The notes below the pieces were generated by a model. That model ran no database searches, was not told the origin of the DNA, and saw only the letters and a program-made list of their open reading frames with translations. A DNA stretch of 40,196 nucleotides from a virus, in the IMG/VR virus record IMGVR_UViG_3300029171_000021, positions 1-40,196 of that record; one strand, 5' to 3'. Positions 1 to 40,196 of the stretch are shown one piece after another (within the stretch, counting starts at the first letter, position 1; every line of letters starts with the position of its first letter). The translations under genes and the position numbers were made by a program.

Positions 1-99
1 ATATCAGCCAGATTGTCAATGTTCTAATTGCATCTGTCTGTCTGTATTCTATCTGTAAGTTGGAAGTCTGACTTTACCTGTAGTATCTCTTACATCTCT
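1..99. repeat. Terminal direct repeat, copy 1 (identical to 40098..40196); signature of a circular or terminally redundant genome closed by assembly
   Basis: Base-by-base comparison: the 99 nt atatcagccagattgtcaat...tacatctct at 1..99 are identical to the last 99 nt of the window. Confidence 0.95.
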
Positions 100-426
100 G
101 TTCATGATGTAGTGGTAAATGTCTTTTACCTTTTGCTTAACTGGCACTTTCGCTCTCATAGCTTGGCTGTGTCGGTTCTTTATCTTCTCATGATCTGCTA
201 TGATTTCAAGGTAAGTTTGTATCTTATCTTGTAGTTTGTCAACTTCTTCTGGCTTACATGTCAGTAACTTCCGATTGACAAGGTTGATTTTGTTGTACAG
301 GTATTTCTTCTGTACAGACCAAATACTTTCAAACTTTGTCAGCAAATCATAGATAGCGCCTTCGTCTTCTCCATCTAGTAATAGATGTTCACGAGGCATG
401 AATATGTCTTTCACTTTTTCTAGCAT
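49..426 (-). CDS. Hypothetical protein (125 aa) directly downstream of the portal gene
   Basis: ATG at 426..424, 5 nt after the portal stop, same strand. No motif recognised. Its 3' end lies in the terminal repeat. Confidence 0.55.
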   Translation of the reverse strand: MLEKVKDIFMPREHLLLDGEDEGAIYDLLTKFESIWSVQKKYLYNKINLVNRKLLTCKPEEVDKLQDKIQTYLEIIADHEKIKNRHSQAMRAKVPVKQKVKDIYHYIMNRDVRDTTGKVRLPTYR

Positions 427-431
427 GTTGT

Positions 432-2459
432 TTATTTGGTTATATTATTTGCAGCACCAAGGTCAGCTTTGAGTTGTTGCACTGGTTCACTATTCGCACC
501 TACAAGTCTAGTCACTGGTGGTTCTCCTGGTGGAGTGCCAGTTACACTAGTAGTTGGTTCAGCTGTGGCTCCCATACTGCCCATTCCGCTCATCAAGTCT
601 TGAGCTTCCTTCTGAGCTGTGTTAGTGTTGCTAGCTTCTTTGCCGAATGCTTCATCTTCATCATAGCCCATAGATTCTACGTACTTCTTAGCGCCATACT
701 TGGCAGATAGAACAGGTTTAGCTTGTCCTGTGGCTGGATCAGTCTCAACAACCACGCCAGTCATTTGTAAGTAATCCTTAGCATTTGCTTTCTCCAATTC
801 ACGGCTTGCAGCAAATGTAGATTCTGCAACGACACGAACGACAAGATCACCTTTCGTACGAATGTAAGCAGGTCTTGCTTGGAAGAAGCCAATAGCATCA
901 TTGCCAGTATCTTTGAGGCGTAGAGAAGTCTTGGTAAATTCGCCATTGCCTGATGGAACTTCTTTGACTCCAAGTCCTTTGACTCTGATAGATCTGTAGT
1001 TGATTGGCTTGTTAACTGGTGCTTGTCCTTCTCCACCCTGCATTTCTGTGATTTCTCCACCTGTGAGTTCATCTACAAGAGGAAGTGGATAGAATTGCTG
1101 TACACGTTTCATTAAGAGCCAGCCTAATCTCTTATAGCCACGATTCTCATTTCTTCTAACATTCAAGTTCAGACGGCCTTGAGTAATCTCTCTACGGATA
1201 GCAGCAACAGTGGCCTGAGTAGAAGCGTTCATATCTGTTATTTGTCTGAAGTCTACACCAGTAGCGAAGATCAGGTAATCCATCAGCATAGATATCATAC
1301 GATCTGTGCTAGATGACATTCCAGGAAGATCATAGTGAACAAAGGCGTCTTTAGGGCTTGAAACACGAGTAGCTACAGTTGGATCAAATAGGCTAGACAC
1401 ATCGTCAAAGTCGCTCATATTCTCATCTAGCAGATTAATACCACCTGCTGCACGTTTCTCTTTGTCAATAGCAATATTCAAGAAAGCATTGATAGCATCA
1501 CATATAGTAGCGATTCTCTGAGGTTCTGCTTCACCAACGTAAGTGTTGAACTGTAAGCGGTCTAGGTAATCTACAAATGGCAATTCTTTGTCTTCGTAAG
1601 GGTTTGAGCCGTCATAGATAATAACACCATTAGCAATAATGACCAATTCATCTCTCATCTTATTCCAGTGCTCGAAGATAACTACTTGGTCTTTTTCATC
1701 AGACATGTAGTCTTTGTGGATAGCAACAGTAGCATTGTCGCCTTTGTAAGCTGTCCACTTACCACGCTGAACTTTGTCAACATTCTTGTACATTTCTGTA
1801 TCTGAGAATGTCTCTAGGAATGTAGCGTAATCCATTCTCTTGCGTATCTTGATCCATGGAGAATCAGCAATACAAGTAGCGAGAGGGTGTAGCCATACAT
1901 CTTGAGGGAAGATATTATCAACACAAACATCATCATAGTAGAGTTCTTGCTTGGCAGTATATGTGCCATCAGCTTGCTTCTCTCTGATAGTGCGATAGAT
2001 CTTTCTCCAGCCAACATACTGATAGAAGCCACCAACAATGTCCTTGATGTTGTTGCCAATATCTAGCTTATAATCCATGTCAACATATTTCAGATTCCAT
2101 ACGTGTTTGCGTACGATCTGATCCATAATCTTGGCTACTTCCTTGTCTTCTTCGTATTCTCCTGGCTCATAGCTGAATGATGGAGGACTTTTAGCTTCTG
2201 TGGCCTGTTTACTCTCAACTATCCATTTACTAATAGGAAGAACAACGCCACTAGAGCCATCTTCATTGAAGAACGGCTTAGCTTCATGACGCTCGATGTT
2301 TTCATTCCATTGGTCTTCATACTTGGAGCGGTGACGAATGGCAATATCCATTTCACCACTAAGCTTAGAGAGTAACTCATTCTCTTCAGGAGTTGGTTGC
2401 CATCTTGGCTGGTTATCAGCTTTGGCATTATCCATCTGATAGTCTTTGACTTCTAACAT
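432..2459 (-). CDS. Portal protein (675 aa)
   Basis: Large ORF starting 11 nt after the large terminase stop. Size and position immediately after TerL are typical of portal proteins. Call rests on synteny and size; no catalytic motif available to verify. Confidence 0.7.
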   Translation of the reverse strand: MLEVKDYQMDNAKADNQPRWQPTPEENELLSKLSGEMDIAIRHRSKYEDQWNENIERHEAKPFFNEDGSSGVVLPISKWIVESKQATEAKSPPSFSYEPGEYEEDKEVAKIMDQIVRKHVWNLKYVDMDYKLDIGNNIKDIVGGFYQYVGWRKIYRTIREKQADGTYTAKQELYYDDVCVDNIFPQDVWLHPLATCIADSPWIKIRKRMDYATFLETFSDTEMYKNVDKVQRGKWTAYKGDNATVAIHKDYMSDEKDQVVIFEHWNKMRDELVIIANGVIIYDGSNPYEDKELPFVDYLDRLQFNTYVGEAEPQRIATICDAINAFLNIAIDKEKRAAGGINLLDENMSDFDDVSSLFDPTVATRVSSPKDAFVHYDLPGMSSSTDRMISMLMDYLIFATGVDFRQITDMNASTQATVAAIRREITQGRLNLNVRRNENRGYKRLGWLLMKRVQQFYPLPLVDELTGGEITEMQGGEGQAPVNKPINYRSIRVKGLGVKEVPSGNGEFTKTSLRLKDTGNDAIGFFQARPAYIRTKGDLVVRVVAESTFAASRELEKANAKDYLQMTGVVVETDPATGQAKPVLSAKYGAKKYVESMGYDEDEAFGKEASNTNTAQKEAQDLMSGMGSMGATAEPTTSVTGTPPGEPPVTRLVGANSEPVQQLKADLGAANNITK

Positions 2460-2470
2460 AGGTTATGAGG

Positions 2471-4054
2471 TTAACAGGCTCTTCTATATTTGGGTACGTT
2501 CTGTCTGTCCTTTGTAACTCTACGGTTGAAGTCTGCGAGACGCTCTTCAAAGCTTGAGTCTGGTTTATTAACATAAATGACCTTGCTGTCTTTCACTTTG
2601 CTCTTATAGTTTACAGCGAAGAATTCTAGAGCTGTACGGAAGTGAGAAGTATAGTCATGTATTGGTGTGTCGTTTGCACTTGTAGACTGGCTTGCCTCTG
2701 AACGCTGAGGATATCGGCAGTTTTCCATTGCATCAATGAATTCATCTTGACGCTTGTCTACGAGTAGCTTCCTAATCAGTAATTTAGTTTCTCTTATTCT
2801 AGTGGTCAAGTCAAACTTTTTGTAACTGTAGTTAATTACTATACCATATTTCTTGAGAGTAGCAATCACAGAAGTCATTCCAGCCTGAGTCTTGTTGTTT
2901 CCTGTTGGATCACCATAGTGGATAGCAGGCTGCCAGCTCTTATGACGTTCTATCAGTTCTAGCTCTGTGTTGTTATACGTATAAGGTAGGCCACTAGTAG
3001 CAGTTCCAGTAACGAAAGGCACAAAGAAGTCAATGGACTTGTTATTGCTCTGATAGCTGTCTACTACTCTTACCTGTCCTGTCTTCAGATCTTCCTGTAG
3101 CCATACTAACGCTGTCGGATCATTAAGCCCAAAATCCCAAGCCACGTATAGAGGCTGTAGAGGATTGTATTCTTCGACTTCCATGTAATTCCTATCACAG
3201 AATTCTGGATAGACACGATCAAGAACGGACTTGTTATAGTTAATATCCAATTCCTGTGCGACTTCCTCTGGCGTTCGGCGTTCGCATTCCTTGGCATACC
3301 ACTTTTCGTCTTTCAGTGGGTGTAACTTCCAGTGAAGTGTTGTTTTGTTGATGCGAGACTTCAGCGAGAGTTCAGCAAACTTATTGCCCTTTCCATTAAC
3401 GGTTGAGGTTGGAATACGGCATCTACTAGCATCTCCCATAGAAGTCCATGCTGATCTGCCATGCTGCCAGAAAGCAAACTCATCAGGCCAGATAACAGTA
3501 TAACGCCCTTGACGAGAGAATTTCTCTGTAGGAGCGTAGCCAATGATTGTGTTGTTGTTCTCGACATTAACCAGCTTCATGTAAGGCTCTGAGAGTTTAG
3601 GCTGCATGAATGCAGGAAGTCTGCCGATGATGTAGCGAAGTCTTCCGAAGTGCGTGTCCATATTGTCCTTGTCATCAACAAGGGTTTCGATGTATGAGCC
3701 TATCAGTGCAGAGAATCCTGGCTCGAATAGCCACTTATGAACAAGAACACCTAATACCATCCAAGAGACGCCCATGTCACGAGACTTGTCTGTTAGGCCG
3801 TCTTCTTGTATGTCTATACGCTTGACGAGCCAATCTATGTAATCGTCTTGGAAAGGATATGTGATGAATGGCAGGTCTTTCAGCTCAGAGCGTGGATCAT
3901 AAGTCCAGAGAGCAGCATTGAAGAAGAAGTGAATATCTTTGGCACACATCTTCACAAAGTTCTCAGCCGTCTTGCTGTCCTTTTCACAATCCTCAATAAC
4001 TAACGCTCTCCAGCGCAAGTTATCTTCTAGTTCTTTTGGGTACAGTTGGTTCAT
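2471..4054 (-). CDS. terL: Terminase large subunit
   Basis: ATPase-region motif LTDKSRDMGVSW (K-S-R-x-G-x-S type Walker A of large terminases). RNaseH-like nuclease motifs AWDFGLNDPTA, HYGDPTGNN and IHDYTSHF. Start trimmed from the track start (4171) to ATG 4054 (MNQLYPKE...) because the upstream extension overlaps ORF 4020..4433. The exact start is uncertain. Confidence 0.85.
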   Translation of the reverse strand: MNQLYPKELEDNLRWRALVIEDCEKDSKTAENFVKMCAKDIHFFFNAALWTYDPRSELKDLPFITYPFQDDYIDWLVKRIDIQEDGLTDKSRDMGVSWMVLGVLVHKWLFEPGFSALIGSYIETLVDDKDNMDTHFGRLRYIIGRLPAFMQPKLSEPYMKLVNVENNNTIIGYAPTEKFSRQGRYTVIWPDEFAFWQHGRSAWTSMGDASRCRIPTSTVNGKGNKFAELSLKSRINKTTLHWKLHPLKDEKWYAKECERRTPEEVAQELDINYNKSVLDRVYPEFCDRNYMEVEEYNPLQPLYVAWDFGLNDPTALVWLQEDLKTGQVRVVDSYQSNNKSIDFFVPFVTGTATSGLPYTYNNTELELIERHKSWQPAIHYGDPTGNNKTQAGMTSVIATLKKYGIVINYSYKKFDLTTRIRETKLLIRKLLVDKRQDEFIDAMENCRYPQRSEASQSTSANDTPIHDYTSHFRTALEFFAVNYKSKVKDSKVIYVNKPDSSFEERLADFNRRVTKDRQNVPKYRRAC

Positions 4055-4433
4055 GTTTCTTAAAGCCTTTAGGTTTGTGTTTCTTGTAGCATAACGCACA
4101 GATATCCAGATCCAACTCTTCACCATCGTTCCAGTACTTGCCCGAATACCAAACAGTGTAGATTTTAACATTGCAGACTTTGCATCTTTCTGGCTTATCT
4201 GAGTTTTGCTCTTCTTCTATAGTGACGGGCACGGTTTCTTTTATGCCCGTCACGTCTTGGCCTTCTAGGGCTATATTTTGGCTTGCTGATGCCTGCCCGT
4301 CAGAGTTCCGTAATGCTTCATAATCTGCAACTGTTAACCAGTAACCAGCAATCTGTCCGTTCCTAGTAACAATGACTGATTCTTTCTGTTGGTATAGATT
4401 ACGCTGAAAATCTCTTGCATTAGTTATCTTCAT
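4020..4433 (-). CDS. Phd/YefM antitoxin-like N-terminal domain fused to a C-terminal CxxC...CxxC zinc ribbon (137 aa)
   Basis: N-terminus ITNARDFQRNL...SVIVTRNGQIAGYWLTVADYEAL matches the Phd/YefM pattern (I-x-x-x-E/D-x-R-x-N-L ... I-T-R-x-G-x-x-x-x-V-L-x-x-x-x-Y-x-x-L). C-terminus is CKVC-N24-CALC. Lies between terS and terL. Confidence 0.5.
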   Translation of the reverse strand: MKITNARDFQRNLYQQKESVIVTRNGQIAGYWLTVADYEALRNSDGQASASQNIALEGQDVTGIKETVPVTIEEEQNSDKPERCKVCNVKIYTVWYSGKYWNDGEELDLDICALCYKKHKPKGFKKHEPTVPKRTRR

Positions 4434-4448
4434 CTGTCTGTTGTGTTA

Positions 4449-4619
4449 TTAATCTTCAAATGGTAAATCCCATTCATCCCATACTGGCATATCGTAGAAT
4501 GTTCTTTCGTAGAGCTTGCTTGATTCTACAGCAGCAGTAGAGAATATATGGTTAAAGCGAAAATACAGCGTGTAGCACGCCTTCCAAGCTCTGAGTTGTA
4601 GTTTCTGTTTCTCTGTCAT
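4449..4619 (-). CDS. Hypothetical small protein (56 aa)
   Basis: Hand-translated (below the track cutoff): MTEKQKLQLRAWKACYTLYF...WDLPFED. Its ATG overlaps the terS stop as ATGA (4619..4616), suggesting translational coupling. Confidence 0.4.
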   Translation of the reverse strand: MTEKQKLQLRAWKACYTLYFRFNHIFSTAAVESSKLYERTFYDMPVWDEWDLPFED

Positions 4620-5128
4620 AATGTTTTCTTGGTAAATTTATCTCTGAAGAATTTGGCTAGTTCGTCTTTGTTTGCGTTCTTAATATCAAGATTAGCTATC
4701 TGGATTGCTCCACCGTTAGCGCCTGTATGCTCTACAGCCTTAACATCTTTCAGATCAGTAACATTCTTTGCCATGAAGATTGTCCAGCGTGAATCATAGG
4801 CTTTATTAGCTGCACATTCGTGTAGGAATTTCTTCTGAAGAGACTTACATTCCCTATATGCTCCGTAAAAGCCAGGATACTTCTTCTCATGTTCCTTCTT
4901 ACTCCATTCAAGAAGAATGTCTGGGCTAAGCCCCTTTCCGTAGGCAAACTCCTCAAATGTAGGGAAAGTATTTGGCACAAGCTTAATAGCCCCCATAAAA
5001 CCTTTCTCTTTTTCAAACGGTTTAATTTTGAAGAATGCTAACATATCGTTGACAATCTCAGGATACCATTTAGTAGGTCTATACGGGGGCTTCTTGGCTA
5101 TAACTGGTTTTGCTTTGCGTTTAGCCAT
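4616..5128 (-). CDS. terS: Terminase small subunit (170 aa)
   Basis: Basic N-terminus MAKRKAKPVIAKKPPYRP. Pattern ...FPTFEEFAYGKGLSPDILLEW...ECKSLQKKFL...IFMAKNV resembles TerS helix-turn-helix plus oligomerisation regions. Lies upstream of terL. Confidence 0.6.
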   Translation of the reverse strand: MAKRKAKPVIAKKPPYRPTKWYPEIVNDMLAFFKIKPFEKEKGFMGAIKLVPNTFPTFEEFAYGKGLSPDILLEWSKKEHEKKYPGFYGAYRECKSLQKKFLHECAANKAYDSRWTIFMAKNVTDLKDVKAVEHTGANGGAIQIANLDIKNANKDELAKFFRDKFTKKTL

Positions 5129-5137
5129 TCGAGTATA

Positions 5138-5329
5138 TTAGGAAAATAGCGCTGTACGCATTCGTTTGAACATTGCTGGCCAATCTGATAGAAATAGCTT
5201 CTTGCCTTTTGTAGCTTTAAACTTTCTGAAAGCTAGTCTTTGGTTCTTAGTATAAGAATTCTGTGGAGCTTTCGGAGTAGGAGCAGTCTTACATCTGCAG
5301 CCTTTTACTGAATGTTTTGTACAGATCAT
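5138..5329 (-). CDS. Hypothetical basic protein (63 aa)
   Basis: ATG overlaps the stop of the upstream gene as ATGA (5329..5326). Lys/Arg rich. Confidence 0.4.
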   Translation of the reverse strand: MICTKHSVKGCRCKTAPTPKAPQNSYTKNQRLAFRKFKATKGKKLFLSDWPAMFKRMRTALFS

Positions 5330-5571
5330 GAGTGTAAGAAGTTAAATACTGAATTTGGCACAGGACAAGCAGAACCTTCACATGGAAGATTAAGCTGGCC
5401 GTTATTAGTCCAGTGACCACGAGCTTGCTTAGCATGACAGTAAGTAGGTGGCAATTGGAGTTGATGCGATAATTCAAAATCCCAGCCACAGATAGCACTT
5501 GGATCATAGGCCAAGCTTGTAGCAGGTAATAGCATAAGAACAGTAGCGAGTGCAAGTATGAATTTCTTCAT
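5326..5571 (-). CDS. Small secreted Cys-containing protein (81 aa) with N-terminal signal peptide
   Basis: MKKFILALATVLMLLPATSLA/YDP has an n-region (KK), a hydrophobic core and an S-L-A cleavage-like site. The mature part contains 4 Cys. Confidence 0.55.
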   Translation of the reverse strand: MKKFILALATVLMLLPATSLAYDPSAICGWDFELSHQLQLPPTYCHAKQARGHWTNNGQLNLPCEGSACPVPNSVFNFLHS

Positions 5572-5597
5572 GGTGAATGTTTTTATGAAATAAATGA

Positions 5598-5873
5598 TTA
5601 TTGCATTGTTGGGATAGGCTGTCCTTGAGGGGCTTGTGGTTCGAATCTACCTACCAAGTCTTGTAGAACAGATACATTGCCTACGATCTTACCTAAGAAT
5701 ACTTTGGAGAATTCTTCAGGAGTCATGGCTTCTACCTTTGCTACATCTTCCTCCATCATTCTGATCATTTCCTGCATTTGTACTTTGCGTTTCTCGAGAT
5801 CTTTCTTGCCGTCAGCAAGGAATTTGTCTCTGAGAGCGATCAATTGAGCTTCTGCTGGTGTTACATCTGACAT
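5598..5873 (-). CDS. Hypothetical coiled-coil protein (91 aa)
   Basis: ORF in the operon, charged helical composition. No motif recognised. Confidence 0.5.
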   Translation of the reverse strand: MSDVTPAEAQLIALRDKFLADGKKDLEKRKVQMQEMIRMMEEDVAKVEAMTPEEFSKVFLGKIVGNVSVLQDLVGRFEPQAPQGQPIPTMQ

Positions 5874-5909
5874 TTTTGTATGTAGTTATGTTATAAAAAT
5901 GCTAATACC

Positions 5910-6176
5910 TTATATTAATTCCTCCTCGATCTCTACTTGTCTACGAGAGGCAGGAGAGCGGATAAGCCTGACATCTTCAGCATTCAGGCCTTTGTCATTC
6001 TCAGTAAGTACGAACTCTACGATATCTCCATTACGAAGTTCATTGTAGTTAGTATCCTCTGAGAGGCTGCGAGCGTGAAAGAATATGTCTCTGACTTGCT
6101 TATCTGAGCGAATAAAGCCGTAACCATGATCAGTCAATCTCTTGATTCGGCCAGTAGTAGTTGAAGTGTTTGTCAT
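5910..6176 (-). CDS. Cold-shock-domain (CSD/OB-fold) nucleic-acid-binding protein (88 aa)
   Basis: GRIKRLTDHGYGFIRSDKQVRDIFFHARSL...LRNGDIVEFVLTENDKGLNAEDVRL matches the CspA pattern (G-x-V-K-W-F-x-x-x-K-G-F-G-F-I ... D-x-F-x-H ... G-x-x-V-x-F ... G-x-x-A-x-x-V). Start trimmed to ATG 6176 (MTNTSTTTG...). Confidence 0.7.
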   Translation of the reverse strand: MTNTSTTTGRIKRLTDHGYGFIRSDKQVRDIFFHARSLSEDTNYNELRNGDIVEFVLTENDKGLNAEDVRLIRSPASRRQVEIEEELI

Positions 6177-6207
6177 CTTTTTGTTAAAAGTTATATTATG
6201 TTTTGGT

Positions 6208-6492
6208 TTACTGTTTATGTTCTGCTGCGAGCTTCTGTAATTCTTTAAGGTCTGAGACGAATGCTTCCATAGTCGCAATAAGTTCTGGAATATCTTTAAT
6301 TGGCAGAACATCTATTCGCAAGTTATCCAGTTGAGTAGTAGCGAAGGTAGCAGGCTTTCCTTTCGCAATCTCCTTAGCTGCCTGTTCAAGCCTCTCCTTG
6401 GTTACATTCAGCTCACCCACAACGGGAAGCTGCCTAGGCCATAGATACTTACAACTTCCATTATCCAAATTCAAATGAAAATGTCCAATCAT
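6208..6492 (-). CDS. Hypothetical protein (94 aa)
   Basis: Track ORF 6208..6633 trimmed to ATG 6492 (MIGHFHLNLD...) to remove the overlap with 6503..7444. Confidence 0.45.
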   Translation of the reverse strand: MIGHFHLNLDNGSCKYLWPRQLPVVGELNVTKERLEQAAKEIAKGKPATFATTQLDNLRIDVLPIKDIPELIATMEAFVSDLKELQKLAAEHKQ

Positions 6493-6502
6493 TTTTGTAC
6501 TT

Positions 6503-7444
6503 TTATGAGTTAATAGTTTCTCTGAACATAAGATTGCTTGTAGTGGGCTTGGTGTATTGGAGTAAGTCGTAGATACTGTTGTCAAGGCCTCCATAGCCTC
6601 TGCGCTTATTTCCAATAGAGCTACTGAGTTCACTTCCAGAACGCCTAAGAGCCTCTGCCTCTTGTCTCAAGGCTTCTACATTTGTTCCGCCTGCATAAGC
6701 ACCACCTGCACTTCTCTGTTCCATTATAGGAGATGCTAATTTATCCTGTATAGTTTGACTTTTCCTAAACAAAGCAAGAGCTTGGTCTTGTACCCTCTTG
6801 ACAGGATCAAGAGCGCCCTCTGTAGCTAGATTAGGATTAGCTTGCATTTTCTTGTTTATTTGTGATTGCAAGGAATCGTAGGAAAAATAGGGCATGTCTT
6901 TTGTTCCATCATTGCCACCTAATGCAGCAAAATCTTTTGCACTTGCTCTACCTGCATTGACAGAAAGGAAAAACGCTATCTGTTGAGCTACAGCATTAGG
7001 AATCTTGAGTTGTCCAGCTCCCATATTCATGGCACTCTTCTTGTCGATTGTAGCAATACCACCTTGATAGTCTGGATTACCATTCTTCAAGAAGTCAGCT
7101 TTGAAATTGCCAAACATGTTATTACCTATGCCAATACTATTCTGGCCGAATGCAACATTCTGGTCAATGGCAGCATTAGCTGCTTCATTTGCACTTCTCT
7201 GTGCAGCAAGAACAGCCTGATCCATTGGAGCCAGATTCTGATTCTGGTTAGGATTGTTAGGCGTTCCGTATTTATTGTAATTGGATACTGTAGAGAGATT
7301 AGAACCGCTGCTATTGATTCGAGTAATGGGATTACGGGAATAACTTCCACCATCTCGAACATAAGGCACAGCTGTGGCACGATTACGGCTAGTCTGTTCA
7401 GCTCTGATTGCACTTGAGATTTGGGCTAATTGACTTGCTTCCAT
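6503..7444 (-). CDS. Hypothetical N/Q/G/A-rich protein (313 aa), first gene of the leftward arm
   Basis: Long ORF starting about 40 nt downstream of the predicted leftward promoter. Contains a low-complexity NPNQNQN segment. No motif recognised. Confidence 0.6.
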   Translation of the reverse strand: MEASQLAQISSAIRAEQTSRNRATAVPYVRDGGSYSRNPITRINSSGSNLSTVSNYNKYGTPNNPNQNQNLAPMDQAVLAAQRSANEAANAAIDQNVAFGQNSIGIGNNMFGNFKADFLKNGNPDYQGGIATIDKKSAMNMGAGQLKIPNAVAQQIAFFLSVNAGRASAKDFAALGGNDGTKDMPYFSYDSLQSQINKKMQANPNLATEGALDPVKRVQDQALALFRKSQTIQDKLASPIMEQRSAGGAYAGGTNVEALRQEAEALRRSGSELSSSIGNKRRGYGGLDNSIYDLLQYTKPTTSNLMFRETINS

Positions 7445-7483
7445 TGTAGCTCTACAAGATATATTTATTTGTGTGTCGGAAGA

Positions 7484-7512
7484 ATTATACCACGAAAAGT
7501 TGCACTCCGCAA
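7484..7512 (-). promoter_or_regulatory. Leftward sigma70-like promoter (-35 TTGCGG, 17-bp spacer, extended -10 TGgTATAAT)
   Basis: Reverse complement of 7484..7492 reads TGGTATAAT. Reverse complement of 7507..7512 reads TTGCGG, and the spacer is exactly 17 nt. Lies about 40 nt upstream of ATG 7444. Confidence 0.55.
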
Positions 7513-7522
7513 CACTTTTTAC

Positions 7523-7551
7523 GTGACATATCCAGAAATGTATGTAATAAT
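7523..7551 (+). promoter_or_regulatory. Rightward sigma70-like promoter (-35 GTGACA, 17-bp spacer, -10 AATAAT)
   Basis: GTGACA at 7523..7528, 17-nt spacer, AATAAT at 7546..7551. Same -10 hexamer and spacing as the promoters at 10733 and 13106. Confidence 0.5.
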
Positions 7552-7592
7552 AAAAGCGTACAGGTCATCAAAATGTCTTCAACCCTTAAATA

Positions 7593-7645
7593 GAGTCCAC
7601 AAGTAAAAAGTATCGGTGCGGATTGGACTCTAGCCGATACTTTTT
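7593..7645 (+). promoter_or_regulatory. Two interleaved inverted repeats in the leader of the rightward arm; the outer one is a terminator-like hairpin
   Basis: A GAGTCCA (7593..7599) pairs with A' TGGACTC (7624..7630). B AAAAAGTATCGG (7605..7616) pairs with B' CCGATACTTTTT (7634..7645). Order is A-B-A'-B'. The B/B' stem is 12 bp, flanked by an A-run and a T-run, and ends 11 nt before ATG 7657. Confidence 0.6.
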
Positions 7646-7656
7646 CGTATACAAAA

Positions 7657-7965
7657 ATGCAAACTAAAAAACCAAAGCGTTGGAAGGGCAAACTAACTAA
7701 GGCATACAAGTATGCTGTATTAATTCCTGAGACAGACCGCTTAAAGTACCACCCTCAGAACCACCCTGCTTATAGAGAGCTGAGGGATTTTATATATGAG
7801 TATTACATAAAGTTTGATGTGGCCAATAAGCCTATCATGCTTACCACGCTTTGCTTGAAAATCAAGTCAAAGTGTTTAACTATGCCCGAATACAAAGATA
7901 GGGTAAGACCGTGGAATGAGATAATAGCAATAATTAACAGTACCCTTTCACCCAAACAAACATGA
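7657..7965 (+). CDS. Hypothetical basic protein (102 aa), first gene of the rightward arm
   Basis: ORF ends in an ATGA overlap with the next gene (7962). No motif recognised. Confidence 0.5.
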   Translation: MQTKKPKRWKGKLTKAYKYAVLIPETDRLKYHPQNHPAYRELRDFIYEYYIKFDVANKPIMLTTLCLKIKSKCLTMPEYKDRVRPWNEIIAIINSTLSPKQT

Positions 7966-8801
7966 AACAAATGCCTTATGCCCCATGGTATTTTGGAGAT
8001 TTCCTTAATTCCCTGAGTGTCCAGATGATGAATGCAGAAGAAGTGGGCTGTTATTGTCTGCTGTTATTTAATCTGTATCAGAATGGTGGAAAACTGCCAA
8101 ATAAGCCTGAAGCACTCAAAGTTTTATGCCGTGGCATAGCCGTGGCATTGCCAGTGCTTGCCAACTTCTATGTTGATGGTGAATTTTTACGACACAAGCG
8201 AGTAGACAAAGTTATGCGAGATTTCTCAGAAATGTCTGCCAGACAAAGTGCGAATGCTAAAAAACGTTGGATTAAAGATACAAAAGAACCCATGCCACGG
8301 CATGAAAGTGGCATAGCCATGGCATCCGAACGGCAATACCAATCAAAATCAAAATTAAAATCAAAAGAAAGCATTCAAGGTTTAGTGAATAAACCATGTT
8401 TAGTTAGCGAAGGCTCAGAAACTTACAACACAGCAAAGCAGTTATGCGAAACAGAAGGGATCAGATTTGGTATTCCTTACCAGTATTTCAAGAAATTCGA
8501 GATGGAATACGATAGTAAGAATATCCTTGAAGGAGTCAAGTCTGCTGCTTCTTACATGCTCTCCAAGGGAAATGACTCACTCTCCTATGCGAATGTTCAG
8601 CGCTTCATGAGAGATTTCCCATTCAAGGCAAGAGACACAGTCAAAGATGATCCTCAGAAATCAGCAGCTTACGAGGCAGCTATGAGCAGAGAAGAACACC
8701 TCAAGACCAAGGAGCTGCAGAAGGCTATAAGACTTAAGAAACTTAACCAAAACGAACATGAAAACATTACAAGCACATCACAAGAGCCAGTTGGAAATTG
8801 A
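7962..8801 (+). CDS. Replication initiation/organiser protein with N-terminal DUF1376-like domain (279 aa)
   Basis: N-terminus PWYFGDFLNSLSVQMMNAEEVGCYCLLLFNLYQNGGKLPN fits the DUF1376 pattern seen in phage replication proteins. Sits immediately upstream of the DnaB-like helicase and contains iteron-like repeats. Confidence 0.6.
   Translation: MKQMPYAPWYFGDFLNSLSVQMMNAEEVGCYCLLLFNLYQNGGKLPNKPEALKVLCRGIAVALPVLANFYVDGEFLRHKRVDKVMRDFSEMSARQSANAKKRWIKDTKEPMPRHESGIAMASERQYQSKSKLKSKESIQGLVNKPCLVSEGSETYNTAKQLCETEGIRFGIPYQYFKKFEMEYDSKNILEGVKSAASYMLSKGNDSLSYANVQRFMRDFPFKARDTVKDDPQKSAAYEAAMSREEHLKTKELQKAIRLKKLNQNEHENITSTSQEPVGN
8126..8370. repeat. Iteron-like repeats plus A/T-rich tract inside the initiator gene; putative origin of replication
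   Basis: Tandem 11-mers GCCGTGGCATA/GCCGTGGCATT at 8128..8149. Palindromic 12-mer ATGCCGTGGCAT at 8126..8137 and its reverse complement ATGCCACGGCAT at 8292..8303. 18-mer GTGGCATAGCCGTGGCAT (8131..8148) recurs as GTGGCATAGCCATGGCAT (8308..8325). An A-rich tract with repeated AAAATC follows at 8336..8370. Confidence 0.55.
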
Positions 8802-10008
8802 GATACTCAGATCTATCTCATTCACTCCACGCTTTTTAGAGATGTTTGACCTCAAGGAAGACGACTTTGGAACACCTGTAAATATCAAGATCTTCAAACG
8901 CATGGTAGATTTGAGAATGGAGAACAAGGAAATCAATCTGATGAACCTCTACGCACATGGCAAGCTCACTGTGGATGATTTGCGTGGGGTTATTTCGACC
9001 GATTCCATGTTTACCGACAAAATCTACTACCAGTTGCCAAAGGACTTTATAAACGCATGTCAAATACTTCGTGAAGATAACAACAAGCGAAAGATTTTGA
9101 GATATGTTGAGTGGGCTGACAACAGTGACGACTTCTTACAACAGATGAGAGATATAGAGAATGGTGGCATTGGAAGTCTGAACGAAACATTTGAGAAGCA
9201 GCTGGAAGCCTATCTAGAACGTAAGAAGAAACTCAGGGAGCAACAAATAGCTGGCAATCCTATTGGCCTCTTTACCAGCTGGGTAAAGTTCAATGAGCTA
9301 GTGGCAGCACAGCCTGGAGAGATGGTAGTAATAGGCGCTAGGCCTAGTATTGGAAAGACTTCTATGGCTCTTGACATTGCAATAGAGGCAGCAGCATTTG
9401 GCCAGAAGGTTCTGTTTGTATCCATGGAAATGCCAGAAGACCAAATCTTTGACAAGATATTTGCTTATCTGAATGATGAGCCTATCTGGAAATACAAGTA
9501 TGGCAAGGCAAGTGAAGCGGATATCAGAAGAGAATTTGAAGCCATTAAGAAGAATTTTATCTTGCGTTATCGACCAAAACTTACTACTGCACAGCTCTCA
9601 AGGCTGATATGTTTGGAATCTAATCTAGATGTTGTGGTAGTTGACTATTTGCAGCTATTAAGGGATACTCCTACTAGAGGAGAGAATGAGAATAACAGAC
9701 TTGGCAAAATATCCAGTAATCTCAAAATGATGGCAGGAGAACACAGAGTTGTAATGATTGTTCCTGCTCAGCTTAATCGTGAGAATGAGAAGGCAAAGAG
9801 AGAGCCAATGCTGTCAGATCTGAGAGACTCAGGCTGCATAGAACAAGACGCTGACATTGTTGGATTATTACACAGGAGCGACAGGGCAGCTACAGATGCC
9901 AAGCTGATCATAGCAAAGAACCGTAACGGTAAAACAGGTGTATTGCACTTTTGGTTTGCCCCAGAAGTCAGCAAATTCAAGGAAGCTAACGAAATTATCA
10001 ATGACTGA
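8758..10008 (+). CDS. dnaB: DnaB-like replicative DNA helicase (416 aa)
   Basis: N-terminal DnaB-like LEIEILRSI... segment. Walker A GARPSIGKTS, Walker B/DnaB motif VVVVDYLQLL, and C-terminal LSDLRDSGCIEQDADIVGLLHR...KNRNG, all typical of the DnaB family. Confidence 0.85.
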   Translation: MKTLQAHHKSQLEIEILRSISFTPRFLEMFDLKEDDFGTPVNIKIFKRMVDLRMENKEINLMNLYAHGKLTVDDLRGVISTDSMFTDKIYYQLPKDFINACQILREDNNKRKILRYVEWADNSDDFLQQMRDIENGGIGSLNETFEKQLEAYLERKKKLREQQIAGNPIGLFTSWVKFNELVAAQPGEMVVIGARPSIGKTSMALDIAIEAAAFGQKVLFVSMEMPEDQIFDKIFAYLNDEPIWKYKYGKASEADIRREFEAIKKNFILRYRPKLTTAQLSRLICLESNLDVVVVDYLQLLRDTPTRGENENNRLGKISSNLKMMAGEHRVVMIVPAQLNRENEKAKREPMLSDLRDSGCIEQDADIVGLLHRSDRAATDAKLIIAKNRNGKTGVLHFWFAPEVSKFKEANEIIND

Positions 10009-10261
10009 TAGAGAGATAACAGATTATGACAGGCAAAAGATGATACAGCTCAACAGAGTATCTCAATTATTTCTTGACACGATCTGTACTACATTCGATA
10101 CTAACGATGTAGTTATCTCCTTTGGCTACATGACTCCTAACGGAATAATAGCCAGCAGATGTATAGTTGCAAATCATGCAAAGAATGTAGATATGATCAT
10201 CTTTCAGATGACTTGGAGCATATATAACTCCATCAATAACAAAGGTTTAGAATCTATTTAG
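10001..10261 (+). CDS. Hypothetical protein (86 aa)
   Basis: Track ORF trimmed to ATG 10001 (MTDREITDYD...), overlapping the dnaB stop by 8 nt. Confidence 0.45.
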   Translation: MTDREITDYDRQKMIQLNRVSQLFLDTICTTFDTNDVVISFGYMTPNGIIASRCIVANHAKNVDMIIFQMTWSIYNSINNKGLESI

Positions 10262-10278
10262 CACATAACAATACGCAT

Positions 10279-10503
10279 ATGCAAAAGGTCAAAGTAAAAA
10301 CAGTTCAAGTTCCCTTCGGCTTGGAAGACACTATTGCCAACAGAGTGAATGAAGAGCTGGACTCTTTGGGAATAACCAGAGAGACACTAGTCAGTATAGA
10401 TATTAAGCCAGTGCCTATGTATCAGATATCAGCAGGGAACGGAGATATTAAGATCAATAATGGAGCAGTTGCTACTATCATTTACCTAGTGGACAAATGG
10501 TAG
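10279..10503 (+). CDS. Hypothetical protein (74 aa)
   Basis: ORF in the operon. No motif recognised. Confidence 0.45.
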   Translation: MQKVKVKTVQVPFGLEDTIANRVNEELDSLGITRETLVSIDIKPVPMYQISAGNGDIKINNGAVATIIYLVDKW

Positions 10504-10736
10504 AGACTGTTAGCACCCCAGAAGAAGAGTGCTACTATGAGCTAGCCATCTTGTACGCCTCTGATATAGGAGCTGAGATAGATTATACATTGCTGGAATA
10601 TGCAGTGGTTACAGCAGCCATCAGACATAGGCTTAGAGGAGTAAATGCACAGTTCATAGAAGACAGTATTGAGGATTTGTGTCAGGCCGAAAACATTACA
10701 ATACATTTAATTATGGCACGTGACAAAATTAGTTGA
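10497..10736 (+). CDS. Hypothetical acidic protein (79 aa)
   Basis: ATG 10497 overlaps the previous stop (10501..10503). No motif recognised. Confidence 0.45.
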   Translation: MVETVSTPEEECYYELAILYASDIGAEIDYTLLEYAVVTAAIRHRLRGVNAQFIEDSIEDLCQAENITIHLIMARDKIS

Positions 10737-10761
10737 CATTCGCAAACAGATCAGTAATAAT
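10733..10761 (+). promoter_or_regulatory. Sigma70-like promoter P1 (TTGACA-N17-AATAAT) in front of the nucleotide cassette
   Basis: TTGACA at 10733..10738, exact 17-nt spacer, AATAAT at 10756..10761, 30 nt upstream of ATG 10791. A CACGTGACA motif lies just upstream (10717..10725). Confidence 0.6.
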
Positions 10762-10790
10762 TTATTTATAATCTCATAACAATCAGAACA

Positions 10791-11519
10791 ATGAGTAAAC
10801 GAAAGAAGCCAGTATTTAATCTCCTCATGCCTGCAGAAGTAGAGCTAGAGGGATTGAAGTTTGTTATCCGACCAGAGACAAGCGACTGGAAGAGTATCGC
10901 AGAAGTTGTAGGCCAGAGGGCTTACGAGAGACAATATTTCAAGGTAGAAGAAGGTGAGACTTGGCTTGACCTTGGAACATACGTTGGAGCATTCTCAGTA
11001 TGGGCAGCTAGCAAAGGGGCAAAGGTTATTGCCTTCGAGCCAGACAAATCTGCTTATGAGATGGCACAACAGAATATCATGTTCAACGAATTGTCAGACA
11101 GAGTAGAGCTGCTAAATGTAGCTGTAGACTTGGAGGCTGGCATTAAACCATTCTATGTCAACAGCATGAATGGTAATCTGTGGAGAAATAGCTTGATCCA
11201 TAAATGGGGCGGTGGCACAGAGACTCAAATCACAGCTGTAGATTGGAGAGCTTGGCTTAAAGATGGCATCTGTATTAAGATGGATATTGAAGGCTCAGAA
11301 GTTCCATTGCTTGAGAATCTTCCTGAAGATGTAAAGATCAAGAAGATGGTATTCGAGTATTCCTTTGACATTTGGCCAAGTATTGCCAAGTACAATGAAA
11401 TTATCGAGAAGCTTAAGACAAGATTCAGAGTAGTCAAGTATAAGAAAATCAAACCAGAAGTAACTGAATGGCCTCAGAGCTGGCAGCCAGCCAACGCCAT
11501 GATCTTCTGCTATAATTAA
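10791..11519 (+). CDS. SAM-dependent methyltransferase, FkbM-like (242 aa)
   Basis: Motif-I-like WLDLGTYVGAFSVWAASKGAKVIAFEPDKSAYEMAQQNI... and the later IKMDIEGSE resemble the FkbM (Methyltransf_21) family. Substrate unknown. Confidence 0.65.
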   Translation: MSKRKKPVFNLLMPAEVELEGLKFVIRPETSDWKSIAEVVGQRAYERQYFKVEEGETWLDLGTYVGAFSVWAASKGAKVIAFEPDKSAYEMAQQNIMFNELSDRVELLNVAVDLEAGIKPFYVNSMNGNLWRNSLIHKWGGGTETQITAVDWRAWLKDGICIKMDIEGSEVPLLENLPEDVKIKKMVFEYSFDIWPSIAKYNEIIEKLKTRFRVVKYKKIKPEVTEWPQSWQPANAMIFCYN

Positions 11520-11553
11520 CAGACAAATCTTTTATATCATAACCCAAACAAAC

Positions 11554-12129
11554 ATGAGACTTGTCATACTAGAGGGCGCTGACGGTGTAGGAAAGAGCAC
11601 TGCAATAGCCAACCTCGATTATCTTTACAAAGATAATGAGAATTACAAATTCTTCCACGTACCAAAGCCTGCCAAAGATTTGTCTATGAAGACAAAGATG
11701 GTGGAGTATTGGAGAGATATGCTGACTAAGGCTTTCTCAGGATACGAGTTTACACATGACTCAGTATTCATTATGGACAGATCACCAGTAGGGAATCTGA
11801 TCTATGGCAAGAGAAAGAAAGACCAGCCCTATCTTACTTACGACCAGTTAGTAGATATATTCGACTGGCTGGCCGTGGGTTTTGATAGAGTTGACGTTAT
11901 TCTTCTGCATTGCAGCGATGAAGTATTGAAGCAGCGTGTAGATTCTAGAGGTGACGACTATGTCAAGTCAGATGAGCTTATTGGCATTCAGAATGATTAC
12001 TTGGAAGTCTGGAAGAAGCTGGACAGGAATTACAAGATCAGAGGCGATATCTACTTCTGGAAAGCACCTAGAGACGGCACAGAGCACAGAATTGTAGATT
12101 ATATCCAAGATAAATTAGCAAGGAATTAA
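11554..12129 (+). CDS. Thymidylate kinase-like dNMP kinase (191 aa)
   Basis: P-loop ILEGADGVGKST (compare Tmk E-G-x-D-G-x-G-K-[ST]-T) and DRSPVGNLIYG (compare Tmk DR-x-x-x-S-x-x-AYQ). Confidence 0.7.
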   Translation: MRLVILEGADGVGKSTAIANLDYLYKDNENYKFFHVPKPAKDLSMKTKMVEYWRDMLTKAFSGYEFTHDSVFIMDRSPVGNLIYGKRKKDQPYLTYDQLVDIFDWLAVGFDRVDVILLHCSDEVLKQRVDSRGDDYVKSDELIGIQNDYLEVWKKLDRNYKIRGDIYFWKAPRDGTEHRIVDYIQDKLARN

Positions 12130-12149
12130 TAATTTAACCAAACAAACAA

Positions 12150-13109
12150 ATGCTATATTCGTACACAGATGCAGAGAGGATCAAGACTATCTATCCACAC
12201 CTAATAAGAGACTTGCTGACTTACGGCAAGGAAGCTGCAAAGCCTAGAGGCAAGGCGACCAAAGAGCAATACAATGTTGGCTTTGTTCTTACTGATGCTC
12301 ATAATAGCGTAGTCACTAGCCCACTACGCAAATTCAACTATGCTTACGCTGCTATTGAGATGGTAGGATTATTGCAGCATGGCATGAAGAATGTAGAGCC
12401 ATATACTTACTACAATTCAGTAATGAAGAGCTTCCTGAACACTGATACTAATCAGTGGGATGGTAGCTATGCTACACGCTTAACAATGTACGAGCAGCTA
12501 AGAGAGATGTACAAGATATTGAAAGCTGATCCAGATAGCAGACGTGCTGTAATCGGCATCTACAATCCACACCATGACTTCCATGAATACGAGTCAAAAG
12601 ATATCTGTTGCACTCTTAACCTGATCTTCAGGCTCAGGAACGGCAAATTGAGCCTGACTTGTACTATGAGAAGCAATGACATTCTTCTTGGCCTTCCATA
12701 CGACCTGACTCAATTCACATTCTTACAATCTGTCCTTGCTAAGTGGCTTGGAGTGGAGATGGGAGAATATTACCACTTCGCTGCAAACTTCCACGCTTAT
12801 GATACAGACTATGAGAAACTCTGGAATATTGCTAACGAAAATGGAAAGTACGAAGATCCAGAGACGTTCAGCAGCATGCCTGACTGGGATATCGCTGACA
12901 TTGATGAGACTTTCGCTGATGTACAGAGATTCTTTGCATGGGAGAAGTTCTTAAGAGACATGGACAAGCTTTCAGTTGAAGAATTATCCAAAGCCTTTAC
13001 TAACAATAATCTTGAGGCGATCAAATCTAAAGTGCTTACAGACCTCTTATTAAATACGATTATTCCATACATCGCAAAGAAAAAGCAGAAGTCTGCGAAA
13101 ATAGTTTGA
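12150..13109 (+). CDS. Thymidylate-synthase-fold pyrimidine C5 enzyme, dCMP hydroxymethylase-like (319 aa)
   Basis: LKADPDSRRAVIGIYNP ... DICCTLNLIFRLRNGKLSLTCTMRSNDILLGLPYDLTQF aligns with E. coli ThyA (NDPDSRR ... [36 protein letters not shown]). It also aligns with T4 gp42 as I recall it (NPDSRRG ... MCTNTVQY ... MRSNDVVFGFRNDYAWQ). Nucleophile Cys154 is at 12609..12611. Asp185 (12702..12704) occupies the position of ThyA Asn177 / T4 CH Asp179. Confidence 0.7.
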   Translation: MLYSYTDAERIKTIYPHLIRDLLTYGKEAAKPRGKATKEQYNVGFVLTDAHNSVVTSPLRKFNYAYAAIEMVGLLQHGMKNVEPYTYYNSVMKSFLNTDTNQWDGSYATRLTMYEQLREMYKILKADPDSRRAVIGIYNPHHDFHEYESKDICCTLNLIFRLRNGKLSLTCTMRSNDILLGLPYDLTQFTFLQSVLAKWLGVEMGEYYHFAANFHAYDTDYEKLWNIANENGKYEDPETFSSMPDWDIADIDETFADVQRFFAWEKFLRDMDKLSVEELSKAFTNNNLEAIKSKVLTDLLLNTIIPYIAKKKQKSAKIV

Positions 13110-13134
13110 CTTTGATTTTGGAACGTGAAATAAT
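13106..13134 (+). promoter_or_regulatory. Sigma70-like promoter P2 (TTGACT-N17-AATAAT); member of the conserved 30-bp element class
   Basis: tttgactttgattttggaacgtgaaataat at 13105..13134, 22 nt upstream of ATG 13157. Confidence 0.65.
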
Positions 13135-13156
13135 TAACTCACAATAAGACAGACAG

Positions 13157-13720
13157 ATGGATAAAATACAAAGACAATTCAAAGTTAAGAGAGGAGATAG
13201 AACAATTCTATACCCATTCACAACTTACAGCGTTATCTTCCAAGGCAACATGCACAGCCAGATAGCCAATGCGCTGTATAAATATCTTGCTGCTGTTATG
13301 ACAGAAGGCTGTCCAGCAGAAGATAGGAGATCAGTAACGAGTGAGCCAGTATTGATGATTCCTACTAAGCAAGTCGCTGGAAGTGATCTATCACTAATAA
13401 CACAGAAGACTGACTATAAGGGTAATGGCAAATATCAGCATGATCTAGTGCAGAGTTATTTTCTGGATAATGACGCACACGCCTTAGCTATTGAAGTACC
13501 AGTATGGGATAACGAGCTACTCGGCCATATCGATCTTATCAGACTATTTCCAGACAAGATTCAGGTCTGTGACTTCAAGCCTAAAGCGCACAAAGAATCC
13601 AAGGCAGCCAGCCAAGTACATAGATATATTGATCTTCTGAGCCGTGCTACTTGGCTACCACGCCACCTATTCGAGGGTGTATATTTCGATGAACAATACG
13701 CATATTATATAACCAAATAA
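13157..13720 (+). CDS. PD-(D/E)XK nuclease, RecB/Cas4/lambda-Exo-like (187 aa)
   Basis: Motifs GHIDLIRL ... VCDFKPK ... ASQVHRY give D ... D-x-K ... Q-x-x-x-Y, the RecB-family nuclease signature. Directly upstream of the annealase-like gene. Confidence 0.55.
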   Translation: MDKIQRQFKVKRGDRTILYPFTTYSVIFQGNMHSQIANALYKYLAAVMTEGCPAEDRRSVTSEPVLMIPTKQVAGSDLSLITQKTDYKGNGKYQHDLVQSYFLDNDAHALAIEVPVWDNELLGHIDLIRLFPDKIQVCDFKPKAHKESKAASQVHRYIDLLSRATWLPRHLFEGVYFDEQYAYYITK

Positions 13721-13724
13721 TTAT

Positions 13725-14360
13725 ATGGCACAAGGTAAAGCAAGTCCAGTCAAAGCGCTGGCAAATGGCTACTTCTCCAAAGATGTTGTAGCAAAATTCG
13801 ACTCAGTTCCCTTTGAAGACAAACTCACAATCTTGCAGATCACTCCTGCAACATACATCAAGGAACGTGAGATTGGAGGCAAGACTGTAAAATTCATTGA
13901 ACACACTTATGCTAAGAAGTGCATGAATTTTATATTCAACTTCCTAGTAGATAGTGAAGTAGTGAGAGAAGACTGGAATGAATATCAAGAAGAATATTAC
14001 GATTATAAAGACAAGAACTGCAAGAAGTCTCAGGCAGGCAAAATCATTCCTATTAAGAAGGAAAGAACAGTGACAGAGGCAAGTGTAGTAATGAAATTCA
14101 CAATGACATATCCTGATGGATCTATCCACTCAAGAACAGTCAGGGCATCACATAAAGGCTATCCAAATCCAGCACTGACAAAATCCAACATCATGGAAGC
14201 TGCACACTCCAAGACATGGAGCAAGCTCGCAGCCACTTATGGAGTCGGTTCAGAACTGGATAAGGTTCAGGAAGACAAGGCTTACGAACAGCCAGAGGAA
14301 GTAGAAACAGTAGTAGAAGAAGCAACTGAAAAGTCATTTGCACCTAAAGTAGGATTTTAA
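13725..14360 (+). CDS. Rad52/Sak-like single-strand annealing protein (211 aa)
   Basis: YIKEREIGGKTVKFIEHTYAKKCMNFIFNF..., then VVMKFTMTYPDGSIHSRTVRASH ... EAAHSKTWSKLAATYGVGSEL, fit the Rad52-family pattern (R-x-x-g-g-x-x-l-x-Y-i ... N-x-x-F-g ... dG ... A-x-x-x-A-x-K-x-a-x-x-x-f-G-x-G). Acidic C-terminal tail. Confidence 0.5.
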   Translation: MAQGKASPVKALANGYFSKDVVAKFDSVPFEDKLTILQITPATYIKEREIGGKTVKFIEHTYAKKCMNFIFNFLVDSEVVREDWNEYQEEYYDYKDKNCKKSQAGKIIPIKKERTVTEASVVMKFTMTYPDGSIHSRTVRASHKGYPNPALTKSNIMEAAHSKTWSKLAATYGVGSELDKVQEDKAYEQPEEVETVVEEATEKSFAPKVGF

Positions 14361-14383
14361 TATATCATTAATAACAAACGAAC

Positions 14384-15142
14384 ATGTCAAATATACCTTA
14401 CAAAGATTATCTAGAAGCTGCAACAGTAGCAGAGACTAATCTTGTTCCATTTCAGCAACAGGCCAGTAGCATCATTGTTAAAGATGAAGCTACTCAGAGA
14501 CAGGCAGTAGAAGCAGTGAGCCAAGTCAAAGCTAATCTGAAGAGATTGGAAGACTTGAGAACCTTCTTTACTAAGCCTCTTAATGACCAAGTTAAGGCAA
14601 TCAATAACAAATTCAAGTTATTGGCTGAGCCTCTTGAAGGTCTTGAAGTTAAACTCAAATCCACCATTACTAAATACATGGTAGAACAAGAGAGACTAGC
14701 AAGAGAAGAAGCTGACAGAGTGGCCAAGGTTCAGGCAGAGGAAGCAAGAAAAGCAAGAGAGGCTGCAGAAGCAGCTGAACGAGCAGCAGTAGAATTGCGA
14801 AGAAAAGCAGAAGAAGAGGCTAAGAGTGAAGCCCAAAAGCAGAAGCTACTTGACCAAGCTGATAAAGTTGAGGCAGCAGCCAAGGAAGTTGAACAGGCAA
14901 TTATTGCTAATCCTACAGAAGTTGTAGAAGCGCCAAGCAAGACAGTCCGTTCTGATAGTGGCAAAGCCACCCTCAAGAAGACATGGACTTGGAAAGTAAC
15001 AGATGAAGCCCTCTTTATGGCCTGCCACCCTGAACTATTCATTATCGATACTAAGGCAGTCAACAAACTTATTGCCAATGGTACTAGAGTCATGGACGGC
15101 TTGGAAATTTACGAGGAAGCAAATATTTCAGTAACAGCATGA
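14384..15142 (+). CDS. Hypothetical coiled-coil protein (252 aa), A/E/K-rich centre
   Basis: Long ORF in the recombination module with a central EEARKAREAAEAAERAAVELRRKAEEEAK stretch. No confident family assignment. Confidence 0.5.
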   Translation: MSNIPYKDYLEAATVAETNLVPFQQQASSIIVKDEATQRQAVEAVSQVKANLKRLEDLRTFFTKPLNDQVKAINNKFKLLAEPLEGLEVKLKSTITKYMVEQERLAREEADRVAKVQAEEARKAREAAEAAERAAVELRRKAEEEAKSEAQKQKLLDQADKVEAAAKEVEQAIIANPTEVVEAPSKTVRSDSGKATLKKTWTWKVTDEALFMACHPELFIIDTKAVNKLIANGTRVMDGLEIYEEANISVTA

Positions 15143-15399
15143 GGACTATGGAGCAAATGAAAGAGGCGATATCTGAACTGACAGGACAGTTAATAGAGCT
15201 AACAAGAAGCAAAGACTTTCTCAGAACTGCAGAGGCTAATAACATTTTACAGATAGTATATGTTTGCAGAAGAGGTCTAGAGTCTGGCGAAATGGGCTTT
15301 ATGGAAGCAGACGACACATTGCATCAAGTGGCACAACGAGTGCAGTTTCTTTTGGAAAATCCTAACCATGCTGGTCAGCATGAAAAGCACAGACAATGA
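15139..15399 (+). CDS. Hypothetical protein (86 aa)
   Basis: ATGA overlaps at both ends (15139, 15396). Confidence 0.45.
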   Translation: MRTMEQMKEAISELTGQLIELTRSKDFLRTAEANNILQIVYVCRRGLESGEMGFMEADDTLHQVAQRVQFLLENPNHAGQHEKHRQ

Positions 15400-15824
15400 G
15401 TAAACTAAAACCAAAATTCAGTGCTATCGTAACAAATGGCAAACTAATACTAGATGATGCCATAGCCTTTCTGTCTCAGTTGAGATCAATGGAAGGTAAA
15501 CAGATAGTGCTGACTTTGGAATATAAGAAGAAGTTACGCTCCCTGAAAGAGAATAAGTACTATTGGGGTGTAATTATTGCCATATTATCGGACTGGTCTG
15601 GTGAGGAAGATGCAGAGGTTATACATGATGCTCTTAAGCGAAAATTTCTTACTAGCAGAGCTTATAAGGACTTGATCTTCACTGAAAGCACAACTAATTT
15701 GTCAACAACAGAATTTGAAGAATATTGCGCTAAGATTAGACAATGGGCTAGCCTGGAGCACAGCGTATATATCCCGTTACCAAACGAACCAATTTCACAC
15801 CAAATATATGAAGAAGGTATCTAA
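15396..15824 (+). CDS. NinB/Orf-like recombination protein (142 aa)
   Basis: LRSLKENKYYWGVI ... ESTTNLSTTEFEEYCAKIRQWASLEHSVYIP parallels lambda NinB as I recall it (RSLDQNRKLWACL ... STSRMRVGEFAELLELIQAFGTERGV). Recognised by pattern only. Confidence 0.45.
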   Translation: MSKLKPKFSAIVTNGKLILDDAIAFLSQLRSMEGKQIVLTLEYKKKLRSLKENKYYWGVIIAILSDWSGEEDAEVIHDALKRKFLTSRAYKDLIFTESTTNLSTTEFEEYCAKIRQWASLEHSVYIPLPNEPISHQIYEEGI

Positions 15825-16125
15825 ACTATTAGGGGAGGTAAGAGAGATTCTAGCCGAAACGCCAGAGTCAAGAAACAATGACGTTCTGCTTATCAGAGCC
15901 GTGCTTGTAACTTACTATCCAGAGCATGTACAATTTGGCACTAAGTCGGCAAAGCCATTTCTTGATCTGACTAACGAAGAGGCTGTAGGCATGTTCAGCA
16001 AGATAGAACGCTGCAGAAGGAAGATTCAGGAGACAGAATTCATGCCTACTAACTGGCTTGTAGCAAAGAGAAGAAGAATAGCAGAGACAACTTGGAGAGC
16101 GTATATGACATTTAATAATAACTAA
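15808..16125 (+). CDS. Hypothetical protein (105 aa)
   Basis: Track ORF 15715..16125 trimmed to ATG 15808 (MKKVSKLLGE...), overlapping the previous gene by 17 nt. Confidence 0.45.
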   Translation: MKKVSKLLGEVREILAETPESRNNDVLLIRAVLVTYYPEHVQFGTKSAKPFLDLTNEEAVGMFSKIERCRRKIQETEFMPTNWLVAKRRRIAETTWRAYMTFNNN

Positions 16126-16144
16126 TTTTTAACTTTATAAGTTT

Positions 16145-16534
16145 ATGGCAAATAAAAATCAAGAGGGTAAAACATTCAAAATAGTAGGCAAGGATATTTC
16201 AGACGGTTATCATACATTTGATGAACTGTATGAACATAGAATAGCTTTGTTTATTGCTTTGTGCAGGTCAATAACTGCTATGCAGGATTTTCATGAGTTG
16301 ACCACAGGAGGCAAGAAAAAACCTATTGTTTGGAGATCAGAGAAGCATTCTGATGGTACATCTATGAAAGGTTGGTTTATAATGGGAATTTTAAAAAGCC
16401 ATGGAGAACAAATAACTTATCATTTACCTATGGACAGATGGCTTGCTTGTGGGTTTGCAGAAACACTTGATCAAGCCCCTGAGTTTGATGGGCATACTTC
16501 AGAAGATGTAGTTAGAAGATTAAATCTTTTATAA
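16145..16534 (+). CDS. Hypothetical phage protein (129 aa), resembles the family I know as WDGH-domain proteins
   Basis: DGYHTFDELYEHRIALF ... WRSEKHSDG ... WFIMGI ... QITYHLP ... FDGHTSEDV. Function unknown and the family name is from memory only. Confidence 0.5.
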   Translation: MANKNQEGKTFKIVGKDISDGYHTFDELYEHRIALFIALCRSITAMQDFHELTTGGKKKPIVWRSEKHSDGTSMKGWFIMGILKSHGEQITYHLPMDRWLACGFAETLDQAPEFDGHTSEDVVRRLNLL

Positions 16535-16536
16535 TT

Positions 16537-16794
16537 ATGACTCAACTAATATTTGGCGATCCAGAAAGCATTAAGCTGGCAAAAGAAGGTGAAATACCTG
16601 CAGATCTAGAGGATAAAGAAACTGAGATAGATGAAGTAGAAGGCTGTGAAGATGCTTGTCCACACTGTGATCATACTGGATACGAATGTGCGAACTGTGG
16701 AGCTTACTCAGAAGCAATCAATGAATTATGGCTCATTGATCTTGAACAGAATAAACGCTGCAAACATTGTAAATATAAATTCAAATACGTATGA
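16537..16794 (+). CDS. Small acidic zinc-ribbon protein (85 aa)
   Basis: CPHC ... CANC ... CKHC cysteine pairs. Confidence 0.45.
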   Translation: MTQLIFGDPESIKLAKEGEIPADLEDKETEIDEVEGCEDACPHCDHTGYECANCGAYSEAINELWLIDLEQNKRCKHCKYKFKYV

Positions 16795-17039
16795 AGAAAA
16801 TCAAATGCCCAAATTGTGAAGAGAAGATTATCATTTATCCTAAATGCGAACACTGCAAGAAGGATATCAAGAGAGGCGTTGGCCTTCTGAATATGTACGT
16901 TCAAAGCCCTACTAACAAGTATCAAGGCAGTGGACGCTATTGGAGAGAGTGGACAAAATGCAGGCTTTGCCCTTCTTGCTACAAGAAAGCTATAGTCAAG
17001 CTCAAGGAAATATTTGGTTTCATAGCATCAAGCAAATGA
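16791..17039 (+). CDS. Small basic zinc-ribbon protein (82 aa)
   Basis: CPNC ... CEHC ... CPSC cysteine pairs. ATGA overlap with the upstream gene. Confidence 0.45.
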   Translation: MKKIKCPNCEEKIIIYPKCEHCKKDIKRGVGLLNMYVQSPTNKYQGSGRYWREWTKCRLCPSCYKKAIVKLKEIFGFIASSK

Positions 17040-17350
17040 AAGAGAACTTCACAACTAGGCCATATAAGAATGATACAGCCCTGACGGGCAAGAACCTTAA
17101 AAAGGCTATCAAGTATCTCAAAGATATGCAGGAACGGACTTGGAGAGTTATTAACAGATATACCTACAAGGGCAAGGGAAGACCAAAGAAGAGCGACTAC
17201 AGAGAAATGACAGCATGGGAGATAAGTAGAATGCACGCTGATATAAGAATGGCGAAGCTATTCAATGGAGCTTTCAAGACAAGCTATGTTTTTAAAGGTA
17301 AGCCACTATGCGCACAGAAGCACTATATTGATAAAACAATAACATCATGA
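17036..17350 (+). CDS. Hypothetical basic protein (104 aa)
   Basis: Trimmed to ATG 17036 (MKENFTTRPY...), which overlaps the previous stop as ATGA. Contains an AT-hook-like GKGRPKK. Confidence 0.45.
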   Translation: MKENFTTRPYKNDTALTGKNLKKAIKYLKDMQERTWRVINRYTYKGKGRPKKSDYREMTAWEISRMHADIRMAKLFNGAFKTSYVFKGKPLCAQKHYIDKTITS

Positions 17351-17658
17351 GCGAATCATTTGGACAAAAACTACACCCCATACTTCAGGAACTCAATGAT
17401 GCACTTTGGGAAAGAGAAGCTAATCTTCCTAACACTCCTCATGATTTTACTGAAAATGATATTCTCTTTGCTTCCAAGATATTCACTGCTGTGCTGTGGG
17501 ATTTTCTTTACAAGAAGCAAGAAACAGAAGGGATTTGTATGGACGATAGCCTGGAAGAGGTAAGAGCTGCAGGAGTGGCTATACGAGCGCTTGTATTTCA
17601 GTTTACAGGCAAAGACCCTCATCATTTAATGAAACAATACCTCAATGAAACAAAGTAA
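17347..17658 (+). CDS. Hypothetical protein (103 aa)
   Basis: ATGA overlap at 17347. No motif recognised. Confidence 0.45.
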   Translation: MSESFGQKLHPILQELNDALWEREANLPNTPHDFTENDILFASKIFTAVLWDFLYKKQETEGICMDDSLEEVRAAGVAIRALVFQFTGKDPHHLMKQYLNETK

Positions 17659-17908
17659 ACGAGAAAAAAGATGGGGCAGCAAAGCTGATTATATGGAAGT
17701 TTGCCGTGAGATTTGGGAGGAAAGAAATCATGCTTGCGAACGCTGTGGTCGGCTAATACAAGAGCCAAGATGGCACAACTTTAATCATAAGGAAGGCAGA
17801 ACCAAGAACTTTATGAATAAGGACACGATAGAGCTTGTTTGCTTCGTATGTCATAGTGCTTACCACGGCATCAAAGAGAAGAATGGGGAATGGCTCGATA
17901 ACTATTAA
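17645..17908 (+). CDS. HNH endonuclease-like protein (87 aa)
   Basis: CERCG ... HNFNHKEGR ... N ... CFVCHSAYH gives the C-x-x-C ... H-N ... N ... C-x-x-C-H-x-x-x-H pattern of HNH nucleases. Confidence 0.6.
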   Translation: MKQSKREKRWGSKADYMEVCREIWEERNHACERCGRLIQEPRWHNFNHKEGRTKNFMNKDTIELVCFVCHSAYHGIKEKNGEWLDNY

Positions 17909-17933
17909 CATTTTTATAATTCATAAAAACTAT

Positions 17934-18260
17934 ATGACAAAGACAGTAAAAAGAGACAGACAGTTTAGCAGTAGTAAAATGCTGCTAGATACAACAGGGC
18001 TTGCGGAAGTAAGGGAAGCAAGGGGAATAAGCCGTTATATGCTCCAAAACTACCTGCGTTTCCGTCACCCTTATGTGCAGCAAGTAGAAGCAGGCAGAGT
18101 GAAAGTCAATATTCCAAGATTGGCAGCTATTTGTGTTGCCCTTGGCTGCCAGCCAGAAGAGCTTGTGAAACTCAACTTTGAGGCTGTGAAAGACCAAATG
18201 GCTGAGTTACGTAAAAAAGGTTTGACTTCAATTTCAGAACGTGACATAATTAAGTCATAA
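17934..18260 (+). CDS. XRE-family helix-turn-helix DNA-binding protein (108 aa)
   Basis: Trimmed to ATG 17934. GISRYMLQNYLRFRHPYVQQVEAGRVKVNIPRLAAICVALGCQPEELV fits HTH_3 (Cro/CI-type). It is the only recognisable transcription regulator in the genome. Confidence 0.6.
   Translation: MTKTVKRDRQFSSSKMLLDTTGLAEVREARGISRYMLQNYLRFRHPYVQQVEAGRVKVNIPRLAAICVALGCQPEELVKLNFEAVKDQMAELRKKGLTSISERDIIKS
18222..18250 (+). promoter_or_regulatory. Sigma70-like promoter P5 (TTGACT-N17-CATAAT); conserved 30-bp element embedded in the 3' end of the XRE-like gene
   Basis: tttgacttcaatttcagaacgtgacataat at 18221..18250, 33 nt upstream of ATG 18284. Confidence 0.6.
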
Positions 18261-18283
18261 GAATACTTTAACAAACAAATCTT

Positions 18284-18466
18284 ATGACAAAGAAAGACTA
18301 CACCTTGATTGCAGAAGCATTTTCAGCAGCAAGAGAAAAATGTACTGCTATGGGAGAGAATGACTTTTCTACACTTGATGAGGCTATCTTCTTTATGGCA
18401 GAAAGTTTAGCAGCTGAGAATCCTAAATTTGACAGAGACAGATTCGAAGAAGCTTGTCTTAAATAA
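18284..18466 (+). CDS. Hypothetical protein (60 aa)
   Basis: ORF downstream of P5, preceded by an aacaaacaaatctt leader. Confidence 0.4.
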   Translation: MTKKDYTLIAEAFSAAREKCTAMGENDFSTLDEAIFFMAESLAAENPKFDRDRFEEACLK

Positions 18467-18488
18467 TCATAACTTAACAAACAAATAT

Positions 18489-19058
18489 ATGCACGCATCT
18501 TGTTTAATCATTATCAAAGCTGACCTCAAAGACGGCACGCCAGAGGAATACGTATCAATGGCCATGAATCCCTTTCAGGAAGAAGACGGCAATGGCTGGT
18601 GGGATTGGTTCGTTATTGGTGGAAGGTGGAGCGGACACTTGGAGCAAATCAAGCTGAATCAGAAGAAGCTCAAAGACTTTTGGAAGGAATTCGAAGCACA
18701 GGGCTTAGGCTGGATTGGCAAAGATAAGCCAGAAGCACTTCAGAACTCGAGAATGAAGACATTATGGAAAAGTATCTTTGGAGAAGATTCTACACCACTT
18801 GTAGGTCGTGATAGATATGATGGAGTATATGAAGACGATCAGCAGGAAGTGAAGAATTTTACAAAAGCACAATTAAAAATCCTAAACACAGCCTCAGTAG
18901 TTATCATGGGGGAAGAGAGAATAGAAGATCACCACGCTGAAAAATGGACTGGCCATTCTTGGGAAAGTGATCCAAAATGGGATGCAGAATATTACGACAG
19001 ATTTCTGGCCAAACTTGAGCCAGAAGACAGACTGGTAATAGTTGACTATCACTCATAA
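18489..19058 (+). CDS. Hypothetical protein (189 aa) with WWDWFVIGGRWSG motif
   Basis: Trimmed to ATG 18489, preceded by aacaaacaaatat. No function recognised. Confidence 0.5.
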   Translation: MHASCLIIIKADLKDGTPEEYVSMAMNPFQEEDGNGWWDWFVIGGRWSGHLEQIKLNQKKLKDFWKEFEAQGLGWIGKDKPEALQNSRMKTLWKSIFGEDSTPLVGRDRYDGVYEDDQQEVKNFTKAQLKILNTASVVIMGEERIEDHHAEKWTGHSWESDPKWDAEYYDRFLAKLEPEDRLVIVDYHS

Positions 19059-19059
19059 C

Positions 19060-19290
19060 ATGAATCAGAGACATGAATTGGAACAGGAATATGTCAGGTT
19101 AGTAGCAGCAAATAAAGCAATAGGAGAAATGCCACCATCAGACGAGAGAGCAGCAGCAAGATGCAAGGTAGATAAGATCAAGAATTATATAATCTACTCA
19201 GATAAGCTCATCAGCGAACGCAAAGATGTTGGTGTAATCATGGATAGAATTCATGAATTAATAGACGAATTAATAACAAGTATAGCATGA
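19060..19290 (+). CDS. Hypothetical protein (76 aa)
   Basis: The track start 19042 is a TTG. Trimmed to ATG 19060 (MNQRHELEQ...), 1 nt after the previous stop. Confidence 0.45.
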   Translation: MNQRHELEQEYVRLVAANKAIGEMPPSDERAAARCKVDKIKNYIIYSDKLISERKDVGVIMDRIHELIDELITSIA

Positions 19291-19586
19291 CACTTACACA
19301 AGAAGAAAGAGACTATAGGCTGTCAATGTATACTCAGTTCTGCAATCTGGATTCCTGCCTACAAGAGTTAGGCGATGGGGCAGTGCAGATAGAAGATGAA
19401 TTTGACGATGATAGAACGTGGTATCATAATTTTTGTTCGGAAGAGTGTCTGGACAAATTTTTACAAAATAAAACTCAAATGTATGAAGAAAGCGACATTG
19501 CAAGAATGGAAGGGAGCAGAGGAAACAAAGAAGGCTCAGCAGCTACAGGAGAGACAGGAAGCGGAAGCGAAGAAGAAAGAAGCTGA
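19287..19586 (+). CDS. Hypothetical Cys-containing acidic protein (99 aa)
   Basis: ATGA overlap at 19287. Its last ~35 codons overlap the next ORF in another frame. Confidence 0.4.
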   Translation: MTLTQEERDYRLSMYTQFCNLDSCLQELGDGAVQIEDEFDDDRTWYHNFCSEECLDKFLQNKTQMYEESDIARMEGSRGNKEGSAATGETGSGSEEERS

Positions 19587-19749
19587 ATTTAATCTCAAGA
19601 CATATGATTACGCTGTACTCAAAGAAGGAAAGATCGAACACAGAACACCACATTTACAAGAAGCAATTAACCTAGCCAGAACCATCAACGCAAAAGTTTG
19701 GTGGGCTGTTGAAGGTGATCTAGTAAGTGAAGTATCACTAACAAAATAA
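19483..19749 (+). CDS. Hypothetical protein (88 aa)
   Basis: Track ORF 19396..19749 trimmed to ATG 19483 (MKKATLQEWKG...). Overlaps 19287..19586 by 104 nt. Confidence 0.4.
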   Translation: MKKATLQEWKGAEETKKAQQLQERQEAEAKKKEAEFNLKTYDYAVLKEGKIEHRTPHLQEAINLARTINAKVWWAVEGDLVSEVSLTK

Positions 19750-19751
19750 CA

Positions 19752-19988
19752 ATGCACATAACTCATAATAGTAATAATGACTGGAGAGAGGAAGCCCAAA
19801 TATTAGGTGTTGATCCTCAATTAATTACTTGGATTGCAGCCGTCATTAAAGATGAACGCACAAAAGCAGCAAAGGAAATAGAAGAAGTACAGAGACATCT
19901 ACAATCTAGGCGCTTTGATTCTATGCCAGTTATAGAGCTACAAAGTATGCTAGATGCAATTAGAGAATCTTTATTATTTCGTCAATAA
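19752..19988 (+). CDS. Hypothetical protein (78 aa)
   Basis: ORF preceded by an aacaaaataaca leader. Confidence 0.45.
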   Translation: MHITHNSNNDWREEAQILGVDPQLITWIAAVIKDERTKAAKEIEEVQRHLQSRRFDSMPVIELQSMLDAIRESLLFRQ

Positions 19989-19996
19989 ACAAAACA

Positions 19997-20605
19997 ATGA
20001 GAGAACAAATAAAAACCTATCACGAATTCAAAGCTACACCAGAAGGACAAAAACTATACAAATCACCACGCTGGGGAAAGTTTAAACCAGCTCACGTTAA
20101 TCTTCACCAATGGGAGAATCTCTTAGGTGCTGACGTGAACAATATGAAGCACATGCTATTAACAGCAATATTAACAGGTCTGGCCATTCCTGAAGTCGGA
20201 GTGACTAAGGCAGAAGGGGAAGTTTTGTTATGGACAGCTATTACTCATGACTGGGCAGAAGCCGTAGTAGGTGATATTCCATTATATGATAAGACTGCAT
20301 CAGCTGAGCAAAGAGAACACGCTATTCTTAGACAGATGCTAGAGGCCAGATTGCCTAAGCAGGCTAATGGAATTATGGACGTGATTGGCGATACTCAGAG
20401 CAAGCTTGGAAAGATATTCCAAGGCATTGAGTTTGTTGGCTATGTCAGGACTCAACGCAAAGCAGGAGAGATAGCACACATGGTTAGAGATGAAGAATTA
20501 CAGGATAATCTGATAGCAATGTCGAAGACCAACATAGAACGCAACACCAAGATGGCCTATGCCAGATTACCAGTTGTGACTGTTGAGGGCTTGTTTAAGA
20601 GTTAG
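19997..20605 (+). CDS. HD-domain phosphohydrolase, YfbR-like 5'-deoxynucleotidase family (202 aa)
   Basis: NNMKHMLLTA ... LLWTAITHDWAEAVVGDIP gives H ... HD-x-x-E-x-x-x-GD-x-P as in the HD_3/YfbR family. Confidence 0.6.
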   Translation: MREQIKTYHEFKATPEGQKLYKSPRWGKFKPAHVNLHQWENLLGADVNNMKHMLLTAILTGLAIPEVGVTKAEGEVLLWTAITHDWAEAVVGDIPLYDKTASAEQREHAILRQMLEARLPKQANGIMDVIGDTQSKLGKIFQGIEFVGYVRTQRKAGEIAHMVRDEELQDNLIAMSKTNIERNTKMAYARLPVVTVEGLFKS

Positions 20606-20615
20606 ACAAAAACAT

Positions 20616-20644
20616 TTGACTTTAATTTTCAAACGTGACATAAT
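20616..20644 (+). promoter_or_regulatory. Sigma70-like promoter P3 (TTGACT-N17-CATAAT with TGn extension); conserved 30-bp element
   Basis: tttgactttaattttcaaacgtgacataat at 20615..20644, 32 nt upstream of ATG 20677. Confidence 0.65.
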
Positions 20645-20676
20645 ATAATGATATCTATCATTTAACAAAAACAAAT

Positions 20677-20790
20677 ATGAAAGATCACAGTCCAGTACGA
20701 CAGATCATTAGAGCAATCACAATACTGCTCGTAATATGGACTATAATTATCGTTCCATTGGCAATTGCTCAAATCTTAAACATTATATAA
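20677..20790 (+). CDS. Small single-pass membrane protein (37 aa)
   Basis: Hand-translated: MKDHSPVRQIIRAITILLVIWTIIIVPLAIAQILNII. Preceded by an aacaaaaacaaat leader. First ORF after P3. Confidence 0.35.
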   Translation: MKDHSPVRQIIRAITILLVIWTIIIVPLAIAQILNII

Positions 20791-20807
20791 ATAAACAAAA
20801 CAAATAT

Positions 20808-21179
20808 ATGAAAATCACTAAAGAAAACTTGAATAACTTTGCTAATACTAAATTTGGCAAATTCGTAATGGCAGTAGGAATGTTCGCAGCAGCTATGACT
20901 GTGTTATATTCTCTTGGAGGATATTCCAGCAAGACAGATGCAAGAGATGCTTATATCCCACAAGCGCCTGCAGCAGAAGCAGCTTATAACAAAGCAATCT
21001 CTGACCTGCAAGTTCAAGCTGTCAATATCTGCAACAAGCAGCTCAAAGACAAAGCTAGCGCAAAGATTAATGATGAATTGAATTCCAGCGCAAAAGAAGA
21101 TCCACAAATGGATACTTGGAACGCTATCCGCAAAGCAGATTGCACTAAAGCCAAAGTAACTGTAGAATGGGGTTTTTAG
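20808..21179 (+). CDS. N-terminally membrane-anchored protein (123 aa)
   Basis: Trimmed to ATG 20808 (MKITKENLNN...). TM segment FGKFVMAVGMFAAAMTVLYSLGGY followed by a soluble helical region. Confidence 0.5.
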   Translation: MKITKENLNNFANTKFGKFVMAVGMFAAAMTVLYSLGGYSSKTDARDAYIPQAPAAEAAYNKAISDLQVQAVNICNKQLKDKASAKINDELNSSAKEDPQMDTWNAIRKADCTKAKVTVEWGF

Positions 21180-21601
21180 TTGGCCAGTCGGAAAAGCCGA
21201 AAACCGACACTCAATCTCTTAAGCCAATTGACAATGAACCTAAAAGACCAGCTGCTGATATCAAAGCGCCTGTACAATCAAGCCCTGCACCTAGCAAGGC
21301 AGTCAGCACAGCCTTTGACGTTAGTAGACTCTGTAGAGCAATCGCAGAACACGAAACACACAATTGCAGAGATGGAGGAAACTCAGTAGCCGTAAATAAC
21401 TGTCACGGCTTCAGGGTGGCAGGCAAATTTTTGCCTTTTAAGGACAAAGCAGACAGTTATGCTAAATGTGAGAGACTGTGGATGTCAGGAGCATATTCAG
21501 GCGGTTTGCCAACTCTTGCTGACGCAAAGAAATACTCAGGCAATGACAGAGCCACCACTTGGCAGAAGAATGTAACTCACTTCTATTACACTCTAAAATA
21601 G
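21167..21601 (+). CDS. Hypothetical protein (144 aa), Cys/His-containing C-terminal domain
   Basis: ORF overlapping the previous stop by 13 nt. Contains RLCRAIAEHETHNCRDGGNSVAVNNCHGF. Function not recognised. Confidence 0.45.
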   Translation: MGFLVGQSEKPKTDTQSLKPIDNEPKRPAADIKAPVQSSPAPSKAVSTAFDVSRLCRAIAEHETHNCRDGGNSVAVNNCHGFRVAGKFLPFKDKADSYAKCERLWMSGAYSGGLPTLADAKKYSGNDRATTWQKNVTHFYYTLK

Positions 21602-21604
21602 AAG

Positions 21605-21633
21605 TTGACATAGATACTATTAGCAGACATAAT
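21605..21633 (+). promoter_or_regulatory. Sigma70-like promoter P4 (TTGACA-N17-CATAAT)
   Basis: TTGACA at 21605..21610, exact 17-nt spacer, CATAAT at 21628..21633, 26 nt upstream of ATG 21660. Confidence 0.6.
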
Positions 21634-21659
21634 TATACTAACAAATAACAAACATACAG

Positions 21660-21821
21660 ATGAATCATAAGCCAGACGAAACACTAAACCAATTCAATAA
21701 CTATCGCACTGCACTAGAACGTGAAGCATGGCTAGCAGGATATAAGAAAGGACAGCAGGAAGTGCGAGACAAAATTCAATCGTTTATAGATCAACATTTA
21801 ACCAAACCAAAACATGATTGA
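21660..21821 (+). CDS. Hypothetical small protein (53 aa)
   Basis: Hand-translated: MNHKPDETLNQFNNYRTALEREAWLAGYKK...KPKHD. Its stop overlaps the next ATG region (21814). Confidence 0.35.
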   Translation: MNHKPDETLNQFNNYRTALEREAWLAGYKKGQQEVRDKIQSFIDQHLTKPKHD

Positions 21822-22128
21822 TGAAACAATCGAACAATTGGCTCAGGTCGCTCTTGAGATGACTGCGAGCTTACGTAGCCAGCCAGATATTGACGTAGAT
21901 ATAGATAGTGAAGCCAATGAAGTAGCCTTCACAGTGAAAGGGGATTTCAGCGATAAGGCACAAGTGTCTGATGATGTTGACTTCCATCTGCTGAGAGAGG
22001 CTGCTGAACAGAGAGGCTACTCACTGGAAGAGGTTAAATTTGAGCCGAACGAAGCAGATCCAACACTTGGGGAGCTTAGCTTTATCTGCAAGATCAAACA
22101 AGCAGAGAATCCAGAAGCAACAGTATAA
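21814..22128 (+). CDS. Highly acidic protein (104 aa)
   Basis: About 25 Asp/Glu versus 8 Lys/Arg by my count, including DIDVDIDSE and SDDVDF runs. Confidence 0.5.
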   Translation: MIDETIEQLAQVALEMTASLRSQPDIDVDIDSEANEVAFTVKGDFSDKAQVSDDVDFHLLREAAEQRGYSLEEVKFEPNEADPTLGELSFICKIKQAENPEATV

Positions 22129-22140
22129 TTATAGACGACC

Positions 22141-22302
22141 ATGAATAAGAACAATGACGGCGCTAAGAACATACGTTCAGCCCTACAACAAGCACAATCA
22201 GAAGCAGACAAATGGCAGAAAGAGAATCCAGGCAAGCAATTACCTAGAACCCTGCAAAATAATCTGCTTCTGGCTGAAAAACTAGAAGAAGAAATTAACT
22301 GA
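22141..22302 (+). CDS. Hypothetical small protein (53 aa)
   Basis: Hand-translated: MNKNNDGAKNIRSALQQAQSEADKWQKENPGKQLPRTLQNNLLLAEKLEEEIN. Confidence 0.35.
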   Translation: MNKNNDGAKNIRSALQQAQSEADKWQKENPGKQLPRTLQNNLLLAEKLEEEIN

Positions 22303-22306
22303 TCCA

Positions 22307-22663
22307 ATGAAACAAACAACAATAGTAATTGACAACTTTAAGCCTGTATCTGTTAACCACTCCTACAGCCAGAATCATGGTAGACGCTACCTTGATCCAA
22401 GAGCACAGGAAGCTAAGGAGGTTATGGCTTGGGCTGCAAAAGCAGCCTGCAAGCATACTCCTATAGATACAGCAGTAGAGGTTGTTATTACTCTTGTATT
22501 TCCAAATAAACAGCGAAGAGACCTTGACAATTATGTCAAGCTTATTCTCGATTCGCTTACTGGAATTTGTTTCATAGATGACAGCCAGATAACAGACTTA
22601 ACTGTTATGAAGAGATTCCAGAAGAATCCAGCTGTCACGATAGAAGTAAATGAATTAGGCTAG
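22307..22663 (+). CDS. rusA: RusA-family Holliday junction resolvase (118 aa)
   Basis: QRRDLDNYVKLILDSLTGICFIDDSQI matches the RusA signature (D-x-D-N-x-x-K-x-x-x-D-x-L ... DD-x-x-I). Confidence 0.75.
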   Translation: MKQTTIVIDNFKPVSVNHSYSQNHGRRYLDPRAQEAKEVMAWAAKAACKHTPIDTAVEVVITLVFPNKQRRDLDNYVKLILDSLTGICFIDDSQITDLTVMKRFQKNPAVTIEVNELG

Positions 22664-23287
22664 AGAGCGCACATATTCCATTACACCGTGTGCTATAGCT
22701 TCTGCAGCCCTGTCAATATTGGCTTGGATAGTAGAAGCATCGCCAAAATTTGATATAAAGCCTGTCTCAACTACATTGTATGGGCAAAGTGCATCATCAA
22801 TGTATAGACGGCCAAAACGACTGTTCTTTGAATCATTGATAGCACGAGGTCTTAGAGGAATAATATTATAGCTTGTCCATGATCTTATAAGAGATTCTGC
22901 AAGGTTGATAGTCCCTTTGACCAGTCCATTCTTCTGATGCCAGACTTCATGGCCATGAGGTTGAGAAGTGATGCTACTATTCATGTGGATAGCAATACCA
23001 AGACACCTGTTAGGAGATAATCTATTTTCTCTGATAACGGTGTTGACGAAGTGCATTTTCTTACGAATATTGGCTTCAGTTTCTACACCTACACCCTGAA
23101 TTGTCACACCCTTCAGTTCTTCGCTAGACTTGCTCTGTAGAATGGATATAACACGATTTGCGAGACGCACAGCGAAGTCACGCTCTTTATAGAGCTGAGC
23201 ACCGTGCCACTTGCAAGCTCCTGGATCAGTTAAGCCAGTGAGTCCTTTGCCGTGTCCTGCTTCAATGAATATTGCTTGAATAGACAT
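22655..23287 (-). CDS. N-acetylmuramoyl-L-alanine amidase (Amidase_3) endolysin (210 aa)
   Basis: IFIEAGHGKG...DPGA ... YKERDF ... IAIHMNS ... VVETGFISN match the Amidase_3 zinc-amidase pattern. Start trimmed to ATG 23287 (MSIQAIF...). The 3' end overlaps the rusA 3' end by 9 nt. Confidence 0.8.
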   Translation of the reverse strand: MSIQAIFIEAGHGKGLTGLTDPGACKWHGAQLYKERDFAVRLANRVISILQSKSSEELKGVTIQGVGVETEANIRKKMHFVNTVIRENRLSPNRCLGIAIHMNSSITSQPHGHEVWHQKNGLVKGTINLAESLIRSWTSYNIIPLRPRAINDSKNSRFGRLYIDDALCPYNVVETGFISNFGDASTIQANIDRAAEAIAHGVMEYVRSLA

Positions 23288-23321
23288 AATTGTATTTTTA
23301 TATAATAAAAACGAACTAACT

Positions 23322-23645
23322 ATGATACCAGCTGAGAAATTAATCAATCATTCTGTCGCTCCTGTCGCCGTGAAGCTCACAAGAGCCGAGGCCAGAAGAA
23401 TCAAGAACCGTTCTGCAGCAGACAAACTTGCAAACAGTGTGCGTAAGACCCCTGTGCGTCAATACATCGTGAAGCACAACAAACAGTTCAGACTTGTCAC
23501 TCAGTACAGGCTTGTGGGCAAGAATTGCTTTCACAGCGAGATTGGCAGGGTGGTGGATTCGAGTGAAGTGGAAATAGATCCAGTGACCAAGAGACCTCAA
23601 TTTATTAATCAAAAATCTAATGAAATACTTGGAAAGAATAACTAG
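23322..23645 (+). CDS. Hypothetical basic protein (107 aa) on the opposite strand to its neighbours
   Basis: Preceded by an aaaacgaactaact leader like other + strand genes. Codon position 1 is roughly 70% purine by eye, against roughly 50% for the competing antisense ORF 23340..23687, which is also unusually His/Cys/Leu rich. The choice between strands is not secure. Confidence 0.4.
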   Translation: MIPAEKLINHSVAPVAVKLTRAEARRIKNRSAADKLANSVRKTPVRQYIVKHNKQFRLVTQYRLVGKNCFHSEIGRVVDSSEVEIDPVTKRPQFINQKSNEILGKNN

Positions 23646-23650
23646 TAATA

Positions 23651-23770
23651 TGCCTATTGCCATGATGAAAATCGTTGGATATGTCATTATTATTGGTAGT
23701 ATTTTAATGTATGTAGCAGCATTCGTAATTCTCCTTGCATTATTTAAATGGGCTTGGGCGTTCGTGTTTT
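23651..23770 (+). CDS. Possible small membrane protein (39 aa)
   Basis: Hand-translated: MPIAMMKIVGYVIIIGSILMYVAAFVILLALFKWAWAFVF. Begins 5 nt after the previous + ORF, and its stop lies inside a hairpin (23756..23782). Confidence 0.3.
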
Positions 23771-23860
23771 AAACAAACGCCCTAAGAGTGCTTTAGCACA
23801 TCTTTCCACCGCCTTTACCCTTCTTTTTCTTTGCCATAGCTTATAGCTTGTTAAAGAGTA

Positions 23861-25882
23861 TTATTTATTGTATACAGCCTTTCTTGCTCCCATAGAGAAT
23901 AGCTGAGCAAGAGCGTTCATAGCAGCATCGCTTATAGGCTTCTTGGCTGACTCTGCAGCTTTCTTGACTGCTGCCTTAGGTGTAGCTTTCAATAAATTCA
24001 CAAGAGCATCACTCTTGACTTTAGCTGCATTTCCAGATAGGATCTCAGTTATTTGCTTAGCAGCCTGAGCGCCTTCTAGCATATTCATTCCAGCACCCAC
24101 TCCTGGGATTAGTCTTGCAATAGAGGAAATAGCTCCCTTTGTGCTTCCTTCTAATGAGCGAGGATTGACAGCGCCAGTAGCACGAGCTGCAATATTAGCC
24201 AGAATAGCCTTTTGATTTAGATCTCCTGGACTCTGTAAGCCATATTGTTCTGCTATCTTCTTTATGGCGTCTACGCCCTGTTGAGATTTACGTGGAGCAT
24301 TGCCAAGTAATTTACTGAGCATCTGATCACCTGCATAAGTCACCTCTCCATTTCCTAGTGGCACTTTTGCTGCGCCCTTAACTTTGTTGAGGAGCTTGAC
24401 CAGATTGGCAAAGTCTGCCTTTGCTGACTTGAATTCAGGCGCTACAGTTCCAACAGCTTCATCAATTAATCCTTTGGATTTGCTCAACAGGGCATTAGCT
24501 TCTGAGGACTTGAAGCCAGAAGATTTTAGTAGGCCTGTTAATTCGTTGATCTGACCTGTACGAGCTTCTAGATCACGAGCGTTAATATTCTTATGCTTCA
24601 ATAAGTCAAAGATATCTTGGAATTGCTTCTGTGCAGCTGTGTTAGCTTTAATACGGCTACTAGAGAAGTCCAGAGTTCCATCAGGAAGTATCTTAGCATT
24701 AAGATCTTCACGTAGCATTCTCTGAAGAGCATTCTTCTGATCTTGTGCTGTCTTGATAGACAAATCACCAAGACCCTTTCGCATCTCTCCTATAGCACTA
24801 CCTTTCTTCTTTAATACATCTTGAGCCTGTGGAATAAAGTCTTCCACGCCTTGCCCTGCAGCCTTGAATGGATCAGGAGCACCATAATTAGTGGCGTTCT
24901 GTTTGGCTTGTTCCATAAGTTTAATAAAATCATCTTGCTGAGAAGCAGGAAGCTCTTTGATGTAGTTGATATCACGTTCCTCTATGCCAAGTGACTTGGC
25001 CTTCTCAATTGCCTTTTCAAAAGATTTGGCTTGTGTTTCGGCTAACTTGACTTCTTTGGCCTTGTTCAGTTTGTTGCCGATTAAGCCAGTAACACCAGTG
25101 ACTAGACCTGCAAGAGCACCTTCAGTTAAGCCACGAGTGGCAATATCTTGAAAGGTAGATTCTTGTTTCTGCATCTCTTTACCTGAGCCTTGTAGCAAGC
25201 CTTGCAGTGCAGCTTTACCAACTTTGGGCAGAAGTTTGACGCCTTTGCCTACTGGGATAAGAGTAGCTCCAAAATCAATAGCAGTACCTGCTGTATTCTT
25301 AGCATCTTTCTGAGGATTGATTTCACCTAATCCCCAAATGTCAGCAGATTCGTTTCTTTGCTTTTCGCCTTCTTTCATGAAGGCATCATAGTTAAGCAAA
25401 TTTGGCACTTGCCTGATAGATTGTAAGCCTCCATAACCTGCCATGGCAGTGGCCTTGACGGCTGGCTTTACAGCATATTCCATAGCTCCTTGCCCTACTG
25501 TCTGAGCAGCACCGCTAGCAAAATCACCAACAGCACCAGCTGTGTTTTTCATGACTTCCAATTCAGAAGGAAGTAGATTACTTCCTGATACAGCCTTAGA
25601 GAGCCTATTGACATTGGCCACTGGATCAAGTACATCACCTGTTACTTTTAGGGCTTGTCCTGGTAGTGCAAGAGCGCTATTAGCAATATCGCCTGCTTGC
25701 TCATACCAAGGCTTTCCTTGCTGAGCTTGCATTTCGCTCTTAGGAATAGGCTGTGGTTCAGGTGGTGAGATTCCTTCAATGGTGTAACCTTTGGCCATCA
25801 GCTTGCGCACGGCATCAACTTTCTGCTGGTCAGTCATGCCAGCAGTTGTTCTTTGGAGTTGGTCTTTAGTGATTAGAGCCAT
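23861..25882 (-). CDS. Large virion protein, internal/ejection-protein-like (673 aa)
   Basis: Ala/Gly/Lys-rich, largely helical composition. Start overlaps the stop of the 945-aa gene (TAATG). Last large gene of the structural block, as in podovirus internal-protein sets. Call is positional. Confidence 0.5.
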   Translation of the reverse strand: MALITKDQLQRTTAGMTDQQKVDAVRKLMAKGYTIEGISPPEPQPIPKSEMQAQQGKPWYEQAGDIANSALALPGQALKVTGDVLDPVANVNRLSKAVSGSNLLPSELEVMKNTAGAVGDFASGAAQTVGQGAMEYAVKPAVKATAMAGYGGLQSIRQVPNLLNYDAFMKEGEKQRNESADIWGLGEINPQKDAKNTAGTAIDFGATLIPVGKGVKLLPKVGKAALQGLLQGSGKEMQKQESTFQDIATRGLTEGALAGLVTGVTGLIGNKLNKAKEVKLAETQAKSFEKAIEKAKSLGIEERDINYIKELPASQQDDFIKLMEQAKQNATNYGAPDPFKAAGQGVEDFIPQAQDVLKKKGSAIGEMRKGLGDLSIKTAQDQKNALQRMLREDLNAKILPDGTLDFSSSRIKANTAAQKQFQDIFDLLKHKNINARDLEARTGQINELTGLLKSSGFKSSEANALLSKSKGLIDEAVGTVAPEFKSAKADFANLVKLLNKVKGAAKVPLGNGEVTYAGDQMLSKLLGNAPRKSQQGVDAIKKIAEQYGLQSPGDLNQKAILANIAARATGAVNPRSLEGSTKGAISSIARLIPGVGAGMNMLEGAQAAKQITEILSGNAAKVKSDALVNLLKATPKAAVKKAAESAKKPISDAAMNALAQLFSMGARKAVYNK

Positions 25883-28719
25883 TATTTCAAAGCGTTAAGA
25901 ATTTCATCATCTGTTACCTGTGGAGCAGCGGTAGCACTAGAACTTGAACCGCCACCAGCTGCAAGAGCGTTACGAATAGTAAGAAGTGTCTGTAAACCTT
26001 TCACTGTAGTGTTGGCTGCAGACTTGCCCCATGTGGTGAGGTTTTCCATTGATTGCTTCTGCTGTTCAGGAGTCTTGACATATCCTATCTGGTCAAGAGC
26101 GCTGTTCATCGCATCAAGGCTGTCAAAGCGACCGTTAGTAATATTGTATACCTTGTCATTGAGTTGTCTAGTTGCTCTTGTGGAGAGTTCATCAATTAAG
26201 ATTTCATTCTCGTTAGGAGAGGTGTTGAATTTATCTGATTGCCATGGCTTGTCAAGAGAAGGGAACTGTTGCATCAAGTTGGCTCTTTCTGAATCAGATA
26301 TAGCAGCGCCAGATATAGCTTTAGCATAGTTGGCAAAAGCATTATTGATTCTGGCTTCCAGCCTAATAGCATCTTCTGGCCTCTTCTGCTTCATCTTCTT
26401 CATTATTTCGTTCATAGTACCTTCTACTAGACCAGACTTCTGGCCTGCTTCCTTGAAGGCTGCCAGAGCGTCTTTAACTTCTTGATAGTCTTTGTTCAAA
26501 CTCTTCGCATCATTCAGATCACTCTTGACTGTGGCAGATTGTTTGCCGATAATAGCATTGTAGGCCAACTGTCTGGCTGTCTTGCCATCGCCTTTAGCTA
26601 GAGTGTCATAGAATTCCTTCTTGTTTCTGGCAAGAGCCTTGCCACCTTCTGCATCGCCATAAGCGGAAGTGAAAGCTGCATCTACCCAAGAAGTATCTAC
26701 TCCATCAGGAGCATTGAAAGTAGGATTATCTTTGTTTTCAAAATATGTCTTGACAGCATCTTCAGTTATTCCCTGCTGAGCAAGTAAACGCTTCTCTTTG
26801 ACGTCCATTTTCTTATAATCATCATAAGAGATAACGAAATTATCCATTATGGAATTAGAGGTGTTGTTGTTCGTAGTACCACCGTCAGTGCCACCGACAT
26901 TAGGAGTCAGCATTGGCTGGCCTCCATCTGTTTTACCGTTAAGGGGTAAGCGAGCATAGCCGTAGATTTTCTTGTCATTTATACTAACATTCCAGCCGTG
27001 TCTCACTACGCCAGCACCAACATAGTTAGCATCTGTTAGGATAAGATTACCGTCTTTGCCCATTCCTTCAACAATAGCCTTGTGAGGAATATTCTTGTCT
27101 CCTGTATCCATGAACACTACATCGCCTACCTGAGGGGCATAGGCTCCAGGCTTACCACCATAATTCTTGATAAGCATATCTGCATTTGCAAAGTCACTGC
27201 CTAGCATTCTACTAGCAAGGAATTGATCATTAATATACTCTCCACATTGGAGCTTGCCGTATTTTGGTGAAGGGTAAGATTTGCCGTTTACCAGAGCGCT
27301 AGAGATTACATTATTAATTCCAAGTCTCATATTAAGAGACGAGAGAGTACTTTGGCTAAAATCACCACTCTGATAATTTCCTAGTGCGTTTTGAAAAGCA
27401 ATAAGATCAGGATCACGATAAGTAATTTGCTGGCCGTTAGTGCCAAGTATAGCTCTTCCATTGGAGTCAACTAAATGTCCAAATTGTTTTGAAAGTGTTT
27501 CGTCATATTGGCCTACAAAAGGCTTAGGCTGGCCACCTTCTGGAATTCCAATAGGTTGACCGTACTTGTTAGCATAGTAGCCAAGTGCAGTAGATTGTGA
27601 GAGGTCAAATGTTTCCTTCTCAAGTTTTTCCTTCTCAAGAGCCTTCTTCTCAACATATAATCCATCAACAGCTGTAGAGATTCTGTCTGCATGTTCTTGA
27701 TCAATTGTATCAAGCTTATTGTAGTATTCCTTGACAGCATCTCTTGCAGCCTGCTTCTTCTCTTGAGCAGACATGAGCACTTGCTCATCAATGCTGGTGA
27801 GTTCTTTGTTGAGAGTGGAGAGGGTAGTAAGAGCGGAAGTCTTTCTATCCATCTCGATAGATTTTAGAGCAGTGGAGTAACTTTTCTCAATTTCTATTGC
27901 CTTGAAGGCGAATTCAGCCTTGCCAATAGCAGTAGAGGCACGAAGATCATCAAGACCTGCTTGTGCTCTTTCCTTTTGTTTCAAAATAGTTGTGAGGCCT
28001 TCACTTCCGAAAGCAGCGCCAAGCTGAGCGCCTACGGCTCTACGTACAGCCAGCTCATTTTCATCATTTGACTGTAGTCTGGATCTCTCAGCTTTGTCCA
28101 TGTCCAGAGAGTACTGAGCTTGCGCTTGTTCATTCTGGAATTTGGTCTTCTGATATTCCTGTTCAGATATAGCCTTCTGGACTTCTGCAGAATCATTGTT
28201 GATCTGAAGGGCTTGATTAGCCAGATCAGTCTTCTTGGCCTTGATATCGCCATACATGGACTCCACCATCTTCTGTTCATCGGCAAGATCTTTCTGAACA
28301 AATTGGTTGTATCCTGTTGCTCTCTCAGTAGCAGCCTTATCAGCTTGCTCTTGAGGAGTAAGTACAGCCTTCATCTTGTTGATCTGATCCTGAGTAATGC
28401 CACTAGCCAGTAATTGAGTCTCATCGAATCCCTTATATTGAGCAGCAGAAGACAGAGCCTCGCTAGTAGCTGTAGGGATAGGAGTAGCAGGAGCAGAAGG
28501 GGCTACAGTCTTTGGAGCTGGGGTTGATGTAGGAGTTGGTGAAGGTGCAGCCGTTGGAGTAGGTGTAGGAGTGGGCTTGGTAGGAGCAGGGGCTACAGTA
28601 GGCTTAGGAGCTGTAGGAGTGGGAGCAGTTCCATAATTTGCCCCTGTCGCTTTTGCGAGCGCATCAAGTTCAGCCTGTCTTTGGGCTTGTGTTTTTTGTG
28701 ATAATAATTGCTCAGCCAT
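25882..28719 (-). CDS. Very large virion protein with Pro/Thr-rich linker, coiled-coil region and CHAP/NlpC-P60-like peptidoglycan peptidase domain (945 aa)
   Basis: KYGKLQCGEYINDQF ... QVGDVVFMDTGDKNIPHKAIVEGM ... fits the CHAP pattern (C ... GD-x-v ... H-x-a-i-V). The Cys codon is at 27244..27246 and the domain spans roughly 26950..27290. N-terminal PTPTAPKPTVAPAPTKPTPTPTPTAAPSPTPTSTPAP is encoded at about 28465..28623. Confidence 0.7.
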   Translation of the reverse strand: MAEQLLSQKTQAQRQAELDALAKATGANYGTAPTPTAPKPTVAPAPTKPTPTPTPTAAPSPTPTSTPAPKTVAPSAPATPIPTATSEALSSAAQYKGFDETQLLASGITQDQINKMKAVLTPQEQADKAATERATGYNQFVQKDLADEQKMVESMYGDIKAKKTDLANQALQINNDSAEVQKAISEQEYQKTKFQNEQAQAQYSLDMDKAERSRLQSNDENELAVRRAVGAQLGAAFGSEGLTTILKQKERAQAGLDDLRASTAIGKAEFAFKAIEIEKSYSTALKSIEMDRKTSALTTLSTLNKELTSIDEQVLMSAQEKKQAARDAVKEYYNKLDTIDQEHADRISTAVDGLYVEKKALEKEKLEKETFDLSQSTALGYYANKYGQPIGIPEGGQPKPFVGQYDETLSKQFGHLVDSNGRAILGTNGQQITYRDPDLIAFQNALGNYQSGDFSQSTLSSLNMRLGINNVISSALVNGKSYPSPKYGKLQCGEYINDQFLASRMLGSDFANADMLIKNYGGKPGAYAPQVGDVVFMDTGDKNIPHKAIVEGMGKDGNLILTDANYVGAGVVRHGWNVSINDKKIYGYARLPLNGKTDGGQPMLTPNVGGTDGGTTNNNTSNSIMDNFVISYDDYKKMDVKEKRLLAQQGITEDAVKTYFENKDNPTFNAPDGVDTSWVDAAFTSAYGDAEGGKALARNKKEFYDTLAKGDGKTARQLAYNAIIGKQSATVKSDLNDAKSLNKDYQEVKDALAAFKEAGQKSGLVEGTMNEIMKKMKQKRPEDAIRLEARINNAFANYAKAISGAAISDSERANLMQQFPSLDKPWQSDKFNTSPNENEILIDELSTRATRQLNDKVYNITNGRFDSLDAMNSALDQIGYVKTPEQQKQSMENLTTWGKSAANTTVKGLQTLLTIRNALAAGGGSSSSATAAPQVTDDEILNALK
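28465..28623 (-). repeat. Low-complexity Pro/Thr/Ala-coding tract inside the 945-aa gene
   Basis: The + strand shows reiterated ggagt/ggagc/aggag units. Translation is about 50 residues of P/T/A/S/K only. Confidence 0.8.
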
Positions 28720-28730
28720 GGAGATTTATT

Positions 28731-29078
28731 TTAGAGTAGATTTGCGAATTCTTCTTGTTCTGCTAATGTAGCAGTACCGAGAGTTACTTTTTTGATAAGT
28801 TCAAACTTTCTATTTCTGGTATCGACAGCAGACTGTTCGAGAGCCTTAACCGCTTCTTCTTGTTTCTCTTTTCTGTCAGAAGGCTTAGTAGTAACAACGC
28901 CTTCAATGATTTCCCAGTCTTTTGTTCCTTCTTCCACGGCTAACTTGTCCTCTAGACTTACTTCGAAGGGAAAACTAGAATAGGAATTAACAGAGCCGTC
29001 CTCTTCTGTTACAAGCTCAGTAAGAGGCCAATTGGCTGATGTGACGCCCGTAGGCTTTTGTAAAAAGTGTAGTATCAT
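28731..29078 (-). CDS. Hypothetical virion-module protein (115 aa)
   Basis: ATG at 29078, 1 nt after the stop of the upstream gene. Acidic. No motif recognised. Confidence 0.5.
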   Translation of the reverse strand: MILHFLQKPTGVTSANWPLTELVTEEDGSVNSYSSFPFEVSLEDKLAVEEGTKDWEIIEGVVTTKPSDRKEKQEEAVKALEQSAVDTRNRKFELIKKVTLGTATLAEQEEFANLL

Positions 29079-29079
29079 A

Positions 29080-31005
29080 TTAGGCTATGGCTAAGAATTT
29101 AAGGACTAGTGTTTCACTATTACCAGTAGTTACATTTCTGTTAAAGTACACACTGTTGTTTGTCATGTACATAGAGGCAATCAGGGAAGGAGGATATGGA
29201 CTAGTTGTATTGCCAATTATCTGTCCATTAGAAGTAAGAGTAGAAAGACAATATCTTGTTACTGGGCCAGTTGCTTGCACGGTAGCGAGAGACGAACCAT
29301 ATTCCATATGGCTCTTCTGATTGCTCTGTCCAAAGGCAAAACCACCTGAGGCTAGAGTAGCCTCCCAAACAATTAACGAAGGGGCAAAGCCTAGTATAAA
29401 TTGAGTTGTTACATTCTCTGCTCCTGCTGCCATCACAAGATTAGCAGTTCCATAAATACTTCTCATTCTAGGTGACAATACAATCTGTGTAGTGCTAAGA
29501 GCTAAACCGATTTCATAAGGATAAGTGCCAGCTGTTAATTCAAGGCCACCTGCTGTATCACTGAGATATACAGGCTCTCCTGCTATGCCTCTGAATTTCA
29601 TGGAGAAGTATCTATCAAAAGTCGCTTCTGCTGTCCAAGATGAACCAGAGTTAGCAGAAGTGACAGAAGTTCCACCAGCGTAGACATCTGTGTTTTGGTA
29701 GTTCCAAGTAATATAAGCAGCACCAGATACACCTGCTCCTGGATCAAGAATAATAGCGTATTGAGTTCCTGGAGTTATGGAGACTGGAACTGTGAAAGTA
29801 AATTCATTTGTTCCTGTGGCAATAGAAGAATAAGCCAGTGTTGCAGTTCCTAGATCACCACCAATAGGAAGTCCAGCAGACACGGCTCTGATACGGATAG
29901 TGGCATTGCCAGTAGGCGCTCCTGTCTTTGTAAGATACAGAGTTACAGCGCCCAGATTGTCTTCTCCTGCAAGAGCGCCAGCAGTAAATACTTGTGCTCT
30001 CCACTTGGTAGAGGCATCTTGAGCATCTGTGGCCGTGTTCTGTGTGGTGTTAGTAGGAGTTCCAGCCCATAATCTGCATTTAGCTCTTTGAGTCAAGGTG
30101 AACGCATTTACTGTAGCAACAATTCCAGTAGGCACGAATTGGATTGCATCTCCTGCATTGCCAGCGTTCTTTGCAATTCCAGCAAAGAGCCATTCAACAT
30201 TCATTCCTGGATCGTTTGAATCTGCTAATCCTAATCTAGTATTGCCATTGAATGCAACAGCTTGCTTATTGGCAATGGTTACATCGGCCACGCCTGCTGT
30301 AGAGAGTTCAGCAACAGCTGGCATATTAGCGGTAACGAAGGCTACACCGTTAGTTGTTCTTAGTGGATCAAGCGCAAGATTAAGCCTCTCATCTCCACCA
30401 CCACTTGTAATGGATTTGACAAGCGCTTCGCTGACCGTGATTTTAGTATTTAAAAAGCCCTCAGTTGTATCTGCCACGCTGACCTTGGCTTTGTCATTAG
30501 AACCTGCAAGGGAAGCGAGTTGAGAGAGGCTCTTCTGAGATTGGCTAGCTGAACGGAAATAGAGTTCGGTTCCATCTGAATAGATCCACTGATTGGCATT
30601 GCTGAAGAAGAACTTATTGCTGCCACTAATTGTCTGAGCAGCAGAGAAAGTATTTGCCCTATCAGTATTGGCCTTTTTATTATAAAGAGCGTGGTAATTC
30701 GAGAGTTCCACTACACAAGCGCCACCAGAATGTTGACTGCCAGTTCCACTACCTGAGAAGTCGTTGAGAGTCAGGGTGAGGTCACGGACAACATCAACAA
30801 GGGTAGTAACGCCTGCACTAACGACTGTACCACCAAAAGATATAAACTCTTCACGAGTAGTATCAGGATCAAAGCGTAGAACGCCTGACGTAATTGCAAG
30901 GGCATAGTTGAGTTTGATGTTAGTGGTTTGTGTTGGAGAAATGGTACTCTTGAGAGTAGTCTTGACTCCTGATTCCACGTCATAGCTTGTAGAGAGTACA
31001 GCCAT
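29080..31005 (-). CDS. Tail fibre/tailspike-like structural protein (641 aa)
   Basis: Thr/Ser/Gly/Ala-rich beta-type composition typical of receptor-binding or tail proteins, located in the tail module. No specific motif. Confidence 0.5.
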   Translation of the reverse strand: MAVLSTSYDVESGVKTTLKSTISPTQTTNIKLNYALAITSGVLRFDPDTTREEFISFGGTVVSAGVTTLVDVVRDLTLTLNDFSGSGTGSQHSGGACVVELSNYHALYNKKANTDRANTFSAAQTISGSNKFFFSNANQWIYSDGTELYFRSASQSQKSLSQLASLAGSNDKAKVSVADTTEGFLNTKITVSEALVKSITSGGGDERLNLALDPLRTTNGVAFVTANMPAVAELSTAGVADVTIANKQAVAFNGNTRLGLADSNDPGMNVEWLFAGIAKNAGNAGDAIQFVPTGIVATVNAFTLTQRAKCRLWAGTPTNTTQNTATDAQDASTKWRAQVFTAGALAGEDNLGAVTLYLTKTGAPTGNATIRIRAVSAGLPIGGDLGTATLAYSSIATGTNEFTFTVPVSITPGTQYAIILDPGAGVSGAAYITWNYQNTDVYAGGTSVTSANSGSSWTAEATFDRYFSMKFRGIAGEPVYLSDTAGGLELTAGTYPYEIGLALSTTQIVLSPRMRSIYGTANLVMAAGAENVTTQFILGFAPSLIVWEATLASGGFAFGQSNQKSHMEYGSSLATVQATGPVTRYCLSTLTSNGQIIGNTTSPYPPSLIASMYMTNNSVYFNRNVTTGNSETLVLKFLAIA

Positions 31006-31024
31006 TGTATTATTGAGTTATAAA

Positions 31025-32782
31025 CTAGGTACGAACCTTTCTGTCAAATTTTCGGCTGTAGAAGCCATTAATCTCCTGTTCAGTTATTTCAAAAATCTGT
31101 CCTTCTCCATCTACAATGAATTCAACTGACATTATGCGTGTATCTCTGCGTTTTTTCAACAGTTTTTCGAATTCAAAAGGGAAAGCAAATTGAGAAGTAG
31201 TAGTGCTTATTCCTACGCCAGTGCCGATACGCATACGGCCAATAGGTGAACCACCTGTTAACTGTATCTGAGTATCTGTTATGTGATATTGCTGGATAAT
31301 CTCATCATCAAAGTAAATATTAACCAGAATGTCACAGCCTGTGCCTAGCAGCCCTCTGATATACTGAGCTTGGAAGTATTTACTGATTCGGCTTGAGCCA
31401 GCATTAAAATCAGCGAGCTTGACTTCTGAACGAATGCCAACACCATTATCATCATAGCCAACTTCATCTTGGTAGATTTTAGGCTCTACATTTGATCCCC
31501 AGTAAGTTTCGCCTTTGTGAAAGACGGCTGTGCCTGCAGGCTTGCCAGTATCTCTTGACCATGGTTTTTCTGGAATGTTGCTATCCATCACGAAAGTAAC
31601 ATCAGCATTGTTCTTCTTCACCCAAAGTTTGAGCAACTTCTGGTGAGGATTGAAGTGAAGTACAGCGCCAGACTGATCGGCATCAAGTGTCTTGAGTTCT
31701 TCGAAGATCTTGCCATCAAATGAGGAAGATACAGAAGGAAACTCAGAAGCCAGTCCTTGCTGTTCTCCTATCTCCTTAATGGACTTGCCTGTGAAGACAA
31801 GTATTTGGTCATCTGCTTGACAGACTGAGCGTGTACTTGCAGCACCGTAAGTGTCTGTAAGAGGTTCAATAATAGGAATTCCGCTGGAATCAAATCCAGA
31901 GCAGATAAAGATAGATGTTTTCTTAATAATCAGCGCATAGCGCTTAGTCTTGACGATATTCAAGATATTACTCTTATCACCTACAGGAATATAGCCTGAG
32001 CCAGTGCCTGCAAAGTCATAGAAGTATTCAGGATTGATGCCAGTAGCACCACGGCTATAGAACATTGTATTGCCCTGATAAGTCTTTGTGGATTCTCCAG
32101 GATTACCAGCAGCAAGCCAAGTATTCTGGAATTCACAGCCAAAGCCTATCTTTGGAGCAGAGCTAAGACTAGTGACTTGATAGATCAGAGCACCAGCAAC
32201 AGGGCTAAGAGCCACTGTAGCAGCAGTGATTGTTAATACATCATTTGTCTTGGCAGTGACGGTTATATCATCGTATCCAAGAGCAGAAATAACACGCACA
32301 GTTCCAGTAGCTGTAAATCTCCAGCCCTGTCCAGAACTTACAGTAACACTAGTAGAAGTTAGAGCAACTAAATCAGTAGTTGTCTTGCTTCTTGCGATTC
32401 TTAAGGGGAAGTTAACGCCATTCATAACATATAGATCGCCAGAGAAAGATAGGAACTCTACAGGAGCAGTAGTGTCAAGCCCTGAGTATAATTCAAAGGC
32501 ATCTGTGAAGTCGTCTACTTCGACAAAGATTTTACCATTAGCAACAAAGTAGGCTTCATCGCCATTAGAGAAAGAGCCTTGTATTCCATTGCTACCAACG
32601 CCAGAGAAATTAGTCATACTACGTTCATAATATCCTGGTCTGTTAGTGAAGCCACCTCCAAGCTTAAAGCGCACATTTAGGGCTTTAGCGAGTTGATTAG
32701 GCTTGAGCAATGTCTTCTCTATGCCGAATACTTCGCCACCATTGAAATTAGCTGATATGATTGGATCAAACCTTTGTGGCAT
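31025..32782 (-). CDS. Tail structural protein (585 aa), possibly nozzle/tubular type
   Basis: Large beta-rich ORF in the tail module. Assigned by position only. Confidence 0.45.
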   Translation of the reverse strand: MPQRFDPIISANFNGGEVFGIEKTLLKPNQLAKALNVRFKLGGGFTNRPGYYERSMTNFSGVGSNGIQGSFSNGDEAYFVANGKIFVEVDDFTDAFELYSGLDTTAPVEFLSFSGDLYVMNGVNFPLRIARSKTTTDLVALTSTSVTVSSGQGWRFTATGTVRVISALGYDDITVTAKTNDVLTITAATVALSPVAGALIYQVTSLSSAPKIGFGCEFQNTWLAAGNPGESTKTYQGNTMFYSRGATGINPEYFYDFAGTGSGYIPVGDKSNILNIVKTKRYALIIKKTSIFICSGFDSSGIPIIEPLTDTYGAASTRSVCQADDQILVFTGKSIKEIGEQQGLASEFPSVSSSFDGKIFEELKTLDADQSGAVLHFNPHQKLLKLWVKKNNADVTFVMDSNIPEKPWSRDTGKPAGTAVFHKGETYWGSNVEPKIYQDEVGYDDNGVGIRSEVKLADFNAGSSRISKYFQAQYIRGLLGTGCDILVNIYFDDEIIQQYHITDTQIQLTGGSPIGRMRIGTGVGISTTTSQFAFPFEFEKLLKKRRDTRIMSVEFIVDGEGQIFEITEQEINGFYSRKFDRKVRT

Positions 32783-32791
32783 GAGATATGG

Positions 32792-33901
32792 TTAACGGTT
32801 ACTATGACCCCAGCTCGAACGGCCTCCAATGCCTAGGCGTCTAGCAGGATTATCCCACTTAGTACGTATTGGCACACGACCACCCATGTGTTGTTTGCTG
32901 TCGAAGACAGAGGCTTTCAGCAGTACTTTGTCTGCTAAGCCGTCATGATCTTTAGCTAGCGCATTCTCTTCTAAATGTCTATATAGTCTAGCAGATACTT
33001 TGAAGTTGATATAATTCCAGTATGGCTGAGGTATTTCTACGTAAGCATAATCTGGATTGTCAGGCGTGATCATGCTCTTCTGAGCATAGCTGAATTTGAT
33101 TCTCTTGCTGGAAGTATGATAAGGGAAAGCAAAGTATTTCTTGACATCACCGTCAGAAGTCCTGACTTCCAGTTGCCAGTATCTTCCTGCACTAGGTTCT
33201 GTATTCATGCCTGTATCTTCTGGATAGTAAGGCACATCTTCTACCCACATTGATATAATCTTGTTAAAGTCCGTAGGAACTTGGTAGAGTAGTAAGCAGC
33301 GTTCGCCAGCTATATGATCTCTCTGGATATCAGCCTGATTAAGTGTGAGGGTATTTACTCCATCATTGCCACTATAGGCCATTGGATTATAATCACAGAG
33401 GAATCTGCCAAGACCTGGCCAGTCGCTTGTATCTCCAAGGACAGCTTGTGTATCTCCTGGATCAAAGGCAGTAGTAACAGTAGTGTCAGGTAGGATATAT
33501 TGAGTTTTATATTTCTTTCTCCAAGTCCACGCCCTGTAGTTGATGAATTCAGCATTCGCTTCCATGATGTATTTCAGTACAGCTGTAGAGCTAGTGCCTT
33601 CATTGTCATTGTCTTCATCAAGACCAAATTCCTGCATCAGCTCTGTACGGAATGCGCTGATTGTCTTTGTCTCTAGGCCTGTAGGAGTAGCAACACTTGG
33701 CTCAGTAGTATGATAATCCACTCGAATGCTGACCGTAGGAGCATCACTAAGAGTTAGGACAGCCCCAAGTATTGTATAAGAGCCAAAATAGATAGCACCA
33801 TCGACAATAATATCATCTATTTGGTAGATATCATTTGCCAGAGTGAATATTGTATTCACTCCGTTAATAGCGCCTGTTGGTGTCTCTTTGTATATAAACA
33901 T
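32792..33901 (-). CDS. Tail/adaptor-module structural protein (369 aa)
   Basis: N-terminal ~65 aa (KETPTGAINGVNTIFTL...DDIIVDG...TLSDAP...VDY) is paralogous to the stand-alone 68-aa ORF upstream. Confidence 0.5.
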   Translation of the reverse strand: MFIYKETPTGAINGVNTIFTLANDIYQIDDIIVDGAIYFGSYTILGAVLTLSDAPTVSIRVDYHTTEPSVATPTGLETKTISAFRTELMQEFGLDEDNDNEGTSSTAVLKYIMEANAEFINYRAWTWRKKYKTQYILPDTTVTTAFDPGDTQAVLGDTSDWPGLGRFLCDYNPMAYSGNDGVNTLTLNQADIQRDHIAGERCLLLYQVPTDFNKIISMWVEDVPYYPEDTGMNTEPSAGRYWQLEVRTSDGDVKKYFAFPYHTSSKRIKFSYAQKSMITPDNPDYAYVEIPQPYWNYINFKVSARLYRHLEENALAKDHDGLADKVLLKASVFDSKQHMGGRVPIRTKWDNPARRLGIGGRSSWGHSNR

Positions 33902-33904
33902 TGC

Positions 33905-34111
33905 TTAGTTGTTAACGTAGTAGTCTATGTAGAGACTTGTATTTGGAGCGTCATCTAGCGTTATGTGTTTGGCTTGTTTTGTAAAACTTCCTTCGTAATA
34001 TTCCCCATCAATGAAGATATCGTCTACGAGAGCAATATCATGCAGCAGATCAAAGTCTACATTTGTTCCGTTAATAGCGCCTGTGGGGATTTCTTTAGTT
34101 ATTAGTATCAT
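33905..34111 (-). CDS. Small structural-module protein (68 aa), stand-alone copy of the N-terminal domain of the 369-aa protein
   Basis: KEIPTGAINGTNVDFDL...DDIFIDG...TLDDAP...IDY. Shares an identical 18-nt stretch (34067..34084 = 33860..33877). Confidence 0.5.
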   Translation of the reverse strand: MILITKEIPTGAINGTNVDFDLLHDIALVDDIFIDGEYYEGSFTKQAKHITLDDAPNTSLYIDYYVNN

Positions 34112-34112
34112 T

Positions 34113-35366
34113 TTAGTCTATGTCAAGAAGTTCGAACAGAAGGCCGTTAATAGTAGCAAGAGTAGAGAAGTATCTACCCAAGTAAAGCTTATTGTATTTA
34201 ACAGACCAGACCAGTGCAGCAAGGTTAACAGTTGCAGAGCCAAGAGTGCGAATAGTGATTGTATCAACTTTCACTCCTGTTACTCTGTTAAAGCGCTGAA
34301 TAGTTGTAGATGTTGCAGTTCCTGCTGTATCACAGACCAAGATATAATTACGGCCATAGAATATCGTTCCTGGCCCAGCATTAGCAGGTGCAACGGATAG
34401 TGTTATATCAAGAGCTAGGTTTGTAAGAGTTGTGCCAGAGATTGAGTATTGCTTAATATTGGTAGCAGCTTTGTTTGCCCCATCTGCAATAAGCACTCTG
34501 TTATTCACATGATCCCAGCCGATACGCACTATATTGGTAGGTGCTGTTCCAGAGAAGGTAACTGTAGCAATATTAGTGCCTTGTGGATCAGCTATATAGA
34601 GAGTGGCAGCAGCATTGGCAGCATAGAGAATCCTGTCAACTCCACCAACTTTGATTCTGCAGCCAAGATCAGTATTGGCAGCGAGACCAGCTACAGTAGC
34701 AAATACATCTATTAGGCCTCTAGCGCCAGATACACCTCTTGAGTTATGAGTAGTGGCAGTTGTGTTATCACGGCCTACAAGCAAGCTATCATTGTTACAG
34801 AGGGCTTGCCAAGTACTCCAAGCATTCACATCACCAGAAGCACCAGCACGGTTATGGCCTGCAATAGAGAATGAAAGAGGGGCAGCACCATCTGAGTATC
34901 CAGGAAGTCCTGTATCTTGCATTGTAACAGATTGCCCTTCACTTCCTACTGGAAGTCTCTGGAATAATCCTCCTGCTGTTCTGTAATAAATATCACCTGT
35001 GGCATCGCTGCCAACATTGATTACAGGCGAAGTAATAGTCTTTTGTGTAAGATTCTGTTGAGCAGTGAGCGTAACAAGCGTATCAGAGAGGTCAGGCAAA
35101 GTAAAAGTCCTTGTCTGGCCAGCTGTGATAGAGCCTAATTGGAATCTAGCTTGGCGAGTCACATCACCGTTATCTTGTAGAGTAAAGAGTGTATCGAGAA
35201 TATTAATAGTATTACTATTATCCAGCACTTTATTGCTGATAGTAGAAGCGCCTGTGTTAAGGTCTGCAAGAGTCGCTAAATCTACTCCATTCTTTTGAAC
35301 AGAGCCTGTAAAGTTAAAACTACCTCCTAGATTTATACGATTAGGCTGTATAGTGTTTAGAGCCAT
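34113..35366 (-). CDS. Tail fibre-like protein (417 aa)
   Basis: N-terminus MALNTIQPNRINLGGSFNFTGSVQKNGVDLATLADL and a T/G/A/N-rich body are typical of fibre proteins. Assigned by composition and position. Confidence 0.5.
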   Translation of the reverse strand: MALNTIQPNRINLGGSFNFTGSVQKNGVDLATLADLNTGASTISNKVLDNSNTINILDTLFTLQDNGDVTRQARFQLGSITAGQTRTFTLPDLSDTLVTLTAQQNLTQKTITSPVINVGSDATGDIYYRTAGGLFQRLPVGSEGQSVTMQDTGLPGYSDGAAPLSFSIAGHNRAGASGDVNAWSTWQALCNNDSLLVGRDNTTATTHNSRGVSGARGLIDVFATVAGLAANTDLGCRIKVGGVDRILYAANAAATLYIADPQGTNIATVTFSGTAPTNIVRIGWDHVNNRVLIADGANKAATNIKQYSISGTTLTNLALDITLSVAPANAGPGTIFYGRNYILVCDTAGTATSTTIQRFNRVTGVKVDTITIRTLGSATVNLAALVWSVKYNKLYLGRYFSTLATINGLLFELLDID

Positions 35367-35387
35367 AGTTGGTTCGTGTCAAGAAAT

Positions 35388-35537
35388 ATTAACTTTTCAT
35401 CATTTTCTTCATGGCCTTCTTGTCCATCATGTGGCCTTGTGATCTTTGTTTGGCTTCTACGGCATAATAGACTTTCTTGCCTTTGATTTTGCCGTATTCC
35501 TTCTGCATATCTTTCATCATATTCTTATTGACTGGCA
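35388..35537 (-). CDS. Possible small Lys/Met-rich protein (49 aa)
   Basis: Hand-translated: MPVNKNMMKDMQKEYGKIKGKKVYYAVEAKQRSQGHMMDKKAMKKMMKS. Fills the gap between two structural genes. Confidence 0.3.
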
Positions 35538-35539
35538 TA

Positions 35540-35854
35540 TTATTTTTGGTTATTGACTACGCATTTTAGGTTACTTAATGCTTTAACAGTCGTATCCATA
35601 TTGGCCAGAGCTTGCTGAAGATTAGCACTGTGTTGTTGAGTAAGAGCCAGATTGGCGTCTAGACTTGCGCTTGTCTTCTTCTGAGACTCTTGGATCATAG
35701 CCAAGGTTGCTAGATAGGCAGCGTCTTTGTCATCCCGTGTAGCACGTTCTGCATCTTCTCTCTTCAGGAAGAACCAGACGACTGTGAGTAGGATAACGAT
35801 TATTGCTAAGTTTGGATCAAGTTTGTTCAAAGAATCTAGAATGTCAGACATCAT
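35540..35854 (-). CDS. Membrane-anchored coiled-coil protein (104 aa)
   Basis: TM segment LAIIVILLTVVWFFL near the N-terminus followed by a helical region. Function unknown. Confidence 0.5.
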   Translation of the reverse strand: MMSDILDSLNKLDPNLAIIVILLTVVWFFLKREDAERATRDDKDAAYLATLAMIQESQKKTSASLDANLALTQQHSANLQQALANMDTTVKALSNLKCVVNNQK

Positions 35855-35889
35855 TTAAGATGTTATAATATAGTTATCCGTGCTTCTGT

Positions 35890-36678
35890 TTAAGCTAAGG
35901 CGACTACAGCAGCGCCTAGAGGTCTTACCCACATATGGAATGTGATAGTACCGTCAGTGGTATCAGCAACTTTGCCAGTTACACCTACATTTCCAGAGAC
36001 AATCTTTGAAGGAATGGAAGAGGCAGGGAGGGTGGTGGCAGGGGTATTGTCGAACCAGAATTCTCCATTGTCAATATTTGTTGCAGTGGTTGCAGCAACA
36101 AGAGCGTCTGTATCAGTTGGAACTCCTATCTCAAGAGTGGCAGAAGCACCTGCAAGATTTTCAGTACAGTAACCGAATACACTTACGAGGGCAGCACCTG
36201 TATTAGTGAGTAGTGGAATGTAAGGATCAAGACCACCAGCGAGGGCAGCACCTGAGACAGTAGCAGCACCTGCAGCAGCGTTTGTAGATAATCCAATTGC
36301 ATTGCCGAGGATTCCAAAGGCATCAGCAGTAATAGTGACAACAGCGCCTACGGCTACAGCAGATACGCCTGCAATCGCATCTAATGCAGCAGCTAAGCTT
36401 GTAGCAGTAGCAGGATTGCTAACAGCTGCAGTCCAGTCAGCGCCTTCTGTCTTTGTGACAGCATTAGTTGTGACTGTCTTACCTGCTAAGAGTGTGTAGT
36501 CAACGATAGTGACAGTTCCAGTAGCATAAGTGGATTGGTAATCCTCAACAGCTACAGTCTTGCTTAAATATTCACCACCAAGATTTAGGCTGGTATCAAC
36601 TGGCAATGGATTGTTGTAGCTGACACAAGTTTCTTGACTGTTTAGTAATGCGGATTTGAGAAAGCTTATTGCGTGCAT
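35890..36678 (-). CDS. Ala/Thr/Gly-rich virion protein (262 aa)
   Basis: Long ORF in the head-tail joining region with beta-rich composition. No motif recognised. Confidence 0.5.
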   Translation of the reverse strand: MHAISFLKSALLNSQETCVSYNNPLPVDTSLNLGGEYLSKTVAVEDYQSTYATGTVTIVDYTLLAGKTVTTNAVTKTEGADWTAAVSNPATATSLAAALDAIAGVSAVAVGAVVTITADAFGILGNAIGLSTNAAAGAATVSGAALAGGLDPYIPLLTNTGAALVSVFGYCTENLAGASATLEIGVPTDTDALVAATTATNIDNGEFWFDNTPATTLPASSIPSKIVSGNVGVTGKVADTTDGTITFHMWVRPLGAAVVALA

Positions 36679-36683
36679 AGAGT

Positions 36684-37070
36684 TTATTGTTTAAGGAATG
36701 CTAAAAGTGTTTGTTTGTCTTGCTTTTTGCCGTCAAAACCTTTCTCTGTAGCGAGCTTGCGTAATTCATTCCAAGATAGGTCTTCAAGGGCGACTTCGCC
36801 TTCTACTTCTACCTTGTCACCAACTTCTACGCCTTGTCCAGCAAGTTCTGGATTTTCGTCCATAACTTCTTGAGTAATCTCTACTTCATGTTTAGGTTCT
36901 TCGACCTTTGCAGCTTTTGCCATGGCAGCTTCTCTCTTGAGTTGGCTCTTGGATTTTTCTGATTTCACTTCCTTTGCCACACCACTAGTAGAGCCTACGC
37001 CCATAGTCACTTGACTGTCAGTCTGCTTAATAGTGCCTACAGATGCACCAATTCCCATATGTCCGTTCAT
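36684..37070 (-). CDS. Hypothetical protein with C-terminal HeH/SAP-like motif (128 aa)
   Basis: The C-terminal LSWNELRKLATEKGFDGKKQDKQTLLAFL resembles HeH/SAP helix-extension-helix motifs common in phage proteins. Confidence 0.45.
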   Translation of the reverse strand: MNGHMGIGASVGTIKQTDSQVTMGVGSTSGVAKEVKSEKSKSQLKREAAMAKAAKVEEPKHEVEITQEVMDENPELAGQGVEVGDKVEVEGEVALEDLSWNELRKLATEKGFDGKKQDKQTLLAFLKQ

Positions 37071-37106
37071 ATTATTATAATTATGTATTAGTATTTAACT
37101 TCAAGA

Positions 37107-37130
37107 GGCCTCTGACCGAAGTCAGAAGCC
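37107..37130 (-). terminator. Stable stem-loop with UUCG tetraloop after the gene following the capsid gene (attenuator/terminator or RNA-stabilising hairpin)
   Basis: The - strand reads GGCUUCUGAC-UUCG-GUCAGAGGCC. This is a 10-bp stem with one G.U pair on the - strand RNA, whereas the same position would be a C.A mismatch on the + strand. Begins 10 nt after stop 37140, followed by UCUUGAAGUU. Confidence 0.5.
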
Positions 37131-37139
37131 CGATTGAAA

Positions 37140-37598
37140 CTAAAGTGGAGCGTCTACGATTCTGCGCCATACTCTGTAGTGTACTTTTACATATAGAGGA
37201 GAATTACCAGTGGTAATTTCGCCTACAAGTAATTGCATTACGAGAGCAGCATTTGCTACAGGAGTATATTCTGTAACAATTGGGCGAGTAATACGAGTCT
37301 GGGCTGTTGTCTGATCAAGGAATCCAGTTGTTTCAAGGTCAGTATTTACCTGAGCGCCTGAACCATTTGTATACTTGATAGCCAAGTCCTCACCAGCAGC
37401 AATTCCTGCGTAAGCAGTGCCAGCTGGCTTATGGACTACAGCGCCTAGAAATTCCAAGAGCTTATTGGCTCCTGGAGCAGGTACTAATTCGACTGGCGTA
37501 GCATTGAGCGCTAGCAGCTGAGCACTTGTGATTGTTTTCTCAAGTGCGCATACTTCCACTAAGTCATTAATTTCAATTGAACTGAAATTAGTCTTCAT
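37140..37598 (-). CDS. Hypothetical head-module protein (152 aa)
   Basis: The track start 37604 is a TTG. Trimmed to ATG 37598 (MKTNFSSIEI...). Immediately downstream of the capsid gene. Confidence 0.5.
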   Translation of the reverse strand: MKTNFSSIEINDLVEVCALEKTITSAQLLALNATPVELVPAPGANKLLEFLGAVVHKPAGTAYAGIAAGEDLAIKYTNGSGAQVNTDLETTGFLDQTTAQTRITRPIVTEYTPVANAALVMQLLVGEITTGNSPLYVKVHYRVWRRIVDAPL

Positions 37599-37625
37599 TG
37601 TCAATTAGTGTTAGGGAAATAAAAA

Positions 37626-38558
37626 TTAGTAACTACCTGTAGTACCGTCAGATCCAATTACTCCGATAGGTGAAGACCAGCCATAAGACTCTCTGAAGAA
37701 AGCATTATAGAAAGTAGTCATCTTGCGAGATTGATTCCAAGGTGTTACCCAAGTCATCAGATCTTCTCTAACGAATCTCTTCAGTTTGTTTCGTTTACCG
37801 ATAACAAACCAGTAGTCGTCAGATCCACCTTCAACAGCTCCAATATATGGAGATTGTTTAACGAAGATGTTGTATTTGGCTGAGAATACATTTGGGCCGT
37901 TGTTAGCTGATTGAGCTACATCTTTGGCTTCAGTGATTTCTACAGCTCTCTTGAAGTTTGCAGGGGCTACCAGCAAGCAGTAAGGAACGTTAGTAATCAA
38001 GCGGTTAGAATGAGACTTTTGTTCAGCCAATCTTTGCAAAGCTAATTGAAGCGCTCCTGGAGAGAGTTTTTCAGTTAGTTTGTTATCCAGCACTCCACCG
38101 AAATCACGAGGGTGATCATCAGCACAGAGAGCTTTGCCATCAGCACCTAAGTAAGATGCAGAGAAAGCATTGCGGAAAATAGAGAAGGCATTGAAATACT
38201 GAGTATCTCTAGCAGCTTCACCTAATTCACCAATGTTGTCTTCGATCAAACCATAGAGCTGATCATTGAGCTGTTCGTATGATACAGGAACAGAGTTGCT
38301 GAAAGAGACGTGAGTATAAGTAGTCTTGTACTTTTCTTCAACGTCATCTTCGAAGATGTCTTCTTCTTCGCCTTTAGTGCGGAAGCGTCCAACACCTCTC
38401 AATTCGAGATCATATTCAGCGTGTTTCTTAGAACCTTTTCGCTTGAAGATTTCATCAATACTAGCCATGTTTGGCAACATTTCAGCATTATATGAATCGT
38501 AGAATACCTCATTAAGGCCTTCTTCGATTGTCTCAAGCATGATAGAGTTATTTAACAT
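37626..38558 (-). CDS. Major capsid protein, HK97-fold type (310 aa)
   Basis: Pattern ...EYDLELRGVGRFRTKGEEEDI ... YTHVSFSNSVPVSYEQLNDQLYG ... GADGKALCADDHP ... resembles gpT/HK97-like capsid families. Size and the scaffold-decoration-capsid gene order support the call. Confidence 0.7.
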   Translation of the reverse strand: MLNNSIMLETIEEGLNEVFYDSYNAEMLPNMASIDEIFKRKGSKKHAEYDLELRGVGRFRTKGEEEDIFEDDVEEKYKTTYTHVSFSNSVPVSYEQLNDQLYGLIEDNIGELGEAARDTQYFNAFSIFRNAFSASYLGADGKALCADDHPRDFGGVLDNKLTEKLSPGALQLALQRLAEQKSHSNRLITNVPYCLLVAPANFKRAVEITEAKDVAQSANNGPNVFSAKYNIFVKQSPYIGAVEGGSDDYWFVIGKRNKLKRFVREDLMTWVTPWNQSRKMTTFYNAFFRESYGWSSPIGVIGSDGTTGSY

Positions 38559-38604
38559 GCGAGTTAATTTATAGATTTAATATTTGTCTGTCTGTTAGTG
38601 ATTA

Positions 38605-39057
38605 CTAGCCATTGATATGGAAGCTTGGATCAATGCGGAAATATATTTCATTTCTCGCAGCGTCATAGGCTTTAATCTTCATAACACCTTTTGTGGTGTC
38701 ATTTTCATCTATTGTCTGAACACCAGCAGCTACATCGAGTGTAACTTGTGTGCCGATAATAGTTGTTGCGAGATTGGCTGAGGTTGTTGGTTTTCCAACA
38801 AATTCAGTGTTAGGATCATCGTATACAAATACGACGCCATCAGCGCTAGCAGTGACTGTGTCCTTGCTGGCTGTAACACCTACCCAAACATCATCGCTGT
38901 CAGTAGCATCTGGTGCTACCAATACGTATTCCTCATCGCCAGCTGTGTCTTGAATGCAGATTTCCCCAGCAGCTAAGGCAGTTTGACCTGCTTTGGTCTG
39001 ATAAGGTCTAGCACTCCAGCGGTGACTGTCGAGAGGTCTGAAGTCTTGCTTACTCAT
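38605..39057 (-). CDS. Head decoration/cement-like protein (150 aa)
   Basis: Small beta-rich ORF between the scaffold and capsid genes, as lambda D lies between Nu3 and E. Positional inference only. Confidence 0.4.
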   Translation of the reverse strand: MSKQDFRPLDSHRWSARPYQTKAGQTALAAGEICIQDTAGDEEYVLVAPDATDSDDVWVGVTASKDTVTASADGVVFVYDDPNTEFVGKPTTSANLATTIIGTQVTLDVAAGVQTIDENDTTKGVMKIKAYDAARNEIYFRIDPSFHING

Positions 39058-39076
39058 GGTTGTGAGTTATAAGGAA

Positions 39077-39991
39077 TTAATATCCGTGTTTCTCAAGGGT
39101 TTTCTTGGCTCCGATTCCTTCTAGGAACTGTAGAGCTTCAGAAGTTAGAGGTTTCTTGGCTGTTCCGCCTTTTGGCGCTCCAGCGCTTGGCAGGTTAGCT
39201 GCCACCTTCTTAGCGTTCAAATTGCGCATAGCTCTTTCCTCTACTTGATTGACGTCCTCCTTGATTCCTTTCTTATACTTTACGTAAGAGAAAGCATCTT
39301 CCAGAGGAAGCCCAGATTTTTCAAAGAATGCCCATGTCTCCTTCTCTACTTCTCCTTTGAATTCAGGATTCTTAGAGCGGAAGTCATTCAGGTATACTTC
39401 TGCTTCAGCCTTTTCTTTCTCAGAGAGTTTAGTCTGCAGTTCTTCAACTGTTTTCTTGAGAGGTTCAACTTCTTTTTCCAAGATGTTTCGAGTTTCCTCT
39501 GGCATTTTGGCTTTGTTGACTGCCTCAACTAACTGAGCGTAAGTACTGATGCCGTGCGATTCGCCTAGACTAGCTTTTACTATCCTGTCGGCTAGTGGTC
39601 TGTTAGTCCCTGCGAGCTTATGAATGTATTCGGGATCTTGCTCAATGCGCTCTAGAGCAATGGTCTCTGCTACCTTCATAGCCTCAGAAGTTTCACGATC
39701 CTTCTGAGCTTGGAGATCTTTGTATCTCTTCTCCCAATTAGCGTCAGGTGTATCACCTCCAGCCTCTGGCTTTGCTTCAGCTTCTTGTTTGTTCTCTGAA
39801 GTTCCTTGGCCTTCTGGTAATTCCTTCTTGTCTTCGGAAGTCTGCTTATCGATCCCCGTGCCTTGTCTCATTGCGGATATAGCTTTTTCAAACTTGGATT
39901 CGCCTTGAGAGTTAGCAGCAGAACTGCTATTGCCATCTTGCCCAGTCCCTTTGTCAGGGGTGTCAGGCGTGGCGTTAGAGTTGTTCAACAT
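39077..39991 (-). CDS. Scaffolding protein-like (304 aa), Glu/Lys-rich coiled coil
   Basis: The track start 40093 is a non-ATG extension. Trimmed to ATG 39991 (MLNNSNATPD...). Has a disordered acidic N-terminus, then long charged helices (KDLQAQKDRETSEAMK ... LQTKLSEKEKAEAEV). Upstream of the capsid gene. Confidence 0.55.
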   Translation of the reverse strand: MLNNSNATPDTPDKGTGQDGNSSSAANSQGESKFEKAISAMRQGTGIDKQTSEDKKELPEGQGTSENKQEAEAKPEAGGDTPDANWEKRYKDLQAQKDRETSEAMKVAETIALERIEQDPEYIHKLAGTNRPLADRIVKASLGESHGISTYAQLVEAVNKAKMPEETRNILEKEVEPLKKTVEELQTKLSEKEKAEAEVYLNDFRSKNPEFKGEVEKETWAFFEKSGLPLEDAFSYVKYKKGIKEDVNQVEERAMRNLNAKKVAANLPSAGAPKGGTAKKPLTSEALQFLEGIGAKKTLEKHGY

Positions 39992-40097
39992 ATGTATATG
40001 TGTTATTAAATAGCACCCCGTTGTGAGGGGATATGGAGAGACAAGCAAGAGAAACAAACAAAACTCCCCTTGTCTTCCTATATTCCACCACAACAGA

Positions 40098-40196
40098 ATA
40101 TCAGCCAGATTGTCAATGTTCTAATTGCATCTGTCTGTCTGTATTCTATCTGTAAGTTGGAAGTCTGACTTTACCTGTAGTATCTCTTACATCTCT
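40098..40196. repeat. Terminal direct repeat, copy 2 (identical to 1..99)
   Basis: See copy 1. It duplicates the 3' end of gene 49..426. Confidence 0.95.

What the first reader, a model, noticed from the sequence alone, without database searches (positions are those of the whole stretch)
10733..13109. Promoter-defined three-gene cassette (FkbM methyltransferase, dNMP kinase, dCMP-hydroxymethylase-like) suggesting a modified-cytosine DNA pathway in a small phage without its own polymerase
Promoter P1 (10733..10761) precedes three tightly spaced genes: an FkbM-type SAM methyltransferase (10791..11519), a Tmk-like dNMP kinase (11554..12129) and a ThyA-fold enzyme with cytosine-type specificity residues (12150..13109). 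The next promoter, P2, starts right after at 13106.

In T-even phages, dCMP hydroxymethylase plus a dNMP kinase feed 5-hydroxymethyl-dCTP into DNA. A companion enzyme removes the canonical nucleotide, and here an HD-domain nucleotidase (19997..20605) is a candidate.

Three things are unusual:
- The genome is only 40 kb, with no recognisable DNA polymerase, dCTPase/dUTPase or glycosyltransferase.
- An FkbM-family methyltransferase, normally an O-methyltransferase of sugars or small molecules, is co-transcribed.
- Such a combination could yield 5-hmC, 5-mC or a further derivatised cytosine. I do not know of a described pathway with this gene set.

The chemical outcome is pure inference.
Basis: partly seen in the sequence, partly recalled or inferred. 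Interest (0 to 1): 0.75.

Follow-up and report, generated by a model that had tools for sequence, protein, structure and literature searches.

The report
Phage 5-hydroxymethylcytosine pathway with methyl-capping enzyme
A complete 40-kb phage genome carries a three-gene unit that should replace cytosine with 5-hydroxymethylcytosine, plus a methyltransferase whose relatives almost always sit beside enzymes that make hydroxymethyl-pyrimidines, which suggests an undescribed methyl-capped DNA base.

Summary

- **ThyA homologue (12150-13109):** it matches T4 dCMP hydroxymethylase at every published diagnostic position. It is not a thymidylate synthase, dUMP hydroxymethylase, CMP enzyme or 5-hydroxy-dCMP synthase.
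- **Kinase (11554-12129):** a YorR-like nucleotide kinase, directly next to the ThyA homologue in all 10 contexts examined.
- **FkbM-like methyltransferase (10791-11519):** this is the new part. Its clade is tightly linked to enzymes that create 5-hydroxymethylpyrimidine:
  - Tet/JBP dioxygenase, usually with ParB, in 79 of 80 IMG/VR loci and 9 of 9 usable metagenome loci.
  - ThyA-type hydroxymethylase in the window, L008, L012 and L021.
  - None of 69 generic FkbM loci show either.
  - Two divergent homologues lack such a neighbour within 5 kb.
  - The clade has no DNA base-methyltransferase motifs.

Best reading: dCMP is converted to 5-hmdCMP, phosphorylated to 5-hmdCTP, incorporated by the host polymerase, and then O-methylated on DNA to 5-methoxymethylcytosine. 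The last step is inferred.

The genome is complete (99-bp terminal repeat). It has no polymerase, dCTPase or glycosyltransferase. The proposed HD-nucleotidase link is unsupported.

Verdict: a new variant of a known kind.

The parts
10733..10761 (+). Promoter-like site P1 (TTGACA-17 nt-AATAAT) in the 54-nt gap upstream of the methyltransferase gene
   Evidence: 11/12 match; the motif TTGACW-N16-18-AATAAT occurs only twice in the window (expected 0.09). Function not shown.
10791..11519 (+). FkbM-family class-I SAM methyltransferase (242 aa). Proposed 5-hydroxymethylpyrimidine O-methyltransferase acting on DNA.
   Evidence: Pfam PF05050 at 34.1 bits; phrog_28597 1.5e-37. SAM motif I DLGTYVG at residue 60 and FkbM hallmark KMDIEGSE at residue 163; no (D/N/S)PP(Y/F/W) or PCQ motif in any of 135 clade sequences. 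AF2 model pLDDT 94.8. Clade-specific linkage to Tet/JBP or ThyA-type hydroxymethylases.
11554..12129 (+). YorR-like (dNK/Tmk-type) P-loop nucleotide kinase (191 aa). Proposed 5-hmdCMP kinase.
   Evidence: Pfam dNK 29.7 bits; phrog_761 thymidylate kinase 1.7e-14. Only PDB relative is SPbeta YorR, 5.1e-9. Directly next to the ThyA homologue in 10 of 10 contexts, with conserved P-loop, DRSxxGNxIYG and LID motifs.
12150..13109 (+). ThyA-fold dCMP hydroxymethylase (5-hmdCMP synthase), 319 aa, with a C-terminal helical extension
   Evidence: Pfam PF00303 2.5e-21. Best PDB hit is MilA CMP hydroxymethylase at 5e-26, against 5e-14 for the best true thymidylate synthase. Active-site signature D151/C154/T155/M173/D177/D185 is identical to T4 gp42. 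Ser175 and Arg131 are the deoxyribose markers.
13106..13134 (+). Promoter-like site P2 (TTGACT-17 nt-AATAAT, TG-extended). It overlaps the ThyA stop codon and marks the downstream boundary of the cassette.

Best explanation
The cassette is a minimal pathway for replacing cytosine with a capped 5-hydroxymethylcytosine.

1. The ThyA homologue converts dCMP plus methylene-tetrahydrofolate and water into 5-hmdCMP.
2. The YorR-like kinase phosphorylates 5-hmdCMP to the diphosphate, and host nucleoside-diphosphate kinase makes 5-hmdCTP.
3. The host replicative polymerase, recruited by the phage DnaB-type helicase and primosome proteins, incorporates 5-hmdC. With no recognisable dCTPase the replacement is probably partial.
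4. The FkbM-like methyltransferase uses SAM to methylate the 5-CH2OH group on DNA, giving 5-methoxymethylcytosine. This would be a small cap that plays the role glucose plays in T4, hiding 5-hmC from modification-dependent nucleases.

Step 1 rests on diagnostic residues. Step 2 rests on family assignment and invariant linkage. Steps 3 and 4 are inferred, and the product of step 4 is the least certain.
For: **Step 1.** The T4 gp42-identical signature is present in the window and in all 18 relatives aligned. The published rules are N177D = dCMP substrate, L143D/E = hydroxymethyl product, D169N = 5-hydroxy-dCMP synthase (PMC13326640); positions 177 and 147 are the top discriminators in viromes (PMC8670742); Ser167/Arg126 mark deoxyribose (PMC5175136).

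**Step 2.** The kinase is adjacent in 10 of 10 contexts. Thymidylate-kinase-like 'nucleotide kinases' (YorR the top structural hit for DLP3's) lie one or a few genes from the ThyA homologues of DLP3, RB69 and RL38J1.

**Step 3.** The complete genome has no polymerase. E. coli expressing T4 hydroxymethylase plus a kinase puts 5-hmdC into plasmid DNA (PMC13326640).

**Step 4.**
- The clade is adjacent to Tet/JBP (with or without ParB) in MED4-184 and HTVC112P, in 79 of 80 IMG/VR loci, in L098 and in 9 of 9 usable metagenome loci.
- It is adjacent to ThyA-type hydroxymethylase in the window, L008, L012 and L021.
- None of 69 generic FkbM loci show either neighbour. Pfam confirms the local HMM calls.
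- ThyA-context methyltransferases form one clade nested among dioxygenase-context ones.
- The only chemical feature the two contexts share is the 5-hydroxymethyl group.
- FkbM enzymes are O-methyltransferases (established knowledge), and base-methyltransferase motifs are absent.
- In relatives the same slot holds known hypermodification enzymes: HMUDK, AADT, a PLP enzyme, GNAT.
- 5-hmC carbamoyltransferase is a precedent for non-sugar O-capping.
Against: - No chemistry was measured.
- Two clade members on 73-75 kb contigs have no Tet/JBP or ThyA gene within 5 kb, so the linkage is not absolute.
- In L012 and L021 the methyltransferase is coupled to an HMUDK-type DNA kinase, so there it may act on a phosphorylated or otherwise altered intermediate.
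- The fold search gives only a generic class-I methyltransferase core (TM <= 0.51) and says nothing about substrate.
- No dCTPase or other means of depleting dCTP was found, so the extent of replacement is unknown.
- Many of the 80 IMG/VR loci are close relatives: 13 clusters at 50% identity across the 88 methyltransferases compared (80 IMG/VR loci plus 8 others).
- No natural methoxymethyl-pyrimidine in DNA is on record in the library searched.
Confidence: 0.55

Rival explanations
1. The phage makes plain 5-hydroxymethylcytosine DNA through the hydroxymethylase and kinase. The methyltransferase is an unrelated passenger that methylates some other target, such as a protein, RNA, small molecule or host component.
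For: FkbM-family enzymes are very diverse and mostly act on sugars and small molecules. Two clade members lack a 5-hm source within 5 kb. The fold search is uninformative on substrate.
Against: Clade-specific adjacency to two unrelated kinds of 5-hm-pyrimidine-forming enzyme: 80 of 80 IMG/VR loci, 9 of 9 metagenome loci and 4 ThyA contexts, against 0 of 69 generic FkbM loci. The gene sits in the slot used by hypermodification enzymes in relatives. It shares a promoter-like site with the other two genes.
Confidence: 0.17
2. The methyltransferase acts before replication on the free nucleotide (5-hmdCMP, 5-hmdCDP or 5-hmdCTP). The kinase and polymerase then handle the already methylated nucleotide.
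For: The gene order MT-kinase-hydroxymethylase lies in one putative operon. The 5-hmC carbamoyltransferase acts on 5-hmdCTP as well as on DNA (PMC8670742).
Against: In most of the clade the 5-hm group is made by a Tet/JBP dioxygenase that works on DNA, so no 5-hm nucleotide pool exists there (PMC13229309). A host polymerase would have to accept the bulkier triphosphate.
Confidence: 0.1
3. The methyltransferase depends on 5-hm-pyrimidine DNA but performs different chemistry. Options are methylation of a ring or exocyclic nitrogen, methylation of a 5-phosphomethyl intermediate made by HMUDK, or transfer of another part of SAM such as the aminocarboxypropyl group.
For: HMUDK and the methyltransferase are translationally coupled in L012 and L021. 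There are weak TRM5/TYW2-type Rossmann matches, and TYW2 is among the fold hits.
Against: The window has no HMUDK. Amino-methyltransferase motif IV is absent in all 135 sequences. The TYW2 similarity covers only the SAM-binding core.
Confidence: 0.13
4. The ThyA homologue is a dCMP methylase giving 5-methylcytosine as in phage XP12, or it is an ordinary thymidylate synthase.
For: The ThyA fold and catalytic Cys are present. An N177D mutant of thymidylate synthase methylates dCMP (cited in PMC8670742).
Against: Asp replaces Leu143, the hydroxymethylase marker. Thr147 and Met165 match T4 gp42. The best solved relative is a hydroxymethylase. Relatives pair the enzyme with HMUDK, which needs a hydroxymethyl group.
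Confidence: 0.04

Closest known systems
T-even phage 5-hmC pathway (T4 gp42 dCMP hydroxymethylase, gp1 dNMP kinase, gp56 dCTPase, alpha/beta-glucosyltransferases)
   Same: Pre-replicative hydroxymethylation of dCMP by a ThyA homologue with an identical active-site signature. A phage kinase follows. The 5-CH2OH group is then capped after replication.
   Different: The kinase is YorR/dNK-like and is not a gp1 homologue. There is no dCTPase and no phage polymerase. The proposed cap is a methyl group from SAM, not a sugar. The genome is 40 kb and looks lambdoid (HTH regulators, RusA, NinB).
5-hmC carbamoyltransferase pathway giving 5-carbamoyloxymethylcytosine (MetaGPA; PMC8670742)
   Same: An Asp177-type ThyA homologue is paired with a non-glycosyl transferase that derivatises the hydroxyl of 5-hmC.
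   Different: The transferase family and donor differ (carbamoyl phosphate and ATP versus SAM). Those clusters usually carry MazG-like and deaminase genes, which the window lacks.
ParB-dependent and ParB-independent phage T-dioxygenase (5mYOX) clusters (PMC13229309)
   Same: The same methyltransferase clade sits next to Tet/JBP, with or without ParB, for example in Prochlorococcus phages MED4-184, MED4-117 and P-HS2 and Pelagibacter phage HTVC112P. That paper lists 'O-methyltransferases' among co-occurring domains.
   Different: There the 5-hm group is made on DNA from thymine, giving 5-hmU. Here it is made on dCMP before replication, giving 5-hmC. No product of the O-methyltransferase has been reported.
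Thymidine hypermodification clusters (dUMP hydroxymethylase, 5-HMUDK, aGPT-Pplase/AADT; PMC5889632, PMC8989533)
   Same: Relatives of this phage carry HMUDK_hel, HMUD1, AADT, PLP-enzyme, GATase and GNAT genes in the same slot upstream of the kinase-ThyA pair.
   Different: The window has none of these genes. The ThyA homologues of this lineage have Asp177 (cytosine type), whereas SPO1, SP10 and Montesquieu have Asn.
5-hydroxy-dCMP synthase clusters of RB69, DLP3 and RL38J1 (PMC13326640)
   Same: A cytosine-type ThyA homologue lies close to a thymidylate-kinase-like 'nucleotide kinase' (YorR the top structural hit for DLP3's), followed by capping on DNA.
   Different: Those enzymes carry D169N and make 5-hydroxycytosine with a flavin. 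The window enzyme keeps Asp169. Their caps are arabinose or hexoses.

Membership tests
dCMP hydroxymethylase (T4 gp42-type 5-hmdCMP synthase) | ThyA fold with catalytic Cys146 and Glu58, Tyr94, Arg166, His207, Tyr209 (E. coli numbering) | tested here: met
   PF00303 at 76.5 bits. C154, E70, Y107, R174, H215 and Y217 are conserved.
dCMP hydroxymethylase (T4 gp42-type 5-hmdCMP synthase) | Asp at position 177 (cytosine rather than uracil) | tested here: met
   D185 aligns with T4 D179 and MilA D186. SPO1, SP10, Montesquieu and E. coli have Asn.
dCMP hydroxymethylase (T4 gp42-type 5-hmdCMP synthase) | Acidic residue at position 143 (water access, hydroxymethyl product rather than methyl) | tested here: met
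   D151. Rule taken from PMC13326640.
dCMP hydroxymethylase (T4 gp42-type 5-hmdCMP synthase) | Ser167 and Arg126 (deoxyribose rather than ribose preference) | tested here: met
   S175 and R131. Rule taken from PMC5175136.
dCMP hydroxymethylase (T4 gp42-type 5-hmdCMP synthase) | Formation of 5-hmdCMP from dCMP and methylene-THF | not testable with these tools
   Needs an enzyme assay or co-expression followed by LC-MS.
5-hydroxy-dCMP synthase (RB69 gp48 type) | Asn at position 169 (D169N) | tested here: not met
   D177 is retained, and the column is invariant Asp in alignment A1. Rule.
Canonical thymidylate synthase / dUMP hydroxymethylase | Asn177, plus Leu143 and His147 for thymidylate synthase | tested here: not met
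   The window has D, D and T at positions 177, 143 and 147.
MilA/BcmA-type CMP hydroxymethylase | Ala at TS position 167 and Lys at TS position 126 | tested here: not met
   The window has Ser175 and Arg131.
FkbM-family methyltransferase (Pfam PF05050) | Profile match above the curated cut-off, SAM motif I, and the K-x-D-x-E-G-x-E motif | tested here: met
   34.1 bits against a cut-off of 22.7. DLGTYVG and KMDIEGSE are present. The confident model has a class-I fold.
FkbM-family methyltransferase (Pfam PF05050) | SAM-dependent O-methylation of a hydroxyl group | not testable with these tools
   Inferred from family knowledge and genomic linkage only.
DNA base methyltransferases (N6A/N4C amino-MTases, C5-MTases) | Motif IV (D/N/S)PP(Y/F/W), or the PCQ and ENV catalytic motifs | tested here: not met
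   0 of 135 clade sequences have motif IV or PCQ, and the window protein has no ENV.
T4 gp1-type dNMP kinase | Sequence homology to gp1 (PDB 1DEK/1DEL) | tested here: not met
   The PDB search at E <= 1 returns YorR as the only credible relative (plus two chance-level matches, E > 0.1) and no gp1. The window kinase may work like gp1 but is not a member of its family.
YorR-like dNK/Tmk-type P-loop nucleotide kinase | P-loop, DR(S/Y) motif, LID arginines, and a profile match | tested here: met
   dNK 29.7 bits against a cut-off of 27. YorR 5.1e-9. Motifs are conserved in 10 orthologues.
5-HMUDK / AADT thymidine-type hypermodification system | Presence of an HMUDK_hel kinase and an aGPT-Pplase or AADT transferase | tested here: not met
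   Absent from the window. Present in relatives L005, L007, L010-L013 and L021.

The most novel reading that the evidence does not exclude
The FkbM-like clade is a family of DNA 5-hydroxymethylpyrimidine O-methyltransferases. This phage's DNA would then contain 5-methoxymethylcytosine, and the many marine ParB/Tet-JBP phages (P-HS2, MED4-184, HTVC112P and relatives) would contain 5-methoxymethyluracil. Neither base has been described in natural DNA. The enzyme would have been recruited interchangeably by the pre-replicative (ThyA) and post-replicative (dioxygenase) routes. The wider lineage of about 40-kb phages would also make kinase- and amino-acid-transferase-dependent hypermodifications on cytosine rather than thymine.
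Probability: 0.45. Interest if true: 0.85.

Novelty: new variant of a known kind. Interest (0 to 1): 0.72.

Why it matters
**A new DNA base.** If the methyltransferase caps 5-hmC or 5-hmU with a methyl group, that adds a new natural DNA base. It also adds a fourth kind of cap, after sugars, amino acids or polyamines, and carbamoyl, to the phage anti-restriction repertoire.

**A minimal pathway.** Three genes, with no phage polymerase and no dCTPase, would show how little a small phage needs to change its DNA chemistry using the host replisome.

**Ecological reach.** The same enzyme clade is abundant in marine phages of Prochlorococcus and Pelagibacter. The modification could therefore be widespread, and it can be tested in cultured phages.

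**A possible tool.** An enzyme that methylates 5-hmC selectively would be useful for 5-hmC mapping, as beta-glucosyltransferase already is.

**A second lead.** The relatives pair cytosine-type hydroxymethylases with HMUDK and AADT. This points to a set of cytosine hypermodifications parallel to the known thymidine ones.

Tried and rejected
- **No near relatives by DNA or single-protein patterns.** Megablast of the cassette against 50,697 phage records found nothing. Single-sequence pattern scans of IMG/VR with the ThyA and methyltransferase proteins also found nothing. Alignment-based scans were needed.
- **dUMP enzyme considered and rejected.** Relatives carry the thymidine-hypermodification toolkit, so I considered that the ThyA homologue acts on dUMP. 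All family members have Asp177 and Thr147, like T4 gp42.
- **5-hydroxy-dCMP synthase rejected.** Asp169 is retained.
- **CMP-specific MilA-like enzyme rejected.** The window enzyme has Ser and Arg, not Ala and Lys.
- **DNA kinase role for the kinase rejected.** HMUDK is a separate gene in relatives, and the window kinase is dNK/YorR-like.
- **HD-domain protein as pathway member: unsupported.** No homologue was found in the held parts of the relatives' loci.
- **Ordinary DNA methyltransferase rejected.** The clade has no catalytic motifs of that kind.
- **Structure comparison did not help.** The fold search gave only generic class-I hits.
- **Supplementary data unavailable.** The supplements of PMC13229309 are not held, so I could not check whether PF05050 is their 'O-MT'.
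- **Literature searches found nothing.** No paper in the held library combines FkbM with phage ThyA homologues, and none describes a methoxymethyl-pyrimidine in DNA.


Full report
**Observation.** All are on the + strand, separated by 34 and 20 nt. Pfam assigns Methyltransf_21/FkbM (34.1 bits, cut-off 22.7), dNK (29.7 bits, cut-off 27) and Thymidylat_synt (76.5 bits), and PHROGs agree. P1 (TTGACA-17-AATAAT, 10733-10761) and P2 (TTGACT-17-AATAAT, 13106-13134) are real consensus matches in intergenic positions. This exact motif occurs only twice in the window against 0.09 expected. The total number of promoter-like hits is not above shuffles, so promoter function is plausible but not shown. The window has an exact 99-bp terminal direct repeat, so it is a complete, circularly assembled genome of about 40.1 kb. 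A Pfam/PHROG survey of 57 ORFs finds a DnaB-type helicase, DUF1376/primosomal protein, RusA, NinB, an exonuclease, HTH regulators, an HD_3 protein, endolysin, portal, terminase and capsid. It finds no DNA polymerase, dCTPase/dUTPase/MazG, deaminase or glycosyltransferase.

**The ThyA homologue is a dCMP hydroxymethylase.** Its best solved relative is MilA, a CMP 5-hydroxymethylase (5e-26), well ahead of any true thymidylate synthase (5e-14).

| Enzyme | Residues at TS positions 143/146/147/165/169/177 |
|---|---|
| Window enzyme and every relative | D C T M D D (one relative, P0013, has S147 and I165) |
| T4 gp42 | D C T M D D |
| dUMP hydroxymethylases (SPO1, SP10, Montesquieu) | D C N N/I D N |
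| E. coli ThyA | L C H Q D N |

The published rules are:
- N177D selects dCMP, L143D/E admits water and so gives hydroxymethyl rather than methyl, and D169N marks flavin-dependent 5-hydroxy-dCMP synthases (PMC13326640).
- Positions 177 and 147 are the top discriminators between modified and unmodified virome contigs (PMC8670742).
- Ser167 and Arg126 mark deoxyribose preference, where MilA has Ala and Lys (PMC5175136). The window enzyme has Ser175 and Arg131.

Every sequence-level test for a dCMP hydroxymethylase is met. The tests for thymidylate synthase, dUMP hydroxymethylase, CMP hydroxymethylase and 5-hydroxy-dCMP synthase fail.

**The kinase.** Its only credible solved relative is the SPbeta prophage protein YorR (5.1e-9). 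Cultured-phage homologues are YorR-like proteins annotated as thymidylate or deoxynucleoside kinases. It is not a T4 gp1 homologue. In all 10 genomic contexts of this ThyA family, a homologous 160-192-aa kinase lies directly next to the ThyA gene. These are the window, L005, L007-L013 and L021. The kinases share a P-loop, a DRSxxGNxIYG motif and a LID region. Relatives encode HMUDK as a separate gene, so the small kinase is not the DNA kinase. Thymidylate-kinase-like 'nucleotide kinases' also lie one or a few genes from the ThyA homologues of DLP3, RB69 and RL38J1, and YorR is the top structural hit for DLP3's. The most economical role is phosphorylation of 5-hmdCMP. This is inferred.

**A variable slot upstream of the conserved pair.** The ThyA family has about 20 members at 50-87% identity, mostly on 38-48 kb contigs. 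Upstream of, and occasionally just downstream of, the kinase-ThyA pair, the gene content changes:

| Locus | Genes in the slot |
|---|---|
| Window, L008 | Methyltransferase alone |
| L012 | HMUDK_hel + Methyltransf_21 |
| L021 | HMUDK_hel + methyltransferase |
| L005, L007 | HMUDK_hel |
| L010 | HMUDK_hel + HMUD1 + two unknown genes |
| L011 | HMUDK_hel + HMUD1, with a PLP enzyme and AADT downstream |
| L013 | HMUDK_hel + GATase + AADT + HMUD1 + GNAT |

So the methyltransferase occupies the position that relatives use for post-replicative hypermodification enzymes. The window itself has none of HMUDK, AADT, HMUD1, Tet/JBP or ParB.

**The methyltransferase clade tracks 5-hydroxymethylpyrimidine.** Its closest homologues in cultured phages are in Prochlorococcus phages MED4-117, MED4-184 and P-HS2 and in Pelagibacter phage HTVC112P. 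None of these has a ThyA homologue nearby. However, Pfam shows the methyltransferase there is flanked by a ParB_N protein and a Tet/JBP dioxygenase. In HTVC112P, gp17 is ParB_N (2.9e-10) and gp18 is Tet_JBP (1.1e-29). In MED4-184, CPAG_00033, annotated 'DNA methylase', is really ParB_N, and CPAG_00035 is Tet_JBP. ParB-dependent phage dioxygenases oxidise thymine in DNA to 5-hmU (PMC13229309).

I then measured the linkage more widely:
- An alignment-based scan of IMG/VR found at least 352 relatives. Of the best 80 loci, 79 have an adjacent Tet/JBP gene, 74 of them with ParB, in three different gene orders. The remaining locus (L021) has kinase-ThyA, then a deaminase-like gene and small ORFs, then HMUDK-MT.
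- Pfam confirmed representatives of each type, and precomputed Pfam for L098 agrees.
- In a metagenome scan, all 9 clade members with usable flanks have Tet/JBP and/or ParB adjacent (8 have Tet/JBP; L110 is cut off within the methyltransferase gene and shows only ParB). None of 69 distant, generic FkbM loci has any of these genes.
- Exceptions: two more divergent homologues (36-40% identity) on 73-75 kb contigs have no such neighbour within 5 kb.
- Redundancy is substantial. The 88 methyltransferases compared (the 80 IMG/VR loci plus 8 others) collapse to 13 clusters at 50% identity, of which 11 have a 5-hm source adjacent.
- In a neighbour-joining tree the four ThyA-context methyltransferases form one clade nested among dioxygenase-context ones.

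**What the methyltransferase probably does.** The two contexts differ in enzyme family, in the base (T versus C) and in timing (on DNA versus on dCMP). The only chemical feature they share is the 5-CH2OH group. Dioxygenase contexts could in principle offer formyl or carboxyl groups, but the ThyA context cannot. FkbM-family enzymes are O-methyltransferases (established knowledge). None of 135 clade sequences has the amino-methyltransferase motif IV or the C5-methyltransferase PCQ motif, and 113 have the FkbM K-x-D-x-E-G-x-E motif. The AlphaFold model is confident (pLDDT 94.8) and shows a class-I SAM fold without a close structural relative (TM <= 0.51), which says nothing about substrate. In most of the clade the substrate can only exist in DNA, so action on DNA is the parsimonious reading here too. 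I therefore propose SAM-dependent O-methylation of 5-hmC in DNA, giving 5-methoxymethylcytosine. This product is inferred. The HMUDK-MT coupling in L012 and L021 leaves room for other chemistry in those phages.

**Remaining steps and weak points.** Incorporation by the host polymerase is inferred from the complete genome lacking a polymerase. It is also consistent with E. coli incorporating 5-hmdC into plasmids when T4 hydroxymethylase and a kinase are expressed (PMC13326640). No dCTP-depleting enzyme was recognised, so replacement may be partial. The HD_3 protein (19997-20605) is a genuine HD-domain protein. It has no counterpart in the held parts of the relatives' loci, and nothing links it to the pathway.

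**Comparison with what is known, and novelty.** The hydroxymethylase-plus-kinase core is a new member of the T-even type of 5-hmC pathway, placed in an unusually small, polymerase-less genome. Capping the hydroxyl with something other than a sugar has one precedent, 5-hmC carbamoyltransferase (PMC8670742). 'O-methyltransferases' were listed among domains co-occurring with phage 5mYOX dioxygenases, without a product or family being named (PMC13229309). I found no paper in the held library that links FkbM enzymes to phage ThyA homologues, and none that describes a methoxymethyl-pyrimidine in DNA. That library is incomplete. I rate this a new variant of a known kind, with interest 0.72.

| Claim | Confidence |
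|---|---|
| ThyA homologue is a dCMP hydroxymethylase | about 0.9 |
| Kinase is a 5-hmdCMP kinase | about 0.75 |
| Methyltransferase acts on 5-hm-pyrimidine | about 0.65 |
| Product is the methyl ether | about 0.45-0.5 |

Noticed in passing
L005, L007, L010, L011, L012, L013, L021 (relatives of the window): Phages of about 40 kb pair a cytosine-type (Asp177, Thr147) ThyA hydroxymethylase with HMUDK_hel, HMUD1, AADT (PF18724), a PLP enzyme, GATase and GNAT genes. This is the thymidine-hypermodification toolkit, apparently working on 5-hmC. It would predict kinase- and amino-acid-transferase-derived cytosine hypermodifications.
   Followed up: partly
L001 5363-7487 (Prochlorococcus phage MED4-184) and L002 4468-6690 (Pelagibacter phage HTVC112P): Cultured marine phages carry a ParB_N, FkbM-like MT and Tet/JBP triad. 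MED4-184 CPAG_00033 is annotated 'DNA methylase' but matches ParB_N. HTVC112P gp18 is annotated 'DnaJ/SNF2' but matches Tet_JBP at 1.1e-29. These phages are tractable systems for finding the methyltransferase's product.
   Followed up: partly
window 1-99 and 40098-40196: There is an exact 99-bp terminal direct repeat, typical of a circular assembly. The window is a complete genome of about 40,097 bp.
   Followed up: yes
window 10762-10790, 11520-11553, 12130-12149: The leaders of all three genes are A/C-rich (for example ...ccaaacaaacaaATG) and have no Shine-Dalgarno sequence, while the promoter-like sites are sigma-70-like. This may be a clue to the host, which is unidentified.
   Followed up: no
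It has no tblastn counterpart in the held parts of nine related loci, and its role is open.
   Followed up: partly
L021 2671-3123: A dCMP/cytidine deaminase-like gene (PF00383, 4.4e-7) lies directly downstream of the cytosine-type ThyA homologue. The MetaGPA study reported this co-occurrence for cytosine-modifying contigs.
   Followed up: no
L005 8001-8924 (protein P0007): This relative has Ala and Thr at TS positions 167 and 168 ('MRATD'). That is the MilA-like Ala associated with tolerance of ribonucleotides, unlike the rest of the family.
   Followed up: no
L099 5001-5798 and L100 5001-5723: Two divergent members of the methyltransferase clade, on 73-75 kb contigs, have no Tet/JBP or ThyA gene within 5 kb. 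They are exceptions to the linkage. I could not examine the rest of those contigs.
   Followed up: no
window 13157-15142: The genes after P2 are conserved downstream of the ThyA gene in L008, L009 and L013: a weak PD-(D/E)XK match, then 211-aa and 252-aa proteins. They look like a recombination module and are not part of the modification cassette.
   Followed up: partly

What the first reader, a model, noticed from the sequence alone, without database searches (positions are those of the whole stretch)
12606..12704. Specificity residues of the ThyA homologue match T4 dCMP hydroxymethylase, not thymidylate synthase
The segment DICCTLNLIFRLRNGKLSLTCTMRSNDILLGLPYDLTQF aligns with E. coli ThyA ...[37 protein letters not shown]. 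It also aligns with T4 gp42 as I recall it, ...MCTNTVQYLIRDKKINAVVNMRSNDVVFGFRNDYAWQ.
- The nucleophilic Cys is conserved (Cys154, 12609..12611).
- The motif is MRSND as in T4 CH, versus QRSCD in ThyA.
- The residue aligned with ThyA Asn177 is Asp185 (GAC, 12702..12704).

Asn177 hydrogen-bonds uracil. It is Asp179 in T4 CH, and an Asn-to-Asp change is known to switch TS toward dCMP. The alignment was done by eye from remembered reference sequences.
Basis: partly seen in the sequence, partly recalled or inferred. Interest (0 to 1): 0.65.

Follow-up and report, generated by a model that had tools for sequence, protein, structure and literature searches.

The report
Phage dCMP hydroxymethylase gene, not ThyA
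A 40-kb phage genome encodes a thymidylate-synthase-fold enzyme whose active-site residues all match enzymes that make 5-hydroxymethyl-dCMP, so the phage probably puts 5-hydroxymethylcytosine into its DNA, and a neighbouring methyltransferase may modify that base further.

Summary
ORF 12150..13109 (319 aa) has the thymidylate synthase (TS) fold. Formal alignments place Cys154 on ThyA Cys146, MRSND on ThyA QRSCD, and Asp185 on ThyA Asn177.

The XP12 TS homologue (from a 5mC phage) and the RB69 5-hydroxy-dCMP synthase also carry Asp at that position. The decisive residues are:
- Asp151 at ThyA Leu143 (the water-activating Asp145 of T4 dCH).
- Asp177 retained at ThyA Asp169 (it is Asn in 5hodCMP synthases).
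- Thr155 and Met173 (cytosine-type).
- Ser175 and Arg131 (deoxyribose-type, unlike MilA).

All match T4 gp42.

Overall, the protein is not a gp42 orthologue. It is closest to MilA (Foldseek TM 0.77) and to M6-type hydroxymethylases.

It sits directly after a dNMP-kinase-like gene and an FkbM-family methyltransferase. The genome is complete and circular (40,097 bp). No DNA polymerase, DHFR, dCTPase or glycosyltransferase was detected in it.

Most likely function: dCMP to 5hm-dCMP. This is a new member of a known kind.

The more novel lead is the methyltransferase. Its close relatives nearly always sit next to TET/JBP dioxygenases or TS-like hydroxymethylases, which suggests an undescribed modification of 5-hydroxymethylpyrimidines.

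The parts
12150..13109 (+). TS-fold enzyme, 319 aa; predicted folate-dependent dCMP 5-hydroxymethylase (5hm-dCMP synthase)
   Evidence: - Pfam PF00303 scores 76.5 bits, and the protein is below all ThyA equivalog cutoffs.
- PDB best hit is MilA at 5e-26, against 5e-14 for the best true TS.
- AlphaFold model has pLDDT 93.
- Foldseek places MilA first at TM 0.77 over about 318 columns.
12600..12602 (+). Asp151, aligned with ThyA Leu143 / T4 dCH Asp145 / MilA Asp (hydroxymethylase marker)
   Evidence: - Alignment; the residue is invariant in 45 homologues.
- Its role is described in PMC6400193 (D145N is inactive; it positions the substrate water) and in PMC13326640.
12609..12614 (+). Cys154 (catalytic nucleophile, = ThyA C146) and Thr155 (= ThyA H147; Thr in the cytosine enzymes T4, RB69 and MilA, but Pro in XP12)
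   Evidence: - Alignments.
- Position 147 is the second most discriminating position in MetaGPA (PMC8670742).
12666..12680 (+). M173-R174-S175-N176-D177, aligned with ThyA Q165-R166-S167-C168-D169
   Evidence: - Alignment.
- Ser175 is the deoxyribose-type residue (MilA has Ala176).
- Asp177 is retained, so this is not a D169N 5hodCMP synthase.
12702..12704 (+). Asp185, aligned with ThyA Asn177 / T4 dCH Asp179 (cytosine recognition)
   Evidence: - Alignments.
- Conserved in 43 of 45 homologues.
12540..12545 (+). Arg131-Arg132 (= ThyA R126'-R127', phosphate clamp from the partner subunit); Arg131 is Lys133 in the ribo-specific MilA
   Evidence: Alignments; role of the residue from PMC5175136.
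11554..12129 (+). P-loop dNMP/thymidylate-kinase-like protein, 191 aa; proposed 5hm-dCMP kinase
   Evidence: - Pfam dNK 29.7 bits, TIGR00041 32.8 bits (below cutoff), phrog_761.
- PDB best hit is SPbeta YorR at 5e-9.
- It lies immediately upstream of the TS homologue in the window and in every held relative locus of the 50-59%-identity clade.
10791..11519 (+). FkbM-family (Methyltransf_21) SAM methyltransferase, 242 aa; proposed tailoring enzyme acting on 5-hydroxymethylcytosine (chemistry not established)
   Evidence: - TIGR01444 61.7 bits (cutoff 37.7) and PF05050 34 bits.
- Relatives are linked to TET/JBP or to TS-like hydroxymethylases.
19997..20605 (+). HD-domain (HD_3) phosphohydrolase, 202 aa; the only other candidate nucleotide-pool enzyme. 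Its role is uncertain.
   Evidence: Pfam HD_3 34.2 bits; no PHROG family and no useful PDB match.

Best explanation
ORF 12150..13109 most likely encodes a folate-dependent deoxycytidylate 5-hydroxymethylase.

**Proposed enzyme mechanism**
- Cys154 attacks C6 of dCMP.
- Asp185 binds and protonates the cytosine N3/N4 face.
- Glu70 activates methylene-tetrahydrofolate, and one carbon is transferred to C5.
- No hydride then comes from folate. Instead a water molecule, held by Asp151 and the Ser106/Tyr107 region, adds to the exocyclic methylene. This gives 5-hydroxymethyl-dCMP and regenerates THF.

**Proposed downstream pathway**
- The adjacent kinase-like protein (11554..12129) would make the diphosphate.
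- Host NDP kinase would make the triphosphate.
- The host replisome would incorporate it, because no phage polymerase was detected and the phage has only a DnaB helicase and initiator.
- The FkbM-type methyltransferase (10791..11519) would then modify 5hmC further.

**Shown versus inferred**
- Shown here: the fold, the residue identities, the gene order, and their conservation in relatives.
- Inferred: substrate, product, kinase specificity, incorporation into DNA, extent of replacement, and the methyltransferase reaction.
For: **1. Active-site signature (E. coli numbering)**

| ThyA position | Query residue |
|---|---|
| L143 | D151 |
| H147 | T155 |
| Q165 | M173 |
| S167 | S175 |
| C168 | N176 |
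| D169 | D177 |
| N177 | D185 |
| R126 | R131 |

- This pattern is identical to T4 gp42 at all eight positions.
- The catalytic core E58, Y94, R166, H207 and Y209 is also present.

**2. Each rival class differs at a diagnostic site in the same alignment**
- ThyA: L143, H147, Q165, N177.
- XP12: N143, P147, L165.
- RB69 gp48: N169.
- MilA: A167, K126.
- M6-, ViI- and Montesquieu-type dUMP hydroxymethylases: N147, N165, N177.

**3. The diagnostic rules come from experiments**
- N177D and D179N switch the base preference (cited in PMC8670742; PMC5175136).
- T4 D145N is inactive, and D145 holds the substrate water (PMC6400193).
- D169N marks 5hodCMP synthases, and nine diverse D169N homologues tested all made 5hoC (PMC13326640).
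- MilA A176S/K133R reverses the ribose preference.

**4. Overall similarity is highest to proven or closely related hydroxymethylases**
- MilA: sequence E 5e-26 and Foldseek TM 0.77 including the C-terminal helical extension.
- The M6-type family phrog_5131 at 176 bits.

**5. Gene context**
- A kinase-like gene is directly upstream in the window and in every held locus of the closest clade.
- A sister phage (TS 56% identical in the database search) has, in the methyltransferase slot, a 360-aa protein. Its only PDB sequence hits are T4 DNA beta-glucosyltransferase chains (E 0.006; pairwise 1e-6).
- No DHFR was found in the complete genome, which fits a reaction that regenerates THF.

**6. Family-wide conservation**
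- D151 and D177 are invariant, and D185 is present in 43 of 45 homologues.
Against: - There is no biochemical or DNA-composition data.
- Overall similarity to T4 gp42 is low (42 bits).
- No dCTPase, dCMP deaminase or phage DNA polymerase was detected. Replacement of C may therefore be partial.
- The genome shows strong avoidance of C-containing restriction sites. CCGG is 0 against 14.8 expected, CGCG is 0 against 23.8, and GGWCC is 0 against 12.5. That is unexpected if cytosine modification gave full protection.
- Relatives of this enzyme sit beside 5-hmdU DNA kinase and amino acid:DNA transferase genes. Those systems have so far been characterised only for uracil-derived bases.
- The L143 rule is correlative. 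XP12 has Asn there, not a bulky hydrophobic residue.
Confidence: 0.75

Rival explanations
1. It is a dCMP C5-methyltransferase, as expected of the phage XP12 TS homologue. It would make 5-methyl-dCMP by hydride transfer from folate.
For: - Asp at position 177 is shared with the XP12 TS homologue.
- Pairwise BLASTP is higher to XP12 (67 bits) than to gp42 (42 bits).
- TS N177D mutants methylate dCMP (cited).
Against: - The query has Asp at L143, Thr at H147 and Met at Q165. XP12 has Asn, Pro and Leu there.
- No Trp aligns with ThyA W80 or W83.
- XP12 has a DHFR gene two genes from its TS homologue, separated by a dCMP deaminase gene. This complete genome has no detectable DHFR.
- The nearest overall relatives are hydroxymethylases.
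Confidence: 0.07
2. Despite Asp185, it is a dUMP hydroxymethylase. Alternatively its product is converted to 5hm-dUMP, which would feed a thymidine-type hypermodification.
For: - The best PHROG family is the M6-type dUMP hydroxymethylase family.
- Close relatives are flanked by 5-hmdU DNA kinase, AADT and PLP-enzyme genes.
- The methyltransferase family also occurs with ParB/TET clusters, of the kind described as thymine dioxygenases (PMC13229309), and with an Asn-type TS homologue in L107.
Against: - All dUMP hydroxymethylase-type sequences aligned carry N147, N165 and N177, plus a one-residue insertion before N177. The query has T, M and D and no insertion.
- The Asn/Asp switch is experimentally validated in both directions.
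- No dCMP deaminase is present in the genome.
Confidence: 0.08
3. It is a flavin- and O2-dependent 5-hydroxy-dCMP synthase, like RB69 gp48.
For: It shares D177, an acidic residue at 143, T147 and M165 with RB69 gp48.
Against: - The diagnostic D169N substitution is absent. The query keeps Asp177, which is invariant in its family.
- No arabinose or other sugar biosynthesis genes or glycosyltransferases were detected in the genome.
Confidence: 0.03
4. It is a ribonucleotide (CMP) hydroxymethylase like MilA or BcmA, or an ordinary thymidylate synthase.
For: MilA is the closest solved structure. Pfam and PHROGs label the family 'thymidylate synthase'.
Against: - Ser175 and Arg131 are the deoxyribose-type residues, where MilA has Ala176 and Lys133.
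- The setting is a phage replication module with a dNMP-kinase-like gene alongside.
- For ThyA, all equivalog cutoffs are missed by a wide margin, and positions N177, L143, H147 and Q165 all differ.
Confidence: 0.03

Closest known systems
T4 gp42 deoxycytidylate hydroxymethylase (PDB 1B5E family; PMC6400193)
   Same: - The pattern is identical at the base-specificity, water-activation, folate and sugar-specificity positions: D143, T147, M165, S167, N168, D169, D177, R126.
- The catalytic Cys, Glu and Tyr are also shared.
- The predicted reaction is the same.
   Different: - Only 31% identity over a 64-residue core (42 bits).
- The two fall in different PHROG families.
- The query is 73 residues longer and has a MilA-like C-terminal helical extension.
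- No gp56-type dCTPase, phage polymerase or alpha/beta-glucosyltransferase accompanies it.
MilA, CMP 5-hydroxymethylase of mildiomycin biosynthesis (PDB 5JNH/5B6D; PMC5175136)
   Same: - It is the closest solved relative by sequence (E 5e-26) and by fold (TM 0.77 over about 318 columns, including the C-terminal extension).
- Asp is present at positions 143, 169 and 177.
   Different: - MilA has Ala176 and Lys133, which favour the ribonucleotide. The query has Ser175 and Arg131.
- MilA belongs to a Streptomyces antibiotic pathway, not a phage replication module.
M6/YuA-type and ViI-type phage dUMP hydroxymethylases (phrog_5131, phrog_3676; PMC8989533)
   Same: - phrog_5131 is the query's best profile match (176 bits).
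- These enzymes share Asp at position 143 and have a similarly long C-terminal region.
- They also share neighbours in relatives: aGPT-Pplase/HMUDK_hel, P-loop DNA kinase and AADT genes.
   Different: These enzymes carry N147, N165 and N177 and a one-residue insertion before N177 (uracil type). The query carries T, M and D with no insertion.
Asp177-type TS homologues of metagenomic phages with modified cytosine (MetaGPA, PMC8670742)
   Same: - The same Asn177-to-Asp and position-147 signature was found enriched on contigs with modified cytosine.
- The large, more distant Asp-type group retrieved here (L017-L094) co-occurs with dCMP deaminase and gp56-like pyrophosphatase genes, much as that study reports.
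   Different: - The window's own clade (50-87% identity) lacks the deaminase and the dCTPase.
- It carries instead a variable tailoring slot: an FkbM methyltransferase, a beta-GT-like protein, or HMUDK/AADT/PLP genes.

Membership tests
Folate-dependent dCMP 5-hydroxymethylase (functional class of T4 gp42) | TS fold with a catalytic Cys at ThyA C146, plus Glu58, Tyr94, Arg166, His207 and Tyr209 | tested here: met
   PF00303. Model pLDDT 93 with TS-fold matches. C154, E70, Y107, R174, H215 and Y217 are aligned.
Folate-dependent dCMP 5-hydroxymethylase (functional class of T4 gp42) | Asp at ThyA Asn177 (cytosine recognition) | tested here: met
   D185 in all alignments that span the site; present in 43 of 45 homologues.
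Folate-dependent dCMP 5-hydroxymethylase (functional class of T4 gp42) | Acidic residue at ThyA Leu143 (T4 Asp145) that positions the substrate water | tested here: met
   D151 is invariant in the family. The rule comes from PMC6400193 and PMC13326640.
Folate-dependent dCMP 5-hydroxymethylase (functional class of T4 gp42) | Asp retained at ThyA Asp169 (folate-binding type, not flavin type) | tested here: met
   D177 is invariant.
Folate-dependent dCMP 5-hydroxymethylase (functional class of T4 gp42) | Deoxyribose-type Ser167 and Arg126' | tested here: met
   S175 and R131; rule from PMC5175136.
Folate-dependent dCMP 5-hydroxymethylase (functional class of T4 gp42) | Catalytic activity: dCMP + CH2-THF + H2O gives 5hm-dCMP + THF | not testable with these tools
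   Needs an enzyme assay or nucleoside LC-MS.
T4 gp42 orthologous group (Tevenvirinae-type dCH, phrog_160) | Best profile or pairwise similarity to gp42-type sequences | tested here: not met
   The query scores 119 bits to phrog_160 and 176 to phrog_5131, while gp42 scores 228 to phrog_160. BLASTP to gp42 is 42 bits over 64 residues.
T4-type 5hmC pathway (whole system) | Accompanying dCTPase/dUTPase (gp56), dNMP kinase (gp1), phage DNA polymerase and glucosyltransferases | tested here: not met
   Only a dNMP-kinase-like gene is present. No gp56-like protein, polymerase or GT was found in the complete genome.
Canonical thymidylate synthase ThyA | Score above the NCBIfam equivalog cutoffs; Asn177, Leu143, His147, Gln165, Trp80 and Trp83 | tested here: not met
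   Best equivalog score is 75 bits against a cutoff of 327. The residues are D, D, T and M, with no Trp at 80/83.
5-hydroxy-dCMP synthase (RB69 gp48 / DLP3 gp80 type) | Asn at ThyA Asp169 (D169N) | tested here: not met
   The query has D177. RB69 gp48 has N in the same alignment. Rule from PMC13326640.
dCMP methyltransferase (XP12 type) | XP12-like pattern at positions 143, 147 and 165, and a DHFR gene close by to recycle dihydrofolate | tested here: not met
   XP12 has N143, P147 and L165; the query has D, T and M. XP12 has DHFR two genes from its TS homologue; none was detected here.
CMP hydroxymethylase (MilA/BcmA) | Ala at ThyA Ser167 and Lys at ThyA Arg126' (ribose preference) | tested here: not met
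   The query has S175 and R131. The fold is nonetheless closest to MilA.
dUMP hydroxymethylase (SPO1/M6/ViI type) | Asn at position 177 (with N147 and N165 in the phage sequences aligned here) | tested here: not met
   PAC6, SJ3, Montesquieu, P0044 and L107 all have N/N/N. The query has T/M/D.

The most novel reading that the evidence does not exclude
**Main reading.** The FkbM-family methyltransferase at 10791..11519 may be a new kind of DNA-tailoring enzyme that acts on the 5-hydroxymethyl group of pyrimidines in DNA. O-methylation is the simplest chemistry. Here it would give 5-methoxymethylcytosine, a base I could not find described in the literature held here.

**Evidence that does not exclude it**
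- All 4 relatives looked up in Logan/ENA assemblies, and 8 of the 14 closest IMG/VR relatives, sit directly next to a TET/JBP dioxygenase, usually with a ParB gene.
- Other relatives sit next to TS-like hydroxymethylases, of both the Asp type and the Asn type.
- The family therefore travels with two unrelated ways of making a 5-hydroxymethylpyrimidine.

**A linked possibility.** Sister phages pair the same Asp-type hydroxymethylase with 5-hmdU-DNA-kinase-like, amino acid:DNA transferase and PLP-enzyme genes. That would imply amino-acid-type hypermodification built on cytosine rather than thymine.
Probability: 0.3. Interest if true: 0.8.

Novelty: new member of a known kind. Interest (0 to 1): 0.5.

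Why it matters
**Annotation.** The gene would routinely be labelled 'thymidylate synthase', as PHROGs, JGI and Pfam label its family. That label hides a phage that probably replaces cytosine with 5hmC.

**An unusual setting for pre-replicative 5hmC**
- The enzyme belongs to a clade separate from T4 gp42.
- The phage is small, about 40 kb.
- No polymerase or dCTPase of its own was detected.
- This raises the question of whether a host replisome can be fed 5hm-dCTP, and how complete the substitution is.

**A testable lead.** The same gene string carries an interchangeable tailoring slot: a methyltransferase here, and a beta-GT-like protein or a DNA kinase plus amino acid:DNA transferase in sister phages. 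This gives a direct route to cytosine modifications not yet described.

**Practical relevance.** Such modifications matter for restriction and CRISPR evasion, for sequencing artefacts in viromes, and as sources of DNA-modifying enzymes.

Tried and rejected
- **DNA search.** A DNA-level search of cultured phages with 10500..14500 found nothing. No isolate relative is available.
- **Related-loci scans.** A scan with the single protein found no relatives. The 45-sequence alignment was too diverse to seed a scan. A 17-sequence alignment worked.
- **HMUDK_hel in the window.** I first suspected that the 279-aa protein at 7962..8801 was the HMUDK_hel/aGPT-Pplase gene seen in relatives. Pfam shows it is DUF1376, a replication-associated domain, and phmmer finds no HMUDK_hel homologue in the window.
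- **Methyltransferase structure.** The model is confident (pLDDT 93), but Foldseek returned only generic class I methyltransferases at TM 0.4-0.5, with RNA m5U/m5C enzymes on top. It cannot tell O-methylation from base methylation.
- **HD-domain protein.** PDB sequence search gave nothing usable, so its role as a dCTP- or dNMP-hydrolysing enzyme stays a guess.
- **Kinase.** It shows only weak similarity to the RB69 cluster kinase-like gene (27 bits).
- **Literature.** Searches for methoxymethyl-pyrimidines in DNA, a 5hmC DNA kinase, or FkbM linked with TET/JBP found no relevant paper.
- **Rejected readings.** I considered and rejected ThyA, XP12-type methylase, RB69-type hydroxylase, MilA-type ribonucleotide enzyme and dUMP hydroxymethylase, on the residue table.
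Full report
**1. The observation**

ORF 12150..13109 on the + strand encodes 319 aa. Residues 151-190 read DICCTLNLIFRLRNGKLSLTCTMRSNDILLGLPYDLTQFT. Cys154 is TGC at 12609..12611 and Asp185 is GAC at 12702..12704.

I fetched the real reference sequences: T4 gp42, E. coli ThyA, the XP12 TS homologue, RB69 gp48, and M6-like, ViI-like and Glutamicibacter phage TS homologues.

MAFFT, L-INS-i, BLASTP and HMMER against PDB chains agree wherever they span these sites. Cys154 aligns with ThyA C146 and gp42 C148. MRSND aligns with ThyA QRSCD and gp42 MRSND. Asp185 aligns with ThyA N177, gp42 D179 and MilA D186.

**2. What the protein is**

It has the thymidylate synthase fold. Pfam PF00303 scores 76.5 bits. 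The AlphaFold model has pLDDT 93 and pTM 0.92.

It is not a ThyA. Every NCBIfam ThyA equivalog is missed by a wide margin, the best being 75 bits against a cutoff of 327.

The nearest solved protein is MilA, the CMP 5-hydroxymethylase. Its sequence E-value is 5e-26, against 5e-14 for the best genuine TS. By fold, MilA chains fill the first seven places at TM 0.76-0.78 over about 318 columns. This includes the C-terminal helical extension that canonical TS lacks. TS entries follow at about 255 columns.

Among phage families the best profile is phrog_5131 at 176 bits. A control scan shows that phrog_5131 is the family of the M6/YuA-type dUMP hydroxymethylase (574 bits for the PAC6 protein). T4 gp42, E. 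coli ThyA and XP12 all belong to phrog_160. The protein therefore sits, overall, among hydroxymethylases of the MilA/M6 type and not in the gp42 lineage. BLASTP gives 42 bits to gp42, 55 to ThyA and 67 to XP12.

**3. Residue-level assignment**

Published work supplies tested rules.
- N177D in TS and D179N in T4 dCH switch the base preference (cited in PMC8670742; PMC5175136).
- In metagenomic phages, positions 177 and 147 are the two most discriminating positions between contigs with modified and unmodified cytosine.
- T4 Asp145 (ThyA Leu143) holds the substrate water, and D145N is inactive (PMC6400193).
- Among the phage TS homologues aligned in that study, Leu143 correlates with methyl products and Asp/Glu with non-methyl products. 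D169N marks the flavin-dependent 5-hydroxy-dCMP synthases (PMC13326640).
- MilA Ala176 and Lys133 set its ribose preference, where deoxy enzymes have Ser and Arg.

| Enzyme | 143 | 147 | 165 | 167 | 168 | 169 | 177 | 126 |
|---|---|---|---|---|---|---|---|---|
| Query | D151 | T155 | M173 | S175 | N176 | D177 | D185 | R131 |
| T4 gp42 | D | T | M | S | N | D | D | R |
| E. coli ThyA | L | H | Q | S | C | D | N | R |
| XP12 | N | P | L | S | S | D | D | R |
| RB69 gp48 | E | T | M | S | Q | N | D | R |
| MilA | D | T | M | A | N | D | D | K |
| dUMP hydroxymethylases (PAC6, SJ3, Montesquieu) | D | N | N/I | S | N/Q | D | N | R |

The table is from my 28-sequence alignment. The query matches T4 gp42 at every position. 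It differs from each other class at that class's diagnostic site.

D151 and D177 are invariant across 45 homologues, and D185 is present in 43. The two exceptions, P0044 and P0045, carry Asn at 177; in P0044, the one also placed in the alignment, positions 147 and 165 are Asn as well. So the positions co-vary. No Trp aligns with ThyA W80 or W83.

Asp185 alone would also fit a 5mC or a 5hoC enzyme.

**4. Genome and context**

The window has an exact 99-nt terminal repeat. It is therefore a circular assembly of a complete genome of 40,097 bp.

The + strand module holds, in order:
- a DUF1376 initiator-like protein and a DnaB helicase;
- an FkbM-family methyltransferase at 10791..11519;
- a dNMP/thymidylate-kinase-like P-loop protein at 11554..12129;
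- the TS-fold gene;
- recombination genes, namely an exonuclease, NinB and RusA.

Pfam and PHROG scans of the remaining ORFs found terminase, portal, capsid, amidase, a WDGH protein and one HD-domain protein. They found no DNA polymerase, DHFR, ThyX, dCMP deaminase, dUTPase/dCTPase or glycosyltransferase.

Relatives of the TS-fold protein at 50-59% identity lie on 38-48 kb phage contigs. They have the same kinase-TS pair and a variable set of neighbours:
- L011/L016: HMUDK_hel plus the same methyltransferase family.
- L004: a 360-aa protein whose only PDB sequence hits are T4 DNA beta-glucosyltransferase chains (E 0.006; pairwise 1e-6).
- L008, L010 and L015: HMUDK_hel, a P-loop 5-hmdU-DNA-kinase-like protein and an amino acid:DNA transferase. 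L010 also has a PLP enzyme.

A larger, more distant Asp-type group (about 35% identity, hundreds of IMG/VR contigs) commonly carries dCMP deaminase and a gp56-like pyrophosphatase. That matches the associations reported by MetaGPA.

**5. Mechanism proposed**

dCMP is hydroxymethylated at C5 using methylene-THF, and THF is regenerated. The adjacent kinase makes the diphosphate and host NDP kinase makes the triphosphate. The host replisome incorporates 5hm-dC, and the methyltransferase then acts on it.

Only the fold, the residues, the gene order and their conservation are shown. The rest is inference from the T4 paradigm (PMC8256090 introduction; PMC13326640).

Two observations argue that the modification is partial or not a complete shield.
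- No dCTP-depleting enzyme and no phage polymerase were detected.
- The genome avoids several C-containing palindromes very strongly. CCGG is 0 against 14.8 expected under a Markov model, CGCG is 0 against 23.8, and GGWCC is 0 against 12.5. GAGCTC, ATGCAT and GGATCC are all 0. CpG occurs at about half the composition expectation.

**6. The methyltransferase lead**

The window's methyltransferase passes the FkbM family threshold, with TIGR01444 at 61.7 bits against a cutoff of 37.7. From general knowledge, characterised members of this family are O-methyltransferases.

Of its database relatives at 40-46% identity, all four contexts I looked up show the gene immediately after ParB_N and Tet_JBP genes. 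In IMG/VR, 8 of the 14 closest relatives directly abut a TET/JBP gene. One sits with HMUDK_hel and an Asn-type TS homologue, and one sits with HMUDK_hel. Two more distant relatives sit with Asp-type TS homologues.

ParB-associated phage TET/JBP enzymes were recently shown to be thymine dioxygenases that make 5hmU in DNA (PMC13229309). The text passages of that paper that I searched list kinases, amidotransferases and amino acid:DNA transferases as partners of the ParB-dependent subclass, and no methyltransferase of this kind.

This methyltransferase family therefore accompanies two unrelated routes to a 5-hydroxymethylpyrimidine. That makes the hydroxymethyl group, or the base carrying it, its likely target.

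The chemistry is not established. Foldseek gives only generic class I methyltransferases. I found no report of methoxymethyl pyrimidines in DNA.

**7. Comparison and novelty**

In function, the enzyme is best described as working like T4 dCH. By descent, it is a separate lineage nearer to MilA and the M6-type enzymes.

Asp177-type TS homologues in uncultured phages are already known to track cytosine modification (PMC8670742). The core finding is therefore a new member of a known kind.

Three things are less ordinary:
- the minimal setting of one hydroxymethylase plus one kinase in a 40-kb phage with no polymerase of its own detected;
- the interchangeable tailoring slot;
- the pairing, in sister phages, of a cytosine-type hydroxymethylase with machinery so far characterised only for thymidine hypermodification (PMC8989533).

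**8. Verdict**

| Reading | Confidence |
|---|---|
| dCMP 5-hydroxymethylase | about 0.75 |
| dUMP-directed hydroxymethylase | 0.08 |
| dCMP methylase | 0.07 |
| 5hodCMP synthase | 0.03 |
| ThyA or CMP enzyme | 0.03 |

Interest is 0.5. The call itself is solid but expected in kind. The methyltransferase and sister-cassette leads are what deserve follow-up.

Noticed in passing
window 10791..11519 (+); loci L096-L105, L107-L109, L120, L131: The FkbM-family methyltransferase next to the kinase and TS genes belongs to a family whose close relatives almost always sit beside a TET/JBP dioxygenase (usually with ParB) or beside a TS-like hydroxymethylase. This suggests an undescribed modification of 5-hydroxymethylpyrimidines in DNA.
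   Followed up: partly
L008 2177..6930; L010 3526..8982; L015 2454..7477; L006, L007, L011: Sister phages pair the same Asp-type (cytosine-type) TS homologue with HMUDK_hel/aGPT-Pplase-1, a P-loop 5-hmdU-DNA-kinase-like protein, an amino acid:DNA transferase and a PLP enzyme. That machinery is so far known only for thymidine hypermodification. I did not check whether a second, Asn-type TS or a deaminase lies elsewhere on those contigs.
   Followed up: partly
L004 1203..2285: In a sister phage, the slot occupied by the methyltransferase in the window holds a 360-aa protein. Its only PDB sequence hits are T4 DNA beta-glucosyltransferase chains (E 0.006; pairwise 1e-6). This is weak but specific support for 5hmC as the base made by this clade.
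   Followed up: yes
window 1..99 and 40098..40196: There is an exact 99-nt terminal direct repeat. The window is a circularly assembled, complete phage genome of 40,097 bp.
   Followed up: yes
whole window: Restriction sites are strongly avoided. CCGG is 0 (14.8 expected), CGCG 0 (23.8), GGWCC 0 (12.5), GAGCTC 0 (7.6), ATGCAT 0 (6.1), GGATCC 0 (4.8), and CCAGG 6 (28). CpG is about half the composition expectation. This is odd for a phage thought to shield its cytosines.
   Followed up: partly
window 19997..20605 (+): An HD_3-domain phosphohydrolase (34 bits) has no PHROG or PDB relative. It is the only other candidate nucleotide-pool enzyme, for example one that hydrolyses dCTP or dNMPs.
   Followed up: partly
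window 7962..10008 (+) and whole genome: The replication module has a DUF1376 initiator-like protein and a DnaB-type helicase, but no DNA polymerase was detected anywhere in the complete genome. The host polymerase would therefore have to accept the modified dNTP.
   Followed up: partly
L017-L094 (IMG/VR): About 500 IMG/VR stretches encode Asp-type 'PYD' TS homologues. The abundant group at about 35% identity usually has a dCMP deaminase and a T4 gp56-like pyrophosphatase a few genes upstream. The window's own clade lacks both.
   Followed up: partly
L131 6836..7801: A TS homologue near a distant relative of the methyltransferase has Asn at ThyA L143, with T147, M165 and D177. XP12 also has Asn at that position, so its product (methyl or hydroxymethyl) is unclear.
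   Followed up: no
window 12606..12611: The catalytic Cys154 is preceded by a second Cys (Cys153, at ThyA Pro145). This Cys-Cys pair is nearly invariant in the close clade, while more distant relatives have Pro-Cys.
   Followed up: no
window 16145..16534 (+): A WDGH-domain protein (PF25311, 105 bits) of unknown function lies in the early/replication module.
   Followed up: no
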